Below, one piece after another: positions 1 to 61,017 of a stretch of DNA of 61,017 nucleotides. The stretch is from Actinomycetes bacterium (GTDB lineage: Bacteria > Actinomycetota > Thermoleophilia > BMS3ABIN01). Location: contig JAJRYJ010000030.1 in assembly GCA_024275795.1 (NCBI GenBank), positions 1-61,017 on the forward strand, written 5' to 3'. How positions within the stretch are numbered: the first letter of the stretch is position 1; the number at the start of each line of letters is the position of its first letter. The notes beneath the pieces are model-generated. The model ran no database searches and had not been told where the DNA came from. It saw only the letters and a list, made by a program, of their open reading frames with translations. The position numbers and the translations under genes were made by a program.

Positions 1-183
1 CTACCAAACCCTCCCCCGGACAATTCCTGACTGAAATCAACCCATTCGTCTTTCCATAAGCCGTGGTCTGAATATTCTTATACGGGCGCCCTCAGGTCAA
101 ATGAAGAAATGTTAACCGAGTCTGGCTTGAGGATTGAACGGTCACCGTCTTCGAGGCTGCGCGAAAAATACGCTACCTGAGCT

Positions 184-2157
184 TCACCTGAGCTTCATGC
201 CGCCGATCTCGTTGAAGCTGTCCCTGTAGATGACACGCTGGGTGGCGAGCAGGTTCTGGCCATTGACAGAGACGACGCGCACGGGACCGCCCATGGTCGC
301 GGGGAAGCTTAATGGAACATTGCCGCCCACCGGAATCGTCAGCTGTTCCCGCAGGGCCGAGTCGATATATATCTCGACAATGGCATCATCCGTGCCGCGG
401 TTCGCTACCAGCACCCAGTTTCCGTACATGCCGTTGGCCGGCAGGGAGTCATACCAGGTGAACCAGAGGTCGGTGCCGAAGTCGGAATTTACCATGCCCT
501 GGACTTCCTCGAAGCTGCTCTTGTAAAGGATGCGCTGGCTTACTATCAACCGCTTGCCGTTGGTACAGGTCACCCTTACCGGTCCGTCCATGAAATTCTC
601 GAACTGCGGCGTTACACGGCCACCCTCCGGAATCGTATAGCTGCCCATCAGCTCCTCGCCGATGTAGACATCGACGAGGGCGTCACCGAAATCCTGGTTG
701 CCGATGAGGATCCAGTTGCCCCGCATGTTGTTCTCGGGTTTAGAGTCGTACCATGTGAAATGGTATTCGGTCGAGAGCTTCGACTCGGGGACGCCCAGCA
801 CCTCGTTGAAAGAATCCAGGTAGAGCACGCGCTGGCTGACGATCAACGGTTGCCCGTTGGTGCTGGTGACCTTCACAGGTCCGTCCGTCGTGTTGGGGAA
901 CGAGGGCGTTATCTGGCCGCCCGGCGGCACCGTATATGCGCCCTTCAGACGACCGCCGATATAGATTTCCACATTGGCATCCGCGTCGCCCTGGTTGCTT
1001 ACAAGGATCCAGTCGCCTTTCATGCCGCCGGACGTGTCCGAATCGTACCACGTGAAATAATAGGTGCTTTCAAGTGAGTCCTGCGGGACCGCCGGTATCT
1101 CGTTAAAGGAGTTCTTGTAGATGACCCGCTGGCTCGATATCAGCGGCTCCGTGGTAGCGACCATTGCCGGTCCTCCCATCACCCCAGGGAAGCTCGGGGT
1201 CTCTGCGGGAGCGCCGACGTCGATGGACCTGTCCGCGTAGGTAGTGCCGCCTACCAGTACACAGGTGCGTGCCTGGGCGGCGCCGCTGGCCGGATTGGCC
1301 ATCAGCACCCAGTCACGCCAGTTGGCGTCTGACTGGTCATACCAGGTGAAGAAGTAATGCTGCGACGCTGTGAAGTTATCAACCGTTACATCGATGCTTA
1401 CATCCGATGTCAGGTCGGCCGTATCCCAGGCGATCGCCCGCAACTGGTGCGTTCCCTGGGAATACTGGGACGTGTCCCAGGTGAAATTGAAGGGCGCCGT
1501 CGTCTTGCTGGCTACCAATACGCCGTCGATATAAAGGTTCACGCGCGTCACCGCCACGTTATCCGAAGCATTGGCCGTGAAGATGACAGTGCCGCTTACC
1601 AACGAACTGCCTGTAGGTGAAGGGATGGACAGGGAAGGCGGCGTCACATCCTCGGAGACTCCGCCGAAATCGGTGGTCCAGTACCAGCCATACTGGGAAC
1701 CGGCAACATAGACGCGGCCGATACCGATGGCGCGGAAGTTCGCGCTCAGCATATTGGCGTTATGGCCGGGGGAGGCGCGCCAGGCATCGAATACCGCCTG
1801 GGCCGAGGTATAACCTGCGGCTATGTTCTCCCCCAGCCAGGTGTTGTAGTTGTAGCCTGCGGCCCTGATCCTGTCCCAGGGGGTGCGCCCGTCCAGGCTG
1901 TTATGGGAGAAATAATTGTTGACTCCCATGTCCTGGCTGTGTCCCTCTGACGCCACATAGAGACCGTTGGACATGGTGAGCCTGGGCAGGCCGTTCTGTT
2001 GGCGGTAGGAATTGATCAGCGACAGGAACTCCAATTCCTGGTCGTCGTAAGCCTGTGCCGAGGGGACGACTGCCAGCGCCAGGAATAGTGTGGCAAGGAA
2101 AACAACCAGCAGGTATGCGGTCGTTCTATGTGATTGGCGGCAAAGGATCGTTTTCAC
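184..2157 (-). CDS. Secreted multidomain protein: signal peptide, CAP/SCP (PR-1-like) domain, Ig-like domain, then four ~98-aa tandem repeats
   Basis: N-terminal hydrophobic signal ending AQA. CAP-like segment (YRQQNGLPRL...GHSQDM...YFSHNS...GENIAAGY...SPGHNANML). Ig-like segment (VIFTANASDNVAVTRVNLYIDG...). Four repeats each start with FTWYD. Confidence 0.8.
   Translation of the reverse strand: MKTILCRQSHRTTAYLLVVFLATLFLALAVVPSAQAYDDQELEFLSLINSYRQQNGLPRLTMSNGLYVASEGHSQDMGVNNYFSHNSLDGRTPWDRIRAAGYNYNTWLGENIAAGYTSAQAVFDAWRASPGHNANMLSANFRAIGIGRVYVAGSQYGWYWTTDFGGVSEDVTPPSLSIPSPTGSSLVSGTVIFTANASDNVAVTRVNLYIDGVLVASKTTAPFNFTWDTSQYSQGTHQLRAIAWDTADLTSDVSIDVTVDNFTASQHYFFTWYDQSDANWRDWVLMANPASGAAQARTCVLVGGTTYADRSIDVGAPAETPSFPGVMGGPAMVATTEPLISSQRVIYKNSFNEIPAVPQDSLESTYYFTWYDSDTSGGMKGDWILVSNQGDADANVEIYIGGRLKGAYTVPPGGQITPSFPNTTDGPVKVTSTNGQPLIVSQRVLYLDSFNEVLGVPESKLSTEYHFTWYDSKPENNMRGNWILIGNQDFGDALVDVYIGEELMGSYTIPEGGRVTPQFENFMDGPVRVTCTNGKRLIVSQRILYKSSFEEVQGMVNSDFGTDLWFTWYDSLPANGMYGNWVLVANRGTDDAIVEIYIDSALREQLTIPVGGNVPLSFPATMGGPVRVVSVNGQNLLATQRVIYRDSFNEIGGMKLR
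187..1359 (-). repeat. Four in-frame tandem coding repeats (~98-99 codons each) within the CAP-domain protein
   Basis: The FTWYD motif recurs at aa 270, 368, 467 and 566. Each unit carries NW(I/V)L(V/I)xN ... VEIYIGG ... GPV(K/R)V ... SQRV(I/L)Y..SFNE. Confidence 0.8.
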
Positions 2158-2368
2158 AACAGTACCGTCCCATACTCTATAATTTTTTTACGCATGCTGA
2201 AAGAAACAACCTCTGGCCTCCCACATAAATAACATCGGAAGGCCTGTTGACGGCTTGAGCCGGGTACCCGTCGGCAAGCCTGTTTGTGTCAGGCGATGTC
2301 CTGTATTGAAGAGCGGAAAAAGGGAAAAAAGGTTACGATGTGAGTCAGTATACGGACAAGGAGAGCGC

Positions 2369-3766
2369 ATGAGGCCATCGGCAGGCAGGCAGTTTATTCG
2401 CGGCCTGGGAAAGATAGTCGGCCGGGAGAATGTTGAGCATGAGCCGGAGGATATGAGCTGTTACCGCTTTGACGGCATCGCCCGGGGCGAGGCGCCGGAG
2501 GCTGTCGTCCACCCGGCTGATGCGGGCGAGGTAGCGCGGATCGTCCAGTTGGCGGCGCAGGCCGGTCGTCCGCTGATACCCCGGGGTGCGGGTACCGGCC
2601 TTTCGGGCGGCGCCACCACAGCCGCCGGAGGCCTGATCGTCAACTTTGACCGCATGGACCGCATCCGCAGTATCAGCAGGGAGGACATGGCGGCCGTGGT
2701 CGAGCCCGGGGTCATCAACCGGGACCTAAAGCAGGCGGCGGCAGGGGAGAACCTGTTCTATCCACCGGACCCCAGCTCCACACGTGTCTGCACCCTGGGC
2801 GGTAACGTGGCCGAGAACGCCGGCGGCCCTTACGGAACGAAGTACGGCGTCACCGGCGATTTCGTCCTCGGCCTCGAGGCGGTGACAGCCGACGGCGAGC
2901 TTCTGGTAACCGGCGGCAGAAACCGCCGGGACGTGGCTGGTTATGACCTTACCAGCCTGCTGGTGGGTTCGGAGGGGACGCTGGCGGTGGTCACGGCTAT
3001 CACGGTCAGGCTCCTGCCGCAGCCCGCGGCCCGGCAGGTAGCGCTCTATGTTTTTGACAGTGTAGAGGCGGCCGGAAAAACAGTGGCCGAGATGAATCTG
3101 CGAAGCTTGCAGGCGGCGGCTGTCGAAATCATGGATCATATCACCGTCCGCTGCGTCGAAAGCTATCTGCCGGGGAGTCTGCCCTCCGGTGCGCAGGCGG
3201 TGCTGCTCGTGGAACTGCATGGTGAGCGCGAGAGCCTGGAGCCCCAGGCGCGGCGGGTCGAGGAAGCCTGCGCGGTTGCAGGGGGACGCCTCGCCAGGCT
3301 GGCGGCCGACGAGGAGGAGGCGGAGCGCATCTGGGATGCCCGCAGGGCCATCTCCCCCTCGCTGGGCCGCATGGCGCCCACCAAGATCGGCGAAGACATC
3401 AGCGTGCCGCCGTCGCGGGTGGGCGAGATGATCGCGAGAATCCATGAGATAGCCGCAGGGAACGACCTGGAAATCGCCGTCTTCGGACATGCCGGGGACG
3501 GGAACCTGCATCCCAACATCCTTACTGACAGGCGGGATGGGTCAAGGATGGCCCGCGCTGAAACGGCGGTGGCGGGGATATTCGCAGCCGCCCTCGAGCT
3601 GGGCGGCACGCTCTCGGGGGAGCACGGCATCGGTTCGACCAAGTCTACTTATATGAGGGATGGCGTGCAGGATAAGGCCCTGGCGGTGATGCGCGATATC
3701 AAGCGGACGCTGGACCCGGATGGGATACTGAACCCGGGAAAGATCTTCCCGCCGGGGCCGGCCTAG
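2369..3766 (+). CDS. FAD-linked oxidase (GlcD / D-lactate dehydrogenase family)
   Basis: FAD-binding PCMH-type motifs (PRGAGTGLSGGA) and C-terminal GEHGIG...DP.GILNPGK. I prefer the ATG at 2369, which has an AAGGAG Shine-Dalgarno, over the upstream alternative start in the ORF track. Confidence 0.85.
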   Translation: MRPSAGRQFIRGLGKIVGRENVEHEPEDMSCYRFDGIARGEAPEAVVHPADAGEVARIVQLAAQAGRPLIPRGAGTGLSGGATTAAGGLIVNFDRMDRIRSISREDMAAVVEPGVINRDLKQAAAGENLFYPPDPSSTRVCTLGGNVAENAGGPYGTKYGVTGDFVLGLEAVTADGELLVTGGRNRRDVAGYDLTSLLVGSEGTLAVVTAITVRLLPQPAARQVALYVFDSVEAAGKTVAEMNLRSLQAAAVEIMDHITVRCVESYLPGSLPSGAQAVLLVELHGERESLEPQARRVEEACAVAGGRLARLAADEEEAERIWDARRAISPSLGRMAPTKIGEDISVPPSRVGEMIARIHEIAAGNDLEIAVFGHAGDGNLHPNILTDRRDGSRMARAETAVAGIFAAALELGGTLSGEHGIGSTKSTYMRDGVQDKALAVMRDIKRTLDPDGILNPGKIFPPGPA

Positions 3767-6024
3767 CTGGCGCGGGTTTCGTCCTGGCCCGGGGTGATGC
3801 GGTAGGCGTCGAAGACCGTATCGATGGTCTTGATGTTCTCCAGCATCGAATCCAGCAGCTTGGCGTCGCCGATCTCGACCACGAAGCGATCCTTCACAAG
3901 GTGGTCGTGGGCGGTGGTGCAATGGGCGGAGACGATGTTGATGCCTGATTCGCTGAGCACCCGCGAGATGTCCTCCAGCAGGTGGCTGCGGTCCATGGCT
4001 TCAACCTGGAACTCGGCACGGAACCCCTTCTCCGAGGAACCCTGCCAGGCGACGTTGATGAAGCGTTCGCCGGAGCGCTGCTCCAGTGCCTTGGCGTTGG
4101 GGCAGTCCTTGCGGTGGACACTGACGCCCTTCCCCAGCGAGATATAGCCGACGATCTTGTCCCCGGGCAGCGGCTTGCAACATTTGGCCAGGCGCACGCC
4201 CACGTCACTGACGCCGTCGACGCTGATTCCCAGGTCGCGTGGGGTGGAGATGGCCTCCCGTTCCCGCGCGGGCATCTCCTCCGCCTGCGGCGTTATCGTG
4301 GCGATGTCGGCCGCCTCGTCCAGCTGGCGGGTAATGCGGGTGACCACCTGCTGCGGCGAGGTCTTGCCCGTGCCCAGGCTGACGTAGAGGTCCTCCATCT
4401 TCAGGAAACCCATGGAGCGGGTAAGCTCGGCGAACGAGGGTGAGGCCACTATCTTCTGGCTGGGCAGGCCCTTACGCCGCAGCGCCTCCTGCAGCATCTC
4501 GCGGCCGATATGCTCCGAGTCCTGGCGGCGCTCCTTCTTGAACCATTGCCTGATCTTGTTGCGCGCCCGGGACGTCTTGACGAAATTGAGCCAGTCACGC
4601 GAGGGGCCGTGGCTCGACTTGGAGGTGAGGATCTCCACGAAATCGCCGCTGTGCAGCGTATGTTGCAGTGGCACGATGCGGTTGTTGACCTTGGCGCCGA
4701 CGCAGTGGTGCCCCACGTCCGTATGCACGGCGTAAGCGAAATCCACGGGGGTTGAGCCCGAGGCGAGGCTGTAGACCTCTCCCTTAGGGGTAAACACGAA
4801 GACCTCCTCCTCGTAGAGGTCGATACGCAGGGTCTTCATGAACTCCTTGGGGTCCTCGGTCTCGCTCTGCCACTCCATCATCTGCCGGAGCCAGGCCAGC
4901 TTGTCCGCCGCCTGGTCCTTTGATTTCCTGTTGGAATCCTTTTCCTTGTAGAGCCAATGGGCGGCGATGCCGTACTCCGCCGTCTGGTGCATCTTGTGGG
5001 TGCGTATCTGTATCTCCAGCGGTTTGCCCTGCGGCCCTATCACCGTGGTGTGCAGCGAGCGGTACATGTTGAACTTGGGCATGGCGATGTAGTCCTTGAA
5101 ACGGCCGGGCATCGGTTTCCAGAGCGAGTGGATGATGCCCACGGCGCCGTAGCAGTCCTTGACCGTGTCCACCAGCACGCGCATGGCCGTCAGGTCATAG
5201 ATCTCGTTGAACTCCTTGCCCTTGCGCACCATCTTGGTGTAGATGCTGTAGAAATGCTTGGCGCGTCCCTCGATGCTGGCGTCGATGCCCACCTTCTCCA
5301 GGTCCTTCTGCAGCTGGGCCGCCGCCTGGGCCACGTAGTCCTCCCGGTCGGCGCGGCGCTGGGCAACCATCTGCTGCAACTCGGAATACTTGCGTGGGTG
5401 CAGCGCCCCGAACGCCAGGTCTTCCAGCTCCCACTTGATGCTGTAGATTCCCAGGCGGTGCGCCAGCGGCGCGTATATCTCCAGGGTCTCCTTCGCCTTC
5501 TGTATCTGTTTCTGCCGGTCCAGGTAGCAGATGGTGCGCATGTTGTGGGTACGGTCCGCCAGCTTGATGAGGATGACGCGGATGTCGCGGGCCATGGCCA
5601 CGATCATCTTGCGCAGGTTCTCGGCCTGCTCCTCCTCCTCACTCTTGAGGGAGACCTTCTGCAGCTTGGTGAGGCCGTCGACTAGGTCCGCCACGTCATC
5701 GCCGAACAGCTTGCGGATATCGGCGACGGTGGTGGCTGTATCCTCGACCACGTCATGCAGCAGCGCCGCGGCGATGGTGACACTGTCCAGCTTCAGCTCG
5801 GCGCAGATGCGCGCGGCCCCCAGGGGGTGATAGATGAACTCCTCGCCGCTCTTGCGGCGGCCGCCCTCGTGCTGGCTGCGCGAATAAACATAGGCGCGCG
5901 AGACCAGGTCCCGGTCGAAATCCGGGTTGTACTCGGTGATCAGGTCGAAGAGCTCCTTGAGGGTCGCGTCCTGGGCCCTCAGGTTGTCTTCTGATTCCTC
6001 GACTTGTTTAAGTATTTCAGACAT
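3763..6024 (-). CDS. rel: Bifunctional (p)ppGpp synthetase/hydrolase (RelA/SpoT homolog)
   Basis: HD domain (HPLGAARI...LHDVVEDT), RelA_SpoT synthetase motifs (YRSLHT, EIQIRT), a TGS region and a C-terminal ACT-like region. 753 aa. Confidence 0.95.
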   Translation of the reverse strand: MSEILKQVEESEDNLRAQDATLKELFDLITEYNPDFDRDLVSRAYVYSRSQHEGGRRKSGEEFIYHPLGAARICAELKLDSVTIAAALLHDVVEDTATTVADIRKLFGDDVADLVDGLTKLQKVSLKSEEEEQAENLRKMIVAMARDIRVILIKLADRTHNMRTICYLDRQKQIQKAKETLEIYAPLAHRLGIYSIKWELEDLAFGALHPRKYSELQQMVAQRRADREDYVAQAAAQLQKDLEKVGIDASIEGRAKHFYSIYTKMVRKGKEFNEIYDLTAMRVLVDTVKDCYGAVGIIHSLWKPMPGRFKDYIAMPKFNMYRSLHTTVIGPQGKPLEIQIRTHKMHQTAEYGIAAHWLYKEKDSNRKSKDQAADKLAWLRQMMEWQSETEDPKEFMKTLRIDLYEEEVFVFTPKGEVYSLASGSTPVDFAYAVHTDVGHHCVGAKVNNRIVPLQHTLHSGDFVEILTSKSSHGPSRDWLNFVKTSRARNKIRQWFKKERRQDSEHIGREMLQEALRRKGLPSQKIVASPSFAELTRSMGFLKMEDLYVSLGTGKTSPQQVVTRITRQLDEAADIATITPQAEEMPAREREAISTPRDLGISVDGVSDVGVRLAKCCKPLPGDKIVGYISLGKGVSVHRKDCPNAKALEQRSGERFINVAWQGSSEKGFRAEFQVEAMDRSHLLEDISRVLSESGINIVSAHCTTAHDHLVKDRFVVEIGDAKLLDSMLENIKTIDTVFDAYRITPGQDETRAS

Positions 6025-8615
6025 CTCTGGTAGAAAGCCTCGTTCTCCGCGTATGTGGGAGACCTTTCAAGTTCAGTCTTCCCCCTGTCCGGCAATGTCA
6101 ATATCGGCCCGTCCCCCGTATCCTCCAGCAAAACCAGATCCAGTTCCCTGAGGACCGCCAGGCACCTGGCGACCAGCGATGGCTGGCGCAGGTACTTGCC
6201 ACCGGCAAGGAGCAGTCTCTCGGTGGATTCGTCGAGGGGGTGGGCTTCTCCTGTCTTGAGGTGGCGATAGATCCTTTTTAACGGTGCCTGCAGGCTGTAT
6301 TCGTGCTCAAGCACCTTCTCGGTAAATTGTAACTCATCCTCGCAGTAGATTAAATGAAGCCAGGCCTCGGGCGCCGCCGTGGCCATCTGATGCAGGAGCC
6401 CGCCGTTGAAGGGCGGATCCACGAAAACCAGGTGGTCGAACATGGCCGCGAAGCCATCGTTGCCGGAAATGGTGGCAAGGTCGGCCATCACCAGCAGGGA
6501 GCTTTCGCCGTCCCATCCGGCGGCCAGCGAGGCCCGGCGCTCGATCTCATTGCGGGAGCAGCGCGAACCGCAGAAGAAGGCCTGGCTGACCATGGAGGGT
6601 GTAACGGGAAGCTCGTGGGTCAGGAGGCGCTGCCTGCGGGCGACATCCGCCACTATCAGCAATATGCGCTCACCGCCGGCGGCGAGCCGGGCTATCTGTT
6701 GGGGGATGGCGCCGAAGCCCCGGCGGTCGATGATGCGGTCTGTTGCCGGGCCGGCATCGCCGGAGGAAATCCAGGCCTGCGGCAGGCTCATGCCATCCCT
6801 GACCATGGACCAGAACTCCCCGCCGCTGACGCGAAGGCCGCAGTCAACCGTGCAGCGGATGGTGCAGAGGGCCTCGCAACTGATGGCGGTCTCACCCCTG
6901 GGGATGAGCTCCTTCAGGTTGAGTTGTGGTGACACGGAACCGTTGAACTCGTTCTTCTCCAGGCGGAAGACCACATCCCAGTCCCTTATGGCATCTATCT
7001 TCTCGTGCATGTGCGCCTGGCCGAAACCGATGGCGTTGGATGTGGAGCCGCCCGATTCCACCCGGCACTGCAGGTGGTTGCCGTCCCGCGTCTTGCGGCA
7101 GCCGTTCAGGTGGGCCCCGGCGGCCACCAGGTCCACCGACGGATTGCCGAGGCCGAAGGGTTCGAGCCGGGCCAGCTCCTCGGCCAGGTCGAGCGTCAGT
7201 TCGCGGCCGCAGACCAGCGCGTCCACCCTGCGGCTGGGCGTCAGGTCCGCGTCCCCCAGCTCCCGCTCAGCCAGGGCCGTGAAATCATCGCTGAACGCCT
7301 GCAGCTGTTCCAGGTCGATGGTGAGGCCGCAGGCGGCACGGTGGCCGCCGAAGGCCGACAGGCGTCCGCCAAGCTCCACCAGCGCCCCATGCAGGTCGAA
7401 GGCGGGGATGCTGCGGCCCGAGCCCTTGCCCTCGTTCTCCCCCTCGGAAATCATGATCACCGGCCTGTGGTGGATATCCACCATCCTCGAGGCGACGATG
7501 CCGATGACCCCCTCGTGCCAACCCGGGGAACTGAGCACGAAGCCATGATGTCCACGGCCCTTCTCCGGCAGACGGCCCACCATCTCCCGGGCCTCCGCCA
7601 GTATCCGGTTCTCGATGCGCTGGCGCTCGCGGTTGAGGGAGTCCAGGTCCGCGGCAAGAGACTGCGCCTCATCCTCGGACTGGCACATCAGCAGCGCCAG
7701 GGCCTGGTCCGGCTCGCCCAGCCGCCCGGCGGCGTTGATGCGGGGGGCCAGCCTGAACGCGACCAGCCCGGCGCTCAGGCGCGAGGATTCCAGCTTGCTG
7801 ACCTGCATCAGGGCCCTGAGGCCCGGACTCCGGGTACGCGACAGCTGGACGAGCCCCCGCTTGACCAGGGCCCGGTTCTCGTCTACGAGTGGCACCACAT
7901 CGGCGATGGTGCCCAGAGCCACCCGGTCCAGCTGGCGCTGTAATGCAGGATGGAGTCCCTCTGACGGGTCACCCGGGGCCCGGTCCGCCAGCAGGCCCTG
8001 CGCCAGCTTGAAGGCGAGGCCGACCCCCGCCAGTTCCTTGAAGGGATAATCACAGAGCAGGGGGGAGATGATCAAGCCGTCCGGCACCGAACCTTCCACG
8101 GGTCGATGATGGTCTACGATGATGGTGTCCATGCCCAGACCGGTAGCGGCCGACAGTTCGGCGCCGGCGCTGATGCCGCAGTCGACGGTAATCAGCAGGG
8201 TGACGCCGTCTGCTGCCAGGTGATTCACGGTTTCCGCCGCTACGCCGTAGCCCTCGCTGAAACGGTTGGGCAGGTGGTGCGTGACATTGCCGCCCGCCTC
8301 GCCGATGACATCTGCCAGCAGCGCCGTGGCGGTGATGCCGTCCACGTCATAATCGCCGTGAACGCATATTCGCTCTCCGGAGGAGACGGCCTTGCGGATG
8401 CGGTTGCAGGCAGGCTCCATCTCGGGGAAGAGAAAGGGGTCGTGAAGGTTGTCGGTGGTTGAGAGGAATTCCCGGGCGACGCCGGGCTCTGCGAGGCCGC
8501 GCCTGGCGAGTACGCTTGCAAGAATCTCGCTGATGCCCAGAGTGCTCGATAGCTTTCTGACGGTGTCATAAGGGAGGGGTGACGTATGCCAGCGTGACCG
8601 TTGCATCAGCAGCAT
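5979..8615 (-). CDS. recJ: Single-stranded-DNA exonuclease RecJ with a long C-terminal extension
   Basis: DHH motifs (VHGDYDVDGITA, DCG, VDHH) and a DHHA1 region (GGH.AA.G). The 3' end overlaps the rel start by 46 nt. Confidence 0.9.
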   Translation of the reverse strand: MLLMQRSRWHTSPLPYDTVRKLSSTLGISEILASVLARRGLAEPGVAREFLSTTDNLHDPFLFPEMEPACNRIRKAVSSGERICVHGDYDVDGITATALLADVIGEAGGNVTHHLPNRFSEGYGVAAETVNHLAADGVTLLITVDCGISAGAELSAATGLGMDTIIVDHHRPVEGSVPDGLIISPLLCDYPFKELAGVGLAFKLAQGLLADRAPGDPSEGLHPALQRQLDRVALGTIADVVPLVDENRALVKRGLVQLSRTRSPGLRALMQVSKLESSRLSAGLVAFRLAPRINAAGRLGEPDQALALLMCQSEDEAQSLAADLDSLNRERQRIENRILAEAREMVGRLPEKGRGHHGFVLSSPGWHEGVIGIVASRMVDIHHRPVIMISEGENEGKGSGRSIPAFDLHGALVELGGRLSAFGGHRAACGLTIDLEQLQAFSDDFTALAERELGDADLTPSRRVDALVCGRELTLDLAEELARLEPFGLGNPSVDLVAAGAHLNGCRKTRDGNHLQCRVESGGSTSNAIGFGQAHMHEKIDAIRDWDVVFRLEKNEFNGSVSPQLNLKELIPRGETAISCEALCTIRCTVDCGLRVSGGEFWSMVRDGMSLPQAWISSGDAGPATDRIIDRRGFGAIPQQIARLAAGGERILLIVADVARRQRLLTHELPVTPSMVSQAFFCGSRCSRNEIERRASLAAGWDGESSLLVMADLATISGNDGFAAMFDHLVFVDPPFNGGLLHQMATAAPEAWLHLIYCEDELQFTEKVLEHEYSLQAPLKRIYRHLKTGEAHPLDESTERLLLAGGKYLRQPSLVARCLAVLRELDLVLLEDTGDGPILTLPDRGKTELERSPTYAENEAFYQRCLKYLNKSRNQKTT

Positions 8616-8765
8616 CCTAACAACCGCCGCGGACGTAAATCAATCGGCGGCGGCCCCCCCGGTTTGCCGGTTCAGGCCGACTGAACACATTTATTAGGAA
8701 TGCAACCGTGTTTCTGGCATAATGTTCCGGGGTATCTATAAAGTGCCCCGAGGAGGAGGTGAAGC

Positions 8766-8990
8766 GTGTTGAGAGAAAAGGTCGAGAAAGCCCTGGAGAG
8801 GATCAGGCCCGCACTGCAGCAGGATGGCGGTGACCTTGAATTGATAGATGTGACCGATGACGGTATCGTGAAGGTGAAACTCACGGGCGCCTGTGGCAGT
8901 TGTCCCATGTCCCAGATGACCCTGAAGCACGGCATCGAGCAACGGCTTCGTGACGAGGTCCCGGAAGTGGAGATGGTCGAGGCGGTCTGA
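8766..8990 (+). CDS. NifU-like Fe-S cluster domain protein (NifU C-terminal domain)
   Basis: IRPALQQDGGDLELIDV...GACGSCPMS..TLK motif. 74 aa with a non-ATG start. Confidence 0.85.
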   Translation: MLREKVEKALERIRPALQQDGGDLELIDVTDDGIVKVKLTGACGSCPMSQMTLKHGIEQRLRDEVPEVEMVEAV

Positions 8991-9012
8991 TTCCGCCGGG
9001 CGTTTGCATATT

Positions 9013-9040
9013 AAAGCGGCCGCCCGGGCGGCCGCTTTTT
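9013..9040. terminator. GC-rich hairpin between convergent genes, probably a bidirectional intrinsic terminator
   Basis: aaagcggccgcccgggcggccgcttttt. A T-run follows on the + strand and TTT follows on the - strand. Confidence 0.75.
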
Positions 9041-9068
9041 CATGCATGAATAATCTCTGTGTTCTCTA

Positions 9069-9197
9069 CTAGCTCGTCGGCGGTGGCGGAATCTGGATAC
9101 TGCACTGGAACTGCGGGCACTCGAAAGTGATATCCCGAACGTTGTCCAGTTTCACCAGTGACGGTTTCTCGTAGGAAGACTTATCCGTTCTCTTCAA
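9069..9197 (-). CDS. Candidate unannotated small ORF (42 codons) with a RiPP-type leader-like motif
   Basis: Hand translation of the - strand: (TTG)KRTDKSSYEKPSLVKLDNVRDITFECPQFQCSIQIPPPPTS*. AAGGAGG lies 11 nt upstream and the hairpin at 9013-9040 lies downstream. It is below the ORF-track length cutoff. Confidence 0.35.
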   Translation of the reverse strand: MKRTDKSSYEKPSLVKLDNVRDITFECPQFQCSIQIPPPPTS

Positions 9198-9304
9198 TAT
9201 CCTTGCCGCCTCCTTTGCGTATCGTGAGGCCACTCAAGTTAATCCAAAGGTAGCTAATTCTACCATCTTTGAACGATTTTGAACAGCCCCCGCGGCGAAA
9301 GGCG

Positions 9305-11383
9305 CTATTCCTCCTCCTTTTCCGCCTGGACCTGCTCGATGATCTTCTGCGCCAGGTGGGACGGGACTTCCTCATAACGCAGAAATTCCATGGTGTAATC
9401 CCCGCGGCCGCCGGTCATGGAACGCAGGTCCGGAGCGTAAGAGAGTATCTCCGAGAGCGGCACTTCGACGTTGACCTGGCTGGTCTTGCCCTTGGGCTCC
9501 ATGCCCAGCACCTTGCCCCGCCGGGAGTTCATGTCGCCGATGACGTCTCCCACGTTGTCCTCCGGGACCGTCACCTGTACGGACATGATCGGCTCCAGTA
9601 TCACCGGGTTTGCCTCGGCCACCGCCTTCTTCATGCCCATGGATGCGGCTATCTTGAAGGCCATCTCCGATGAATCCACCGGGTGGTGGGAACCGTCATA
9701 GACCGTCACGCTCATGTCAACGAGCGGGCTGCCCGAGAGGTCGCCCTCCTTCATGTATTCGACGACACCCTTCTCCACAGCCGGGATGAAGCCCTTGGGG
9801 ATGACACCGCCTACTACCTTATCGATGAACTCGAAGCCGGCGCCACGCTCCAGCGGCGCCACCTCCAGCCAGCAGTCGCCGTACTGGCCGCGGCCGCCGG
9901 TCTGCTTCTTGTACTTGCCCTGGGCCTGGGCGGTCTTGCGGATGGTCTCCAGGTAGGGGACACGCGGCGGCTTCAGGCTGACCTCGACACCGTAGCGTTC
10001 CTTCATCCTGTCGACAACGACCTCCACGTGCACCTGGCTGAGGCCGGAGATTATCAACTCGTTGGTCTGGGCGTCCCGCTCCACGACCAGCGTCGGGTCC
10101 TCCTCCTGCAGCCGCTTCAGGGAAGTCCCTATCTTCTCCTCATCGCCCTTGCTCTTGGGTTCTACCGCGAATGACATCACCGGATTGGGCAGCTGCACCG
10201 GCGGGAAGGTGATCTTCTTCGAATCATCGCAGAGGGAGTCGCCGGTGCTGGTGGCCTTGAGCTTGGCGACGGCGCCGATATCGCCGGGGCCGAGGGCGTC
10301 CAGGGGGCTGTTGTCCTTGCCCTGCAGCTGCAGCAACTGCCCCACGCGCTCCTTGGATTTGCTCACCGGGTTATAGACATTGCTGTCGCTCTTCAGCTCG
10401 CCCGAGACCACCTTGAGCGCGTTGATACGCCCGCTGAAGGGGTCCGCCATCGTGCGGAAGACGAAGACCGCCAGCGGTCCGTCGGCCTTGCACTCCAGTT
10501 CGATCTCGTCGCCGGAGTCCGCGTCGATGGCGGTGACGGCGCCATGGCGCGCCGGGGAAGGTATGGCATCGACCACCAGGTCAAGCAGCAGATTCGCCCC
10601 CACATTCCTGGTGGCGCAGCCGACGCCTACAGGGAAGACGCTGCCCGCGGCGACGCCGGCTTTCAGCGCCGCATGGATCTCGTCGTCACTGAGCGCCTCG
10701 CCTTCGAGGTATTTCTCCATCACGGCGTCGTCGTTCTCAGCGATGGCGTCCATCAGTTTCTCGCGGTATTCCTCCACCTGGGCGGTCATATCATCGGGAA
10801 TCTCCCCCTCGACGGCCTTGTCGCCGTCGTAGGTATAGGCCTTCATGGTCAGCAGATCCACCACGCCCTTGAAGTTGTCTTCGGAGCCGATGGGCAGCTG
10901 CGCCGCCACCACCCCCTGGCCGAAGCTCTCCTGCAGCTGTTCGAGAGCGCCCTCGAAATCCGCGCGCTCCCTGTCCATCATGTTGACGAAGATCAGGCGG
11001 CTGACGCCGTTGTCATCGCAGTAACTCCAGAGGCGTTCATGCTGTACCTCGACGCCCATGGGGGCACCGACTACGATGATCGCACCTTCCACTATACGCA
11101 GGGAGGTGATGGCGTCAGCGTGGAAGCTGGGATCGCCCGGGGTATCTATCAGATTGACCTTCCTGTCGTTCCAGGTGAGATTGCAGATGGAGGCCGATAT
11201 GGAATGCTGGCGCCGCTTCTCGTCCTCCTCGAAGTCCGCCACCGTGGTGCCCTGCTCGACCGTGCCCAGGCGGTTTATCTCTCCCGCCGTGAAAAGCAGT
11301 GATTCCGTGAGGCTGGTCTTGCCGGTGCCGCGGTGGCCGATAACAGCTACGTTACGTATCCTTGCGGGGTCTACAGCGGGCAT
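9305..11383 (-). CDS. fusA: Elongation factor G paralog (translational GTPase)
   Basis: G1 GHRGTGKTS, G3 DTPG, G4 NMMD, and EF-G domains II-V recognisable. The N-terminus diverges from canonical AHIDAGKTT, suggesting an EF-G2-type paralog. Confidence 0.9.
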   Translation of the reverse strand: MPAVDPARIRNVAVIGHRGTGKTSLTESLLFTAGEINRLGTVEQGTTVADFEEDEKRRQHSISASICNLTWNDRKVNLIDTPGDPSFHADAITSLRIVEGAIIVVGAPMGVEVQHERLWSYCDDNGVSRLIFVNMMDRERADFEGALEQLQESFGQGVVAAQLPIGSEDNFKGVVDLLTMKAYTYDGDKAVEGEIPDDMTAQVEEYREKLMDAIAENDDAVMEKYLEGEALSDDEIHAALKAGVAAGSVFPVGVGCATRNVGANLLLDLVVDAIPSPARHGAVTAIDADSGDEIELECKADGPLAVFVFRTMADPFSGRINALKVVSGELKSDSNVYNPVSKSKERVGQLLQLQGKDNSPLDALGPGDIGAVAKLKATSTGDSLCDDSKKITFPPVQLPNPVMSFAVEPKSKGDEEKIGTSLKRLQEEDPTLVVERDAQTNELIISGLSQVHVEVVVDRMKERYGVEVSLKPPRVPYLETIRKTAQAQGKYKKQTGGRGQYGDCWLEVAPLERGAGFEFIDKVVGGVIPKGFIPAVEKGVVEYMKEGDLSGSPLVDMSVTVYDGSHHPVDSSEMAFKIAASMGMKKAVAEANPVILEPIMSVQVTVPEDNVGDVIGDMNSRRGKVLGMEPKGKTSQVNVEVPLSEILSYAPDLRSMTGGRGDYTMEFLRYEEVPSHLAQKIIEQVQAEKEEE

Positions 11384-11564
11384 ATGAGCAACTCCTTTGT
11401 CGAATCGGGGATGAAACTTTCAGCGAGGCCGTCAGACGGCGGTATGGCGCTTCAAGCATTGGATTCTATCCCCTTTCCCCGTGGAATGCCATAGAGAGGA
11501 ACAGAGCCTGTCTTCAGATGAAAACAGTGAAAGCAGGGTTCGGAGCCGGTCGCCGGGGCTTTCC

Positions 11565-12602
11565 CTATTCCACCCGCAGGATGCCGTTGGCCCTGCGGCT
11601 GACATGGTTGACCGAATGCACCAGGGAGCCGTCCCGCAGGTCGATCACATAGAGGGTGCTGTCGGATGCGGGGTCTGTGCCGGCGGTGAACATATATACG
11701 CCGTCCGCACTGAAAGCTGCATCGTAATAGACGATGCCAGGTTGCCCTGCCGGGTTCCAGGTGCCGATCACGGTCATGCTTGCGGCGTCTACCCGGGCGA
11801 TGCCGCCGTTTCCCATGACGAATACCTGGGAGCCGTCGGGGGAGACGGCCGCCTTGTTGGCCTGCTGAAGCGGCAGTTCCACCGAGGCCGACTCTGCCGC
11901 CGCGGGCCAGGCAGCGTCCAGCAGCACGGGGGCGCCGGAGGTCTTGCTGCCACTGACATAGGCGCGCGTTCCCTCATGGTTCCAGGCGATGCCCCGTATG
12001 GCCTCAAGGCTGTCGAAGGTCAGCGGCTCGGGCGCCAGGGACCCGGACTCCGGGTCCAGCACATACAGGCGGCCGTCCCCGCTGCCCGGCGTGCCGTCAG
12101 CGGCGTAGAGCATGCCGTCGGGGCCGGGGGAGAGGGTCAGCAGGGATGCCGCGGGGGAATCGATCACGTTGCCGCTGCGGTTCCAGTTCCGTCCGTCCCA
12201 GCGGAATTCATCGATGCGGCCGTTGGCGATGCTGGCGACGTACATGCTGCTGCCGTCCGGCGTCACGTAAACGTCGGCGGGCCCGGCAGCGGAGGTCTGC
12301 TCGATGGACTCCTCGACGAAACCGCTGACATTGTCATAGATGCGTATGCTGCCCCACTCCGGCACCGGCCCGTCCTGGTCGGCGATGTAGAGCAGGGCTC
12401 CCTGCCAGTCTGCGGTGCGGTCGATCACCTGGCGCTGGGGCGCGGAGGTGTCGGGAGGGGAAGAGGTGCAACCTGCGGCGGCAACAAGCAGCAGGACGAG
12501 CGTTGCGCTGAGCGCCAAACTACTTATTATATGTATCCCTGTATGTATCCCGGGAAATCTCCGTGCGGATGACGGGTAACCGCGTATGATGTGTTTGCGC
12601 AT
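11565..12602 (-). CDS. Lipoprotein with YVTN/lactonase-type beta-propeller repeats
   Basis: Signal peptide with lipobox (LLVAAAGC) and recurring (Y/A)V(T/S)PDGS..(Y/F)V blades. Confidence 0.75.
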   Translation of the reverse strand: MRKHIIRGYPSSARRFPGIHTGIHIISSLALSATLVLLLVAAAGCTSSPPDTSAPQRQVIDRTADWQGALLYIADQDGPVPEWGSIRIYDNVSGFVEESIEQTSAAGPADVYVTPDGSSMYVASIANGRIDEFRWDGRNWNRSGNVIDSPAASLLTLSPGPDGMLYAADGTPGSGDGRLYVLDPESGSLAPEPLTFDSLEAIRGIAWNHEGTRAYVSGSKTSGAPVLLDAAWPAAAESASVELPLQQANKAAVSPDGSQVFVMGNGGIARVDAASMTVIGTWNPAGQPGIVYYDAAFSADGVYMFTAGTDPASDSTLYVIDLRDGSLVHSVNHVSRRANGILRVE

Positions 12603-12729
12603 GCTGTCCCTGATTATTGATTTGCGTCACTTATAGCATTTTATTGGGGTTTTTGCCGTTTGGCGAGGGGGAGGGGGGGAATAATGCTAGTGAGCGGCCA
12701 GCCAGGCCATCGAGAAAGGATTGGTGTCG

Positions 12730-12987
12730 ATGAAGGTAAAATGTCCCGGAAGTGACGTAGAGATAACCATTGTCAACTGCCCGAAATGCGGCAGCGAGGT
12801 GGAGCTGTTCACCGGTGACGCCAAGGCTAAATGCACCGACTGTGGGCAGTGGGTGCCGCGCGAAGTGGCTTCCTGCATAGAATGGTGCCCCGGCGCGGAG
12901 CAGTGTTTCAGCCATGTCTACAAGGACAAGGAGCAGAACCAGGCACAGGAAGGGGCCGCAGAGGAGGAAGGCAAGTCCGGCAGTTGA
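12730..12987 (+). CDS. Small Cys-rich zinc-ribbon protein (hypothetical)
   Basis: CPxC...CxxC ribbon (NCPKCG...CTDCG) plus three further Cys and an acidic tail. AAAGGA lies 9 nt upstream of the ATG at 12730. Confidence 0.5.
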   Translation: MKVKCPGSDVEITIVNCPKCGSEVELFTGDAKAKCTDCGQWVPREVASCIEWCPGAEQCFSHVYKDKEQNQAQEGAAEEEGKSGS

Positions 12988-13157
12988 GCCTGCGGCCGGC
13001 TGGGGACGCCTGCGGTTGCCTGTAAAACGTCCGCCGCCCATATTCCAGACAGTTCGCAAATGCCCGTGTTTACGGGCTTTTTATCGCTCTGAGCAGGCTT
13101 TTTGGCTGATAAAGACATCTGTTTGACAAACCCCGGCGCGCTGTCTATACTTTCCGA

Positions 13158-13184
13158 TTGGCACTCTATGGGTTAGAGTGCCAG
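13158..13184 (+). promoter_or_regulatory. CIRCE operator (HrcA binding site) upstream of groES
   Basis: TTGGCACTC-N9-GAGTGCCAG versus the consensus TTAGCACTC-N9-GAGTGCTAA. It lies 47 nt upstream of the groES ATG. Confidence 0.85.
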
Positions 13185-13230
13185 CCAAGGTCGTCAATTA
13201 CAAACACAAGCTTTGAAGGAGGGTCGTTTT

Positions 13231-13518
13231 ATGAATCTGAAACCTCTCGAAGACCGGGTGATCGTCAAGACCGTGGAGAGCGAGGACGTGACCGCCAGCG
13301 GCATCGTGCTGCCGGACACCGCCCAGGAGAAGCCCCAGCGCGGCAAGGTGATCGCCGTGGGCGAAGGCCGCGTCAACGAGGATGGCAGCCGTTCCCCCAT
13401 CGACGTCAAGAAGGGCGACGAGGTCATCTACAGCAAGTACGGCGGAACCGAAATCAAGATCGACGGCGAGGAACTGTTGATCATGAAGGCCAGTGACATC
13501 CTCGCCAAGGTCGTATAG
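13231..13518 (+). CDS. groES: Co-chaperonin GroES
   Basis: [13 protein letters not shown]...[10 protein letters not shown]...; SD GGAGGG lies upstream. Confidence 0.97.
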
Positions 13519-15159
<1,641 letters not shown>

Positions 15160-15252
15160 GAAAGGCTGAAGCCGGCAACAGACCCGGCGTCGGTCGCTGG
15201 TACGGCGGAACGCTGTCAATAGCGCAGATCGCCGTCAATAGCGCAACCATCA

Positions 15253-15282
15253 GGCGGGCCCCTTGCGGGGCCCGCCTTTTTA
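15253..15282 (+). terminator. Intrinsic terminator after groEL
   Basis: ggcgggcccc-ttgc-ggggcccgcc followed by TTTTT. Confidence 0.85.
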
Positions 15283-15559
15283 TACGTGCTCGGCCGTAGT
15301 CGATGAATCGTCTCCGGAAAGCGAAAGACCCTCGAGATGAGGGTCTTTCGCCGGGTATAAGGGATGAAGGGGTGAAACAGGCACACACCCTTCTGCTTTT
15401 CCTTCTACCCGATTTTAAGAATTCCTCTCACATTTTTTCCTTTTCTCAAAAGTGAATACATGACCATAATTGTCATAAAAAGCGAGGAAATCCGCACAAT
15501 TTGTATAACATATATACGCTCAATATCAAGGACAAAAGCTTGAGCAGCTGCAGCGGCGC

Positions 15560-16501
15560 CTATGCGAGTTCGATCAGGGATGATGCCAATTCCTGCATAT
15601 GCTGCCAATCATTGATATGTAACAGCCAGCGTTCCGGAATCGCCTCGAAACCGTAGGCGGCGCCGGCCAGCGCGCCGGTGACGGCGCCGATGGTGTCGCT
15701 GTCGCCGCCGAGGTTGACGGCGATGGTCACCGCGTCCTCGAAGGAATCGCTGTGCAGCAGGGCCCAGATGGAGCACTCAAGGGTATCGAGCACGTAGCCT
15801 CCGGGGCTGAGCGTATCCTCGCTCGCCGAGAGCGCCGCGTGCTTTGTCCGCTCCAGCACCTGGTAGACAACATCGCCGCGATGGGCACAGGTGGCGAGGG
15901 CGTTGTCCACGGCCCTGCGGGGCTCGGCGCCGGCCAGCATCTCGGCGATCACCAGGTTGACCAGGGCGCATGACCACTGGCATTCGGCATGGGGATGGGT
16001 GATACGGGAGCTGAGGCGGCTGTCCTCGATGAGCACCGACATGGATCCGTGATCCAGGAGCGCTACGGGCGCGCACCGCATCAGCGACCCGTTGCCGGCG
16101 CTCGCCGGGTTGTCCGCCTGTACCTCCAGGGAAGCCTGCTCCCAGTCCTTAAGGTCGGCGATCCTTTCAAGCACGGCGGTGGTATGGGCGCCGATGCCCT
16201 TGGGCCGGAAACGATACCACGTGGCCAGTCTGAAGGCGATGTCATCCGGGTCCAGGCCGCCGCGGTCGATGATGCTCTCCGCCAGCGCCAGGGTCTGGGC
16301 CGTGTCGTCCGTCGTCTCGCCCGGTTCCAGGCCCAGGCGACCGCCGCCGATCATCTCATTCAGGAACCCGTAACGTTCGAAGATTTCCCGGCGCGTCATC
16401 CCTTCCACGGGCCCTCCCAGGGCGTCGCCTGCCGCCAGGCCCACGAGGCAGCCGGCGGCCTGATCAAGCACGATCTCTGCGGGTGTCTGTTCGATGGTCA
16501 T
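15560..16501 (-). CDS. ADP-ribosylglycohydrolase family protein
   Basis: N-terminal GAAAGDALGGPVEG and C-terminal GGDSDT.GA..GALAGA motifs typical of the DraG/ARH family. Confidence 0.85.
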   Translation of the reverse strand: MTIEQTPAEIVLDQAAGCLVGLAAGDALGGPVEGMTRREIFERYGFLNEMIGGGRLGLEPGETTDDTAQTLALAESIIDRGGLDPDDIAFRLATWYRFRPKGIGAHTTAVLERIADLKDWEQASLEVQADNPASAGNGSLMRCAPVALLDHGSMSVLIEDSRLSSRITHPHAECQWSCALVNLVIAEMLAGAEPRRAVDNALATCAHRGDVVYQVLERTKHAALSASEDTLSPGGYVLDTLECSIWALLHSDSFEDAVTIAVNLGGDSDTIGAVTGALAGAAYGFEAIPERWLLHINDWQHMQELASSLIELA

Positions 16502-16512
16502 GGCTCAGAAAA

Positions 16513-18456
16513 TCAGGTGACGATCTCACCGGTCATGGATATATCATACCCCCCCAGGGCCAAAACTCTATCCTTGAACTCGGGGGAGCGGATCACCTCG
16601 AGCAGCGAAACGATTCGCACTGTATCCATGAAGCGCCCGGGTATGGCGAGATCGAAGCGCTCCGTGGCTACGGGTATGAAGTCGAGGCCCAGCGCCGCCG
16701 CCGCCGCGAGGATGCCCATGCCGGCGTCCGCGGTTCCCTCCAGCACCGCCGCCGCAACGGCCATGTGGGAATATTCCTCCCGGTCGTATCCCTCGATCAC
16801 TCCGGCATCGAGGCTCCTCTGCTTCAGGTGGTAGTCAAGCAGTACCCTGGTGCCGGAACCCTTCTGGCGGTTGATGAACGACATGTTTGCGCGCGCCAGG
16901 TCTTCGATGCCGCCGATCTTCAGGGGATTGCCCGGCGCGACCATCAGGCCCTGTTCCCTGAAGGACAGGTTCACCAGATTGATGTCCGCTTCCGGCAGGT
17001 AGCGCTGCACGTAACTCCTGTTGTATTCGCCCGTATCCTCGTCGAGCAGATGCGTGCCTGCAATGTGGGCTTCGCCCCGCTTCAGGGCCATCAGCCCTCC
17101 GAGGCTGCCGATGCGGGCGCTTGAGAGGCTGAGCCCGGGGAACCTGTGCCGGAGCTCGCTGGCGAGGATGTCCAGGCAGATATCATGGCTGCCGAGGGCG
17201 ACGATGGTGTTCTCCACATCCTCCAGGTCCTTGAGCAGTTCAACCTCCACCTGCTCCCCGGCCCTGACGCCTTCGCTTGCCTCAGGTATGCGCAGGATGC
17301 CGTCTGCCCGCACCATGGACATCAGGGCGCCGGCGCCCCGCTCTATCGGGGCGGCTACCAGCTTGTCGTCCACCCTGCCAAGCTTGACGCGGACGAACTC
17401 CTCCGAACCCAGGCTTGAAGCTATCTTGCGCGGCATATGCGCGCTCACCTTCTGGGCCGCCGCCGACTGCCTTCCCTGAAGGCTGTATGCCAGCGGCCGC
17501 GCGAAAAACTCCATGTCCAGCGCCGCCGAGACCGGATAGCCGGGAATACCCAGAACCGGCGTCTCATCGACGATTCCCAGCACGACCGGTTTTCCGGGCC
17601 TGATGCGCACCCCGTGCACCAGCACCTCGCCCAGTTCCCGGATGGCGTGGACCGTGAAGTCACGGCTGCCTGCCGAGGAACCCGCGTTGATGATGACCAG
17701 GTGATGGTCGCCGGTGGCGGCGGCCAGCGCCTGCTTGATCTCTTCCAGTTCGTCGGCGACTATCCCGTGCCGTAGGGGCTCACAGCCCCACTGGCTGGCC
17801 ATGCTCGCCAGCAGCCGCGAGTTGAACTCGATGATGTCACCGCGCCTGAGCGGCGTCCCCGGCTGAACCAGCTCCGAGCCGGTGGGGATTATCATCACAC
17901 GCGGCCGCGTACGCACCCTCACCTGTGTCAGTCCCCCCGCAAGCATCGCCGCCAGGTCGACGGGGCGAATCAGGTGATTCTCCGGCAGGATGAGTTCGGT
18001 GGCGACGATGTCCTCCCCGACCGTCCTCACATGCTGCCAGGGGGTGACGGGCGACGTTATCTCGATACCGGCGGCGACCTGGTCTACGTCCTCGATCATG
18101 ATTACCGCGTCGAAGCCTTCCGGCAAGGGATCGCCCGTATCCACCGGCTTTGCCTGTGAGCCGATCTCCAGACGCACCGGCTCCGCCTCGGAGGCGTTGA
18201 AGGTCTCCTGGAACCGCACTGCGTAGCCGTCCATGGCTGAGCAGTGGTTGTGGGGGGACGACTCCCCGGCGAACACCGGCTCCGCTGTCACCCTGCCCAG
18301 GCTGTCGTCAACGGGAATCGCAACCGCCCCCAGGGGATCGCTCAGACCGCGTTGCGACAGGGCCTCAAGCCACCGGTTGACGGCCTCGGCCAGCGAGATA
18401 TTGCTGAGATACACGATCCTGTCCGGGCCGTCGGCATTCAAAACAGTTCCACCCAT
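16513..18456 (-). CDS. MoeA-type molybdopterin molybdotransferase fused to a C-terminal periplasmic-binding-protein-like domain
   Basis: MoeA N, central and C-terminal regions (MDGYAVR, PTGSEL, GPG.S.G..D) followed by a ~230-aa PBP-like domain. 647 aa. Confidence 0.85.
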   Translation of the reverse strand: MGGTVLNADGPDRIVYLSNISLAEAVNRWLEALSQRGLSDPLGAVAIPVDDSLGRVTAEPVFAGESSPHNHCSAMDGYAVRFQETFNASEAEPVRLEIGSQAKPVDTGDPLPEGFDAVIMIEDVDQVAAGIEITSPVTPWQHVRTVGEDIVATELILPENHLIRPVDLAAMLAGGLTQVRVRTRPRVMIIPTGSELVQPGTPLRRGDIIEFNSRLLASMASQWGCEPLRHGIVADELEEIKQALAAATGDHHLVIINAGSSAGSRDFTVHAIRELGEVLVHGVRIRPGKPVVLGIVDETPVLGIPGYPVSAALDMEFFARPLAYSLQGRQSAAAQKVSAHMPRKIASSLGSEEFVRVKLGRVDDKLVAAPIERGAGALMSMVRADGILRIPEASEGVRAGEQVEVELLKDLEDVENTIVALGSHDICLDILASELRHRFPGLSLSSARIGSLGGLMALKRGEAHIAGTHLLDEDTGEYNRSYVQRYLPEADINLVNLSFREQGLMVAPGNPLKIGGIEDLARANMSFINRQKGSGTRVLLDYHLKQRSLDAGVIEGYDREEYSHMAVAAAVLEGTADAGMGILAAAAALGLDFIPVATERFDLAIPGRFMDTVRIVSLLEVIRSPEFKDRVLALGGYDISMTGEIVT

Positions 18457-19688
18457 ACCCTGTCGCCGCGCATGACGCCCTCCGCCTCGAAGGGGATCAC
18501 CGCCACGCCGTCCGCACGCACCATCAGCGAGATCAGGCCGGATTTTCCCATGATCGGCTGTGCCCGGAGCCCGTCCTCCTCGTGAATGAGGGTGACCCGG
18601 TGCCTGTCCTCGCGCCCGGCTACCGAGGCCAGGTTGCGCCCGATCCTGGCGCTGATCCGCCTGATATCCGGGCTGGGACTACGGTCTCCCGTAAACAGGA
18701 AATGCACCACCGGTTCCACCACCAGCCGGTAGACGTCCATGGAGCTGATGGCGTGGCCGGGAAGGCCGAAGACCGGCTTGCCGTCCAGGACCGCCAGGAT
18801 CGTTGGCTTGCCCGGCTTGATGGAGAGACCATGGACGAGTACCCCCGGCTCGCCGATTGCCTCGATCACCCGCGGAGTCAGGTCGGCCAGGCCGACGGAA
18901 CTGCCACCGGAGATCAGCACCATGTCGCACTCACGCAGACCCTGCCGTACATGCTGCTGCAGCTGCTTCTCGTCATCGCCGCAGATTCCCAGTACAACCG
19001 GCTCCGCACCGGAAGCGCGCGCGCTGGCCGCCAGCGAATAACGGTTGATATCGCGGATGCGGCCGGCCTCAAGCTCATCTCCGGCATCGATGATCTCGTC
19101 CCCGGTGGAGAGCAGGCCCAGCCTCAGGGGGCGCTTTACCGGCACGGAGGGCAGGCCGACGGCGGCCAACGCTCCCAGGTCCTGGGGACGCAGGCGCCTG
19201 CCGGCCTCAAGCAGCAGCTCGCCGCGTCCGATGTCCTTGCCGGCGCCGACGATGTTCTCTCCCGGGCCTACGGAGCTGCTTATCTCCAGCGTATGGGCGT
19301 CGATGGTCGTCGTGTACTCGACCATGATGACGGCATCCGCGCCGTCGGGGATCATCCCGCCGGTGGCGATGGCGGCGGTCTGCCCCGCGGCCAGCCGCAG
19401 CCCGGGGTCTTCACCCATGGCCACCTCTCCGGTGATCTCCAGGTAGACCGGGTTGCTCCCGGAGGCCCCGAACGTGTCCGCGGCCCTGACGGCATACCCA
19501 TCCATTGTCGAGCGGGTGAAGGGGGGCACCTGTTCCGGCGAGCGAATATCGCTCGCGAGGTAGCGGCCGAGGGCGGCTTCCAGGGGGCAGGATTCATCCT
19601 CCAGGTGCGGGTCGGGAAGCCGCGCCAGCAGGACATCGAGGGCCTGCTTGGGGGTCACTACCGTGAAAAGTTCCGCTGATTCCTCCAT
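18438..19688 (-). CDS. moeA: Molybdopterin molybdotransferase MoeA
   Basis: MDGYAVR, STGDE, ISGGSSVG and PG.P motifs. Overlaps the downstream moeA-fusion start by 19 nt. Confidence 0.9.
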   Translation of the reverse strand: MEESAELFTVVTPKQALDVLLARLPDPHLEDESCPLEAALGRYLASDIRSPEQVPPFTRSTMDGYAVRAADTFGASGSNPVYLEITGEVAMGEDPGLRLAAGQTAAIATGGMIPDGADAVIMVEYTTTIDAHTLEISSSVGPGENIVGAGKDIGRGELLLEAGRRLRPQDLGALAAVGLPSVPVKRPLRLGLLSTGDEIIDAGDELEAGRIRDINRYSLAASARASGAEPVVLGICGDDEKQLQQHVRQGLRECDMVLISGGSSVGLADLTPRVIEAIGEPGVLVHGLSIKPGKPTILAVLDGKPVFGLPGHAISSMDVYRLVVEPVVHFLFTGDRSPSPDIRRISARIGRNLASVAGREDRHRVTLIHEEDGLRAQPIMGKSGLISLMVRADGVAVIPFEAEGVMRGDRVWVELF

Positions 19689-19699
19689 GAGTGCGCTCC

Positions 19700-20872
19700 T
19701 CAGTGGTTGACGCCTGCGGCCGGGCCGGCCGGCCGGGTCCAGGCGACTACCTCACGCTGGACCGCCGCGATATCGCCGCTTTCCTCGTATAACCTGATCT
19801 GACGTTGTGCCCCGTTGCCGCGTTCGAGTATGGACTCGATGCGGCTGACATGTGCTGCCAGGCCCAGCCGCGAGTGTTGGGAGGCCGTATACTCCAGCAG
19901 GCCCAGAACGGCGTCACGGGTGGGAATCTCCCGTCTCGCCTCGAAGTCGACCAGGCACCCGTCCAGCCCGTAACGGATAGCGCGCCAGAAATTCTCCTCG
20001 ACGCGGTTGGAGTCCAGCACCGTCAGCTTCCTGCCCTCATCGTAGTCCTCGGCCAGCTGGGCCACGAGCGCCAGCACCAGGGCGGAGAGCGCCAGCGTAT
20101 CCCGGATGTCGCTCTGGCAGTCACAGACACGCACCTCCAGGGTGCCGAAAAGGGGATGGGGCCGGACACTCCACCATATCTGGGTTATCTCATCAATGGA
20201 GCCCGCCTGAAAGAGTGTGCCGACGTAATCGGCGTAGCCGTCCCAGCCGTCGAGAGGACCGGGTATGTTGCAGCGTGGAAAGAATTTCGTGAAAAGCTGG
20301 GTCCTGGTGGAATGCAGGTAAGTGTAGCGTCCCTCGGCAAAAGGTGAGTTTGCCGACAGGGCCAGCAGCTGCGGCAGCAGTCCGCGCATGGAATTATAGA
20401 CGGCGATGACGCGTTCGTGGCCCTTGACGCCCACGTGGGTATGGGTGCCGAAGGTGGTGTTGCGCCAGGCGCAATATCTCAGCCGTTCTTCGACTATCCG
20501 GTAATGGGGGGTGTCGAGTATCCGCTGGTCGCGCCAGTCGGCGAAAGGATGGGTGCCGGAAGCGCCCAGGGTGATGCCGAGGCCCGCCGCCGCATTGAAC
20601 AGTCCGGCGCGTTTCTGCGCCAGATCCGCTTCAGCAGACGCCATGTCCGGATTCTGCTGCGTGCATACCTCGATCTCGGAGGCGATCAGCTCGCCGCGGA
20701 CGAAACTGCCGAGTTCGGCCCTCGAGGCCTCCTGGAGTTCCTCAAAACGGTGAACGAGCTCCAGACTGTCCGGATCCAGCAGCTGGAACTCTTCCTCAAT
20801 TCCTACACTCAGGTCCGTGGCGCCATCGAACATGGCTGCAGCCGCCTCGAGGCTGTATTTCTCTGCGGCCAC
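19700..20872 (-). CDS. Carboxylate-amine ligase, YbdK / glutamate-cysteine ligase family 2
   Basis: VGIEEEFQLLD...GTHPF...TH.HVGV...ANSPF pattern of GCS2. Confidence 0.85.
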   Translation of the reverse strand: MAAEKYSLEAAAAMFDGATDLSVGIEEEFQLLDPDSLELVHRFEELQEASRAELGSFVRGELIASEIEVCTQQNPDMASAEADLAQKRAGLFNAAAGLGITLGASGTHPFADWRDQRILDTPHYRIVEERLRYCAWRNTTFGTHTHVGVKGHERVIAVYNSMRGLLPQLLALSANSPFAEGRYTYLHSTRTQLFTKFFPRCNIPGPLDGWDGYADYVGTLFQAGSIDEITQIWWSVRPHPLFGTLEVRVCDCQSDIRDTLALSALVLALVAQLAEDYDEGRKLTVLDSNRVEENFWRAIRYGLDGCLVDFEARREIPTRDAVLGLLEYTASQHSRLGLAAHVSRIESILERGNGAQRQIRLYEESGDIAAVQREVVAWTRPAGPAAGVNH

Positions 20873-20874
20873 GC

Positions 20875-22194
20875 TCAGTCCAGACGCCCGTGGAGCCTGA
20901 CCAGGTCTTCGTAGCTCTCGCGCCTGATCACGACCCTGGCGTCCCCGTCCCTGAGGAACAGCACGGCCGGGCGCGGCTGGCCGTTATAATTGCTCGCCAT
21001 GGAATAGCCGTAGGCTCCTGTTGACGGCGTGACCAGCAGATCGCCGACAGCCGGGTCGGGCAGCGGCTGGTCTCTCACGAGCAGGTCACCCGATTCGCAG
21101 TGCTTCCCGGCCACGGTAACCGTTTGATCGGCCTCGGCCAGGGGCCGTTCGGCAAGCAGCGCCTCATAGCGGGCGCCGTAGAGCATGGGCCGCAGGTTGT
21201 CAGACATGCCGCCGTCCACGGCGACAAAGGTCCTGATGCCGGGCACCGTCTTGACCGCTTCGATGGTGTAGGCGGTCAGCCCCGCGTTGGCGACTATGGA
21301 GCGGCCGGGCTCCACGGCGATGCGCGGCATCGCCAGATCGGCCCGGGCCATCTCCTCCCTGACCGCGTCGACGATGACACCCGCCAGCTCGTCGATGCCC
21401 GCCGGCTCGTCGTCACCGCCGTAAGACACGCCGAGGCCGCCGCCCACATCCAGCAGGCGGCACTCGAATCCATGCCGCCGGCGGCACTCGGCCGCGAAAT
21501 CCGCCATCAGGCCGATGGCGCGGACATAGGGCTCCAGCGCGAAGATCTGGGAGCCGATGTGCATGTGAAAACCCTCCAGCTCAAGGTTATCGGCGGCGAG
21601 CGCGCGCCCGACTGCGTCGAGCGCCACCCCCTCGGCCAGGCAGAGGCCGAACTTGGAGTCGAGCCTGCCGGTCTGGACGAAATCGTGCGTGTGGGCCTCG
21701 ATGCCGGGGGTTATGCGCAGCAGTACGGGCTGGCGGCGGCCCTCAGCAGCAGCGGCCGCGTCCAGCGCCTCCAGTTCATCCAGGGAGTCGATGACCACAT
21801 GGCCCACCTCGGAACGCACGTAGCGGCTCAGTTCGCCGCCGCTGTTGGCGTTGCCGTGCACGTATATCCTCTCCGGCGGGAACCAGCTCTTGAGCGCTAT
21901 ATACAGTTCCCCACCCGAAGCCACGTCCAGAGAGAGGCCCTCGTCGGCGACGATCTGGCACATGGCCAGGCAGGTGAACGCCTTGCTGGCATAAATGACC
22001 TCTGAATCATCCGCCCGCGAAGACATCGCCGTGACGTATGCCCGGCAGTTGTCGATGATCTGCTGCTGATCGTAGGCGTAGAAGGGCGTACCGTACTCGC
22101 GGGCCAGGCTCACCAGGTCGCATCCGGCTACCTCCAGGTGACCGGATGCGTTGACGCGGCTCGATTGCGGCAGGGGTGGGATGGCAAGCTCCAT
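20875..22194 (-). CDS. lysA: Diaminopimelate decarboxylase
   Basis: PLP fold III decarboxylase motifs (YASKAF, HMHIGSQ, GGGLGV, CESGD). I prefer the ATG at 22194 (MELAIPP...); the ORF track extends to 22230. Confidence 0.9.
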   Translation of the reverse strand: MELAIPPLPQSSRVNASGHLEVAGCDLVSLAREYGTPFYAYDQQQIIDNCRAYVTAMSSRADDSEVIYASKAFTCLAMCQIVADEGLSLDVASGGELYIALKSWFPPERIYVHGNANSGGELSRYVRSEVGHVVIDSLDELEALDAAAAAEGRRQPVLLRITPGIEAHTHDFVQTGRLDSKFGLCLAEGVALDAVGRALAADNLELEGFHMHIGSQIFALEPYVRAIGLMADFAAECRRRHGFECRLLDVGGGLGVSYGGDDEPAGIDELAGVIVDAVREEMARADLAMPRIAVEPGRSIVANAGLTAYTIEAVKTVPGIRTFVAVDGGMSDNLRPMLYGARYEALLAERPLAEADQTVTVAGKHCESGDLLVRDQPLPDPAVGDLLVTPSTGAYGYSMASNYNGQPRPAVLFLRDGDARVVIRRESYEDLVRLHGRLD

Positions 22195-22278
22195 AGCGGG
22201 AAAGTAACACAGCGCCGCAGCGGCGGTCAAACGGCGCTGCTTGAGCCGTTCTTGCCCGGTTTGTTATAGTTTCACTGG

Positions 22279-22653
22279 ATGACTACAGGAAAGTTCCAGT
22301 TCAAGAACTACATGGGGGACACCCCACCCGAATTCGCAAACCACAGCGAAGAGGAATGTGCCCGCATCCTGGACTACTACGACATCCCCTGGATGTACGA
22401 GCCCAGGACGTTCGTGCTGGAACGGGATGAGGAGGGCAACGTCATCGAGGCCTTCACGCCAGACTTCTATCTTACGGAACAGGACCTGTTCGTCGAGCTG
22501 ACCACGATGAAGCAGGCCCATGTCACCAAGAAGAACATGAAGATTCGCAAGGTAAAAGAGAGGTTCCCGGAGGTAAACATCAAACTATTCTACAAGCGGG
22601 ACTTCCTCAAGCTTGCGGAGAAATTCGGCCTGAGGACGGACCACAACCCCTGA
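22279..22653 (+). CDS. Hypothetical small protein with a PD-(D/E)XK nuclease-like motif
   Basis: E...TPDFYL...FVELTTMK arrangement (E / PD / ExK). No family recognised. Confidence 0.6.
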   Translation: MTTGKFQFKNYMGDTPPEFANHSEEECARILDYYDIPWMYEPRTFVLERDEEGNVIEAFTPDFYLTEQDLFVELTTMKQAHVTKKNMKIRKVKERFPEVNIKLFYKRDFLKLAEKFGLRTDHNP

Positions 22654-22677
22654 TCGAGTGGAACTTGAGGGACCGTC

Positions 22678-23229
22678 TTGCCGGAAGATACTGATTACAG
22701 CGACCTGATCGGAGAGACCTATCTGGACGCCGCCACCATCGCCGCCAAGGTGAGGGAGATGGCGGGGCTGATATCCCGAGACTACGAGGACCGCAGGATA
22801 CTGCTGCTCTCCATCCTCAAGGGAGGAATCTTCTTCCTTGCTGATCTGGCCCGCGAGATCACCGTCCCGGTGACCATCGATTTTATCGCCATCTCCAGTT
22901 ACCGGCGCGACCGCCGTGAGGGCGAGGAGACCCGCAGGGTCCGCTTTCTCAAGGACCTGGACCAGGATGTGGAGGACGAGCACCTGCTGATCGTCGAGGA
23001 TGTCATCGATACCGGGTTGACGCTGAACTATATCGTACAGAGCCTGAAGTTGCGGAACCCGGCGTCCCTGGAGATCGCTACCCTGCTGGACCGCCCCTAC
23101 CGCCGCCTGGTGGATCTGCCCGTGAAGTACCAGGGTTTTCAGATTCCCGATGAGTTCTACGTCGGCTACGGCTTCGACTACCGTCAGAAACTGAGGAATC
23201 TGCCGCAGATCTCGCGGCTGAAGATCTAG
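22678..23229 (+). CDS. hpt: Hypoxanthine phosphoribosyltransferase
   Basis: LLIVEDVIDTGLTL PRPP-binding motif, LKG..FF.ADL, YVGYGFDY. TTG start. Confidence 0.92.
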   Translation: MPEDTDYSDLIGETYLDAATIAAKVREMAGLISRDYEDRRILLLSILKGGIFFLADLAREITVPVTIDFIAISSYRRDRREGEETRRVRFLKDLDQDVEDEHLLIVEDVIDTGLTLNYIVQSLKLRNPASLEIATLLDRPYRRLVDLPVKYQGFQIPDEFYVGYGFDYRQKLRNLPQISRLKI

Positions 23230-23254
23230 TTAGTCTCGATGAACCCGCGGTCCC

Positions 23255-23836
23255 CTAGAGGATTGCTTCGATGAGCATCTCGACGTTCTTGTCGGTGAGC
23301 GGACCCACCCAGTAGGTAGCGATGTTCCCCTCGCGGTCGACGAAGAACGTCATGGGAATGGCGCTGATGGAGACATTGCCTGCCTTCTGATACGAATAGC
23401 CGATGTTGCCCGCGGGATCCATGCCGATGGGGAATGTCAGGCCGTGTTTCTCGGCAAAGGCCCGCTGACTGCTCTCGTTGTCCTTGACGGCTATGCCGAG
23501 GAAGACTACCTGGTCCTTGTATTTCTCGTAGGCCGCCGCCAGCACAGGCGCCTCATACTCGCAGGGGCCGCACCAGGAGGCCGCGAAGTTCACCACTACC
23601 GGCTGGCCCTTGAAATCAGACATGGATATCGACTGACCATCGAGAGTCGAGATAGTGAAATCGGGAGCGGCGTTGCTGCCGGTGGAACCGGTCGTGGCGT
23701 GGTTGCTCGAACTGCCCGTGTCGCTGTTGCGTTCGGTGGCGCTGCAACCTGCCATCAGCAAAACAGACAGCAGTAATGCCGCGACGAACACGAGCAGGCC
23801 TGACCTGATGCTTATCTGGTAAAGAGGGGATTTCAT
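23255..23836 (-). CDS. TlpA/ResA-like thiol-disulfide oxidoreductase lipoprotein
   Basis: Lipobox LLMAGC and thioredoxin-fold motif NFAASWCGPCEYE. Confidence 0.85.
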   Translation of the reverse strand: MKSPLYQISIRSGLLVFVAALLLSVLLMAGCSATERNSDTGSSSNHATTGSTGSNAAPDFTISTLDGQSISMSDFKGQPVVVNFAASWCGPCEYEAPVLAAAYEKYKDQVVFLGIAVKDNESSQRAFAEKHGLTFPIGMDPAGNIGYSYQKAGNVSISAIPMTFFVDREGNIATYWVGPLTDKNVEMLIEAIL

Positions 23837-23881
23837 ATCATACCCTGGCGCCTGTCCGGCGGACCGCCGGACTCACATGCC

Positions 23882-24094
23882 TCAGCTGCCACCGAAGCCG
23901 ACAGTGACATCGTCTCCGCGTACGATCACCGGCACCTTGGCTTCTCCGGCTATGCGGATAGCCTCTTCCTTGACAGCCGGGTCAGAGGTCACATCATGTT
24001 CGTTGTACGGGATGCCCTTGCTGTCCATATCATCCTTGGCCGCGGCGCAATAGGGACATCCTGGCTTGGTATAGATATCTATGGGCTCGGTCAT
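23882..24094 (-). CDS. Glutaredoxin-like protein
   Basis: IYTKPGCPYC active site, 70 aa. GGAGGTG SD lies upstream of the ATG at 24094; the ORF track extends to 24160. Confidence 0.8.
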   Translation of the reverse strand: MTEPIDIYTKPGCPYCAAAKDDMDSKGIPYNEHDVTSDPAVKEEAIRIAGEAKVPVIVRGDDVTVGFGGS

Positions 24095-24246
24095 GTGATT
24101 CTGCACCTCCGTTGACTGGAATATTTTACCATAGTAGGCGAGCAGGTTGCTTTTTAACAATCCCTTTTTAATAATTGGTCACTATTTACGCGCGTCAACC
24201 GGCACTTTCGGTGCCGCAGCATAAATGAAATCCCAGGGAGGATCAC

Positions 24247-25005
24247 ATGAGCAAGCGGATACCCGTGATAGCCGGAAACTGGAAGATGAACAAGACCTCG
24301 ACCGAGGCTAAGCAGTACGTAAGCGAGCTGTCGGGCATGGTGGCCGGCAAACAGGGTGTGGAAATAGTCCTCTGCCCGCCGGCGACCAGCCTGGCCGCCG
24401 TAAGCGAGATGCTCGGCGGCAGCGATATCATCGTTGCGGCACAGAACATGCACTTTGAGAACAGCGGCGCCTACACGGGAGAGATCTCCCCTGCCATGCT
24501 TAAAGACATAGGGGTCACGGATGTGATACTGGGACACTCGGAGCGCCGCCAGTATTTCTGCGAGCGCGACGAAGACCTCGAAAAGAAGGCAGTCGCCGCC
24601 ATTGAAGCCGGCCTCAGGCCCATCCTCTGCGTCGGCGAGACGGACGCGGAACGGGAGGCAGGTGAAACCGAAGAGAAGCTGCGGCGGCAGATCTCGACCG
24701 ACCTCTCCGGCATTACCGCAGAACAGCTGCCGGGTATAATTATCGCCTACGAGCCCATCTGGGCCATCGGCACCGGCAAGACGGCGACGCCGCAGATCGC
24801 CCAGGAGGCCTGCTCATTCATTCGCGGGCTCCTTGCGGAACTCTTCGGTGAGGAAGCGGCCGCCGCCGTGCGCATCCTCTACGGCGGCAGCGTCAAGCCG
24901 GGGAACATCGGCGAACTGATGGCCGAGCAGGACATCGACGGGGCCCTGGTGGGCGGCGCCTGCCTCTCGGCGGCTGACTTCGCCCAGATAGTGGATTTCC
25001 AGTAG
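24247..25005 (+). CDS. tpiA: Triosephosphate isomerase
   Basis: AGNWKMN, GHSERR, AYEPIWAIGTG, YGGSV. Confidence 0.95.
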   Translation: MSKRIPVIAGNWKMNKTSTEAKQYVSELSGMVAGKQGVEIVLCPPATSLAAVSEMLGGSDIIVAAQNMHFENSGAYTGEISPAMLKDIGVTDVILGHSERRQYFCERDEDLEKKAVAAIEAGLRPILCVGETDAEREAGETEEKLRRQISTDLSGITAEQLPGIIIAYEPIWAIGTGKTATPQIAQEACSFIRGLLAELFGEEAAAAVRILYGGSVKPGNIGELMAEQDIDGALVGGACLSAADFAQIVDFQ

Positions 25006-25014
25006 GCGAGGGGG

Positions 25015-26550
25015 ATGTCCGGCGAAATCCCAGTCCCGGTCTGCATGGTGGTGATGGACGGCTGGGGCATCGCGCCGCCGGGCCCGGGCAACGCCATCTC
25101 CCTGGCGGATACGTCGAATTTCGACCGTCTCTGCCAGGAGTTTCCCTCGACTTCGCTGATCGCAGCCGGTGAGGCCGTCGGGCTGCCGCCGGGCCAGATG
25201 GGCAACTCGGAGGTGGGCCACCTCAACCTCGGCGCCGGGCGCATCGTCTACCAGGACCTTACCCGCATCAACAAGTCCATCGAGGACGGCTCCTTCTTCG
25301 AAAACGACGCCCTCTCAACGGTTTTCAGGAATGCCGGGGATAACTGCAGGCCGGTGCACCTCATGGGCCTGCTGTCGGACGGCGGGGTCCACAGCGACAT
25401 CGGCCATATAGAGGCGCTTGTCGAGATGGCGTCACAGCAGGATTGTGAGCAGGTATACCTGCATGCCTTTATGGATGGACGGGACACGCCGCCCACCAGC
25501 GGCCGGGAATATGTCGAGGAGATGGCCGCCTTCCTTCGGAAATCGGGCCGGGGGGAGATCGCAACCATCTGCGGCCGCTTCTACGCCATGGATCGTGATA
25601 ACCGCTGGGACAGGGTGCAGCAGGCCTACGAGGCCATGGTTCACGGCCGCGGCAACCATGAGACAGACCCCCTCAAGGTGATGGATGATTCTTACGCCGC
25701 CGGGGTGACCGACGAATTCATATTGCCTACCATCACCAGTGACGACCCCCGTTCCCGTGTGCACGGCGAGGACAGCGTCGTCTTCTTCAATTTCAGGCCG
25801 GACCGCGCCCGCGAGATGACCCGGACCCTGATCGAGCGGGACTTCGATGAGTTCGACCGCGGGCCGCAGCCGCCGCTGCCCGTGTTCGTGAGCATGACCG
25901 AATATGACGCGACCTTCGATGTGCCGGTGGCCTTCCCGCCCGAGGAGTTGAAGCATGTGCTGGCGGAAGTACTGGCGGAGGCGGGCAAACGGCAGCTTCA
26001 CATCGCCGAGACCGAGAAGTACGCCCACGTGACCTTCTTCTTCAACGGCGGGGTCGAGAAGATAAATCCCGGGGAGGAGCGCGTACTGATACCCTCTCCC
26101 GCTGACGTAGCCACCTACGACGAAAAGCCCGAGATGAGCGCTTATGAGGTGACGGACGAGCTTTGCCGGCGATTGCGTGAGGATGACTTCGATTTCATCA
26201 TCGTCAACCTGGCCAACTGCGACATGGTGGGTCACACGGGTTTCCTGGAGGCCGCCGTGAAGGCCGTGGAGACCGTAGATGAGTGCATCGGCAGGATCTC
26301 CGGAGAGGTCACGGCCGCCGGCGGTGTCTGCCTGATCACCGCCGATCATGGCAACGCCGAGATCATGAAGGGGGACGACGGCGAGCCCGAGACCGCCCAC
26401 ACCAGCGAACGCGTACCTTTCATCATCACAATGGAGGCTACCCTCGCGGAGGATTACTCGCTGGCGGACATCGCGCCGACGGTTCTGGACCTGCTTGAAC
26501 TGCCGGTGCCGGCGGAGATGACCGGCCGTTGCATCATCCTTGACCGCTGA
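25015..26550 (+). CDS. gpmI: 2,3-bisphosphoglycerate-independent phosphoglycerate mutase
   Basis: MDGWG, MGNSEVGHLNLGAGR, SDGGVHS, ADHGNAE. Confidence 0.95.
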   Translation: MSGEIPVPVCMVVMDGWGIAPPGPGNAISLADTSNFDRLCQEFPSTSLIAAGEAVGLPPGQMGNSEVGHLNLGAGRIVYQDLTRINKSIEDGSFFENDALSTVFRNAGDNCRPVHLMGLLSDGGVHSDIGHIEALVEMASQQDCEQVYLHAFMDGRDTPPTSGREYVEEMAAFLRKSGRGEIATICGRFYAMDRDNRWDRVQQAYEAMVHGRGNHETDPLKVMDDSYAAGVTDEFILPTITSDDPRSRVHGEDSVVFFNFRPDRAREMTRTLIERDFDEFDRGPQPPLPVFVSMTEYDATFDVPVAFPPEELKHVLAEVLAEAGKRQLHIAETEKYAHVTFFFNGGVEKINPGEERVLIPSPADVATYDEKPEMSAYEVTDELCRRLREDDFDFIIVNLANCDMVGHTGFLEAAVKAVETVDECIGRISGEVTAAGGVCLITADHGNAEIMKGDDGEPETAHTSERVPFIITMEATLAEDYSLADIAPTVLDLLELPVPAEMTGRCIILDR

Positions 26551-26631
26551 CCGGCGGCTGCGGCTTGCGGACGGGCGGCTCTACCGCTATCATTTCAATG
26601 GTTCTGAACTGGACATCGACGCGAGGAAACC

Positions 26632-26862
26632 ATGGCATACGTTGTACTGGGCATCCATTCCATACTGAGCATCCTGCTGGTAGTGCTGATACTACTGCAT
26701 TCCGGCAAGGGTGGCGTCTCCGGCATCTTCGGCGGCGGTATGGCGGAAACGCCTTTCAGCGGCACCAGCGTCATCGAAAAGAACCTTACCCGCGCAACCG
26801 TCCTGGTTGCCACGCTTTTCTTCATCACCACAGGCCTGCTGGTCTTTGTGCTGACTTTTTAA
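26632..26862 (+). CDS. secG: Preprotein translocase subunit SecG
   Basis: 76 aa with two TM helices and LLHSGKGGG-type motif (LLHSGKGGVSGIFGGG). Confidence 0.85.
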   Translation: MAYVVLGIHSILSILLVVLILLHSGKGGVSGIFGGGMAETPFSGTSVIEKNLTRATVLVATLFFITTGLLVFVLTF

Positions 26863-26920
26863 CCCTGGCCGGAATCGGGGCGTACCGGCGCCATGAGGAC
26901 TGGCCGGCAAGGAGGAGACC

Positions 26921-27772
26921 CTGGATATCTCTGGTCAGACATCCCTGACAGGAATCATCGGTGATCCTGTTTCCCACAGCCTGTCGCCACGCATGCATAA
27001 CGCCGCCTACGCTGCCATGGGCCTGGATCTCTGTTACGTGCCCTTGCCTGTCAGGCCCGATGACCTGGAGGCGGCGGCAGGGGGCCTGCGCGCCCTGAAC
27101 TTCGTCGGCGCCAACGTCACCATACCGCACAAGGTAAGGATCGCCGGCTTCATGGACAGGCTGCACGACAGCGCCGCGGTTACCGGCGCCGTCAATACCA
27201 TCGTCAACGAAAACGGCATTCTTACCGGCTATAATACTGACGGCCCCGGTTTCATACGGGCTCTTGAGGAAGTCACCTCTCTTGATTACCCGCAGACCGA
27301 GACGGTGATTATCGGCGCCGGTGGCGCCGCCCGGGCGGTAGCGTCCGCACTGGCCGGGCATGGAGTTCCCAGGATAACGATAATCAACCGCACCAGGGAA
27401 CGTGCGCTTGATTTGCAGGATATAATCAGTGGACATTTCAGCGATGTAACTGTCGAGACCGCCCCTCTTGAGGGCGGCCTGGACGCAGTTTCTAGTGGAG
27501 CCGCCTTGATTATCAATGCGACCCCGCTGGGCATGATGGATGACCTAAAGGCAGTTCCCCTCCCGGTCGATAGATTAACGAAAGACCATGTCGTCTGTGA
27601 CCTGGCATATGTGGAGTCCGGAGAGACCCCACTGCAGGAGGCGGCAAGGAAAAAAGGGGCGACAACTTTGGGCGGACTCGGCATGCTTCTTCATCAGGGA
27701 GCTGAGGCTATTCATCTGTGGACCGGCGAGGACCCCCCCATTGATATCATGAGGCGGGCCATTGAACCCTAG
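26921..27772 (+). CDS. aroE: Shikimate dehydrogenase. The start is uncertain; a non-canonical CTG is proposed.
   Basis: The conserved N-terminal GIIGDPVSHSLSPRMHN motif lies upstream of the first ATG (26993). AAGGAGG at 26909-26915 precedes an in-frame CTG at 26921. NRT, GAGGAARA and NATP.GM motifs lie downstream. Confidence 0.8.
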   Translation: MDISGQTSLTGIIGDPVSHSLSPRMHNAAYAAMGLDLCYVPLPVRPDDLEAAAGGLRALNFVGANVTIPHKVRIAGFMDRLHDSAAVTGAVNTIVNENGILTGYNTDGPGFIRALEEVTSLDYPQTETVIIGAGGAARAVASALAGHGVPRITIINRTRERALDLQDIISGHFSDVTVETAPLEGGLDAVSSGAALIINATPLGMMDDLKAVPLPVDRLTKDHVVCDLAYVESGETPLQEAARKKGATTLGGLGMLLHQGAEAIHLWTGEDPPIDIMRRAIEP

Positions 27773-29477
27773 CGAAGCAACATCACGTAAAAACCACACG
27801 AAGCTCAGGCCCATCGGCGAGATTCTCGTCAACAAGGGCATGATCACACGGGACCAGCTGGAAAACGCGCTGGACCAGCAGAAAGAAACCTCCAAGCGCC
27901 TCGGCGAGATCCTTGTGGACGAAGGCATCATCAGCCAGGACCAGCTGAACCTGGCGTTGGCTGAGCGCCTGGGCGTCGAGAGTATCGGCCTTTCCGAGGG
28001 CGATGTCGATTCCCTGGCGGCGACGATGATTCCCGAGAAGCTCGCCCGCCGTTACGGCGCCATCCCCGTCAGGTTCATCGACGAGAACACGCTTCAGGTG
28101 GCCATGGTGGATCCCACTAACGTGTTCGCCATCGACGACCTGCGCATGATGACCGGCTACGACATCAAGCCCGCCATCGCCACTGCGGAAGAGGTCTTCG
28201 AACAGATATCCAAGGTCCACAGGCTTGGCGAGACGGTCGACGAGGAGGAACTGGTTGACGGCGAGATCGGCGAGGCCGAGGAGGAGACGTCATCCGACAT
28301 CCGCGACGTCGCCGCCGAAGCGCCGATCATCAAGCTCGTCAACGGCGTCATCAGCCAGGGTGTGGACGACAGGGCCAGCGACCTGCACTTCGAGCCCCAG
28401 GAGAAGGAGCTCGTGATTCGCTTCAGGGTCGACGGCGTGCTGCACGAGATCATGTCCGTCCCCAAGCGCATGCAGGCCGGCGTCATCTCCCGCCTCAAGG
28501 TAATGGCGGATATCGATATCGCCGAAAGGCGTATCCCCCAGGACGGCCGCATCGGTCTCACGGTAGGCGGCAAGCCCATCGATATCCGCGTTGCTTCCAT
28601 GCCTACTGTCTATGGCGAAAAGATAGTGCTCAGGCTGCTGGACAAGAGCAGCGTCATGCTGAACCTCACTGACCTGGGGTTCGCCGAGAAGGCGCTGGCG
28701 CGCTATGAGAGTTCCTACCGCAAACCCTATGGGGCGATCCTGGTGACGGGACCGACCGGCAGCGGCAAGTCCACCACCCTCTATGCGACCCTGAATGTGC
28801 TCAATAGCAGGGAAAAGAACATCATCACCGTTGAGGATCCGGTGGAGTACCGGCTGGGCGGTATCAACCAGACCCAGATCAATACCAAGGCCGGGCTGAC
28901 TTTCGCCTCGGGTCTCAGGGCCATCCTGCGCTCCGACCCTGACATAGTCATGGTGGGAGAGATCCGCGACCGGGAGACCGCCCAGATCGCCATCGAGGCG
29001 GCGCTGACCGGACACATGGTTTTAAGCACACTGCACACCAATGATGCGCCGGGAGCCCTGACGCGGCTTACGGAGATGGGCGTGGAGCCCTTCCTGACCG
29101 CGTCGGCCATCGAGTGCGTGCTCGCCCAGCGGCTGGCCAGGCGCCTCTGCACCGAGTGCAAGGAAGCTTACGAGCCCACGGATGAGGCTCTCAGGCAGAA
29201 CGGTTTCCCCGACGAGGTCGTCGGGCAGGGCATCAAGCTCTACCGGGCCAAGGGTTGTCCCCGCTGCAATAACACCGGCTACAAGGGCCGCCTGGGGCTC
29301 TACGAGGTCATGCTGGTGAGCGAGGCGATCGAGCGGTTAACGGTAGAGCGGAAAAGTGCCGATGAGATTTCACGGGTAGCACAGGCGGAGGGAATGGTTA
29401 CCCTGCGTGAAGATGGCATCGAGAAGGTCATCAAAGGGATGACTTCGGTGGAAGAGATAGGCCGCGTAATCATCTAG
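27762..29477 (+). CDS. pilB: Type IV pilus assembly ATPase PilB (GspE family) with an N-terminal MshEN-type domain
   Basis: Walker A GPTGSGKST, Asp/His boxes, tetracysteine CxxC...CxxC, and two N-terminal 24-aa RLGxxLVxxG... motifs. Confidence 0.9.
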   Translation: MNPSEATSRKNHTKLRPIGEILVNKGMITRDQLENALDQQKETSKRLGEILVDEGIISQDQLNLALAERLGVESIGLSEGDVDSLAATMIPEKLARRYGAIPVRFIDENTLQVAMVDPTNVFAIDDLRMMTGYDIKPAIATAEEVFEQISKVHRLGETVDEEELVDGEIGEAEEETSSDIRDVAAEAPIIKLVNGVISQGVDDRASDLHFEPQEKELVIRFRVDGVLHEIMSVPKRMQAGVISRLKVMADIDIAERRIPQDGRIGLTVGGKPIDIRVASMPTVYGEKIVLRLLDKSSVMLNLTDLGFAEKALARYESSYRKPYGAILVTGPTGSGKSTTLYATLNVLNSREKNIITVEDPVEYRLGGINQTQINTKAGLTFASGLRAILRSDPDIVMVGEIRDRETAQIAIEAALTGHMVLSTLHTNDAPGALTRLTEMGVEPFLTASAIECVLAQRLARRLCTECKEAYEPTDEALRQNGFPDEVVGQGIKLYRAKGCPRCNNTGYKGRLGLYEVMLVSEAIERLTVERKSADEISRVAQAEGMVTLREDGIEKVIKGMTSVEEIGRVII

Positions 29478-29512
29478 GGATGTGAACGCACGACACAAAG
29501 GGGGGTAACTTC

Positions 29513-30580
29513 ATGGACCTGGTTGATATCCTGGTCGAAGTCCTCGAAAGGGAAGCCTCGGACCTTCATCTGACTGTAGGCTCTCCTCCGATCATCAGAT
29601 TATCGGGCCGGTTGGTAGGCCTCGATTATCCGCGCCTCACCAGCAACGACACGCGCGATCTTATCTACAGTATCCTCTCCCAGGACCAGCGGCAGAGGAT
29701 CGAGAACGAGTGGGAGATCGATTTCTCCTATTCCGTACCGGGCAGGGCGCGTTTCCGTGTCAATGCCTACTTCCAGCGCAACAGCCTGGGGGCGGCCTTC
29801 AGGCTGATACCGGCGCAGATCAAATCGCTTGACGACCTGATGCTGCCGCTGTCACTGCACAAGATGGCGGCCAAGCCGCGAGGATTCGTGCTGGTCACCG
29901 GGCCCACCGGCTCCGGCAAGTCCACGACCCTGGCGGCGCTTATCCAGGAGATCAACGAGACACGCGAGGAACACATCATGACCATCGAGGACCCCATCGA
30001 GTTCCTCTATCGTCACAATAAATCCATCATCAACCAGCGGGAAGTGGGGACGGACACCAAGTCCTTCAACCGCGCCCTCAAGTCCGTGCTCAGGCAGGAC
30101 CCGGACGTGATTCTCGTGGGCGAGATGCGGGACAACGAGACCATGTAGACGGCCCTGACGGCGGCGGAGACCGGCCACCTGGTGTTCGCGACGCTGCATA
30201 CCCAGGACGCGCCGCAGACCATCGACAGGATCATCGACGTCTTCCCGCCACATGAACAGGGTCAGATCCGTGTACAGCTGGCGGCGACGCTGATGGGGAT
30301 CTGCACGCAGCAGCTGCTGCCACATATCGACGGCAACAAGCGCGTCCCCGCCTGCGAGGTGCTGATTCCCACGCCGGCGGTCAGGAACCTGATACGGGAA
30401 GCGAAGACGCACCAGATATATTCGGTTATCCAGACCGGCACCCAGTTCGGCATGCAGACGATGGACGCTTCACTCGCCGAACTCGTTAAACGCGGCATCG
30501 TCAAGAAAGACGTGGCGCTGCGCAAGTCAAGCAATCCCGAAGAGGTGGAACGCCTGATATTGGGCAGGCGTGTCGCCTGA
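29513..30580 (+). pseudogene. pilT: Twitching-motility ATPase PilT interrupted by one in-frame TAG at 30146-30148
   Basis: ORFs 29513-30148 and 30182-30580 are in the same frame. The read-through sequence ...[29 protein letters not shown]... restores the contiguous Walker B / His-box region of PilT. Confidence 0.8.
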
Positions 30581-30600
30581 CCGATGCATAAAGAAGAGGT

Positions 30601-31827
30601 ATGACTATGAGCACATTCGTCTACAAAGTACGCGATGTCCGCGGTATACCCAGCAAGGGAGAGGTGGAGGCTGACAACCGGGATTCCGCCGCCGCCAATC
30701 TCAGGGGCCGTGGTTTTACCATCCTCGATATCAGTGAGAAGAAGGGTGGTTCGTCCATCAAGGCGCAGCTGGCTGAGTCCAAGCGTATCAAGTCGAAGGA
30801 CGTGACCATCTTCTCGCGGCAGTTCGCCACCATGATCAATTCGGGCCTGGCGATGCTGCGCGCCCTCGATATCCTGGAAAAACAGACGCAGAACCACAAG
30901 ATGCGGTCTGTGATCGCTGATACCAAGAACGACGTCGAGGCGGGCGCCTCCCTGTCGGACGCCATGGAGAAGCATCCCAAGGTCTTCAACAGCCTCTATG
31001 TGAGCATGGTGCGCGCGGGCGAGGCCGGCGGCATCCTGGATGATACGCTCAACAGGGTAGCGACACAGCTGGAAGCGGAGGACAGCCTCAAGCGCACGAT
31101 TCGTTCGGCAATGGTGTACCCGTTGCTGATTGCGGCGTTCGCGCTGCTTGTGCTTACGGCGATGATCCTCTTCATCATACCGGTCTTCTCCAAGATGTAC
31201 GCGGACCTGGGCAGCCAGTTGCCGCTGCTGACGCGCATCATGGTGGGCATCAGCAACGTCATGAGAAGCGTCTGGGGCGTCTTCATCATCGGTGGCGCCA
31301 TCGGCGGAATATACGGGATCATGCGCCTGAAACGCACACCCCAGGGTACAGCCGCCTGGGATCGTTTCAAGCTGAAGGTGCCCATGGGTATCGGCGATAT
31401 CGTCCGCAAGGTGATCATGGCACGCTTCTCGCGCACCATGAGCACGCTGGTATCGAGTGGAGTCCCCATATTGCAGGCGATAGACATCACCGGTGAGACC
31501 GCCGGCAACGTGGTCGTCTCGGAAGCGATGGCGGGGGTCAAGGCCAGCGTCAAGGAGGGCCGCCCCATGTCGGAACCCCTGGCGAAGGTCGATGTATTCC
31601 CGGCCATGGTTACGCAGATGATCGCTGTAGGCGAGGAGACGGGAGCAGTCGATACCATGCTCAACAAGATCGCCGACTTCTATGAAGATGAGGTCAACGC
31701 GGCAGTTAAATCACTGACATCGATACTGGAGCCGATCATGATGATCGGCGTCGGCGCCCTGGTCGGAGTGATCGTGATCTCCCTGTATCTGCCGATATTC
31801 AACCTGATGTCGATTCTCGGCTCGTAA
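30601..31827 (+). CDS. pilC: Type IV pilus platform protein PilC (GspF family)
   Basis: Two T2SSF repeats, three TM segments, 408 aa. Confidence 0.92.
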   Translation: MTMSTFVYKVRDVRGIPSKGEVEADNRDSAAANLRGRGFTILDISEKKGGSSIKAQLAESKRIKSKDVTIFSRQFATMINSGLAMLRALDILEKQTQNHKMRSVIADTKNDVEAGASLSDAMEKHPKVFNSLYVSMVRAGEAGGILDDTLNRVATQLEAEDSLKRTIRSAMVYPLLIAAFALLVLTAMILFIIPVFSKMYADLGSQLPLLTRIMVGISNVMRSVWGVFIIGGAIGGIYGIMRLKRTPQGTAAWDRFKLKVPMGIGDIVRKVIMARFSRTMSTLVSSGVPILQAIDITGETAGNVVVSEAMAGVKASVKEGRPMSEPLAKVDVFPAMVTQMIAVGEETGAVDTMLNKIADFYEDEVNAAVKSLTSILEPIMMIGVGALVGVIVISLYLPIFNLMSILGS

Positions 31828-31838
31828 AGGAAACGGTC

Positions 31839-32696
31839 TTGGGTGCAACAGCCACAAAAGCAGCCCCGGTTCGATCCGGGGATAAACGTACGGCGGATAA
31901 ACGTACGGTGGAATCCTGCAAGGTCGTGAGGCTGCCGAGCAGCAGGAAGATTGAACGCCGCAACAACGAACTGGTGGAGGAGTACCAGCTCTCCCGGGAC
32001 GCGAGGATTCTCGAGAAGATACTCGAGGACAATGACGGTCTTATCCACGCCACCCTGAAACGCTTCACCTATTTCCCGGATCCGTATGAGGATATCGTCC
32101 AGGTGGCGAGGCTGGGCATGATCAAGGCGGTACAGCGTTTCGACTGCTCGAAGGGTGTTGAGTTCTCCAGTTATGCGACGGCTATCATCGACGGCGAGGT
32201 CAGGCACTACCTGCGGGACAATACGCTGATGCGGCAGCCCCGGTGGCTGAGCAAGGCGGAAAAGCGCATCGAAGAGGCAAACATAGAGCTGTCACGCGAG
32301 CTCAAGCGGGCGCCGACGCTGGAGGAGCTTGCCGACGAGGCGAACATCTCCCAGGAGGGTATCCTGGAGATATTGAGGGTCAGAGCGGCATCGGGCATCC
32401 ATTCGGTAGACGACCCCGCGTCAAAGGAAAACTTCTACCCCGCACCGGATGAGAGCGTCGTCAGTTCACTCAGGTACGAGTCCTTCTCGTTGCCGATCGA
32501 GGATGAGATAACGTTGCATGATGCGTTCAAGGCCCTAAACGGCTTTCAGAAACGCCTGGTATATCTGCTTTTCTACAAGGATCTGACCCAGACCGAGGTC
32601 GCTAGGCAGCTGGGGTTGTCGCAGCGCAAGGTATCGCGTGAATCCGCCAAGGCAATCGGACGCATGAAGGCGATCCTCAACACCAGGATCTTCTAG
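31839..32696 (+). CDS. Sigma-70 family sigma factor (SigB/F/G-like group 3) embedded in the pilus locus
   Basis: Region 2 (ARLGMIKAVQRFD...YATAIIDGEVRHYLRD) and region 4 HTH (LTQTEVARQLGLSQRKVSR). The start is uncertain: TTG 31839 or GTG 31908. Confidence 0.8.
   Translation: MGATATKAAPVRSGDKRTADKRTVESCKVVRLPSSRKIERRNNELVEEYQLSRDARILEKILEDNDGLIHATLKRFTYFPDPYEDIVQVARLGMIKAVQRFDCSKGVEFSSYATAIIDGEVRHYLRDNTLMRQPRWLSKAEKRIEEANIELSRELKRAPTLEELADEANISQEGILEILRVRAASGIHSVDDPASKENFYPAPDESVVSSLRYESFSLPIEDEITLHDAFKALNGFQKRLVYLLFYKDLTQTEVARQLGLSQRKVSRESAKAIGRMKAILNTRIF
31880..31909 (+). repeat. 15-bp tandem duplication (14/15 identical) at the 5' end of the sigma-factor ORF
   Basis: ggataaacgtacggc / ggataaacgtacggt, encoding DKRTA-DKRTV if translated. 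Confidence 0.9.
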
Positions 32697-32844
32697 GTGC
32701 GCCATCTTATTGATGTATTAAAGTATTCATCCCATTGTGCCGATTTTTCCCTCAGCTTCACCAGTTCCCCGGTGACAGGGCAAAATCAGAAAGCAGCGGC
32801 GGCAGGTGTCTAAAAAAGTGGCAGTTGGGTAGCATAGGGGTGAA

Positions 32845-32925
32845 GGTGAAAAAGGCAAACCACTCGCAAGGGTGGGGCGCAAAGCTACAGGACCAGCGGA
32901 GCTGGTTGGCTGAGCTGCCACCAGA
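32845..32925 (+). promoter_or_regulatory. Putative c-di-GMP-I (GEMM-I) riboswitch aptamer in the pilin leader
   Basis: GGCAAACC-ACUC-GCAA-GGGUGG-GGCGCAAAGCU-[CAGGACCAGC GGA GCUGGUUGGCUG]-AGC. This matches the GEMM-I core: GGCAAACC, a GNRA-capped P2, G(A/G)CGCAAAGC(C/U), P3, then AGC. Confidence 0.7.
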
Positions 32926-32939
32926 GATCAGTACAGGAT

Positions 32940-32970
32940 CTGTGGTTTGCCGAAAACCACAGATTTTTTT
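32940..32970 (+). terminator. Intrinsic terminator forming the riboswitch expression platform
   Basis: ctgtggttt-gccga-aaaccacag followed by aTTTTTTT, about 45 nt upstream of the pilin start. Confidence 0.7.
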
Positions 32971-33015
32971 GTGGTTTTTCAGAAACTGAGTGATTGAGGA
33001 AGGGAGGTGACAGTT

Positions 33016-33411
33016 GTGAACACGAAGATCAGGAAAAGGATGCAGGCAGGCGGCGAGGGCGGCTTCACGCTCATCGAGCTGTTGGTGGTGATTATCATTA
33101 TCGCCATCCTGGCAGCGATCGCCATTCCGATGTACCTGAGTCAGCGTCAGAAGGGCTGGGAAGCCAACGCCAGGAGTGATCTGAGGAACGCTGCGGTGGC
33201 GCAGGAGAGTTATTTCACCGATAACGATACCTACACTACTACGGAAGCCAATCTCACGGCAGAGGGCTTTAACCCGTCCGCTAATGTGACGATGGACTAC
33301 ATCGTCGGCAGTGCCACTCGTTACTGCATGTCAGCTGTAAACGACAACGGTGGCGACAAGTTCTACATCGACAGCGATGACGGCGAGCCGACCACCACGG
33401 CTTGCTCGTAA
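33016..33411 (+). CDS. pilA: Type IV major pilin (prepilin with class III signal)
   Basis: GG|FTLIELLVVIIIIAILAAIAIP with Glu+5. GGGAGG SD lies 8 nt upstream of the GTG at 33016; the ORF track starts at 33007. Confidence 0.9.
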   Translation: MNTKIRKRMQAGGEGGFTLIELLVVIIIIAILAAIAIPMYLSQRQKGWEANARSDLRNAAVAQESYFTDNDTYTTTEANLTAEGFNPSANVTMDYIVGSATRYCMSAVNDNGGDKFYIDSDDGEPTTTACS

Positions 33412-33443
33412 GCAGGCAACCATGTGATATCGCTATCACTCGC

Positions 33444-33477
33444 GGAAGGCGGGTCCTCCTTCGAGGGCCCGCTTTCC
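33444..33477 (+). terminator. Stem-loop after the first pilin gene (possible partial terminator or stabiliser)
   Basis: ggaaggcgggtcc ... gggcccgctttcc, a 13-bp stem with two G-U pairs. There is no clean T-run. Confidence 0.4.
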
Positions 33478-33531
33478 TCATAAACAGGGCCGCAGCCAGG
33501 ATTCAACGGCAAGGAACGGAATAATATTACA

Positions 33532-33933
33532 ATGAGCTTATCTTTCCCCAGATATAAGCTTCATGCCGGTGGCGGTTTCACGATGATCGAACTGCTCCTT
33601 GTTATCATCATCATTGTCATTCTCTCATTGATAGCGATTCCGTTCTTCTTGTCCCAGCGTGAAAAAGGCTGGGACGCCAATGTAAAGAGTGATCTCCATA
33701 ACGCGGCTATCGCCCAGCAGACGTATTTTCACGATAACGACACCTTTGCCAGCCAGTTGAGCGATCTGCTGGACGCTGGTTACCGCAATTCATCGAAGAT
33801 AATGCTCTCGGTCGAGTCGGCGGACAGCAACGGCTTCTGCCTGGAGGCGTACCACGAAGCCGATCCAGGCAGCGTCTGGTACGTGGACAACGGCGCCGGC
33901 ACGCCCAACCCCCTGGAGGGCACCTGTCCCTGA
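33532..33933 (+). CDS. Type IV pilin paralog
   Basis: GG|FTMIELLLVIIIIVILSLIAIPFF. Clear paralog of the preceding pilin (shared SQR.KGW.AN.(K/R)SDL.NAA.AQ..YF.DND(T)(Y/F)). Confidence 0.9.
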   Translation: MSLSFPRYKLHAGGGFTMIELLLVIIIIVILSLIAIPFFLSQREKGWDANVKSDLHNAAIAQQTYFHDNDTFASQLSDLLDAGYRNSSKIMLSVESADSNGFCLEAYHEADPGSVWYVDNGAGTPNPLEGTCP

Positions 33934-34124
33934 CATTTCTTCGGCCGCCAACCGGCCGGGCAGGAAAACCCCGCATGTCAACCCCTTCCGGGCTAATACT
34001 TTTTTGCGTTTTTGCCGATAACAAGTTGAGCGGTAGGCTCGTGCTGTCTGGAAATGCGATCCATGTCAGGCAAGCTCGATAGCAGCGCAACCACACCCCA
34101 GATGGTTGACTGCAAGGGGAACCA

Positions 34125-34625
34125 ATGAGGGACAATAAACATAGCTGTCGCTTGGGCGATGGCGGATATACGATTATCGAAGTACTCATCGCGCTGACAC
34201 TGCTGGTCGCCGCGATGATTCCTCTCGCTATCATTCTTTCCACCGGCCTTCGCACCTCTGTTGCCAATCAGACACGCATCCATGCCAAGGAGCTGGCGTC
34301 CACTGAGATCGATGAGGTCAAGGGAATGAGCTACAGCGCCATTGGGCTCGCCGGGGTCAGTACGACCATCGAGGAGGCGACTAACGGCCAGCAGATAGGG
34401 CCGGAAGCGGGATATTCGGGGTTGGAGGCGGGGCCGGAAACGGTGCAGACGCCGTCGGGGAACACCTATGAAGTCACCCGCGACGTGAGGAAATATGTCA
34501 ATTCTTCCATGTCGAATGATGCAGCTACCAAGCAGGTAACCATCACGGTCTCGTGGACGGGGCCCGGGCCGGCGTCTTCGGAGACGGTTTCAACAGTAAT
34601 CGGACCGACTGATACTGCGGACTGA
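34125..34625 (+). CDS. Minor pilin (PilV-like prepilin-type protein), set 1
   Basis: GG|YTIIEVLIALTLLVAAM class III signal. Confidence 0.8.
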   Translation: MRDNKHSCRLGDGGYTIIEVLIALTLLVAAMIPLAIILSTGLRTSVANQTRIHAKELASTEIDEVKGMSYSAIGLAGVSTTIEEATNGQQIGPEAGYSGLEAGPETVQTPSGNTYEVTRDVRKYVNSSMSNDAATKQVTITVSWTGPGPASSETVSTVIGPTDTAD

Positions 34626-34641
34626 CGGCGGCTGGAAACCA

Positions 34642-35289
34642 ATGAGCCAGAGATCGACAACCCGGAGTTTTTTTACCTGCGAAGACGGCATCAGCCTCAT
34701 AGAGCTGATAGTGGCTATCGCTTTGCTGACCGTCGCCATCGGAGCGATCACCAGTATGGTTATCTCCAGTATGCGTTCTCAGCAGGAGATCACGGCGGAT
34801 TTCCGGTCCCAGCTGAACATGAGGCAGGTGCTTTATGACATGGAGAAACAGATCGCCGAGGCTTTACGAAGGGACAGTTCGGGAAACGAGCCCATCTTCC
34901 AGGATGACCTGATCTCTTTTCCGTCCCAGAATGAGCCGGTATGGATTACATATGTCTACACAGCAGAGCACCCTTCAAGCCAGCAACCGACGATTGTACG
35001 GGTGGATACGGAAGGCATGCCCACCCTGCCGCTGACGATTGAGAACACCGACAAGCAGATGATCAACACAGATCCGGAAAACTCCGAGGTTGCCACGGTG
35101 GAACGAGTCGCCGACGGGGCTCCCATATTCAAATATTACGATGAGGACGGCAACCGGCTGGCGACGCCGGTGGCCGACCCCCGCGAAGTCCGCTTCGTGG
35201 AGATATCCATTCGTACCACGGTCAGCGACGGGCATGCGCAGGATGAGCCGACCGTGTCAACGACAAAGATAAGTCTCAGAAACTTCTAA
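34642..35289 (+). CDS. Minor pilin (PilW-like prepilin-type protein), set 1
   Basis: EDG|ISLIELIVAIALLTVAIGAI class III signal. Confidence 0.8.
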   Translation: MSQRSTTRSFFTCEDGISLIELIVAIALLTVAIGAITSMVISSMRSQQEITADFRSQLNMRQVLYDMEKQIAEALRRDSSGNEPIFQDDLISFPSQNEPVWITYVYTAEHPSSQQPTIVRVDTEGMPTLPLTIENTDKQMINTDPENSEVATVERVADGAPIFKYYDEDGNRLATPVADPREVRFVEISIRTTVSDGHAQDEPTVSTTKISLRNF

Positions 35290-35299
35290 GGAGGAAGCT

Positions 35300-36727
35300 A
35301 TGGGCTCGCGATTTGACATAAGAAACGAGGGGGGAGCGGCCCTGATCATCGCACTGGGCGTGATGTCGATTCTGGTGATTATCGGCATCACAGTTACCGC
35401 GATATCGATGAACAGCACCAAGACGGTAGCCCGTGATATCAGGCTGACCGAGGCGCAGAACATCGCCGAAGGCGGTGTGGAGGATACCATAGAGGTCACC
35501 CTGAACAACTATGACGATGTTTTCCCCGGCGGCGTCATCCCGGATCCCAGTTACCAGGGGGACGGGATGCCTTTCTATGATGGAGCGCAGCCTGCGTATG
35601 ACGCGCAGGGCAACCAGATAGGCGAATACCAGGTCTGGACCAAGGAAGATCCGGACCGGCCCGGGAATGTCCTCATCACGTCCAAGGGCACCACCATAGG
35701 CGGTGACCCGGATTCGTCAACCGTAAGGGTATCAGTGAAATTCACTGCACGCATCTTTGATTACGCACTGCTGGTGGGTGATCCCAACCAGTCATATTCC
35801 AGCGATTCTCACTCCCATGCCGATTGTACGCCCGGCATGGAAATGAAGACGGAAGACGGCGGCGCTATCGAGATCACGGGCAACGTCCATGTCAACGGTT
35901 GCATGTACGTCGACTCCGATAATGGCTCTCATGGCGATCCGGGCACCATATCGTTCCTGTCGCGCGACGGCTACGCGGATACGGTCACATACCTGGACAG
36001 TTTTAACGGCTCGGTCCTGGGCAACCAGCCGACCCAGACGGATACACCGGTCGAGTTCCCCACGGTGGACTTCGACGCGTTCGTGAACACGATCACGGTC
36101 AATCTGCCCAGCAGCGGTACACCCTCGGGCAGCGGCTGGTCCCGTAACGGCGACAAGTTCGAGATCAGCGGCTCTGACTTCGAGGCGCTCTATGGCTCCT
36201 ATGATGCAGTCAAGTTCACCGCTGCCGACAACAGCAAATTCAAGATTGAGATCAGCGGCTCCGGCGATATGGATAACCCGGATGTGATCACAACCACAAT
36301 CCTGATTCCCGCCAGCGACGGGTCCGATCCGGCGATCAAGGAACTTGAGCTTAAGGGTTCCGGACTGAGCGTACAGCCTGCGAACGGCATCGCTTTCGTT
36401 TCCGCAGAAGGCGAGCTTGAGCTGGAAGACGGTGTAGTCGTGGGAGAGCCCGGGGCGGGCGCGCTCATTTACGCAACCGGTCAGGGTCATGAGGGCGAGT
36501 TCGAGATGGAGGAGGGGGCAATCGTTTACGGTTCCGTGGTGGTCAGCAGCCCCGAAGTGGAGCTGAAGGCCGAAGGTCCGGACGGTGATGGTAACTCCCA
36601 TGAGGGTCGCTCGCTGGATGGCAACATCAATATCATCTATGACGGTGCCTACCTGAGCGAAATGCCATCGGGCTGGTGGTCGGGAGGCTCGATCACGGCC
36701 ATTAAGGAGAACTTCGAGCGGGATTGA
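35300..36727 (+). CDS. PilX-like large pilus-associated protein, set 1
   Basis: N-terminal GGAALIIALGVMSILVIIG hydrophobic segment followed by TEAQNIAEGG (PilX_N-like). The large C-terminal region is unassigned. Confidence 0.7.
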   Translation: MGSRFDIRNEGGAALIIALGVMSILVIIGITVTAISMNSTKTVARDIRLTEAQNIAEGGVEDTIEVTLNNYDDVFPGGVIPDPSYQGDGMPFYDGAQPAYDAQGNQIGEYQVWTKEDPDRPGNVLITSKGTTIGGDPDSSTVRVSVKFTARIFDYALLVGDPNQSYSSDSHSHADCTPGMEMKTEDGGAIEITGNVHVNGCMYVDSDNGSHGDPGTISFLSRDGYADTVTYLDSFNGSVLGNQPTQTDTPVEFPTVDFDAFVNTITVNLPSSGTPSGSGWSRNGDKFEISGSDFEALYGSYDAVKFTAADNSKFKIEISGSGDMDNPDVITTTILIPASDGSDPAIKELELKGSGLSVQPANGIAFVSAEGELELEDGVVVGEPGAGALIYATGQGHEGEFEMEEGAIVYGSVVVSSPEVELKAEGPDGDGNSHEGRSLDGNINIIYDGAYLSEMPSGWWSGGSITAIKENFERD

Positions 36728-36765
36728 TGCTCGATTGCTGAGCTCCCACCCAGGAAAAGACAGAA

Positions 36766-36794
36766 GAAGCCCTCCCCGGAGGGCTTCTTTTTTT
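36766..36794 (+). terminator. Intrinsic terminator closing minor-pilin set 1
   Basis: gaagccctc-cccg-gagggcttc followed by TTTTTTT. Confidence 0.85.
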
Positions 36795-36858
36795 ATGCAA
36801 TTTGCATAAAGAAGCGCTGATCGCCGCCGATTCAATTAATAGAAGGGACTGGTATGTC

Positions 36859-37437
36859 ATGATCGATTATGGGCCTGAATGCGTGTATCGAAGCAACGAG
36901 GGAGCCTGCGGCTCCCGGTCATTGTTGCGCACCCCCTTCCCCCGCGAAAAGAAGCAAGATTTCTCATTGGAGGATTTCATCCACACCGGTCAAGAGGGCT
37001 TCACGCTCGTGGAGATGATCGTCACAATCGCGCTCATGACCATCCTGCTCTCCATGGCCACCGGCGCCCTGTCCTATTACTTTGCCGGCCGTTCACTGGA
37101 TGTAGCGACCAGGGAACTGACTTCCGACATCAGGGAGGCGCAGGCCCTGGCGGTCTCATCGGGAAGCACCTACAGGATTCTTTTCTATACAGACGACAGC
37201 TACCAGCTCCAGAGGCGACAGAGCGGTGACTGGGTCGATGTCGAGGACCCACGGCAACTGCCGTCAAGCGTGCACTACGACCAGACTTCTAGTCCTTCAT
37301 TCGGCGGCGATCGCGTGCTTGATTTTTATGCCAGGGGCGAAGCTGAAGACGGGCAGCTCGGTCTGACCGGCAGATTTGGAATGACCAGGACGATCAGGGT
37401 GGAAGCGGAGACTGTCAATATCGCGGTATCAAGATGA
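36859..37437 (+). CDS. GspH/FimT-like pseudopilin, set 2
   Basis: QEG|FTLVEMIVTIALMTILL class III signal. The start is ambiguous: ATG 36859 gives an unusually long leader, and TTG 36967 gives an 11-aa leader. Confidence 0.75.
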   Translation: MIDYGPECVYRSNEGACGSRSLLRTPFPREKKQDFSLEDFIHTGQEGFTLVEMIVTIALMTILLSMATGALSYYFAGRSLDVATRELTSDIREAQALAVSSGSTYRILFYTDDSYQLQRRQSGDWVDVEDPRQLPSSVHYDQTSSPSFGGDRVLDFYARGEAEDGQLGLTGRFGMTRTIRVEAETVNIAVSR

Positions 37438-37447
37438 GGGGTCGGAT

Positions 37448-38395
37448 ATGAAAAAGGACAAACAGAAAATTGCAAACCCGCTGATATCCATGAGGCGGTT
37501 GACCGACGAAGGAGGAATGACACTCATCGAGATTCTCACGTCGATGGTGGTTTTTCTCGTGGTTTCATCGGGCATCGCCGGCACCATGATCATAGGTCTG
37601 CGGACGACCGCCGAGGCCCAGCTGGCGACTATGGGCAAAGCAGTCGCCCAGGAACAGATCGAGGAGATGAAGGCCAGGCCCTTCTATGTGCCGTACACCG
37701 AAGATGAGAATGACGGCACGACCGCTGATGTCGACATGCTCGATGTCTACTACCCGGACGCGGACCCTGGCCGGTATGGCTATCCGAACGGCTGGGAGGG
37801 ATGGTACACGGAGTCGAGCGATGATGCATATTACACCATGGTGTCACCGGCCGACGACCGCGGCATGGTCAAGACGGTAGAGACCCGTTTCATCGACAGC
37901 GAGGGCAACGTCATCGTCCCCGATGGAACATATAACTCCAACGGACTCGGTTATGACTATCCGCCCAGCTACCTGGTCGAAGTCACGGTGACCACAACAT
38001 GGACATCGCGTGACGGCGAGGACAGTTTCCAGCTGGTATCCAGGGTATCCGGAACGGATCAGACCCTGGAAGACGCCGACGTGCCGGACGACAATCCGAG
38101 CGACGACGAGTCCGACGATGAGTCCGACGATGACGAATGCGACATGGAGTCCCACGACGGTGAGTCCGATGACCATTCGGATGATTCGGCTGATGATGCT
38201 TCCGACGACGAGGATGAATCCTACGATGAAGGTGATGACTCGGAAGACACGGATTCGGAGGATATGTCGGATGACGGGGACTCTGATGACGGCTCCGCCG
38301 ACGAGGAGCATTGTGACAACGAATCCAACGATGGGGAATCGGATGATTCCCACGAAGATGACTCCAATGATAATGAGTCCCGGGATATCGACTGA
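37448..38395 (+). CDS. Prepilin-type protein with a ~110-aa poly-acidic (D/E/S-rich) C-terminal tail, set 2
   Basis: EGG|MTLIEILTSMVVFLVV class III signal, then a globular region, then a tail DADVPDDNPSDDESDDESDDDECDMESHDGESDD... Confidence 0.8.
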   Translation: MKKDKQKIANPLISMRRLTDEGGMTLIEILTSMVVFLVVSSGIAGTMIIGLRTTAEAQLATMGKAVAQEQIEEMKARPFYVPYTEDENDGTTADVDMLDVYYPDADPGRYGYPNGWEGWYTESSDDAYYTMVSPADDRGMVKTVETRFIDSEGNVIVPDGTYNSNGLGYDYPPSYLVEVTVTTTWTSRDGEDSFQLVSRVSGTDQTLEDADVPDDNPSDDESDDESDDDECDMESHDGESDDHSDDSADDASDDEDESYDEGDDSEDTDSEDMSDDGDSDDGSADEEHCDNESNDGESDDSHEDDSNDNESRDID

Positions 38396-38462
38396 AGTGA
38401 TAACTGAAAGCCGGACGAAATCCTTGGGGACCAGTACCAGCCCCGGAAAGAGGTTGAACAGG

Positions 38463-39059
38463 ATGACACCTGAAGGCACAGGAAAAGGGCGGAAGGACGA
38501 GAGCGGCTTCACCCTCATCGAGCTGCTTGTGTCCATCGGCATCTTCCTGGTGATAGTATCCGGCATGTTCTCCTTTCTCTGGGGGGCGAGCGCCCACTGG
38601 AGCAAGGGTCAGGATGTCGCGGATGTCTCCGAGAATGCCCGCATAGGCCTCAACCGCATGACGCGGGAGCTCAGGCAGGCGTCCGCAGTAACGGATGCAT
38701 CAAGCTCGCAGGTATCCTTTGTCGTCGACTTCGGCGATGGTCAGGAGACGATCACCTATACCTTCACGCAGGGAGAAGACGGCGGCAGCGGCAGCGTGAT
38801 GCGCACGAGCACCGTCTCCGATGGGGAGGCGACGCTCGTCAACGATGTTTCCAGCATCGAGTTCAACTACTACGGCAGTGATTATTCATGTGACAGTGAC
38901 AGTGACGGCGAGATCACCTATTCGGAAATAGTTGACTGTGACGGTGATACCGCGGATCTGATAGCGCGCGTGGATATTAACATATCGCTGCAGGCTGAAG
39001 GTCGCACCGAGAAGAACTTCGTCGCCCAGGCGTGGTTGCGGAACCGCGACACCTCTTAG
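38463..39059 (+). CDS. Minor pilin (PilW-like prepilin-type protein), set 2
   Basis: ESG|FTLIELLVSIGIFLVIVSG. The ORF-track N-terminal extension from 38010 overlaps the previous gene out of frame and is low-complexity. Confidence 0.75.
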   Translation: MTPEGTGKGRKDESGFTLIELLVSIGIFLVIVSGMFSFLWGASAHWSKGQDVADVSENARIGLNRMTRELRQASAVTDASSSQVSFVVDFGDGQETITYTFTQGEDGGSGSVMRTSTVSDGEATLVNDVSSIEFNYYGSDYSCDSDSDGEITYSEIVDCDGDTADLIARVDINISLQAEGRTEKNFVAQAWLRNRDTS

Positions 39060-39112
39060 ACGACCGCGTTATGGAGTCCAGAGCACGGCCTGATGGATAA
39101 ATCCAGGAAGAG

Positions 39113-40441
39113 ATGGATGATATGAATATCGAAAAGAGAATCATGAGTGTGGCATCGGAACAGGGTGTAGCCATGATAACCGTCATCGTGCTGGCGGCGG
39201 TGCTGATGATGCTGGGGGCAGGCATGTATTATATCGCCGCCGGCGAGCAGACGATGACGCGTGCCGATCAGTCCGGCGGCCAGGCGTTCTATTTCGCCGA
39301 GGGTGGTATCGAGAACACGATCGACATCCTTAAATACGTGGCCACCGAGGAGCAGTTGACGCAGCCGCGGGACGATGACAGTGATAACGGTTACGGCTAC
39401 CTGATGGATCCGGACCCGGATAGCAGGCAGGACCCGGACGACCCGCTGGTGATGGGCATCGGTGATGAGAGTTTCACGGTCTGGGTCGACATGGTTGACG
39501 AGGACGGAGACCACTGCGAGGGATGCGGTCTGGATATCACAAGTGATGATCCGGCTTACCTGCTGATAACTGCCGAGGGGTCGGCCGGCGAGGGTTATCG
39601 CAAGCTGCAGCAGCTCGTGAGGGTGGAGCCGACACATTATCCATTGACCCTTTTTGTAGACGGTGATGCCGAGATCAACGGCACCCCGGAGATCAACAAC
39701 CAGAGCATCTACGTAGATGGAGATATCTGGGGTCGGGAGAAGATCGATATCAGTGGTAACGACCTGGTAAGCGGGGACCCGGCAGGCGCTTTTGCTACCG
39801 GCACGATCTATGCCAAGTCGAATAACGGAAACAGCCAGATTTACGATGAAGACGGCGACCGCAGCAGCTATTGGGATTCGGATTTCCAGTATGACCGTGA
39901 CGAGCGCGGCCCGGACGGCGACACCTTCAGCGGCTCCGAGCTTCGCAGCTACCCCGGCACCAGCCGCCTTTCGTCAGCGCAGCTGGCAATGCTCAAGCGC
40001 CAGGCCCAGGCGAGCGGCTATTACGAGAGCGCCGACGGCGGCTTTACGCTCAGGCAGAACGACCTGCCGAATCGCGAGGGGAACGTTGTGATTTATATCG
40101 AATTCCCTGACGGAGATCCGGAGGATAATGAAGTGAATCTCAAGTTTACGTGGCCCGACTCTCCCTATACTTCCGGCAAGGCTTTTGTAATTATTGAGAA
40201 CGGCAGCGTCAAGTTGACCGGTTCCGCCATCGGTGATCTCCAGGGAGTGATTTACTGTCCTGACGGACCAGTGACTGCACACGGTGCCGGTGGCGGTAAT
40301 TTCACCGGGTTCGTCTGGGGTAAAGGTATGGTCAATATCGGTAACTTCCCCTTCAACATGACCCAGGACTTTCTCGATGATCCTCCCTATTTCACCTGGA
40401 GTATCGTGCGGGAGGCGTCCTGGACCGAGGTCGACAGATAG
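39113..40441 (+). CDS. PilX-like large pilus-associated protein, set 2
   Basis: EQGVAMITVIVLAAVLMMLGAG hydrophobic segment followed by GGQAFYFAEGG (PilX_N-like). Confidence 0.7.
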   Translation: MDDMNIEKRIMSVASEQGVAMITVIVLAAVLMMLGAGMYYIAAGEQTMTRADQSGGQAFYFAEGGIENTIDILKYVATEEQLTQPRDDDSDNGYGYLMDPDPDSRQDPDDPLVMGIGDESFTVWVDMVDEDGDHCEGCGLDITSDDPAYLLITAEGSAGEGYRKLQQLVRVEPTHYPLTLFVDGDAEINGTPEINNQSIYVDGDIWGREKIDISGNDLVSGDPAGAFATGTIYAKSNNGNSQIYDEDGDRSSYWDSDFQYDRDERGPDGDTFSGSELRSYPGTSRLSSAQLAMLKRQAQASGYYESADGGFTLRQNDLPNREGNVVIYIEFPDGDPEDNEVNLKFTWPDSPYTSGKAFVIIENGSVKLTGSAIGDLQGVIYCPDGPVTAHGAGGGNFTGFVWGKGMVNIGNFPFNMTQDFLDDPPYFTWSIVREASWTEVDR

Positions 40442-40483
40442 GAAGGCCACTGACAAAGGGGTGATGCGCCCCGGCCAGTTCCA

Positions 40484-40515
40484 CCGGCCCGCCTTGCGGC
40501 GGGCCGGTTCTGTTT
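40484..40515 (+). terminator. Intrinsic terminator closing minor-pilin set 2
   Basis: ccggcccgcc-ttgc-ggcgggccgg followed by ttctgttt. Confidence 0.85.
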
Positions 40516-40630
40516 GGGTCAATATCGCCCGTGATGACTGAAGCCGGGTGGGTTTGATAATGATATGGTCAGATGAATGTCCTGATGCGGGTTATGTGCA
40601 GTGGTATGATTGTGAGGACACCGAGAGAGC

Positions 40631-41305
40631 GTGGAGGCCACTTTGGGCAGGATCCTAGACATATCGGTACCGCTGCATACGGGCATGGTTTTCTATCCCG
40701 GAGATACGGAGCCGGCGATCGAGCCGGGCAAGCAGATATCGCACGGAGACACGGCCAACCTCTCGGAAATCAGGCTTGGCTCTCATTCCGGCACCCACGT
40801 GGACGCCCCACATCATTTTATCGACGGCGAGGCGACCATGGACGACATGCCGCTGCAATCACTGGTGGGGACGGCGCGGGTCCTGGACCTCACCGGGGTT
40901 ACGGGCGGCATCGAGGCTGCTGACCTGGAAGCGGCGGGAATCAGGGGAGAGGGCAGCGCAACAGGCGACCAGGGCGCGGCAGGAAGAATCCTTCTCAAGA
41001 CCCGTAACTCCGGCCTGTGGGCTGATTCCGGCTTCCATGAGGATTTTATCGCCCTCGGTGACAGCGGGGCGGACCTTGCAGTAGAGCTGGGCTTGAAACT
41101 GATAGCCAACGACTATCTTTCCATCGAGAGATTCCATTCCGAAACGCATTACGTCCACAGGCGGCTGCTTGAGGCCGGCATCGTCATCCTCGAGGGCGTG
41201 GACCTGCGGCAGGTGGATGCCGGCGATTACGAGTTGCTGTGCTTGCCGCTGCGGGTGCGGGGCGGCGACGGCGCCCCGGCGCGTGCGGTCCTGAGGGAGC
41301 TCTGA
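40631..41305 (+). CDS. Cyclase-family metal-dependent hydrolase (kynurenine formamidase-like)
   Basis: YPGD...GSHSGTHVDAPHHF motif characteristic of the putative-cyclase family. Confidence 0.8.
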   Translation: MEATLGRILDISVPLHTGMVFYPGDTEPAIEPGKQISHGDTANLSEIRLGSHSGTHVDAPHHFIDGEATMDDMPLQSLVGTARVLDLTGVTGGIEAADLEAAGIRGEGSATGDQGAAGRILLKTRNSGLWADSGFHEDFIALGDSGADLAVELGLKLIANDYLSIERFHSETHYVHRRLLEAGIVILEGVDLRQVDAGDYELLCLPLRVRGGDGAPARAVLREL

Positions 41306-41312
41306 GTCTGCC

Positions 41313-42191
41313 ATGGGCATGCTTGAGGGGGCCGCGGTAGCCACGGTCACCCCGTTCAAGCCAGACGGCGGCATCGACACCGGCTTCATCTACAGCCACA
41401 TGCAGTTCCTGAACGACGGCGGCGTACAAGGGGTCGTCCCCGTGGGGACCAACGGTGAGTTCCCCTCCATGACGACCGCCGAGAAGAAGCAGGTGTTGGC
41501 AGCCGCAGCGGGTGCGAAAGGCGATCTCTTCATAATCGCCGGCATCGGCTCCTGCAACCTGGCCGAGGCGATCGAGCTGGCGGACTTCGCGGCGGGGGTC
41601 GGGGCCGATGCGGTACTGGCAGTGCCGCCCTTCTACTATTCGGATGTGGAGGAGGATGGGGTCGCCGCGTATTACCTGGCGCTCCTGGAGCGCGTCCAGC
41701 TGCCCCTGTTCCTCTATAACATCCCCCAGTACTCCGGCATCCAGATAACGGACCGCATCATCGAGAGGCTTCGCGGTCACCCCCGGCTTGCGGGCATCAA
41801 GGATTCCGCCGGCGACGCGGAGCGCACGCGGTCCCTGGTCGAGAGATACCCGGAGCTCAGGGTCTTTGGAGGCAGCGATACACAGACGGGGGAGGCCCTC
41901 GTAAACGGGGCCGCCGGCGTCATCTCCGGCGTCGGTAACTTCTTTCCGGAGCTGTTGCGCGACACATGGGAGGCGAGCCTGATAGATGTGGGCGTTAAGG
42001 AGGCGGCCGGGCGGGTACGGGATGCAAGGATGATCATCAGACAATATCCCTGGATAGCGGCGACCAAGTATTGCCTGTCTCTGCGGGGCCTGCCCGAGAC
42101 GGGCGTGCGCCTGCCGCTGGTCGAACTGGACGCGGCCCGGAAGCAGGAGATAGCCGGGCTGCTTAAGCGCGACTTCGGTGAACTGCTGTGA
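41313..42191 (+). CDS. DapA/N-acetylneuraminate lyase family class I aldolase
   Basis: VTPF...GTNGEF...YN.P...GIKDS (Schiff-base Lys context). Confidence 0.85.
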   Translation: MGMLEGAAVATVTPFKPDGGIDTGFIYSHMQFLNDGGVQGVVPVGTNGEFPSMTTAEKKQVLAAAAGAKGDLFIIAGIGSCNLAEAIELADFAAGVGADAVLAVPPFYYSDVEEDGVAAYYLALLERVQLPLFLYNIPQYSGIQITDRIIERLRGHPRLAGIKDSAGDAERTRSLVERYPELRVFGGSDTQTGEALVNGAAGVISGVGNFFPELLRDTWEASLIDVGVKEAAGRVRDARMIIRQYPWIAATKYCLSLRGLPETGVRLPLVELDAARKQEIAGLLKRDFGELL

Positions 42192-42294
42192 AAGGGCGAT
42201 GAAAACCGTTGTGGCAATGCAACCGGCAATGATGGGAGTTTCCGGCGGAGTCATCATGGGCTGCTTTCTGAAAACAGGGCTGGTTATCTAGTTC

Positions 42295-44040
42295 ATGGGG
42301 CCGGGAGAATTACACAGCCAGAAGATGCGCTGGGGGCCGGAGGTCGACCCCCTGAGGATCGGCACGGGCTGGGAGCCGGATGAACTGGAAAGGCCGTGGC
42401 TGCTGGTGGAGAGCTCTGCCGGCGATTCCCATCCCGGCAGCGTGCATCTGCTGGAGGCGGCGAACGAGGTGCGGGCCGGTGCCCGCGAAGCGGGCCTCGC
42501 CGTCGCGCGCTATTTCTGCACCGACATGTGTGACGGCATCGCCCAGGGCACTCACGCCATGAGTTATTCGTTGGCCTCCAGGGAGCTGCTTGCCATGGCT
42601 GCGGAGCTTCATTTCCGCAGCGGTCACTTCGACGGCTGGGTGGCCGTATCCGGTTGCGACAAGGCCATACCGGCGCACCTGGTGGCGGCGGCCAGGCTCA
42701 ACCGGCCGGTGGTGTTCCTTCCTGGGGGAGTGATGCATACGGGGCCCGGCGATGTATCTGTGGACCGGATGGCGGAACTTTACGCAGACCTGCGGCGGGG
42801 CCAGATAAGCGAGGAAGACTACCGCTTCCATAGCAGGACGGCCGCTCCCTGTCCGGGCGCCTGTAATTTCCTGGGGACGGCCGTAACCATGCAGATAATG
42901 ACCGAGGCCCTGGGGCTGTCGCTGCCGGGCTCCGCCTGCTGTCCGACCACGGAACCGGAGCACGCCGGACTGGCAAGGGCCAGCGGTGCGGCGGCGGCGG
43001 ATATGATCCAACGGGAAATGACCGCAGGCTCAATCATCGACAGGCGCTCCCTTGAGAACGCGCTTGTTGTCCACTCGGCCATCGGCGGCTCGACTAACGC
43101 CATGCTGCACCTGCCGGCCCTGGCGGCGGAGCTTGGCCTTGATTTCTCCCTTGAGAGAGTGCGTGAGATCAACAAGAGCGTTCCCTGGATACTGAACCTG
43201 AGGCCGTCCGGCGAGCACACCGCGGACCTGATGTGGTACGCGGGAGGGGTGCCACGGATAATGGACCGGGTGAGGTCTTACCTGGACCTTGACGCCATGA
43301 CCGTCACCGGAGCCACCCTGGGGGAGAACCTGGAAGTATTTCTGCAGGCCGATGCCGTGGACAGGCACGCGAAGAAGCTGGAACAGACGGGGCTGAAGCC
43401 GGAGGACGTCATCGGCAGCGTCAATGACCCGCTGGCGGAGAGGGGGAGCCTGGCGGTGCTGAGCGGCAATCTGGCTCCGCGCGGAGCCGTGTGTAAACGC
43501 TCCGGCGTCGTCGAGGGCATGATGGTCTTTGAGGGCAGGGCCCGGGTGTTCAATGGCCAGGATGACGCCCTGGATGCGGTCTTCGCCGGAGAGATAGCGC
43601 CCGGTGACGTGGTGGTGGTGCGCTATGAAGGTCCGCGGGCCACGGGCATGCCCGAGATGTTCTACCTGACGGCAGCTATCGCCTCGGAACCCAGCCTCAA
43701 CGAGGGAATCGCCCTGGTGACGGACGGCCGTTTTTCCGGGGCGACGCGGGGGCCTTGCATCGGTCACGTCTCGCCGGAAGCCGCAGCTGGAGGGCCGCTT
43801 GCGGCGTTGGAGGACGGCGACCTCGTCAGGATAGACATGGATTCAGGAACCCTGGATCTGGCGGGAAATGATGGCAGGCATTACTCTCACACGGAGGCCG
43901 ATGCGGTCATAACTGAGCGCCTGGCAAGGATCGGCGAGTGGAAACCGCCGGCAAGAGTGGGCTTGATGGGCCTGTATACGGCTACCGCCGGTCCGGCGGA
44001 TGAGGGGGCGAGGATGGATCTGGGCACATTGGGCAGATGA
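42295..44040 (+). CDS. IlvD/Edd family dehydratase (sugar-acid or dihydroxy-acid dehydratase)
   Basis: CDGIAQGT.AM.YSLASREL, CDK..P, TDGRFSG motifs. 581 aa. Confidence 0.9.
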   Translation: MGPGELHSQKMRWGPEVDPLRIGTGWEPDELERPWLLVESSAGDSHPGSVHLLEAANEVRAGAREAGLAVARYFCTDMCDGIAQGTHAMSYSLASRELLAMAAELHFRSGHFDGWVAVSGCDKAIPAHLVAAARLNRPVVFLPGGVMHTGPGDVSVDRMAELYADLRRGQISEEDYRFHSRTAAPCPGACNFLGTAVTMQIMTEALGLSLPGSACCPTTEPEHAGLARASGAAAADMIQREMTAGSIIDRRSLENALVVHSAIGGSTNAMLHLPALAAELGLDFSLERVREINKSVPWILNLRPSGEHTADLMWYAGGVPRIMDRVRSYLDLDAMTVTGATLGENLEVFLQADAVDRHAKKLEQTGLKPEDVIGSVNDPLAERGSLAVLSGNLAPRGAVCKRSGVVEGMMVFEGRARVFNGQDDALDAVFAGEIAPGDVVVVRYEGPRATGMPEMFYLTAAIASEPSLNEGIALVTDGRFSGATRGPCIGHVSPEAAAGGPLAALEDGDLVRIDMDSGTLDLAGNDGRHYSHTEADAVITERLARIGEWKPPARVGLMGLYTATAGPADEGARMDLGTLGR

Positions 44041-44192
44041 GCGTGCCGCAATCCGCCTGATATTCGGGCGGGAATAAAAAAGGAGAATCGGGGCATAAGT
44101 AGAATGCAAACCTGCACTATTCATAACTCACGCCGCGGCACGCGGGCGGTTTTATCGCCTGGCAGGGCGGAGCCGCGGTAGTGGGGAGGCAG

Positions 44193-44226
44193 GGCGGGGA
44201 CTTAATGTAGGGCTTAAGTCCCCGCC
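44193..44226. terminator. 13-bp-stem hairpin between convergent genes
   Basis: ggcggggacttaa-tgtagggc-ttaagtccccgcc. Confidence 0.6.
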
Positions 44227-44268
44227 GCTATTTATTCAGAGCCCGCTTCTGATTACGAAACTCCTGAA

Positions 44269-45450
44269 TTATTTCGTGAACTGTTCCATCAGCCGCCAGC
44301 CCTCGTCAACGACGCAGCCGCTCTCGGCCGCGTTCTTCTCATCGAAAGCCGAAGCCGGGCTCCCCGGCACCCCGGGGCCGTAAATCACGAAGGGGACCGG
44401 CTCGTCCGTATGGGTCTTGATCTCCACCGGTGTGGCGTGGTCCGGCAGCACCAGCAGCCGGTAGTCGCCGATATCCTCCAGGCCCTTGAGCAGCGGTCCC
44501 AGCAGCCTGGCGTCGATGTTCTCTATGGCAGTCACCTTGGCATCCGTGTCTCCCATGTGTGATGCCTCGTCGGGCGCCTCCACGTGGACATAGACGAAAT
44601 CCTTTGCCTTCAGTTCGTTGATGGCGTAGGTCGCCTTGGCGCCATAGTCCGTGTCAAGGAAGCCGGTGGCGCCGGGAACCTCCACCACGTTCAGACCCGC
44701 ATAGCGTCCCAGGCCCTTGACCAGGTCCACGGCGGAGATGACCGAGCCGTCAAGGCCGAATCTCTCCTTGAGAGTGGGCATGCGCGGGGCGGTCCCCTGT
44801 CCCCAGAGCCAGATCATGTTGGCGGGGGCTTTGCCGTTACCGGCCCTTTCCAGGTTGAGCGGGTGTTCCTCAAGCAGCCTGCCCGCCACGTCCATCAGGC
44901 CGCGCAACCACCCGGACCCTTCCCCCTGGGGCAGGTGATCCTCCACCGGCTGGCCGCTGATGTCGTGGGGCGGCGTGCATCTGGCCGCACCGCCCTTCCC
45001 CTTTGAGAGCATGATGTGCCGGTAGCTCAGTCCCTTGTGGAAGGAGATCTCGTCGTTGCCCATGTTCTGGTCCAGGAACCTGATCAACACCTCAGCCTGC
45101 TCCGTGGCGATATGGCCCGCGGAGAAGTCGCGCATCAGTCCTTCCTCTATCCAGACCAGGTTGCAGCGGAAGGCCACGTCCTTTTCATCCATGGCGATTA
45201 CCAGGTTGGCCGCCTCCAGCGGGGCGCGGCCGGTGTAATAGAGATGGGGGTCGTAACCCATGACGCAGAGATTTGCCACGTCGCTGCCGGCAGGGAAGTT
45301 CTCGGGGATGTTCTTGACCAGGCCCAGGGTCCCCTCGGCGGCGATGCGGTCGAGGTTAGGCGTGGCGGCAGCCTCGAGCGGGGTCTTGCCGTCGAGTTCC
45401 GGGCGGGGCCAGTCGGCCGAGCCATCCGGTATCAGGACTACGTATTTCAT
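44269..45450 (-). CDS. ApgM-type cofactor-independent phosphoglycerate mutase homolog; likely the alternative homoserine kinase of the thr operon
   Basis: Alkaline-phosphatase-superfamily motifs (ILIPDG.AD, HVEAPDEA.H, PDH.TP). Last gene of a hom-thrC-X operon. Confidence 0.8.
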   Translation of the reverse strand: MKYVVLIPDGSADWPRPELDGKTPLEAAATPNLDRIAAEGTLGLVKNIPENFPAGSDVANLCVMGYDPHLYYTGRAPLEAANLVIAMDEKDVAFRCNLVWIEEGLMRDFSAGHIATEQAEVLIRFLDQNMGNDEISFHKGLSYRHIMLSKGKGGAARCTPPHDISGQPVEDHLPQGEGSGWLRGLMDVAGRLLEEHPLNLERAGNGKAPANMIWLWGQGTAPRMPTLKERFGLDGSVISAVDLVKGLGRYAGLNVVEVPGATGFLDTDYGAKATYAINELKAKDFVYVHVEAPDEASHMGDTDAKVTAIENIDARLLGPLLKGLEDIGDYRLLVLPDHATPVEIKTHTDEPVPFVIYGPGVPGSPASAFDEKNAAESGCVVDEGWRLMEQFTK

Positions 45451-45457
45451 CCGGTCC

Positions 45458-46522
45458 CTAGAGTTTGAGTAACTTTATGACCTGGTCGAAATCCGGTGGG
45501 GCGCTGGTTACCTCGGGGCCGGTGCTGATGGCCGTGTCCGGATCCTTGAGGCCATGGCCCGTGAGCACACAGACCACGGTCGAATCCTGCTTGAAGTGAC
45601 CCTCTCCGGCTTTCTTGACAAGACCGGCGATGCTGGCGGCGGAGGCCGGCTCGCAGAATGTCCCCTCCACGGACGCCACCAGGCGGTAGGCGCCGATGAT
45701 CTCCTCGTCGGTAACCGCCTCGATCAGGCCTCCCGAATCTGACGCCGCCGCCAGCGCTTCGTCTCCACGCGCCGGGTTGCCGATACGGATGGCCGTGGCG
45801 ATGGTCTCGGGCTCCTCAACGGGATGGCCCTCGACCAGGGGGGCCGCTCCGGCGGCCTGGAAGCCAGTCATCCTCGGCAGGCTGGAGCATTTGCCCGCGT
45901 CATGATATTCCCTGAAGCCTTTCCAGTAGGCGGTGATGTTCCCGGCGTTGCCCACGGGGATGCAGAGGTAGTCAGGGGCCTCGCCGAGAGCGTCCACTAT
46001 CTCGAAAGCGCCGGTCTTCTGGCCCTCGATACGGTATGGATTGATCGAATTGACCAGTTGCACCGGGTAGTTTTCGACGATGCGCCGTACCAGGTCCAGC
46101 GCCTGGTCGAAATTGCCGTCCACAGCCAGTACGCGGGCTCCATGGGTGAGGGCCTGGGCCAGTTTGCCCGCAGCGATCTTCCCCTTGGGGATGATGACGA
46201 TGCAGCGCATGCCGGCGCGGCTCGCGTAGGCGGCAGCCGCCGCCGAGGTGTTGCCGGTGGAGGCGCAGATCACCGCTGTGGCGCCCTCCTCGGCGCCCTT
46301 GGAGACGGCGATGGTCATGCCCCTGTCCTTGAAGCTGCCCGTGGGGTTGAGGCCCTCCAGCTTGAGGAAGACGTTCAGTCCCAGGCGCTCGCTCAGCCGG
46401 TTGGCCTTGAGCAGCGGCGTGCTTCCCTCGGCAAGCGAGATCACCGGCGTCTTCTCAGAGACCGGCAGGAAAGGCCGGTAGCGCTCGATAAGGGGGACCC
46501 TTCGCAGCGGATTACTGCTCAT
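45458..46522 (-). CDS. thrC: Threonine synthase
   Basis: PLP Lys context ([10 protein letters not shown]), 354 aa. Overlaps the hom stop. Confidence 0.93.
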
Positions 46523-47810
46523 CGCCGCCCTCTACACGAATGGGGCGGGGTTCCGCTTTGACGCCCTCCAGGGCTGATACCTTCTCGAGGGCGGCCATGA
46601 AACTCTTCTCAGCCACCGCATGGAAAACCATCACCAGTTCCGCGTGCACGCCGCGGCCCTTCTGGATCACCTGTTCGATGCTGACTTCGTGCTTGCCGAA
46701 CTCGTTGGCGATGGCGGCAAGCACGCCCGGCTTGTCCTCCACCTCAAGGCGCAGATAGAAGGTGGATACCACGTTCTCGTCCGGGAAGAAATCAAGCTCC
46801 TTGTAGGCGATGGGGTACTCAAGGAAGCCCGGGGTTCTGCGTGAGACGATCGAGACGATGTCGCTGACCACCGCCGAGGCGGTCTCCATGCCGCCGGCGC
46901 CGGGCCCTGAAAGCATGATCTCGTCGATGGACCGTCCCTGGAGGAAAACAGCATTATAAGCGCCACCGACGGACGCCAGTGGGTGGTCCTGGCTGAGCAG
47001 CGCCGGGTAAACGCGCACGTTGATGCTGTCATCGTAAAGTTTGGCTACGCCCAGCAGCTTCAGCGTCAGGCCGAGCTCGCCGGCGTATTCCGCGTCCAGC
47101 GGGTTGATGTCCTCGATGCCGGCGCAGTCCACGTCATCCAGCCTGACGTTGGAGTGGAAGGCGATGGATGCGAGGATGGCCATCTTGGCTGCCGCATCCT
47201 TGCCGCTCACGTCCTCCGTGGGATCGGCTTCTGCGTAGCCCCATTCCTGGGCGCATGCCAGGGCATCGTCGTATTTCGTCCCGGTTCTGCTCATCTCCGT
47301 GAGGATGTAATTGGTTGTGCCGTTGACGATTCCGTAGATGCTGGTGATCTCGGCGGCCACCATCGACTCCCTGAGGACCTTGATCACCGGGATGGCGCCG
47401 GCGACGCTGGCTTCGAACCTGATCTGGGTCTTTTTTTCCTGGGAAAGCTGGAAGAGGTAGAAGCCCTGCTGGGATATGAGCTGCTTGTTTGCGGTCACCA
47501 CCGCCTTGCCCCTTTCCAGGGCCTCGGTGATATAGTCGAAAGCCGGCTCCGTGCCGCCGATGAGCTCAACGACGATGGAGATGTCGTCGTCTTCGATGAT
47601 GTCCTTGAAGTCGTCTGTGAAAGTATCCTCGGGGGCTCCTTCACGGGGGACGTCAAGGTCGCGCACCAGTATCCTCTTGATGGATACGCGGGCGCCGGAT
47701 GCCTGGGCGATCTCCCTTGCCTGCCCTTCGAGAAGGCTGTAGACCTGCGAACCGACGGTCCCGTAGCCCAGCAGTCCTATCTGGATTTTCTCGCCCTCGG
47801 GAGGAGCCAA
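46512..47810 (-). CDS. hom: Homoserine dehydrogenase with a C-terminal ACT domain
   Basis: GLLGYGTVG Rossmann motif, [12 protein letters not shown]-terminal ACT region. TTG start after AAGGAG. Confidence 0.93.
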
Positions 47811-47963
47811 GCATCTCCTTCTTCCTGGGCCGCGGCCTCATATTGACAACGGCGGCCGTTGGCCAGCCGGGATCGCCCGGCAATTAGTAACCGACGCCAA
47901 ATATTATCAGGAGACGGGGGGAGAAAAAAGCTGCCGGCGACTGAGGCGCAGTGCGTGAACAGC

Positions 47964-49112
47964 TCAGATGCGGCAGGCGCCGCTGTAACCGCCCACCGCC
48001 CAGATGCTGGTGATCGACACGACGGCGCCCGGATAGGGTGCGTGGATCATGCTGCCGCCGCCGATGTAGATGCCCACATGGCTGATGGGACTGCCGAAGA
48101 ATACCAGGTCCCCGGGGGCCAGCTCGCTGGAGCTGATGGGCGTGCCTGAGTAGAGCTGCGCCGCGGCCGAGTGAGGCAGGTAGACGCCCATCTGGCCGAA
48201 AACGTACATGGTGAGCCCGGAGCAGTCGAAGCCCGAGGGCGAGGCCCCGCCCCACACATAGGGGACGCCCAGGTACTGCATGGCGATGGATACCGCTCCC
48301 CCGCTGCTGGGTGGTGGGGGCGCGGGCATCGGCGGAGCCGGGGCGGGAGCCGGTGGCGCCGTTGCCGGGCCGGAGGTCGAACCCGCATCAGGGGCGGGAG
48401 CCGGCTGTCCCGGCGCCGCGATACTGCCGGCGGCTTGCGATGGGGCGGCTACGACCGCAGCCTGCTGTTCCCGCTGGGCGATGATCTCGGCGATCTCGCC
48501 CTCGACGCTGTCAAGGACCGCCTGCCGTGATGCCAGCTGCGATTCCACCGCCGCCTTCTCGTCCGCGAGGGTCTGTACCAGTTCTTCCTGCTTCTGACGG
48601 TCGGTTTCCAGCTGCTGCTGAGCGCTCTCCACCTGGGACCTGTACAGCAGCACTTCTTCCACGTCGGCCTTGTCCTGGCTGCCGATGCGTCCCAGCAGGT
48701 CCATGCGGGAGAGGAATTCGCTCCAGCTGGTTGTGTTCATCATCACATCGACGAAACTCATGCTGCCGCCGCGGTAGATGTTCTCCAGCCGGGCGTCGAG
48801 ACGTTGCTGGGCTTCCGCCAGCCTGGCCGAGGCTTCCACCAGCGCCGCTTCGTTCTCGCTGATGCGGACAAGGGTCTCCTGAAGCTCCATGTTGGCCTGG
48901 TTATATCGTTCGACAGCCCGTTCCGCAGCAAGGTTGATGGCCCCGATCTCCGCCTGTATGCGGTCCGCTTCCGCCTGCCGCGAATCGAGGTCAGTCTGGG
49001 CGAAGGCCGGTATAGCGGCAAGGAGAGTGATCAGGACAACGAGGGCCGCAAGGGACAGGGAGGCGAGAAGCGCCCGGATGCCGCGTTCAAGAGTGATTTT
49101 TATTGAGAACAT
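47964..49112 (-). CDS. NlpC/P60 (C40) peptidoglycan endopeptidase with an N-terminal coiled coil and a Pro/Ala-rich linker
   Basis: Signal peptide, CwlO/RipA-like coiled coil, PAPAPP linker, and catalytic FDCSG...H context. Confidence 0.88.
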   Translation of the reverse strand: MFSIKITLERGIRALLASLSLAALVVLITLLAAIPAFAQTDLDSRQAEADRIQAEIGAINLAAERAVERYNQANMELQETLVRISENEAALVEASARLAEAQQRLDARLENIYRGGSMSFVDVMMNTTSWSEFLSRMDLLGRIGSQDKADVEEVLLYRSQVESAQQQLETDRQKQEELVQTLADEKAAVESQLASRQAVLDSVEGEIAEIIAQREQQAAVVAAPSQAAGSIAAPGQPAPAPDAGSTSGPATAPPAPAPAPPMPAPPPPSSGGAVSIAMQYLGVPYVWGGASPSGFDCSGLTMYVFGQMGVYLPHSAAAQLYSGTPISSSELAPGDLVFFGSPISHVGIYIGGGSMIHAPYPGAVVSITSIWAVGGYSGACRI

Positions 49113-49311
49113 GGGTTATGTCTGAAGCGCCTGCCGGCAATCCTGCAGTGCCGGGAACCGTCGTTGTTCGTTCGCCTTGTAAATATTCGTTGATTACCCG
49201 GCTTACCCTGCAAAAAAAATACCCATACTTTCGGAAATCGGCCGATATTTCCCTAAAGTCCTGGGCGAAACAGGCCGATTCGTGCATTGAGGTGAAAAAG
49301 CGGAGGAGGCT

Positions 49312-49911
49312 ATGTCTAAACGGTCCAAGCCATTCAGGCTTCCCAGAGCCTATTATTATGGAATCATCGGCGCCCTCGGTGGCCTCTGCTATGCGCTTTT
49401 CGCCTATGTCGCCGACCGGTACACTTCTTATGACCTGGCGGTCCTCCATATCTTTGTCGCTCCCGTGGTCGCGGGCATAGTTGCGCTTGTGCTGGGGCGT
49501 GAAGAGGACCATATCCGCAACCAGACTGAACTGCTGGAACGTTCACGCAAGCGCTTCACGTCCATGACCACCTCGGTGATAACCGAGGACGACTGGAGCG
49601 TCAGTTTTCACGATCCCCACATACCCACCTGCTGGGAGGTCAAGGACTGCGACAGGCATGAATGTCCCGCCCACGGGAAACGGCACGTCCGCTGCTGGAT
49701 GGTCGCCGGCACTTTCTGCAGGGGCGAGGTGCAGGGGCAATATGCACAGAAGATCAAGGATTGCTCCAGATGTGAGGTCTACATCGAGGCTCTGGGGGGT
49801 GACCCGCTCAACGAGATCAGCGAGAACTTCAACAGCCTGATATGGGTGCTGGACGAGAAAGGCAAGATGCTCGCGCGGGCCAACGAAGAGCTGCAAGCGA
49901 AATATGACTAG
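49312..49911 (+). CDS. Membrane-anchored Cys-rich (two CW motifs) sensor module; N-terminal part of a split GGDEF/HD-GYP protein
   Basis: Two TM helices, then CWEVKDC-x4-CP...RCWMVAGTFC...DCSRCEVY. Collinear with aa 1-210 of the intact paralog at 51142-52941. Ends in TAG at 49909-49911. Confidence 0.8.
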   Translation: MSKRSKPFRLPRAYYYGIIGALGGLCYALFAYVADRYTSYDLAVLHIFVAPVVAGIVALVLGREEDHIRNQTELLERSRKRFTSMTTSVITEDDWSVSFHDPHIPTCWEVKDCDRHECPAHGKRHVRCWMVAGTFCRGEVQGQYAQKIKDCSRCEVYIEALGGDPLNEISENFNSLIWVLDEKGKMLARANEELQAKYD

Positions 49912-51078
49912 ATGGAGGCGCTGCAGCGGAAGACCCAGGAAGCAGCCGAGACGGATGAGTTGACAGGCCTTAAGAACCGCGGTCATTTTCTGCATCACCT
50001 CAAGCAGGAGTTCAGCAAGGCAAAACGCTTCGGAAAACCGCTCTCGCTGGTCATCGTAGACCTGGAGGGATTCAAGGATATCAACGACGACTTCGGCTAT
50101 CACAAGGGCGACGAAGTGCTCAGAAAACTGGGGATGATGCTCAGGAATGAAGTTGGCCCTCATGATTACGTTGCACGCTACGGCAAAGAGGAGTTCGCCA
50201 TGGTGCTTCCGGAGATGGACGGCATCAAGGCCACCATCCTGGCCCGCAAGCTGCACGGCAAACTCGGCCGGGTAGCCGAGGATACGGAGATCGATGATTC
50301 GTACGTGGCTGCGGTATTCGGCGTAGCGGATTTTCCCGACTGCGCGTCCGACAGCGACAGCCTGCTGTCGGCGGCGGATTCGGCGCTGCTGTTCGCGAGA
50401 CGCAACCCGCAGTCGCGCGTCGCCTATTTCTGCGACCTCAGCGAGACCGAACTGAGCCAGACAGACCTTGATCGTCTCAACAGCCGGCTGGAGGGCGCCA
50501 GCCTCAAAACACTGAATGCCCTCGCCGAGGCCGTCAACGTCAACGATAATTATTCGGGAGAGAATATCGACGATATGGCGCTGATGGCCGTCTCCCTGGC
50601 CCGGGATCTGGGTTTGAACGACGAGCAGGCGGGGGCCCTGGCGCTGGCTACGAGGCTGCATGACATCGGCAAGATAGGCGTTCCCAGCTCTATCCTGGGC
50701 AAGACCGGCAAACTCTCGCCGGACGAGCTTGCGCTGGTGAAACAGCATCCCGAGATCGGCCAGAAGCTGCTCCAGGAGGCCGAACAGATAAAGGACCTGA
50801 TATCGGCCATCCTTTACCACCACGAGCGCTGGGACGGCAAAGGCTACCCGGAACGGCTCAAGGGCGAGCAGATTCCGCTGATGGCCCGCATCGTCGGCAT
50901 TTTCGATGCCTACAGGGCCATGCGCTGCGACCGGCCCTACCGCAAGGCACTCTCCAAGCAGCAGGCGCTGGCGGAACTTAAGAAGGGGGCCGGCAGCCAG
51001 TTCGATCCCAACATCGTCCAGCAGTTCCTTGAACTGCTGGAGAGGGACAGTTGCGATATCGGGGAAAAGGCCAGCTGA
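49912..51078 (+). CDS. GGDEF (degenerate GKEEF) plus HD-GYP protein; C-terminal part of the split paralog
   Basis: The ATG immediately follows the in-frame TAG. GGDEF-domain fold with GKEEF, then HDIGKIGVP...HHERWDGKGYP. Confidence 0.85.
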   Translation: MEALQRKTQEAAETDELTGLKNRGHFLHHLKQEFSKAKRFGKPLSLVIVDLEGFKDINDDFGYHKGDEVLRKLGMMLRNEVGPHDYVARYGKEEFAMVLPEMDGIKATILARKLHGKLGRVAEDTEIDDSYVAAVFGVADFPDCASDSDSLLSAADSALLFARRNPQSRVAYFCDLSETELSQTDLDRLNSRLEGASLKTLNALAEAVNVNDNYSGENIDDMALMAVSLARDLGLNDEQAGALALATRLHDIGKIGVPSSILGKTGKLSPDELALVKQHPEIGQKLLQEAEQIKDLISAILYHHERWDGKGYPERLKGEQIPLMARIVGIFDAYRAMRCDRPYRKALSKQQALAELKKGAGSQFDPNIVQQFLELLERDSCDIGEKAS

Positions 51079-51141
51079 GCCGGGAATGTCCGTAATCGGG
51101 GTTGAGGAAAAGATGGATAAAAACAAAGAGGGGCGAGGCAA

Positions 51142-52941
51142 ATGATCACAAGATACATATCAGGGCATCTGAGCTCGATGCGCCGCATCTTCATCGTGAT
51201 GATCTCCTTCGGCCTGGCCATGGGCCTGGTGTTCCCGCTGGTGGCGGAGCCCTTTGTCGAATGGGTGCCGGGCCGCAAGGGCTATTTCCAGCTCGCCTGC
51301 CTGGCCGCCGGCTTCGCCGTGGGAACCTTCTGCTATTACCTGGTGAAACTGACCCTTTTCGAGAAGAACATGATACTGGCTGAGCGCAAGCGGACTCTGG
51401 AAGCCGCGAAGGATCGTTTCAGCACGCTTACAAGCACGGCTATCACCAGCCGCGACTGGGACGTGAGTTTTCATGACGGGCATGTGCCTACCTGCTGGAA
51501 GGTCAAGGGCTGCGACAATCGTGACTGTCCCTGTTACGGCAGGGAGAACATACGCTGCTGGCTCGTGACCGGCACTTACTGCGGTGGCGTGGTCCAGGGG
51601 CGTTTCGCCCAGAAGCTCGAAAGTTGCACCCAGTGTTCGGTTTACCAGGAGGCGGTGGAGAGGGATCCGATAAACGAGATCGGCGAGAACTTCAACAGCC
51701 TGATGTGGGTCGTCAAGGAGCGGGAGGACGAGCTGTCCGAAGCCCGCAACAAGCTGCAGGCCAACTACTCGGAGCTGGAGCGGCTGCACGAGAAGGTCAA
51801 GGAGGCGTCCATAACTGATTCATTGACGGGTCTGAGGAACCACGGCCATTTCCAGCAGCACCTGGAACAGGAGGCGGAACGCGCCAACCGTTACCGGCGC
51901 CCCCTTTCCCTGGTGATGCTCGATCTCGACTTTTTCAAATCCGTGAATGATAAATACGGCCACCAGAAGGGCGACCAGGTGCTGAGCGGCATCGGACGCC
52001 TTCTCAAGGGTGAGCTCAGGCGCATGGACTACGCGGCGCGCTACGGCGGCGAGGAGTTCGTCATCGTCATGCCCGAGACGACCGGGAAAGAGGCCTGCGA
52101 GGTGGCCGAGAGGCTGCGGAAGAAGGTGGGCGCCGTCGCTGAAGATGTCGGTCTGCCACAGGTGCCGCTGGCCGCCAGCTTCGGCGTGGCCGACATGCCG
52201 TCGTGCGCCAACGACAACGAGAGCCTCGTGGCCGCCGCCGACTCGGCGCTGCTGTTCGCCAAGAGCAAGGGCAGGGACCAGGTGGCCTATTTCCGCGACC
52301 TGTCGGAGACCGAGCTCGGCGAGCGGGACATCGACGGCCTCAACATGCGGCTGGAGGGCGCCAGCCTCAAGACCATCTGTTCGCTGGCTGAGGCGGTGGA
52401 CGCCAGGGACAGCTACACGGGCCAGGAGTCGCGCAACATGTCGGCCATAGCCGAGATGATGGCGGAAAAGCTGAACCTGAGCCGCGAGCAGGTGGAATCG
52501 CTGTCGCTGGCCACAGTGCTGCATGATATCGGCAAGATCGGCATACCGGACTCGGTGTTGAGCAAGAAGGACAAGCTGTCGGAGGAAGAGGTCGAGGTGA
52601 TTCAGCAGCATCCGCAAATCGGCAAACGCATCATGCGCGAGGCGGAGCAGATACAGGACCTGGTCTCGGCTATCCTCTATCATCATGAGCGCTGGGACGG
52701 CACCGGCTATCCGGAACAGCTCAAGGGCGAGGAGATACCGCTGATGGCCAGGGTGGTGGGAATCTTCGACGCCTACCGGGCGATGACGACGGACCGGCCC
52801 TACCGCAAGGCTCTGAACGAGAAATCGGTCATGGAAGAGCTGCGCAAGGGCGCCGGCAGCCAGTTCGACCCGCAACTGGTGGATCTGTTCATCGAGACCA
52901 TTGAATCACAGCGCGGCCAGGATATAGCCCAGGCGGGTTGA
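51142..52941 (+). CDS. Intact membrane Cys-rich sensor / GGDEF (GGEEF, RxxD I-site) / HD-GYP protein
   Basis: TM helices, CWKVKGC...CPC...RCWLVTGTYC...CTQCSVY, RRMD-x5-GGEEF, HDIGKIGIP...HHERWDGTGYP. Confidence 0.9.
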   Translation: MITRYISGHLSSMRRIFIVMISFGLAMGLVFPLVAEPFVEWVPGRKGYFQLACLAAGFAVGTFCYYLVKLTLFEKNMILAERKRTLEAAKDRFSTLTSTAITSRDWDVSFHDGHVPTCWKVKGCDNRDCPCYGRENIRCWLVTGTYCGGVVQGRFAQKLESCTQCSVYQEAVERDPINEIGENFNSLMWVVKEREDELSEARNKLQANYSELERLHEKVKEASITDSLTGLRNHGHFQQHLEQEAERANRYRRPLSLVMLDLDFFKSVNDKYGHQKGDQVLSGIGRLLKGELRRMDYAARYGGEEFVIVMPETTGKEACEVAERLRKKVGAVAEDVGLPQVPLAASFGVADMPSCANDNESLVAAADSALLFAKSKGRDQVAYFRDLSETELGERDIDGLNMRLEGASLKTICSLAEAVDARDSYTGQESRNMSAIAEMMAEKLNLSREQVESLSLATVLHDIGKIGIPDSVLSKKDKLSEEEVEVIQQHPQIGKRIMREAEQIQDLVSAILYHHERWDGTGYPEQLKGEEIPLMARVVGIFDAYRAMTTDRPYRKALNEKSVMEELRKGAGSQFDPQLVDLFIETIESQRGQDIAQAG

Positions 52942-52991
52942 CGGCCGTGGCAGTTGCATTCCCTGACCCACTTCAATAACATACACCCTTG

Positions 52992-53120
52992 ATGGCGCAC
53001 AGGTTTTCACATGACGTATCTGATGTGAAGCGCACCCGCAACGCGGGAGGCGTCAGCCTGCGTAGCGCCGAATCCCTTCTCAACCTGCTTCTCCTCCCCC
53101 TTTCGGGGGATATCGCCTGA
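52992..53120 (+). CDS. Candidate Leu-rich leader peptide of the leu operon
   Basis: Hand translation: MAHRFSHDVSDVKRTRNAGGVSLRSAESLLNLLLLPLSGDIA*, with 7 Leu in the 10 codons at 53076-53105. The stop lies 2 nt before a terminator stem. No clear SD. Confidence 0.35.
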   Translation: MAHRFSHDVSDVKRTRNAGGVSLRSAESLLNLLLLPLSGDIA

Positions 53121-53122
53121 CA

Positions 53123-53150
53123 GTTTGCCCGTGCGGCAAACCCGTTTTTT
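53123..53150 (+). terminator. Putative attenuator terminator upstream of leuA
   Basis: gtttgcc-cgtgc-ggcaaac then ccgTTTTTT, 34 nt upstream of the leuA ATG. Confidence 0.55.
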
Positions 53151-53183
53151 CGTAGTTTCCTGGCTTTCCAAGGAGAAGTGCTT

Positions 53184-54704
53184 ATGAATTCCCAACGTAT
53201 AACCATATTCGATACCACCCTGCGTGACGGCGAACAGTCCCCGGGAATCAGCCTCAACGCCTTCGAGAAGGTGGAGATAGCCGAGCAGCTGGCGCGCCTG
53301 GGCGTGGACGTGATAGAAGCTGGTTTCCCTATCTCGTCACCCGGCGATTTCGAGGGCGTGCAGAAGATCGCCCGCGAGGTGTCAGGGGTTTCCGTCTGCG
53401 GCCTGGCGCGGGCAATCGATAAGGATATCCGCACCGCCTGGGACGCCGTCAGGGAGGCGGAGCGGCCGCGCATCCATACCTTCATCTCCACCAGCGACGT
53501 GCATCTGGAGCATCAGCTGCGCAAGACGCGCGACGAGGTGCTGGCGGCGGCGCGCGAGATGGTGGCGCTGGCGGTGAGCCTCTGCGACGACGTGGAGTTC
53601 TCGGCCATGGACGCCACCCGCAGCGACCCCGACTTCCTGGCGGCGGTGCTGGCTGCGGCCATCGAGGAGGGGGCGACGACGATAAACATCCCGGACACGG
53701 TGGGCTACGCCATGCCGGCGGAGTTCGGCGCCTTCATCCGCGACCAGTTCGAGCGGGTCCCGGGCCTGGCGGAAGTGGCGGTGAGCGTCCATTGCCATAA
53801 CGACCTGGGCCTGGCGGTGGCCAACTCGCTGGCGGCCGTGGAGGCCGGGGCTACCCAGGTGGAATGCGCCGTGAACGGCCTGGGGGAGCGCGCCGGCAAC
53901 GCCTCCCTGGAGGAGATAGTGATGATCATGGAGACGCGCCGCGACGAGCTGGGCAGGGAGACGGGTATCGTCACCACCGAGATAGACCGCACCAGCCGCC
54001 TGGTGAGCCAGCTCACCGGCTACGAGGTGCAGCCCAACAAGGCGGTGGTGGGCAAGAACGCCTTCGCCCATGAGTCGGGCATCCACCAGGACGGCGTGCT
54101 CAAGGAGCGCACCACTTATGAGATAATGAACGCCCGCAGCATCGGCCGCAGTCAGAGCGACATCGTGCTGGGCAAGCACTCGGGCCGTCACGCGCTCAAG
54201 TCCGCCATGGAGGAACTGGGTTTCTCCCTCAGCGACGATGAGCTCAACCAGGCCTTTGAGAATTTCAAGAAGATCGCGGACAAGAAGAAGCAGATAACGG
54301 CGGTGGACCTGGAGCACCTGGTGAGCGAGGAGCTCAGGGAGCTGACGGACATCTACGAGCTGAAGTCCTACGAGGTGGTCTCCAGCTCCGAGTTCACGCC
54401 CACCTGCCAGGTGATCATCGAGAAGGAGGGCGAGGAGCTGCCGGGCAGGAGCTTCTCCGGCGGCTCCATGGAGTCCATGTTCATGGCCATCGACAAGGCC
54501 GTGGGTACCACGGGCCTGCTGAAGGACTACCAGGTGCGGGCGGTAACCTCCGGCAAGGATTCGCTGGGCGAGGTCAAGGTGGTAGTGGAAGTGAACGGCG
54601 AGGACTACGCCGGCACGGCGCTCTCCATCGACGTGGTGGAGGCCAGCGCCAAGGCTTATATCAGGGCAATCAACAACGCGTATCGCGCAGGGGCGGTGAA
54701 GTAG
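53184..54704 (+). CDS. leuA: 2-isopropylmalate synthase
   Basis: IFDTTLRDGEQSPG, HCHNDLGLAVAN, and a C-terminal LeuA_dimer region. Confidence 0.95.
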   Translation: MNSQRITIFDTTLRDGEQSPGISLNAFEKVEIAEQLARLGVDVIEAGFPISSPGDFEGVQKIAREVSGVSVCGLARAIDKDIRTAWDAVREAERPRIHTFISTSDVHLEHQLRKTRDEVLAAAREMVALAVSLCDDVEFSAMDATRSDPDFLAAVLAAAIEEGATTINIPDTVGYAMPAEFGAFIRDQFERVPGLAEVAVSVHCHNDLGLAVANSLAAVEAGATQVECAVNGLGERAGNASLEEIVMIMETRRDELGRETGIVTTEIDRTSRLVSQLTGYEVQPNKAVVGKNAFAHESGIHQDGVLKERTTYEIMNARSIGRSQSDIVLGKHSGRHALKSAMEELGFSLSDDELNQAFENFKKIADKKKQITAVDLEHLVSEELRELTDIYELKSYEVVSSSEFTPTCQVIIEKEGEELPGRSFSGGSMESMFMAIDKAVGTTGLLKDYQVRAVTSGKDSLGEVKVVVEVNGEDYAGTALSIDVVEASAKAYIRAINNAYRAGAVK

Positions 54705-55976
54705 ATGGCGGAACCGATGACCATAACCGAGAAGATACTGGCGCGGGCCTGCGGCCTGGAGGAGGTCCACGCCGGCGAGTTCGTAAACGCGAAGCTGGAC
54801 CTGGCGCTGGCCAACGATATCACGGCGCCGCTGGCCATCAACGAGTTCAGGGGCGCCGGGCTGGAGAAGGTCTGGGACCCGGAGCGCGTGGCGCTGGTGT
54901 GCGATCATTTCGTCCCCAACAAGGACATCAAGTCGGCGGAGCAGGCAAAGCAGGTGCGCGACTTCGCGGCCGAGCAGGGCATCGAGGGTTTCTTCGACGT
55001 GGGCCGCATGGGCATCGAGCACGTGATACTGCCGGAGCTGGGCATAGTGGTCCCCGGCGACGTGGTCATCGGCGCTGATTCTCATACCTGCACCTACGGA
55101 GCCCTGGGCGCCTTCGCCACCGGCGTCGGCAGCACCGACCTGGCGGCGGGCATGGCCACGGGCGAGGTCTGGCTCAGGGTGCCCGAGACCGTAAGATTCG
55201 TGTACAGCGGCACGTTGGGACGTTACGTCACCGGCAAGGACCTGGTGCTGGACACCATCGGGCGCATCGGCGTGGACGGGGCGCTCTACCAGGCCATGGA
55301 GTTCGCCGGCGAGGCGGTGGCGGCCATGCCCATGTCCGGCCGCTTCACCATGTGCAACATGGCCATCGAGGCCGGCGGCAAGAGCGGCATCATCGAGCCG
55401 GACGAGGTCACCATGGAATACGTGAGCGGCCGCGCCCGGCGCGAGCCGGTGCTGTTCTCTAGCGACAACAACGCGGTCTATGCGGATGTGATGGAGATCG
55501 ACGCCGGGGCCGTCAGACCCCAGGTGGCCAAGCCGCATCTGCCGTCGAACGCCGTGGACGCTGAGGAACTGAGCGGGATGGACATCGACCAGGTGGTCAT
55601 CGGCTCCTGCACCAACGGCCGCATGGACGACCTGCGCATGGCGGCGGAGGTGCTGAAGGGGCGCAAGGTCGCCCCCGGGGTGCGGACCATCATCATCCCC
55701 GGCAGCCAGCATATCTACCAGCAGGCCATCAAGGAGGGCCTGGTGGACATCTTTATCGACGCCGAGGCGGCGGTGAGCACGCCCACCTGCGGGCCCTGCC
55801 TGGGGGGCCACATGGGCATCCTGGCGGCCGGAGAGCGCTGCGTGGCCACCACCAACCGCAATTTCGTCGGCCGCATGGGCCATCCCGAGAGCGAGGTCTA
55901 TCTGGCGGGGCCTTATGTGGCAGCGGCCACGGCAGTGACCGGGTATGTATCCGTGCCCGAGGAGGTACTGGCATGA
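54705..55976 (+). CDS. leuC: 3-isopropylmalate dehydratase large subunit
   Basis: Aconitase-family motifs (DSHT, GSCTNGR, TCGPC). TAG-ATG junction with leuA. Confidence 0.95.
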
Positions 55977-56470
55977 TTTTCGAGGGCAGGGCGCACAAGT
56001 ACGGGCGCGACGTGGACACGGACGTGATCATCCCGGCGCGTTACCTGAACACGTCGGACCCGGACGAGCTGGCCGGGCATTGCATGGAGGACATCGACTC
56101 CGGGTTCATCGGGCGGGTCAAGCCCGGCGACATCATCGTCGCCGGGGAGAACTTCGGCTGTGGTTCCTCGCGCGAGCAGGCGCCGGTGGCCATCAAGGCG
56201 GCGGGCGTGGCCTGTGTGGTGGCGGCTTCCTTCGCACGCATCTTCTACCGCAACGCCATCAACATCGGCCTGCCCATACTGGTCTGCCCCGAGGCGGTGC
56301 GCGAGACCGGGACCGGCGATGAGCTAAGGGTGGACCTGGACGCGGGCGAGGTGGAGAATGTCACCAAGGGCCGGACCTACGCGGCGGACCGCTTCCCCGG
56401 GTTCATGCAGGAGATAGTGGCGGCGGGGGGACTGATGAACCGTGTCAGGCAGCGTATGGCGGAAAAATGA
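55973..56470 (+). CDS. leuD: 3-isopropylmalate dehydratase small subunit
   Basis: [13 protein letters not shown] swivel-domain motif. 4-nt overlap with leuC. Confidence 0.95.
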
Positions 56471-56523
56471 GAGGCCGGCGGTGACGCGCGGCCGGGAAAA
56501 CCAAGAACAGGAGCGGAGGGACG

Positions 56524-57582
56524 ATGCATAACATTGCAGTGATGCCGGGGGACGGCACCGGGCCGGAGGTGGTCGCCGAGGGGCTGAAGGTGCTGGCGGC
56601 GGCGGCGGCGCGGTACGGATTCGAGTATGAGACCACCGAGTACGATTTCGGCGGCGACCGTTACCTGAAGACCGGCGAGACCCTGCCGGATTCGGCCATC
56701 GATGAACTCAAGGGGCACGACGCCATCTTCCTGGGGGCCATTGGCCATCCGGACGTGAAGCCCGGCATCCTCGAGCAGGGCATACTGCTGAAGGCCCGCT
56801 TCTCCCTGGACCAGTACATCAACCTGCGCCCGGTGAAGCTCTATCCCGGCGTGGAGACGCCCATCCGCGACAAGGGCCCGGAGGACATCGATTTCGTGGT
56901 GGTGCGCGAGAATACGGAAGGGCTCTACGTGGGCGCCGGCGGCTTCCTGAAGAAGGGCACACCGGACGAGGTGGCCATCCAGGAGAGCATCAACACCCGC
57001 AAGGGCGTGGAGCGCTGCGTGCGTTACGCCTTCGAGTATTGCCGCAAGCGCGACCGGGAGAAGAACCTGACCCTCTGCGGCAAGACCAACGTGCTCAATT
57101 ACTCCCAGGACCTGTGGCTGCGGACCTTCGAGGAGACGGGGCCGGATTACCCGGAGATCGAGACCGATTACGCCCATGTGGACGCCATATGCATGTGGTT
57201 CGTCAAGAACCCGGAGTGGTTCGACGTCATCGTCACCGACAACATCTTCGGTGACATCATCACCGACCTGGGGGCGATGATACAGGGCGGCATGGGCATC
57301 GCCGCCGGCGGCAACATCAACCCCGAGGGCGTATCCATGTTCGAGCCCATCGGCGGTTCGGCGCCCAAGTACACGGGTCAGAACGTCATCAACCCGCTGG
57401 CGGCCATTGCCGCGGTGCAGATGCTGCTGGAGACCCTGGGCGAGGACGAGGCGGCCGGCGCCATCGACGCGGCCATCGCCTACGTCACGGCCGGGAAGCT
57501 GGAGAGCCTGGCCGTGGGCAAAACCGGTTATTCCACCACCGAGATCGGCGACCTGGTGGCGGAGAGGGTCGGGAGCGCATAG
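56524..57582 (+). CDS. leuB: 3-isopropylmalate dehydrogenase
   Basis: [26 protein letters not shown] motifs. Confidence 0.95.
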
Positions 57583-57646
57583 GATATGCGGGAGCCTTTG
57601 TGGGGGCCGCGGGCGACCGCGGCAGCAAGCGTCTGAAAGGATTGTC

Positions 57647-58560
57647 ATGCCGATACCAGAGGTCGAGAAAATCTGGATGAACGGGGAGCTGGTGGACTGG
57701 CGGGATGCCCAGGTGCACCTGCTGACCCATGCCTTGCATTACGGCACCGGGGTCTTCGAGGGCGTCCGCGCCTATGACACGAAAAAGGGCACGCACGTCT
57801 TCCGGCTCAAGGACCACATGCGCCGGCTGCACCGCTCCGGCAGGCTTTATTTCATGGACCTGCCCTACACGGTGGACGAGCTGGTGCAGGCCACCAAGGA
57901 CCTGATAAAGGCAAACGGGCTGGAAAGCTGCTACATAAGGCCCATCGCCTACCGCGGTTACGGCGAGATGGGGCTGTTTCCCCTGGAGGCGACCGTGGAC
58001 GTGGCCATCGCCGCCTGGCCCTGGGGAACCTACCTGGGCGACGACGGCATCAGGCACGGCATCCGGGCGAAGATTTCTTCCTACCAGCGCATCGGGCCCA
58101 ACATGCTGCCGATGGCGGGCAAGGCCACGGGCCAGTACATCAACTCGGTGCTGGCCAAGGTGGAGGCGGTCAAGGGCGGCTACGAGGAGGCCATCCTGCT
58201 GGACCACAACGGCAAGCTCTCTGAGGGCACCGGCGAGAACCTGTTCGTGGTCAAGGACGGCGTCATCAACACGCCCCCCATGGCCTGCGACGTGCTGGAG
58301 GGCATCACCCGCGACTGCGTCTTCAGCATCGCCCGCGACGAGGGCATCCCGATGCAGGAGAAGATCATGGTGCGCTCCGAGCTTTACGGCGCCGATGAGG
58401 TCTTCCTCACGGGGACGGCGGCGGAGATAGTCCCCATCCGCGAGGTGGACGACCGCCTGCTCGGCGAGCCGGGGCCCATCACCAGGAAGATACAGGACAT
58501 CTTCTACAGCATCATCAAGGCGGAGAACGACAGGTACGAACACTACCTGGACTGGGTTGA

Positions 58561-58564
<4 letters not shown>
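57647..58564 (+). CDS. ilvE: Branched-chain amino acid aminotransferase
   Basis: IWMNGELV.W..A.VH...H.LHYG..VFEG.R, class IV aminotransferase. I prefer the ATG at 57647 over the ORF-track start at 57407, which overlaps leuB. Confidence 0.93.
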
Positions 58565-60147
<1,583 letters not shown>

Positions 60148-60150
60148 GGG

Positions 60151-60822
60151 ATGACGGCGGAGCTTGGCAATCGCAGTTCGGGCCTATCTCGCCTGGGCCT
60201 GCCCTCCAAGATCATCGCCGTGGGCCTCAATTACCGCTCTCATGCCAGAGAGCTGGACATGGCCATTCCCGAGGAACCGATACTGTTTCTCAAGCCCCCC
60301 TCTGCCGTCATCGGCCCCGATGAGGCGATAGTGCTGCCGGCCGGTGTTGGCCGCGTCGATTACGAGGCGGAGCTGGCAGTGGTAATCGGTAAGACGGCCC
60401 GCAACGTGACTCCTGAGGCTGCTGCTGAATACATCGCCGGCTATACCTGCGCCAACGATGTCACCGCCCGCGACCTGCAACAACGGGACGGCCAGTGGAC
60501 CCGCTCCAAGAGCTTCGATACCTTCTGCCCCCTGGGGCCAGAGGTTGCGCCCGAGGCGCCGGAGCCGGAGGCGCTGGTGGAGCTGCTGCTCAACGGCGAG
60601 GTGCGCCAGAGCGCACCGGTGTCCGACATGATCTTCCCGCCCCTGGAGCTGGTCTCGTTCATATCCGGCGTGATGACACTGGAGCCGGAGGACGTGATCA
60701 TTACCGGCACTCCGCCCGGCGTGGGGCCGTTGGCAGCTGGTGATTCGGTTACTGTGAGGATAGGGGGGGTGGGGGAGCTGATCAATTCGGTTGAAGCGGC
60801 GCCAAATGAGGCAGACTGGTGA
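60151..60822 (+). CDS. Fumarylacetoacetate hydrolase (FAH) family protein
   Basis: KIIAVGLNY..H..E......P.LFLKP...DYEAELAVVIGK...GTPPGVG. Confidence 0.85.
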   Translation: MTAELGNRSSGLSRLGLPSKIIAVGLNYRSHARELDMAIPEEPILFLKPPSAVIGPDEAIVLPAGVGRVDYEAELAVVIGKTARNVTPEAAAEYIAGYTCANDVTARDLQQRDGQWTRSKSFDTFCPLGPEVAPEAPEPEALVELLLNGEVRQSAPVSDMIFPPLELVSFISGVMTLEPEDVIITGTPPGVGPLAAGDSVTVRIGGVGELINSVEAAPNEADW

Positions 60823-61017
60823 ATTATGTAACATTGAATGTGATCCCGAAGGCACAAATATCATACTTTTCGCATTTCTAATTACAACCAATGGGTGATA
60901 GACAGAACAATTCTCATCTGATAAGTTCGCGCGCAGGCGTTGCCTTCCAGGAGGAAAACGTAATCTGTTAAACCAGTGTCGTGGCAGTGGCGCTCAAAAG
61001 GTGGAACTTTGAAGACA

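Follow-up and report, generated by a model that had tools for sequence, protein, structure and literature searches.

PilT ATPases have been solved from Geobacter (5zfq, 6ojx), Aquifex aeolicus (2ewv, 2gsz) and Pseudomonas aeruginosa (3jvv), and they provide the framework against which any interrupted pilT gene can be judged. In-frame stop codons within otherwise functional-looking genes are known from amber recoding, effected by pylTSBCD or by suppressor tRNAs, and from the nonsense-interrupted genes of draft genomes, which are either young pseudogenes or consensus errors. Oxidative damage in library preparation is, in addition, a documented source of G>T and C>A artefacts (PMC3616734). Here we compare with these systems a pilT gene that is split by a TAG codon. 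It lies in a window of 61,017 nucleotides (the whole stretch of DNA that was analysed) from contig C3 of a 1.91-Mb assembly, G000, which comprises 123 contigs with 61.6% G+C and is 94% complete. The named proteins nearest to its own are those of uncultured Thermoleophilia and Gaiellales.

An interrupted pilT gene in a conserved pilus operon

The relevant features of the window are as follows:

27762 to 29477, plus strand: pilB-like assembly ATPase directly upstream of pilT; intact, with a genuine TAG terminator
29513 to 30145, plus strand: N-terminal 211 codons of pilT (Walker A, Asp box, Walker B), seen in the translation and spanned by the alignments to TIGR01420 and PDB PilTs
30146 to 30148, plus strand: premature TAG, codon 212 of pilT; all 11 relatives have CAG or CAA (Gln)
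30149 to 30580, plus strand: C-terminal 143 codons of pilT and its TGA stop (His box, C-terminal domain); frame intact by TIGR01420 and PDB alignments
30601 to 31827, plus strand: pilus-operon ORF, 408 aa, 3' of pilT; intact
49909 to 49911, plus strand: second premature TAG in the window, splitting a sensor-GGDEF-HD-GYP gene (49312 to 51078) that is contiguous in the sister genome, where the codon specifies Glu

The TAG at 30146-30148 joins an ORF of 211 aa (29513-30148) in frame to an open frame ending at 30580, and is thereby codon 212 of a 355-codon frame, past Walker B and ahead of the His box. When the stop is read as X, the product matches the PilT/PilU family model TIGR01420 with 493 bits (cut-off 319.1) in a single stretch that places residues 3-344 on profile positions 2-343 of 343. 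It likewise aligns end to end with the solved PilTs (E = 1e-107 to 1e-123), covering residues 5-350 in one stretch with 5zfq, 6ojx, 2ewv and 3jvv. Walker A, Asp box, Walker B and His box are collinear in the translation and in the alignment to the solved PilTs. These unbroken alignments, together with the ORF frames, bear out the original prediction that an in-frame TAG interrupts a PilT core of 355 codons; as it stands in the assembly, the ATPase frame that defines membership of the PilT/PilU family is broken at codon 212.

The gene sits in the pilB-pilT-pilC order of PilT systems. The product of 27762-29477 shows a GspE-type match to PilT residues 119-243, and the order of the pilB-like gene and pilT is kept in relatives. 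Unlike the solved PilTs, the 211-aa product ends before the His box and is without the C-terminal portion of the ATPase domain; given what is known of PilT structure and function, it should hence be inactive. The downstream fragment had been judged unlikely to function alone, and we concur: its first in-frame start 3' of the TAG is a GTG at 30182, and the 11 residues upstream of it would be lost. The 20 residues flanking the stop are 95% identical to the sister genome, no second lesion follows downstream, and the local sequence contains no repeat or switch sequence at the stop.

The ancestral codon and the pilT genes of relatives

We found pilT matches in 27 of 31 related genomes, and every orthologue, drawn from the same family and nearby families at 76-92% identity, is uninterrupted. 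At the 11 orthologous loci of the same family that were read (81-92% identity, no internal stop), codon 212 is CAG in seven and CAA in four, always encoding Gln in the context ...GEMRD(T/N)ETM-Q-TALTA.... More distant PilTs have Glu (5zfq) or Lys (an unrelated metagenome PilT) at this position. The view that this is a variable polar position (R, E or S) thus applies to distant PilTs and fails within the family, where Gln is invariant. As all 11 orthologues have CAG or CAA, the TAG, which is one base from their sense codon, is a single C>T change (CAG>TAG), private to this assembly among the genomes compared. This agrees with the earlier view that one point mutation can create the TAG, and the comparison with relatives that had been proposed shows a sense codon here. 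The search for a second pilT or pilU, likewise proposed, revealed an intact PilT/PilU paralogue at C24:410-1438 that is 48% identical to pilT.

When proteins were searched for a nearly identical, full-length PilT in some other assembly, the best match reached only 93% identity, so that a second assembly of the species did not emerge. An exact-product look-up of the 211-aa truncated protein yielded no record. A 31-nt pattern across the stop, sought in metagenome and genome collections, matched solely the unrelated PilT with AAG (Lys), which is without nucleotide similarity to this genome.

A genome-wide load of premature stops

The pilT stop is not isolated: the 1.9-Mb draft genome contains at least 32 single-base premature stops, this one included. 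These were collected in two screens. The first used a codon log-odds model trained on the genome itself, and retained stops flanked on each side by 60 codons of the same frame that are free of stops and coding-like. Most such stops mark the boundary to an adjacent gene, whose start codon lies a few codons away at most; in 36 candidates the coding signal continues with no nearby start. Segments of 161 aa around these 36 stops were searched in two relatives, the sister genome G005 and a further genome, G004, and the aligned codons were then read. One contiguous gene crosses the stop in relatives in 23 cases, eight are ordinary gene boundaries, and two are TGA codons conserved in relatives that probably encode selenocysteine; of the last three, C54:882 is unmatched in both relatives, and C39:42852 and C49:23621 resemble conserved non-coding frames.

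The second screen was a reciprocal tblastn of coding ORFs between G000 and 1.10 Mb (12 contigs) of the sister genome, with the filter that the interrupted frame be the locally best coding frame on both sides. It revealed 24 in-frame stops in G000 over about 258,000 aligned residues and none in the sister genome over about 268,000. Frameshift-like hit pairs numbered four in G000 and two in the sister genome; the excess in G000 is therefore substitutional rather than of the indel type. An origin in long-read-type indel error was accordingly rejected, the frameshift-like events being few (six candidates in one count, and the four against two hit pairs of the comparison with the sister genome in another).

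The union of both screens is 32 premature stops, comprising 26 TAG, five TAA and one TGA. Of the 24 stops in the second screen, 15 were also picked up by the first, and capture-recapture suggests about 37 detectable premature stops genome-wide, with probably more in total. Neither of the two relatives compared shares any of them. Each affected gene carries one lesion, conservation is unchanged 3' of each stop, and the stops neither gather toward contig ends nor fall on just a few contigs.

The stops strike genes regardless of essentiality. The NCBIfam models for rpoA, nusA, nrdJ (the B12-dependent ribonucleotide reductase), recN and P-II each match in one stretch across the stop, those for rpoA, nrdJ, nusA and recN being equivalog models. 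Also interrupted are carB, uvrA and genes for a UbiD-like decarboxylase, a molybdopterin oxidoreductase, a ThiF/MoeB-like enzyme and histidine kinases. The rpoA stop lies ahead of the C-terminal domain and that of nusA at codon 99 of 487; the assembly has one copy each of rpoA, nusA and carB. The second TAG of the window, at 49909, belongs to the same genome-wide class of lesion as the pilT stop.

As a separate observation on the composition of the bin, a uvrA fragment at C91:1-1227 shares only 83% identity with the main copy of the gene, on C4, and C87:353-905 carries a second Thr-Gly-Tyr-Thr tRNA cluster whose anticodons are duplicated elsewhere. This suggests that a small amount of the sequence in the bin stems from another, related organism.

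Substitution spectrum and missense changes

We read the ancestral codon at each premature stop from one or two relatives per site, belonging to other genera, with the following outcome:

Glu in relatives: 17 sites (14 TAG, 3 TAA); implied GAG or GAA, G>T
Ser in relatives: 3 sites; implied TCG, C>A
Gln in relatives: 1 site (pilT); implied C>T
Trp in relatives: 1 site; implied TGG>TGA
Asp in relatives: 4 sites (one Leu/Asp, one Asp/Asn); not assignable
Variable residue (Gly, Arg, Ala, Val, Pro): 6 sites; not assignable

Thus 20 of the 22 assignable stops are explained by G:C>T:A changes, against 48% expected under uniform substitution (P = 3e-5), and Lys and Tyr codons gave rise to none (P = 9e-5). 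This dominance of G:C>T:A is the signature of oxidised guanine. The changes are also biased with respect to the coding strand, with 17 G>T against three C>A (P = 0.04). Uniform substitution with the codon usage of the genome predicts 65% TAG, 21% TAA and 14% TGA; since codon usage alone predicts 65% TAG, the prevalence of TAG among the lesions is unremarkable. Deamination of the ancient-DNA type (C>T) was considered as the main process and rejected, as only the pilT (Gln) site and the one Trp site are transitions.

If the stops are part of an unselected load, missense changes of the same kind should accompany them; for G:C>T:A, the codon usage leads one to expect 3.6 radical missense changes for every stop. 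Among single-step codon differences between the sister genome and G000, 303 radical missense G:C>T:A changes point toward G000 and 264 the reverse, an excess of 39 +/- 24 where about 50 are expected; at 1.6 sigma this is not significant alone, and a shift in composition between the genomes confounds it as well. It is compatible with an unselected load of about one substitution per 2 kb. The asymmetry of all missense changes from the sister genome to G000 was tried as a test and set aside as indecisive on account of this shift (G000 has higher GC3 and lower GC2), leaving the radical class as the usable, if weak, one.

The composition shift is apparent in its own right across about 212,000 aligned codons. 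Toward G000 there are 3907 missense changes of the G:C>A:T type, and in reverse 3196, while synonymous sites show the opposite trend (11163 against 12243). These asymmetries point to a shift in proteome composition, with lower GC2 and higher GC3, that is unrelated to the stops.

Is TAG decoded?

The original prediction had raised amber read-through or suppression as a possible account of the pilT TAG, to be checked by a search for CUA tRNAs and pylTSBCD; neither a CUA tRNA nor PylS emerged from the searches. Infernal (RF00005) reports 47 tRNAs and ARAGORN in linear mode 49 plus a tmRNA, and among these 49, in an assembly that is 94% complete, none has a CUA or UUA anticodon. Without the -l option ARAGORN missed five tRNAs on C87 and C98, which Infernal and -l recovered and which have ordinary anticodons; at relaxed thresholds it made about 2,500 spurious calls. 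The sole tRNA that reads a stop codon is tRNA-Sec (UCA) at C14:25151-25242. The best match to the PylS model TIGR02367 scores 22.6 bits against a cut-off of 178, and among the controls the model exceeded its cut-off only in Methanosarcina acetivorans. RF1 (prfA) scores 497.6 bits, above its equivalog cut-off, with no internal stop, and the terminators of 1004 confident ORFs are TGA in 543, TAG in 320 (about 32%) and TAA in 141. Since TAG is a common terminator, RF1 is intact and both a CUA or UUA tRNA and PylS are missing, reassignment of TAG and a pyrrolysine system are not supported in this genome.

A distinct pair of genes carries conserved in-frame TGA codons, at C15:20502 in a thioredoxin-like protein (...YKDT-U-PACQ...) and at C22:23009 in a membrane protein (...LGSG-U-CSGS...). 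Judged by this conservation and the presence of tRNA-Sec, they look like genuine selenoproteins and not lesions.

A looser form of decoding might nevertheless be envisaged, in which an undetected suppressor tRNA, near-cognate decoding or weakened termination lets ribosomes pass UAG and UAA often enough for pilT, rpoA, nusA and the others still to give full-length protein. Such read-through would account for hits in essential single-copy genes with frames perfectly conserved downstream, for the fact that 31 of the 32 stops are of the RF1 type (TAG or TAA) with one TGA (P = 0.05 against the 14% expected), and for the alignment of more than half of the stops to Glu in relatives. Yet TAG ends 320 and TAA 141 of the confident ORFs, RF1 is intact, CUA and UUA anticodons and PylS are missing, and the residues aligned with the stops also include Ser, Gln, Trp, Asp, Gly, Pro, Ala and Leu. 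The bias to TAG and Glu is, moreover, what codon usage combined with G>T mutation predicts, and the stops are absent from all relatives. We therefore regard useful suppression of these stops as very unlikely, and consider it highly improbable that the organism truly carries dozens of in-frame UAG and UAA codons and survives by leaky or suppressed termination without a recognisable CUA or UUA tRNA.

Origin of the stops

We propose that the pilT TAG probably belongs to an unselected load of substitutions in the assembly, arising likeliest from damage, from low-coverage errors or from minority variants in the consensus. This reading is favoured because a living population could not fix unsuppressed stops in the single-copy rpoA and nusA, nonsense and radical missense changes occur in a ratio that suggests no selection, the sister genome has no such stops, and recoding machinery is lacking. 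Under it, the family-wide Gln-212 codon CAG would have been turned into TAG by a single C>T change within the genome-wide load, as base errors from damaged templates or low coverage, or minority variants, entered the draft consensus of an uncultured organism. The living organism would then most likely have an intact, ordinary pilT, with nothing special at codon 212. From the unselected character of the substitutions we infer that they arose in vitro or in assembly rather than in vivo. Short-read assemblers normally outvote damage errors that are present at a low fraction; hence an artefact would call for low coverage, amplification from a single template or a consensus step out of the ordinary, and there is no record here of any of these. 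Further points against an artefact are that the coding-strand bias is unpredicted by simple double-strand damage, that the change in pilT is C>T and so falls outside the dominant G:C>T:A class, and that a spectrum biased to G:C>T:A could arise in vivo, MutY being unrecognisable across the family.

This last point leads to the possibility, unlikely in our estimate but deserving consideration, that the stops are real nonsense mutations from a recent G:C>T:A-biased burst in the sequenced cell or clonal population. The pilT product would then be truly cut after Walker B and the cell non-retracting and possibly hyperpiliated, partly buffered by the intact PilT/PilU paralogue on C24. Searches for MutY in 19 genomes gave no match above about 45 bits in the family of G000, against 130-175 bits in other families of the class, and the family may thus be without the adenine glycosylase arm of 8-oxoG repair. 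Its absence family-wide fits the spectrum, and a burst is plausible in a MutY-less lineage, here with uvrA and recN also hit; single lesions with fully conserved downstream sequence would mark it as very recent, and the coding-strand G>T bias resembles damage of the non-transcribed strand. However, stops in the single-copy rpoA, nusA and carB could not be fixed in a population if unsuppressed, and nonsense and radical missense changes occur in about the proportion predicted for unselected mutation. The sister genome, too, is without MutY, yet has no premature stop in the same set of orthologues. A loss of MutY specific to G000 was rejected as the cause, its absence being family-wide.

Extremely unlikely is a lesion specific to pilT, adaptive or regulatory, in which loss of retraction or phase-like switching was selected in a circuit of c-di-GMP and type IV pili together with the TAG at 49909: the same type of lesion occurs in at least 30 unrelated genes of transcription, repair, nucleotide synthesis and redox metabolism, so that two hits in one circuit and window are expected by chance, the site has no repeat or switch sequence, and all relatives have Gln.

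Thus, among the explanations first offered for the pilT stop, error or variation in a metagenome-derived sequence is the one we favour, and an adaptive hyperpiliated state and context-dependent amber read-through are both weakened by the occurrence of the same kind of lesion in at least 32 genes.

Implications

The pilT TAG is real in the sequence text and has an ordinary explanation, most likely damage or assembly error and otherwise a very recent unselected mutation. It is hence no evidence for a hyperpiliated, non-retracting lifestyle, for amber read-through or for a switch specific to c-di-GMP or pili. Its chief value is as a flag on data quality, the assembly being in use as a species-representative genome. 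A load of about one unselected substitution per 2 kb, as deduced here, would split 2-3% of genes, and annotations, pseudogene counts and metabolic reconstructions drawn from this assembly will mislead, in rpoA, nusA, carB, nrdJ, uvrA, recN and others, unless the reads are re-examined. If, on the other hand, the stops are real and fixed, they would denote either a MutY-less lineage in a mutational burst or an organism that tolerates read-through of stop codons.

Comparison with known systems

Like the amber recoding systems, this genome presents in-frame TAG codons in otherwise functional-looking genes. Unlike them, it has no PylS and no CUA tRNA, its RF1 is intact, TAG is a common genuine stop, and the lesions include TAA and TGA.

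The resemblance to the OxoG artefacts (Costello et al. 2013, PMC3616734) is greater, in that the stops are dominated by G:C>T:A, are evenly spread over contigs and bear no sign of selection. Such artefacts normally occur at low allele fraction and are removed by the consensus, whereas here the stops stand in the consensus; the change in pilT itself, being C>T, is also unlike this class.

With the nonsense-interrupted genes of draft genomes, whether young pseudogenes or consensus errors, the stops share the single-base change, the freedom from further decay, the involvement of many genes and the use of the same codon as a normal stop elsewhere. They differ from these in that the load has been quantified here by means of a sister-genome control (24 against none) and that it is dominated by G:C>T:A changes rather than by transitions.

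Follow-up and report, generated by a model that had tools for sequence, protein, structure and literature searches.

A class I c-di-GMP riboswitch aptamer and probable OFF switch in the leader of a major type IV pilin gene from Thermoleophilia

The major type IV pilin gene in a 61,017 bp stretch of Thermoleophilia DNA (hereafter the window) has a 5′ leader in which a class I c-di-GMP aptamer is followed by an intrinsic terminator. Comparative data and modelling of the alternative structures make it likely that the leader of the pilin mRNA is a canonical class I c-di-GMP riboswitch that acts as an OFF switch through transcription termination.

Organization of the pilin locus

The pilus genes of the window and its genes for predicted c-di-GMP proteins are as follows.

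27762-29477, PilB, with an MshEN domain (Pfam)
29513-30580, PilT, interrupted by an in-frame TAG
30601-31827, PilC
31839-32696, sigma-70-family factor with regions 2, 3 and 4
Leader of 310 nt between the sigma factor gene and the first pilin gene
33002-33411, + strand, type IV pilin, the regulated gene, with Shine-Dalgarno sequence GGGAGG at 33002-07, probable start GTG at 33016 and stop at 33411
33532-33933, second pilin
49912-51078 and 51142-52941, two adjacent genes for GGDEF plus HD-GYP (HD_5) proteins

The reading frame of the first pilin is open from 33007, and its product has the prepilin motif GFTLIELL and the Pfam domains N_methyl and ComP_DUS; the Shine-Dalgarno sequence and start position are kept in relatives. 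Several minor pilin-like genes follow the second pilin. The TAG in the gene for the PilT retraction ATPase (30146-30148) falls inside a conserved stretch (GEMRDNETM, then the stop, then TALTAAETGHLVFATLHT) and could reflect a pseudogene, an assembly error or recoding. At about residues 16–68 of PilB two tandem 24-residue motifs separated by a 5-residue gap can be recognized by eye (PIGEILVNKGMITRDQLENALDQQ, KETSK, RLGEILVDEGIISQDQLNLALAER), and they fit a relaxed c-di-GMP-binding motif (PMC5013675); c-di-GMP may therefore affect this pilus through a protein as well as through an RNA. The two GGDEF plus HD-GYP genes are 17 kb from the riboswitch and are candidate c-di-GMP synthase/phosphodiesterases, and with them in the window c-di-GMP turnover in the host is plausible. 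The gene at 16513-18456, which matched a regular expression for GGDEF, encodes a MoeA/PBP protein instead and was set aside.

The aptamer

A search of the whole window with Rfam cmscan, using all families at their gathering thresholds, gave one match, at 32845-32923 on the + strand. This is to RF03167 (c-di-GMP-I-GGC) at 62.1 bits with an E-value of 2.8e-12, only 3 bits above the gathering score of 59. A second family of the same clan (CL00126) passes its own gathering threshold at this position, with its name masked by clan competition, and membership of the window in RF01051 is read through this clan match and the near-identical locus L008 (61.0 bits against a gathering score of 35). Our own covariance model, built from sister sequences, scores the window aptamer at 100 bits, and the leader region folds far better than its shuffles (z = -5.2). 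The components of the aptamer are listed below.

32845-32923, + strand, c-di-GMP-I (GEMM-I) aptamer, from the Rfam clan match, our own covariance model and covariation
32845-48 and 32919-22, + strand, P1 (GGUG/CACC)
32855-56 and 32879-80, + strand, pairs G21-C46 and C22-G45
32860-65 and 32870-75, + strand, P2, with a GCAA loop at 32866-69
32883-97 and 32901-16, + strand, P3
32854, 32881 and 32918, + strand, ligand-contact positions G20, A47 and C92 (Vc2 numbering)
32878 and 32909, + strand, interhelical pair C44 and G83

The original prediction had picked out the aptamer, the terminator and a helix competing with both, and the sequences it quoted are all where it placed them, including the two strands of the competing helix (32921-29 and 32937-45). 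Within the aptamer, GGCAAACC is at 32854-32861, the GCAA-capped hairpin at 32860-32875, GGCGCAAAGCU at 32876-32886 and the imperfect helix at 32888-32912. The AGC said to follow P3 is present at 32913-15, but it lies inside the 3′ strand of P3, and the C that contacts the ligand (C92) is at 32918. An RNAalifold consensus computed on a MAFFT alignment had a shifted P3 register and no P1, and it was dropped for the Rfam and crystal-structure register, which is backed by the covariation counts. Two mechanically called open reading frames, 32735-32989 (+) and 32727-32921 (-), overlap the aptamer. The aptamers of relatives are 75–98 nt long, with length differences that are not multiples of three, which makes a reading frame conserved across them unlikely.

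Conservation and covariation

Homologues of the sigma factor carry the labels Thermoleophilia, Gaiellales or Actinobacteria MAGs, and from their alignment 80 loci were fetched from species-representative genomes, nearly all of them Thermoleophilia/Actinomycetota MAGs. The first 18 loci all have a clan CL00126 aptamer, ~100–250 nt past the sigma gene (~1.4 kb in two loci), and a covariance model built from these sequences and run on 81 sources identified 79 aptamers in 62 of them. For 77 of the 79, a pilin reading frame with the GFTLIELL motif begins ~80–210 nt downstream. Standard pairs occupy 96.6% of the cells in the 79 aptamers, compared with 29–54% in slid controls, and none of 500 shuffles reaches the observed covariation score, such that the three-helix junction of P1, P2 and P3 is backed by covariation. 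The original prediction had made covariation of P2 and P3 in homologous pilin leaders one of its tests, and compensatory changes on both sides are seen at 15 of the 26 aptamer pairs. The ligand contacts are nearly invariant, with G20 in 76, A47 in 78 and C92 in all 79 aptamers; C44 and G83 are each present in every one, as is a GNRA loop on P2 (GCAA in the window). These data and the clan match uphold the class I assignment, and they identify the element in the pilin leader as a genuine class I c-di-GMP riboswitch aptamer.

Several loci have two aptamers ~0.8–1.2 kb apart (L016, L017, L021, L024, L030, L035–L038, L044, L046, L049, L056, L063 and L077–L079), and nearly every copy precedes its own pilin reading frame and has its own promoter-like block. 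The window has one aptamer only, and none was found when one was sought for its second pilin (33532-33933).

Promoter-like block and adjacent sigma factor

A short block upstream of the aptamer resembles a promoter.

32807-32835, + strand, promoter-like block, with TGTCTA at 32807-12, a 17-nt spacer and TAGCAT at 32830-35

The block, TGTCTA-N17-yAsnAT (where yAsnAT is (T/C)A(G/C)NAT), ends ~9 nt before P1. It is kept in the window and in all 15 close relatives, and is recognizable in front of the other aptamers including the second copies. A scan with the sigma-70 consensus did not call it, and a reading of its -10 element as GGGTAT of the SigB/SigF type was rejected, as GGGTAT is confined to 16 of the 79 sequences, the subgroup of the window. 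The leader thus seems to be transcribed from a promoter of its own, which would place the aptamer at the start of the mRNA. In the loci examined, which were found through the sigma-70-family gene (31839-32696 in the window), that gene is always directly upstream. The unusual -35 element and the invariably adjacent sigma gene suggest a dedicated sigma factor, and the two may form a dedicated pair for the pilin genes.

Expression platform

The features downstream of P1 are as follows.

32921-32945, + strand, antiterminator hairpin AT1, in which the 3′ strand of P1 and AGAUC (32921-29) pair with GAUCU and UGG (32937-45)
32935-32970, + strand, intrinsic terminator, with a 14-bp stem (32935-48 and 32954-67), loop GCCGA and U-tract at 32964-70
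32942-32951, + strand, AT2, antiterminator/anti-aptamer segment GUGGUUUGCC, which extends over the 5′ arm and loop of the terminator
32953-32978, + strand, post-terminator hairpin, AAAACCAC (32953-60, in the terminator 3′ arm) with GUGGUUUU (32971-78) and the U-tract as its loop

A consensus terminator scan of 32500-33600 finds one terminator-like site, at 32935-32967, followed by T-rich sequence. Its core is ctgtggttt (32940-48) and aaaccacag (32954-62), with seven T residues at 32964-70, and it has a folding energy of -17.6 kcal/mol. The window and its 15 closest relatives all keep a terminator (16 of 16), with folding energies of -15 to -29 kcal/mol and pairing in 98.1% of cells, in agreement with the intrinsic terminator originally proposed. 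After P1 these 16 sequences share a pattern of CCACC-R-(G/U)(A/G)G(A/G)UY, a loop, GGAUCUGUGGUUUGCC, a loop, a variable 3′ arm, U6-8 and GUGGYY. The terminator 5′ arm, GGAUCUGUGGUUUGCC (32936-51), is almost invariant; changes fall nearly always on the 3′ arm, where they are tolerated as G-U. Such an almost invariant 5′ arm opposite a drifting 3′ arm suggests a second partner for the 5′ arm.

Two pairings with upstream sequences were found. One is AT1, the competing helix of the original prediction, which overlaps the aptamer 3′ side and the terminator 5′ arm. It contains a G x G mismatch (32924/32942), is present in the minimum free energy (MFE) fold of the nascent transcript of the window and most relatives, and is paired in 95.8% of cells in the 16 sequences, compared with 24–49% for slid controls. 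The second is AT2, in which GUGGUUUGCC (32942-51) can pair without a mismatch with the aptamer core GGCAAACCAC (32854-63, a stretch that takes in G20, G21 and C22) as a 10-bp duplex of -18.9 kcal/mol; the shuffle mean is -7.5 kcal/mol and none of 100 shuffles is as good. The AT2 segment is invariant among close relatives except for an inserted U or G in four, whereas its terminator partner varies. We rejected the continuous duplex as a family-wide trait, as among more distant relatives it is split into two blocks (4+4 bp) or is non-significant, and the claim for AT2 is limited to the window's clade. The partner strands of AT2 are invariant and thus give no strict covariation proof, and the same is true of AT1, where the variation in the 16 sequences is one-sided or wobble-compatible only.

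Transcripts folded up to the terminator loop adopt the antiterminator pairings in 16 of 16 sequences, with P2 and the upper part of P3 kept in most. The antiterminator and terminator folds of the window are mutually exclusive, as the original prediction anticipated, and nearly isoenergetic (-51.8 kcal/mol for the antiterminated MFE and -50.2 kcal/mol for aptamer plus terminator). With 15 more nucleotides, the antiterminated fold with the post-terminator hairpin is at -61.9 kcal/mol, compared with -56.3 kcal/mol when the aptamer is enforced. Constrained folding with the aptamer enforced yields the terminator in all 16, and even without constraint the terminator is part of the MFE at the U-tract in 11 of 16 relatives; the switch decision must therefore be kinetic, as is usual for terminator-type riboswitches. 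The post-terminator helix is paired in 83.6% of cells and has compensatory changes at five of its eight pairs (16 sequences), and the hairpin is present in the MFE of the extended transcript. In the modelled folds it could form only in read-through transcripts, where it may play a part.

Predicted mechanism and sign of regulation

The leader has the anatomy of a terminating OFF riboswitch: a terminator precedes the start codon, and its 5′ arm can instead enter another helix with aptamer nucleotides. The original prediction had recognized an arrangement suited to transcriptional switching, which is indeed present, and had left the sign unstated; the anatomy indicates OFF. Transcription would probably start a few nucleotides before P1, from the conserved promoter-like block. 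Binding of c-di-GMP at the three-helix junction (32854, 32881 and 32918) would lock P1 (GGUG/CACC) and the junction, leaving GGAUCUGUGGUUUGCC free to pair with 32954-67, and the resulting terminator hairpin and U7 would stop RNA polymerase near 32968-70. When there is no ligand, CCA...AGAUC (32921-29) would capture GAUCU...UGG (32937-45), and GGCAA(ACCAC) (32854-63) would capture (GUGGU)UUGCC (32942-51); both captures would block the terminator and the pilin gene would be transcribed. Following read-through, the orphaned 3′ arm of the terminator would pair with 32971-78. The predicted sign follows from the aptamer nucleotides being competitors for the terminator 5′ arm and not part of it, so that ligand binding would release the arm and give termination.

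There is some tension with the neighboring genes. MshEN domains in other bacteria couple high c-di-GMP to pilus extension, and the MshEN domain of PilB appears to sit oddly with repression of the pilin by c-di-GMP; it would better fit positive control of pili, in which the same aptamer and ligand promote read-through, as in C. difficile pilA1 or B. thuringiensis Bc2. The class I terminator-type c-di-GMP switches are uniformly OFF in C. difficile, and the sign of class I riboswitches varies between species, with ON switches known (PMC6366702). Thermodynamic folding alone also separates the two states poorly. However, the 3′ strand of P1 is outside the terminator stem, with a 12-nt gap between them, and it and the aptamer core complement the terminator 5′ arm, such that aptamer formation frees the arm; all 16 sequences form the terminator when the aptamer is enforced. 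We thus consider an ON switch to be unlikely.

A simple two-state model has no need of the covarying post-terminator helix, which would be accounted for if the main output of the riboswitch were a change in how stable the mRNA is or how it is processed, by way of this hairpin, or a trans-acting short terminated RNA. Such outputs seem quite improbable given a textbook terminator with a U7 tract in all close relatives, and the Shine-Dalgarno sequence (33002-07) has no partner within the leader in the modelled folds. Transcription termination remains the preferred output.

Ligand recognition and variant families

The nucleotides of the window that correspond to ligand contacts are all canonical (G32854, A32881 and C32918). 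Their counterparts G20, A47 and C92 are the three residues of Vc2 that contact c-di-GMP (PMC4744006, PMC5888326), and A at position 20 is the mark of cGAMP-selective GEMM-Ib RNAs (PMC6140456); the window has G there. The original prediction left the choice between c-di-GMP and 3′3′-cGAMP undecided, and the canonical G20, A47 and C92 narrow it to c-di-GMP. On this sequence evidence we predict a canonical c-di-GMP binding site with c-di-GMP as its ligand, and not 3′3′-cGAMP or another molecule.

The best-scoring Rfam model, RF03167, could be taken to suggest otherwise. The GGC variant was reportedly defined by Weinberg et al. in 2017, and from the name and the two consensus lines we take GGC to denote positions 20, 47 and 92. 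The RF03167 consensus reads GGGACGCGAAgCc and that of RF01051 reads ggGACGCAAAgCc; their sole conserved difference (ACGCGAAgC and ACGCAAAgC respectively) aligns with A47 of Vc2. At this site the window has CGCAAAGC, with A at 32881 as in RF01051, and it lacks the G that replaces A47 in RF03167. Near-identical sequences from the sister loci score best now with RF03167 (59.9–65.8 bits), now with RF01051 (55–62 bits, gathering score 35). The RF03167 label of the window thus appears to reflect peripheral similarity and is misleading, and the Rfam 'GGC variant' label is unreliable for the Thermoleophilia lineage.

Variant aptamers do occur in relatives in the same genomic context. Three (L053:4954-5033, L055:4943-5023 and L059:4943-5021) have A at the G20 position (GAGCAAACC), as is characteristic of GEMM-Ib RNAs that sense cGAMP or are bispecific (PMC6140456); they are in the same position before a pilin gene, with no pilin motif detected after the L053 copy. 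In another (L033:7576-7650), also before a pilin, there is G at the A47 position together with A23G and C46U; it scores 41 bits on RF01051 and may be either a diverged variant or a decaying copy. These variants and the top-scoring model are what would favor a different ligand for the window, as expected of the c-di-GMP-I-GGC class or a cGAMP-type GEMM-Ib RNA. We think this very unlikely, with A and not G where the two consensus sequences differ, G at position 20 where cGAMP-selective RNAs carry A, an RF03167 score so close to its threshold, and RF01051 as the top model for several sisters including L008. Weakest of all is the reading that the resemblance is fortuitous, or that the aptamer has decayed and no longer functions, with an unrelated terminator beside it, for which the precedent is that several predicted c-di-GMP riboswitches are non-functional in C. 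difficile (PMC6366702), but which is scarcely credible given the E-value and is contradicted by the comparative data, including the shared position in 62 sources, the compensatory changes and the nearly invariant ligand contacts.

Comparison with known c-di-GMP riboswitches

The closest parallel in design is Cd1 of C. difficile (Cdi-1-3, before flgB), which likewise has a GEMM-I aptamer followed by an intrinsic terminator, and in which ligand binding causes premature termination, making it an OFF switch (PMC6366702). It differs in controlling flagellar genes in a Firmicute whereas the element described here precedes a type IV pilin in Thermoleophilia, and here the antiterminator pairs also with the ligand-contact core, from G20 to the P2 5′ strand. 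The closest parallel in context is Cdi-2-4 of the same organism, which is also a c-di-GMP riboswitch acting by transcription termination in the leader of a major type IV pilin gene, pilA1 (PMC6366702); however, it is of class II, with an unrelated aptamer fold, and is ON with c-di-GMP, whereas this one is of class I and predicted to be OFF. Vc2 of Vibrio cholerae, the structural reference for GEMM-I, has the same three-helix architecture, GNRA loop on P2, C44-G83 pair and G20/A47/C92 contacts (PMC4744006, PMC5888326) but a different expression platform, and the class I riboswitches of V. cholerae do not act by termination (PMC6366702). RF03167 RNAs are very like the window in peripheral sequence features, but their consensus has G at a position that is A in the window and in 78 of 79 relatives. 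The GEMM-Ib 3′3′-cGAMP riboswitches of Geobacter share the fold of the window aptamer, and GEMM RNAs in Geobacter likewise occur with genes for pilus assembly (PMC1950547); those of the GEMM-Ib type have A at position 20 (PMC6140456), in contrast to G in the window, and share it with L053, L055 and L059.

Discussion

The window element is a sound, ordinary instance of a well-known RNA family and not a new kind of element. The original prediction considered a class I aptamer in front of a pilin to be an independent instance, and it does differ from the class II element of pilA1. This novelty was overstated, as a default Rfam scan finds the element and GEMM-I RNAs were linked to pilus genes at their first description (cpaA, pilM, pilO, pilQ and pulF, and the pili of Geobacter; PMC1950547). 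A literature search for riboswitches in Thermoleophilia found no paper. What is particular to this lineage is in the details, including the predicted sign, the antiterminator that pairs with G20, the post-terminator helix, the promoter and sigma factor pair, and the A20 and G47 variants. The natural series of canonical, A20 and G47 aptamers in one genomic context could be used for the study of ligand specificity.

We tentatively propose, with rather less confidence than for the riboswitch itself, that these details together constitute a lineage-specific pilin module of Thermoleophilia and related MAGs, with a dedicated sigma factor, an unusual promoter before every major pilin gene, an OFF switch that sequesters G20 and a post-terminator 'lock' helix. 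Such a module would often serve two pilins, each with its own copy of the promoter. Its sign would be opposite to that of the only studied pilin riboswitch, C. difficile pilA1, and it would be set against a PilB whose MshEN domain would bind c-di-GMP; shifts in ligand specificity would be marked by the G20A and A47G variants that occur naturally in this setting. For Thermoleophilia, an actinobacterial class that is uncultured and poorly studied, the pilin leader offers a concrete link from c-di-GMP to the expression of a type IV pilin that can be tested, with a predicted sign, repression, that is opposite to the Clostridioides precedent.

Follow-up and report, generated by a model that had tools for sequence, protein, structure and literature searches.

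A seven-cysteine two-CW core in a predicted HAMP-like element of two paralogous c-di-GMP signaling genes from an Actinomycetes bacterium

Organization of the locus

The window analyzed here is the whole stretch of 61,017 nucleotides on contig JAJRYJ010000030.1 of an Actinomycetes bacterium (GenBank assembly GCA_024275795.1). Two paralogous genes with an overall identity of 52% follow each other on its forward strand (Table 1). A preliminary description of the sequence had read both as GGDEF/HD-GYP proteins. This holds for paralog 2, which is intact, while a stop codon interrupts paralog 1, the GGDEF domain of which is degenerate.

Table 1. Features of the two paralogs, in positions of the window.
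Feature	Position	Strand	Description and basis
Paralog 1 upstream ORF	49312..49911	+	199 aa + TAG; 2 TM helices, two-CW module, AS2-like helix; ORF list
Paralog 1 TM1	49351-49413	+	hydropathy peak
Paralog 1 TM2	49435-49497	+	hydropathy peak; 7-residue outer loop between TM1 and TM2
Paralog 1 N-flank	49525..49629	+	predicted helix, then HAMP-connector-like "DDWSVSFHD"; helix by AF2 of the paralog 2 equivalent
Paralog 1 two-CW Cys7 core	49630..49773	+	residues 107-154; translation CWEVKDCDRHECPAHGKRHVRCWMVAGTFCRGEVQGQYAQKIKDCSRC
Paralog 1 AS2-like helix and start of signaling helix	49801..49908	+	DPLNEISENFNSLIW; gapless alignment to the family AS2-like helix
In-frame amber stop (TAG)	49909..49911	+	in the coiled-coil linker; ATG directly after
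Paralog 1 downstream ORF	49912..51078	+	388 aa; degenerate GGDEF + intact HD-GYP
Paralog 2	51142..52941	+	599 aa; 2TM - two-CW - GGDEF - HD-GYP
Paralog 2 TM1	51187-51246	+	hydropathy peak
Paralog 2 TM2	51283-51345	+	hydropathy peak; 12-residue outer loop between TM1 and TM2
Paralog 2 N-flank	51391..51492	+	predicted helix and connector-like "RDWDVSFHD"; AF2 residues 2-19, hhalign
Paralog 2 two-CW Cys7 core	51493..51636	+	residues 118-165; translation CWKVKGCDNRDCPCYGRENIRCWLVTGTYCGGVVQGRFAQKLESCTQC
Paralog 2 AS2-like helix	51664..51810	+	DPINEIGENFNSLMW; predicted as one long helix to GGDEF; AF2 residues 92-115
Paralog 2 GGDEF domain	51811..52281	+	GGEEF 52045-52059, I-site RRMD 52018-52029, DLD 51919-51939; Pfam 7.6e-43
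Paralog 2 HD-GYP domain	52387..52878	+	HDIGK 52522-52536, GTGYP 52699-52713; Pfam HD_5 1.1e-40

Of 193 conserved columns, paralog 2 deviates from the family consensus in a single one, and it has all of the diguanylate cyclase features that paralog 1 lacks (GGEEF, the metal-binding Asp as LDLD, and the RRMD I-site). The HD-GYP features, in turn, are found in both paralogs (HD_5 at ~1e-40, HDIGK, and G(T/K)GYP). Judged by these motifs, paralog 2 appears to be a functional bifunctional enzyme in which a GGDEF domain (GGEEF) is joined to an HD-GYP domain. Enzymes with GGDEF and HD-GYP in tandem are a familiar architecture in genome surveys; studies cover few of them. Paralog 2 resembles them in having GGEEF and an RxxD I-site followed by HD...GYP, but its input is the two-CW/HAMP-like unit described below rather than a REC, PAS, or GAF domain.

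In paralog 1, the ATG of the upstream ORF is preceded by a strong Shine-Dalgarno (SD) sequence (GGAGGAGG), and the stop lies 36 codons past the end of the module region. No SD was found upstream of the downstream ATG. The downstream ORF matches Pfam GGDEF at 6.5e-34 and HD_5 at 1.3e-40. Its HD-GYP motifs are present (HD at 50659 and GYP at 50836-50850), whereas its GGDEF domain has GKEEF (50182-50196), DLE in place of DxD, and GPHD in place of the I-site RxxD, and is predicted to be catalytically dead. Violations of conserved columns are concentrated in GGDEF (14/63, against 2/82 in HD-GYP). Under the standard code, paralog 1 is thus not one protein, but a 2TM and two-CW part and a GGDEF-HD-GYP part.

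At best, reinitiation at the adjacent ATG would yield a free membrane-anchored two-CW protein and a soluble HD-GYP phosphodiesterase; alternatively, paralog 1 may be a decaying gene. Adaptive fission with translational coupling is at most a possibility, raised because the ATG directly follows the TAG, as it does at leuA-leuC. Most other stop-ATG junctions in this genome have a purine run resembling an SD, but the one in paralog 1 does not. L-to-M changes occur elsewhere in paralog 1, and a crude genome-wide screen for in-frame stops returned mostly ordinary abutting genes, which is uninformative on recoding. Pyrrolysine insertion or other amber suppression was considered and rejected, since the genome contains no PylS (the sole match is an aminoacyl-tRNA synthetase cross-hit of 22.6 bits against a cut-off of 178) and none of its 49 tRNAs has the CUA anticodon needed to read amber.

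The stop occupies a site that is Glu in all aligned homologs, and among the full-length or near-full-length matches listed in relatives it is seen in this genome only. The TAG is a single G-to-T step away from the Glu codon of the orthologs and the source genome is a 123-contig draft, both of which would fit a mistake of sequencing or assembly, or an allele of low frequency in the metagenome bin, in an organism that makes the full-length protein. We nevertheless consider this quite unlikely: of 197 columns conserved in the family, 24 are violated in paralog 1, those of the catalytic GGEEF among them, which indicates relaxed constraint independent of the TAG, and pilT, a second gene of the same circuit, likewise has an in-frame TAG.

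The two-CW core and its family

The cores of the two paralogs are each 48 residues long and have the same Cys spacing, C-x5-C-x4-CP-x8-C-x7-C-x14-C-x2-C. Translation of both intervals bears out the motif and coordinates first proposed for them, except that a spacer given there as x7-8 does not vary in length, being x7 in both copies. Paralog 2 has one additional, non-conserved Cys (CPC). The seven Cys and both Cys-Trp pairs, already noted as invariant between the copies, are also invariant in ~60 orthologs and in a superfamily of 1,794 protein clusters gathered with a module profile at E<=1e-3. Cysteines that were not conserved in orthologs had been named as evidence against a metal center; in three independent alignments (64 family members, 79 diverse representatives, and 58 module segments), the seven Cys are invariant. 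The preceding "SFHD-x-H" is indeed common to both paralogs, but its His residues vary across the family and are therefore ruled out as ligands.

The preliminary description had suggested the label "two-CW domain" and had called for an HMM search. This label proved to be that of NCBIfam NF045718, "two-CW domain-containing protein", a domain model of 80 positions for which 35 bits is the curated cut-off. For paralog 1, the score was 44.5 bits in an hmmscan of the protein and 45.6 bits in a genome search, while paralog 2 is borderline, with 34.0 bits on the protein and 36.2 bits in a six-frame genome search. Both genes encode members of the two-CW domain family. The high-scoring stand-alone two-CW proteins (60–110 bits) share with the paralogs (34–46 bits) the two Cys-Trp dipeptides and the order and pattern of the seven Cys, and one member of 70 aa corresponds to the paralogs' core nearly residue for residue. 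The paralogs cover the NF045718 model with ~55 residues instead of 76 because their C2-C3 and C3-C4 loops are shorter. In contrast to the stand-alone proteins, their modules belong to membrane-anchored fusions and have HAMP-like helices on both sides. Such free proteins are 70–106 aa in length, and as the flanking helices are missing from them, the core may be able to function outside HAMP.

The excised modules matched no Pfam family at E<=10, and no relative was found in the PDB by sequence or by fold, the sequence search giving one meaningless match (E=1.8). A literature search for the two-CW domain or NF045718 found no published characterization. These results agree with the earlier statement that its cofactor and signal are uncharacterized.

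The module is reused widely in signaling proteins. Among 79 scanned module proteins, histidine kinases account for 51 and GGDEF proteins for 10; another representative, P0208, is a chemoreceptor, and in some superfamily proteins the modules occur in tandem. The genome studied here has four copies, namely the two paralogs, a 2TM-twoCW-GAF-GAF-GGDEF protein, and a PAS-GAF-twoCW-HisKA kinase, and genomes of relatives have up to eight matches. The kinase is soluble and is encoded on contig C88. Within the phylum, 22 of 301 genomes encode the domain, and none of 14 model genomes does; the lineages that have it are mostly labeled as subsurface Actinomycetota, Thermodesulfovibrionia/Nitrospirota, and Desulfobacterota. 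As for the host, its genome contains a gene of the heme-copper oxidase (COX1) family, so that strict anaerobiosis is unsupported; cytochrome bd is absent.

HAMP-like flanks of the core

Two hydrophobic segments precede the module in both paralogs, and the topology supports its placement on the cytoplasmic side, directly upstream of the helix that leads into GGDEF, as first described. Because the outer loop has only 7–12 residues, the input must be cytoplasmic or intramembrane, and because there is no extracytoplasmic domain, the module is the only candidate input besides the membrane helices. An AF2 model of a 116-aa construct of paralog 2 (pLDDT 84.3, pTM 0.74) has the order helix, knot, long helix, with helices at residues 2–19 and 92–115. 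In this model, the Cys7 core is predicted to be a compact and mostly non-regular knot.

At the level of the family, the flanks of the core resemble a HAMP domain, in which the AS2 motif DEIGxLxxxFNxM was sought together with the connector and in register. By hhalign, the module aligns to HAMP with 83.5% (P=8e-6) over AS2, and when the Cys core is deleted in silico, with 93% (P=3e-7) over the connector and AS2. Of 215 matches to an HMM made from 20 canonical HAMP domains, 187 place the C-helix of the module on the AS2 part, from HMM position 30 onwards. In the chemoreceptor P0208, Pfam HAMP matches the C-helix of the module with its AS2 part only (model positions 34–53), and AS1 and a "GDL" connector lie ahead of the Cys core, right after TM2. 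A canonical Pfam HAMP match is found in 14 of the 79 scanned module proteins, upstream of the module in all three that were checked.

In the paralogs themselves, Pfam HAMP (PF00672) has no match, and a search of the excised module at E<=10 adds none. Their AS2-like helices as single sequences score -1.6 and -2.6 bits against HAMP, with a weak match of paralog 2 in the family register. The N-flank alone, which is predicted to be helical, gave by hhalign no similarity to AS1, a helix that in HAMP domains has a conserved Pro and belongs to a parallel four-helix bundle in the dimer. The link of the two paralogs to HAMP is therefore one of family-level transitivity.

Like studied HAMP domains, of which Af1503, Tsr, and NarQ are examples, the unit directly follows TM2, has the order helix, connector-like strand, helix, and continues into the output helix, and its tandem arrays recall poly-HAMP. 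Unlike them, it has a Cys core of ~48–60 residues inserted between connector and AS2, and its AS1 is not recognizable by sequence. The same unit with its Cys core recurs in histidine kinases, chemoreceptors, and other cyclases. Profile similarity thus suggests a HAMP-like signal-relay element into which the Cys core is set. The earlier term "input domain" remains apt insofar as the module is the sole cytoplasmic input candidate; however, the conserved unit is larger and takes in the AS2-like helix, so that a core nested in a HAMP-like transmitter fits better than a separate N-terminal input domain.

Possible nature of the Cys7 core

We infer that the Cys7 knot is probably held by a cysteine-ligated metal center, and what is said here of the cofactor, the signal, and the direction of regulation is conditional in the same way. 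The best guess would be an Fe-S cluster, perhaps arranged as a 4-Cys site plus a 3-Cys site. Sites of four and three Cys are known from 7Fe ferredoxins. The relay would run from TM2 through the N-terminal helix, the connector-like strand "RDWxVSF", and the Cys core to the AS2-like helix (P-x-x-E-I-G-E-N-F-N-S-L-M), which would continue as one signaling helix into the GGDEF domain. A change of state of the center (assembly or loss, oxidation or reduction, or modification by O2 or NO) may alter how the knot packs on the AS2-like helix in the dimer. With the altered packing, the signaling helix would rotate or change its register, and the activities of the diguanylate cyclase (GGEEF) and the HD-GYP phosphodiesterase would thereby be weighted differently. 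We give even chances to this account as a whole, in which a Cys7 metal center, probably Fe-S, adjusts the cyclase/phosphodiesterase balance via the AS2-like helix.

The proposed logic, in which the state of a Cys-ligated cluster reports O2, NO, or redox conditions to an output, is that of Fe-S cluster sensors such as NreB, FNR, WhiB-like proteins, and AirS. The module has no sequence or fold similarity to them, the number and spacing of its Cys differ, and its cofactor is putative. To our knowledge, no canonical motif for Fe-S or zinc has this Cys spacing. Seven is an odd number of ligands, a point counted against a metal center.

Instead of sensing, the knot could be held by structural zinc, as Zn(Cys)4 plus Zn(Cys)3 or as a bridged Zn2Cys7, which would rigidify or dimerize the linker without carrying a signal; the input would then come from the membrane helices or from a partner protein. 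Zinc is the usual stabilizer of Cys-rich mini-domains that have little regular secondary structure, the AF2 core has few regular elements, no canonical Fe-S motif fits the spacing, and the oxidase-family protein implies that the host may meet O2. We still regard this as unlikely. The module is found where signals are converted in ~1,800 clusters of kinases, chemoreceptors, and cyclases, at times in tandem, and it also exists as free proteins, neither of which is expected of a mere spacer. Moreover, the family alignments contain no conserved His or Asp that could complete two tetrahedral sites, and the domain is found mainly in lineages labeled as anaerobes and not in the model genomes.

An all-thiolate cytoplasmic site at a relay joint might also sense a thiophilic metal ion (Cu(I), Zn, Cd, or Ni), in which case the signal would lie in the binding of the metal and not in the state of a cofactor already present. 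A precedent exists in cyclases regulated by zinc; their CZB domain is a four-helix bundle whose metal site is His3Cys. The paralogs resemble the CZB-domain diguanylate cyclase DgcZ in that a small input domain, here putatively metal-binding, acts on a GGDEF output, but the two-CW core is an all-Cys knot that matches no solved fold. The neighboring genes are for amino-acid biosynthesis, with no metal-homeostasis genes nearby, and several copies per genome would better suit a more general cue, which makes a metal-ion sensor very unlikely. The least probable reading is a metal-free thiol/disulfide switch reporting cytoplasmic oxidative stress through reversible disulfides, as many Cys close together in a cytoplasmic protein might suggest: two or three thiols would suffice for it, whereas all seven Cys, the Trp beside them, and the CP motif are kept unchanged throughout a highly diverse family, as is more usual for a fixed coordination sphere, and the AF2 core appears too poor in regular structure to be stable without a cofactor.

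Implications

The understanding of c-di-GMP enzymes, histidine kinases, and chemoreceptors is limited by their input domains. The two-CW module occurs in ~1,800 protein clusters, where it is placed at the joint at which transmembrane receptors convert signals, and it has a database label for which no paper, cofactor, or structural relative was found. At this locus the annotation is corrected, since a stop divides one of the two "enzymes", from which the cyclase motif has also been lost. Compact constructs for study could be made from paralog 2, from the soluble PAS-GAF-twoCW kinase, and from the 70-aa stand-alone relatives. More tentatively than the metal center itself, we suggest that the core may be a new-fold Fe-S element in a HAMP connector, a "cofactor-gated HAMP" that, in many lineages that are uncultured and for the most part anaerobic, would bring cytoplasmic redox, O2, or NO signals directly to kinases, chemoreceptors, and c-di-GMP enzymes, acting here on a c-di-GMP pool that would be read by a pilin riboswitch 17 kb upstream. 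If Fe-S or another metal is bound, the module would represent a new and widespread wiring of cytoplasmic redox or metal status into bacterial signaling.

Architecture of the two paralogs

The two neighbouring genes referred to here as paralog 1 and paralog 2 encode proteins that are 52% identical over 566 residues when the stop codon inside paralog 1 is read through. Pfam detects a GGDEF and an HD_5 (HD-GYP) domain in each, and returns no match in the N-terminal 200 residues of either. Paralog 2 features GGEEF, RxxD I-site (RRMD), DLD, HD and GYP motifs; in paralog 1 the motifs read GKEEF, GPHD and DLE, with HD and GYP intact. The preliminary description of two GGDEF/HD-GYP proteins is correct in that both domains occur in each, and needs amending for paralog 1, which carries GKEEF and is cut by a TAG codon. 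Both proteins begin with two hydrophobic segments separated by 7–12 residues, with basic residues ahead of TM1 and behind TM2, and neither contains an extracytoplasmic domain. This topology agrees with the earlier placement of the Cys-rich module on the cytoplasmic side.

Locations of the genes and elements discussed (C35, C66 and C88 are other contigs of the same genome; L002 and L003 are loci extracted from it)
Feature	Contig	Position	Strand	Remarks
pilT-like retraction ATPase	window	29513-30560	+	in-frame TAG at 30146-30148 (codon 212)
c-di-GMP-I-GGC riboswitch aptamer	window	32845-32923	+	Rfam, 62.1 bits (gathering score 59)
Type IV pilin-like gene	window	33007-33411	+	GFTLIELLVV prepilin motif
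Type IV pilin-like gene	window	33532-33933	+	GFTLIELLVV prepilin motif
Paralog 1	window	49312-51078	+	two same-frame ORFs, 49312-49911 (199 aa) and 49912-51078 (388 aa)
Paralog 2	window	51142-52941	+	intact, 599 aa
leuA-leuC junction		54702-54707		TAG-ATG
Heme-copper oxidase-family ORF	C35	12608-13840	+	475 aa; COX1, 214.5 bits
2TM-twoCW-GAF-GAF-GGDEF protein	C66	L002 1-2034	-	
TM-PAS-GAF-twoCW-HisKA-HATPase kinase	C88	~43236-45539 (L003 178-2481)		767 aa

The tandem pair is conserved together with its surroundings: homoserine dehydrogenase, NlpC/P60, two-CW pair and leuA-leuCD-leuB follow each other in this order in GCA_016235065.1 as well, and both two-CW copies are adjacent in about 10 genomes of the same family. 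These biosynthetic neighbours offer no clue to the function of the pair.

The seven-cysteine core

Translation places the Cys-rich cores of both paralogs at 49630–49773 and 51493–51636, exactly where they had been delimited. Their cysteines are spaced C-x5-C-x4-CP-x8-C-x7-C-x14-C-x2-C, and a Trp follows the first and the fourth. The family label suggested in the preliminary description is also right: the NCBIfam model NF045718, “two_CW_domain”, scores 44.5 bits for paralog 1 and a borderline 34.0 bits for paralog 2 against a cut-off of 35 bits (45.6 and 36.2 bits, respectively, in a six-frame search of the genome).

Residues 70–200 of paralog 2 retrieve 65 homologs, nearly all of 2TM-twoCW-GGDEF(-HD-GYP) architecture and originating in metagenome bins with the labels Thermoleophilia, Actinobacteria or Gaiellales. 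The seven Cys and both Trp are invariant among the aligned homologs, which extends the conservation seen between the two copies to the family. The same holds for the Pro that follows the third Cys, the Arg that precedes the fourth and the motif “GT-x-C-x-G..Q”. The His positions of “SFHD-x-H” vary (H/E/Q/Y/K and others), and are therefore unlikely to be ligands. The stretch that follows the core, DPINEIGENFNSLMW, is conserved to the same degree as the core itself, and the Glu of “IGE” in the AS2-like helix is invariant.

AlphaFold2 (AF2) models the module with a pLDDT of 76.8 from a family-only alignment, and with a pLDDT of 84.3 and a pTM of 0.74 from a broader one. The latter model consists of a helix (2–19), the core and a long helix (92–115); regular structure in the core is limited to short helices and a small bridge. 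Neither model has a Foldseek match in the PDB at E≤10, and phmmer finds nothing for the module among PDB sequences.

Relation to the HAMP relay

The module, taken as an N-flank, the two-CW core and a C-terminal helix, resembles a HAMP domain in its last part. The consensus of the C-helix, “D-p-i-x-x-I-G-E-x-F-N-n-M-M”, is similar to the HAMP AS2 motif. In P0208, a chemoreceptor found with the module profile, the Pfam HAMP match to this helix is confined to AS2 (model positions 34–53), and TM2 is followed by AS1-like residues and a “GDL” connector, after which come the Cys core and AS2. An HMM trained on 20 canonical HAMP domains taken from module-bearing proteins themselves aligns to the module C-helix from HMM position 30 onward, which is AS2, in 187 of 215 matches.

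Profile comparison gives the same picture. hhalign aligns the module to HAMP over 22 AS2 columns with a probability of 83.5% (P=8e-6). With the Cys core deleted in silico this becomes 93% (P=3e-7), and the pre-core stretch and C-helix fall together on HAMP positions 21–54, the connector and AS2; the N-flank by itself gives no signal. The AS2-like helices of paralogs 1 and 2 score below 0 against HAMP when taken alone, so that for these two proteins the link is predicted from the wider family, to which they align without gaps. The C-helix of the C88 kinase, LTELGEAFNNMMAMLEQ, has a significant AS2 match of its own (11.4 bits).

Distribution of the module

A profile of the 98-residue module, searched against 1.84 billion representatives, matches 1,794 clusters at E≤1e-3, of which 733 reach E≤1e-10. 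A Pfam scan of 79 representatives identifies 51 histidine kinases, 16 proteins with receiver domains and 10 GGDEF proteins, and PAS or GAF domains are frequent. A canonical HAMP match occurs in 14 of the 79, upstream of the module in all three whose positions were checked. P0208 is one further module-bearing representative. Five others, P0069–P0073, carry tandem two-CW/HAMP-like units separated by 30–40 residues, which resemble poly-HAMP arrays. The highest NF045718 scores (60–110 bits) belong to free-standing proteins of 70–106 aa that consist of the Cys core only, without flanking helices.

The 1.9-Mb genome itself contains four two-CW copies, two in the window and one each on C66 and C88. 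In a sample of the phylum, 22 of 301 genomes contain the domain, concentrated in a few families, and it occurs in none of 14 model genomes. The closest relatives from named genomes belong to subsurface Actinomycetota, Nitrospirota/Thermodesulfovibrionia, Desulfobacterota and one Coriobacteriia bin.

The interrupted paralog 1 gene

A single TAG (“tat gac TAG atg gag”) separates the two ORFs of paralog 1. It interrupts the linker helix, about 10 codons ahead of the GGDEF start, is directly followed by ATG, and occupies a site that is Glu in every aligned homolog. Among the full-length or near-full-length matches listed for 30 relatives, a stop is confined to the window's copy. PylS was not found in the genome and none of its 49 tRNAs has a CUA anticodon; TAG is therefore a stop.

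Stop-ATG does occur at genuine operon junctions in this genome, such as leuA-leuC. Most of those junctions have a purine-rich SD upstream, and the paralog 1 junction has none. Moreover, of the 197 columns conserved at ≥92%, paralog 1 deviates from the family in 24, compared with a family median of 1.5 and a single deviation in paralog 2. These deviations are concentrated in GGDEF (14/63), with 8/52 in the N-terminal region and 2/82 in HD-GYP. The cyclase half has thus evolved under relaxed constraint, with the Cys core and HD-GYP kept. Given the missing SD and the already relaxed cyclase half, a nonsense allele in a gene already losing cyclase function is rated above functional fission.

The pilT-like gene contains the second amber interruption in the c-di-GMP/type IV pilus circuit of the window, within the conserved “GEMRD..T-x-ALTAAETGH” region and with no start codon after it. 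A crude composition-based screen of the genome finds TAG at 74 of 150 same-frame “coding-stop-coding” junctions, against only 32% of ordinary stops; most of these junctions are abutting operon genes. ARAGORN also finds a tRNA-SeC (anticodon TCA), which makes selenocysteine insertion at some TGA codons of the genome probable; this has no bearing on the TAG interruptions.

Probable cofactor and proposed signalling

The two-CW module is a strictly conserved, all-thiolate knot on the cytoplasmic side. It is set into a HAMP-like relay, after the connector and before AS2 and just upstream of the output helices. It takes up this position in kinases, chemoreceptors and cyclases, and also occurs by itself as a small protein; a cofactor-bearing input device fits this pattern better than a spacer. 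Judged from sequence, the module probably contains a Cys-ligated metal centre. Fe-S is the leading single candidate, although tentatively so, on account of the purely Cys ligand set, the anaerobe-leaning distribution, the Cys-Pro motif and the aromatics beside ligand Cys; the last two arguments draw on ferredoxins and HiPIPs. A change in the metal centre would alter its packing on the AS2-like helix; this would shift the signalling helix and, with it, both GGDEF domains in the dimer and possibly HD-GYP.

The host may be exposed to O2 or NO, the candidate signals. Its COX1-family ORF matches a cbb3 oxidase or NO reductase in length, and cytochrome bd is absent from the genome. Strict anaerobiosis is not claimed, given this COX1-family gene. 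The riboswitch aptamer lies directly upstream of the two pilin-like genes, and likely reads c-di-GMP that is made or degraded by the two-CW enzymes.

The two-CW domain is already catalogued, and is therefore not new as a sequence family; a literature search turned up no publication that describes the domain or its position within HAMP. The members in the window are divergent, shortened, HAMP-nested and fused to GGDEF-HD-GYP. They may be likened to known kinds of device, namely metal-type sensor modules and HAMP relays, with a fair chance that the family holds both a new fold and a new cofactor chemistry.
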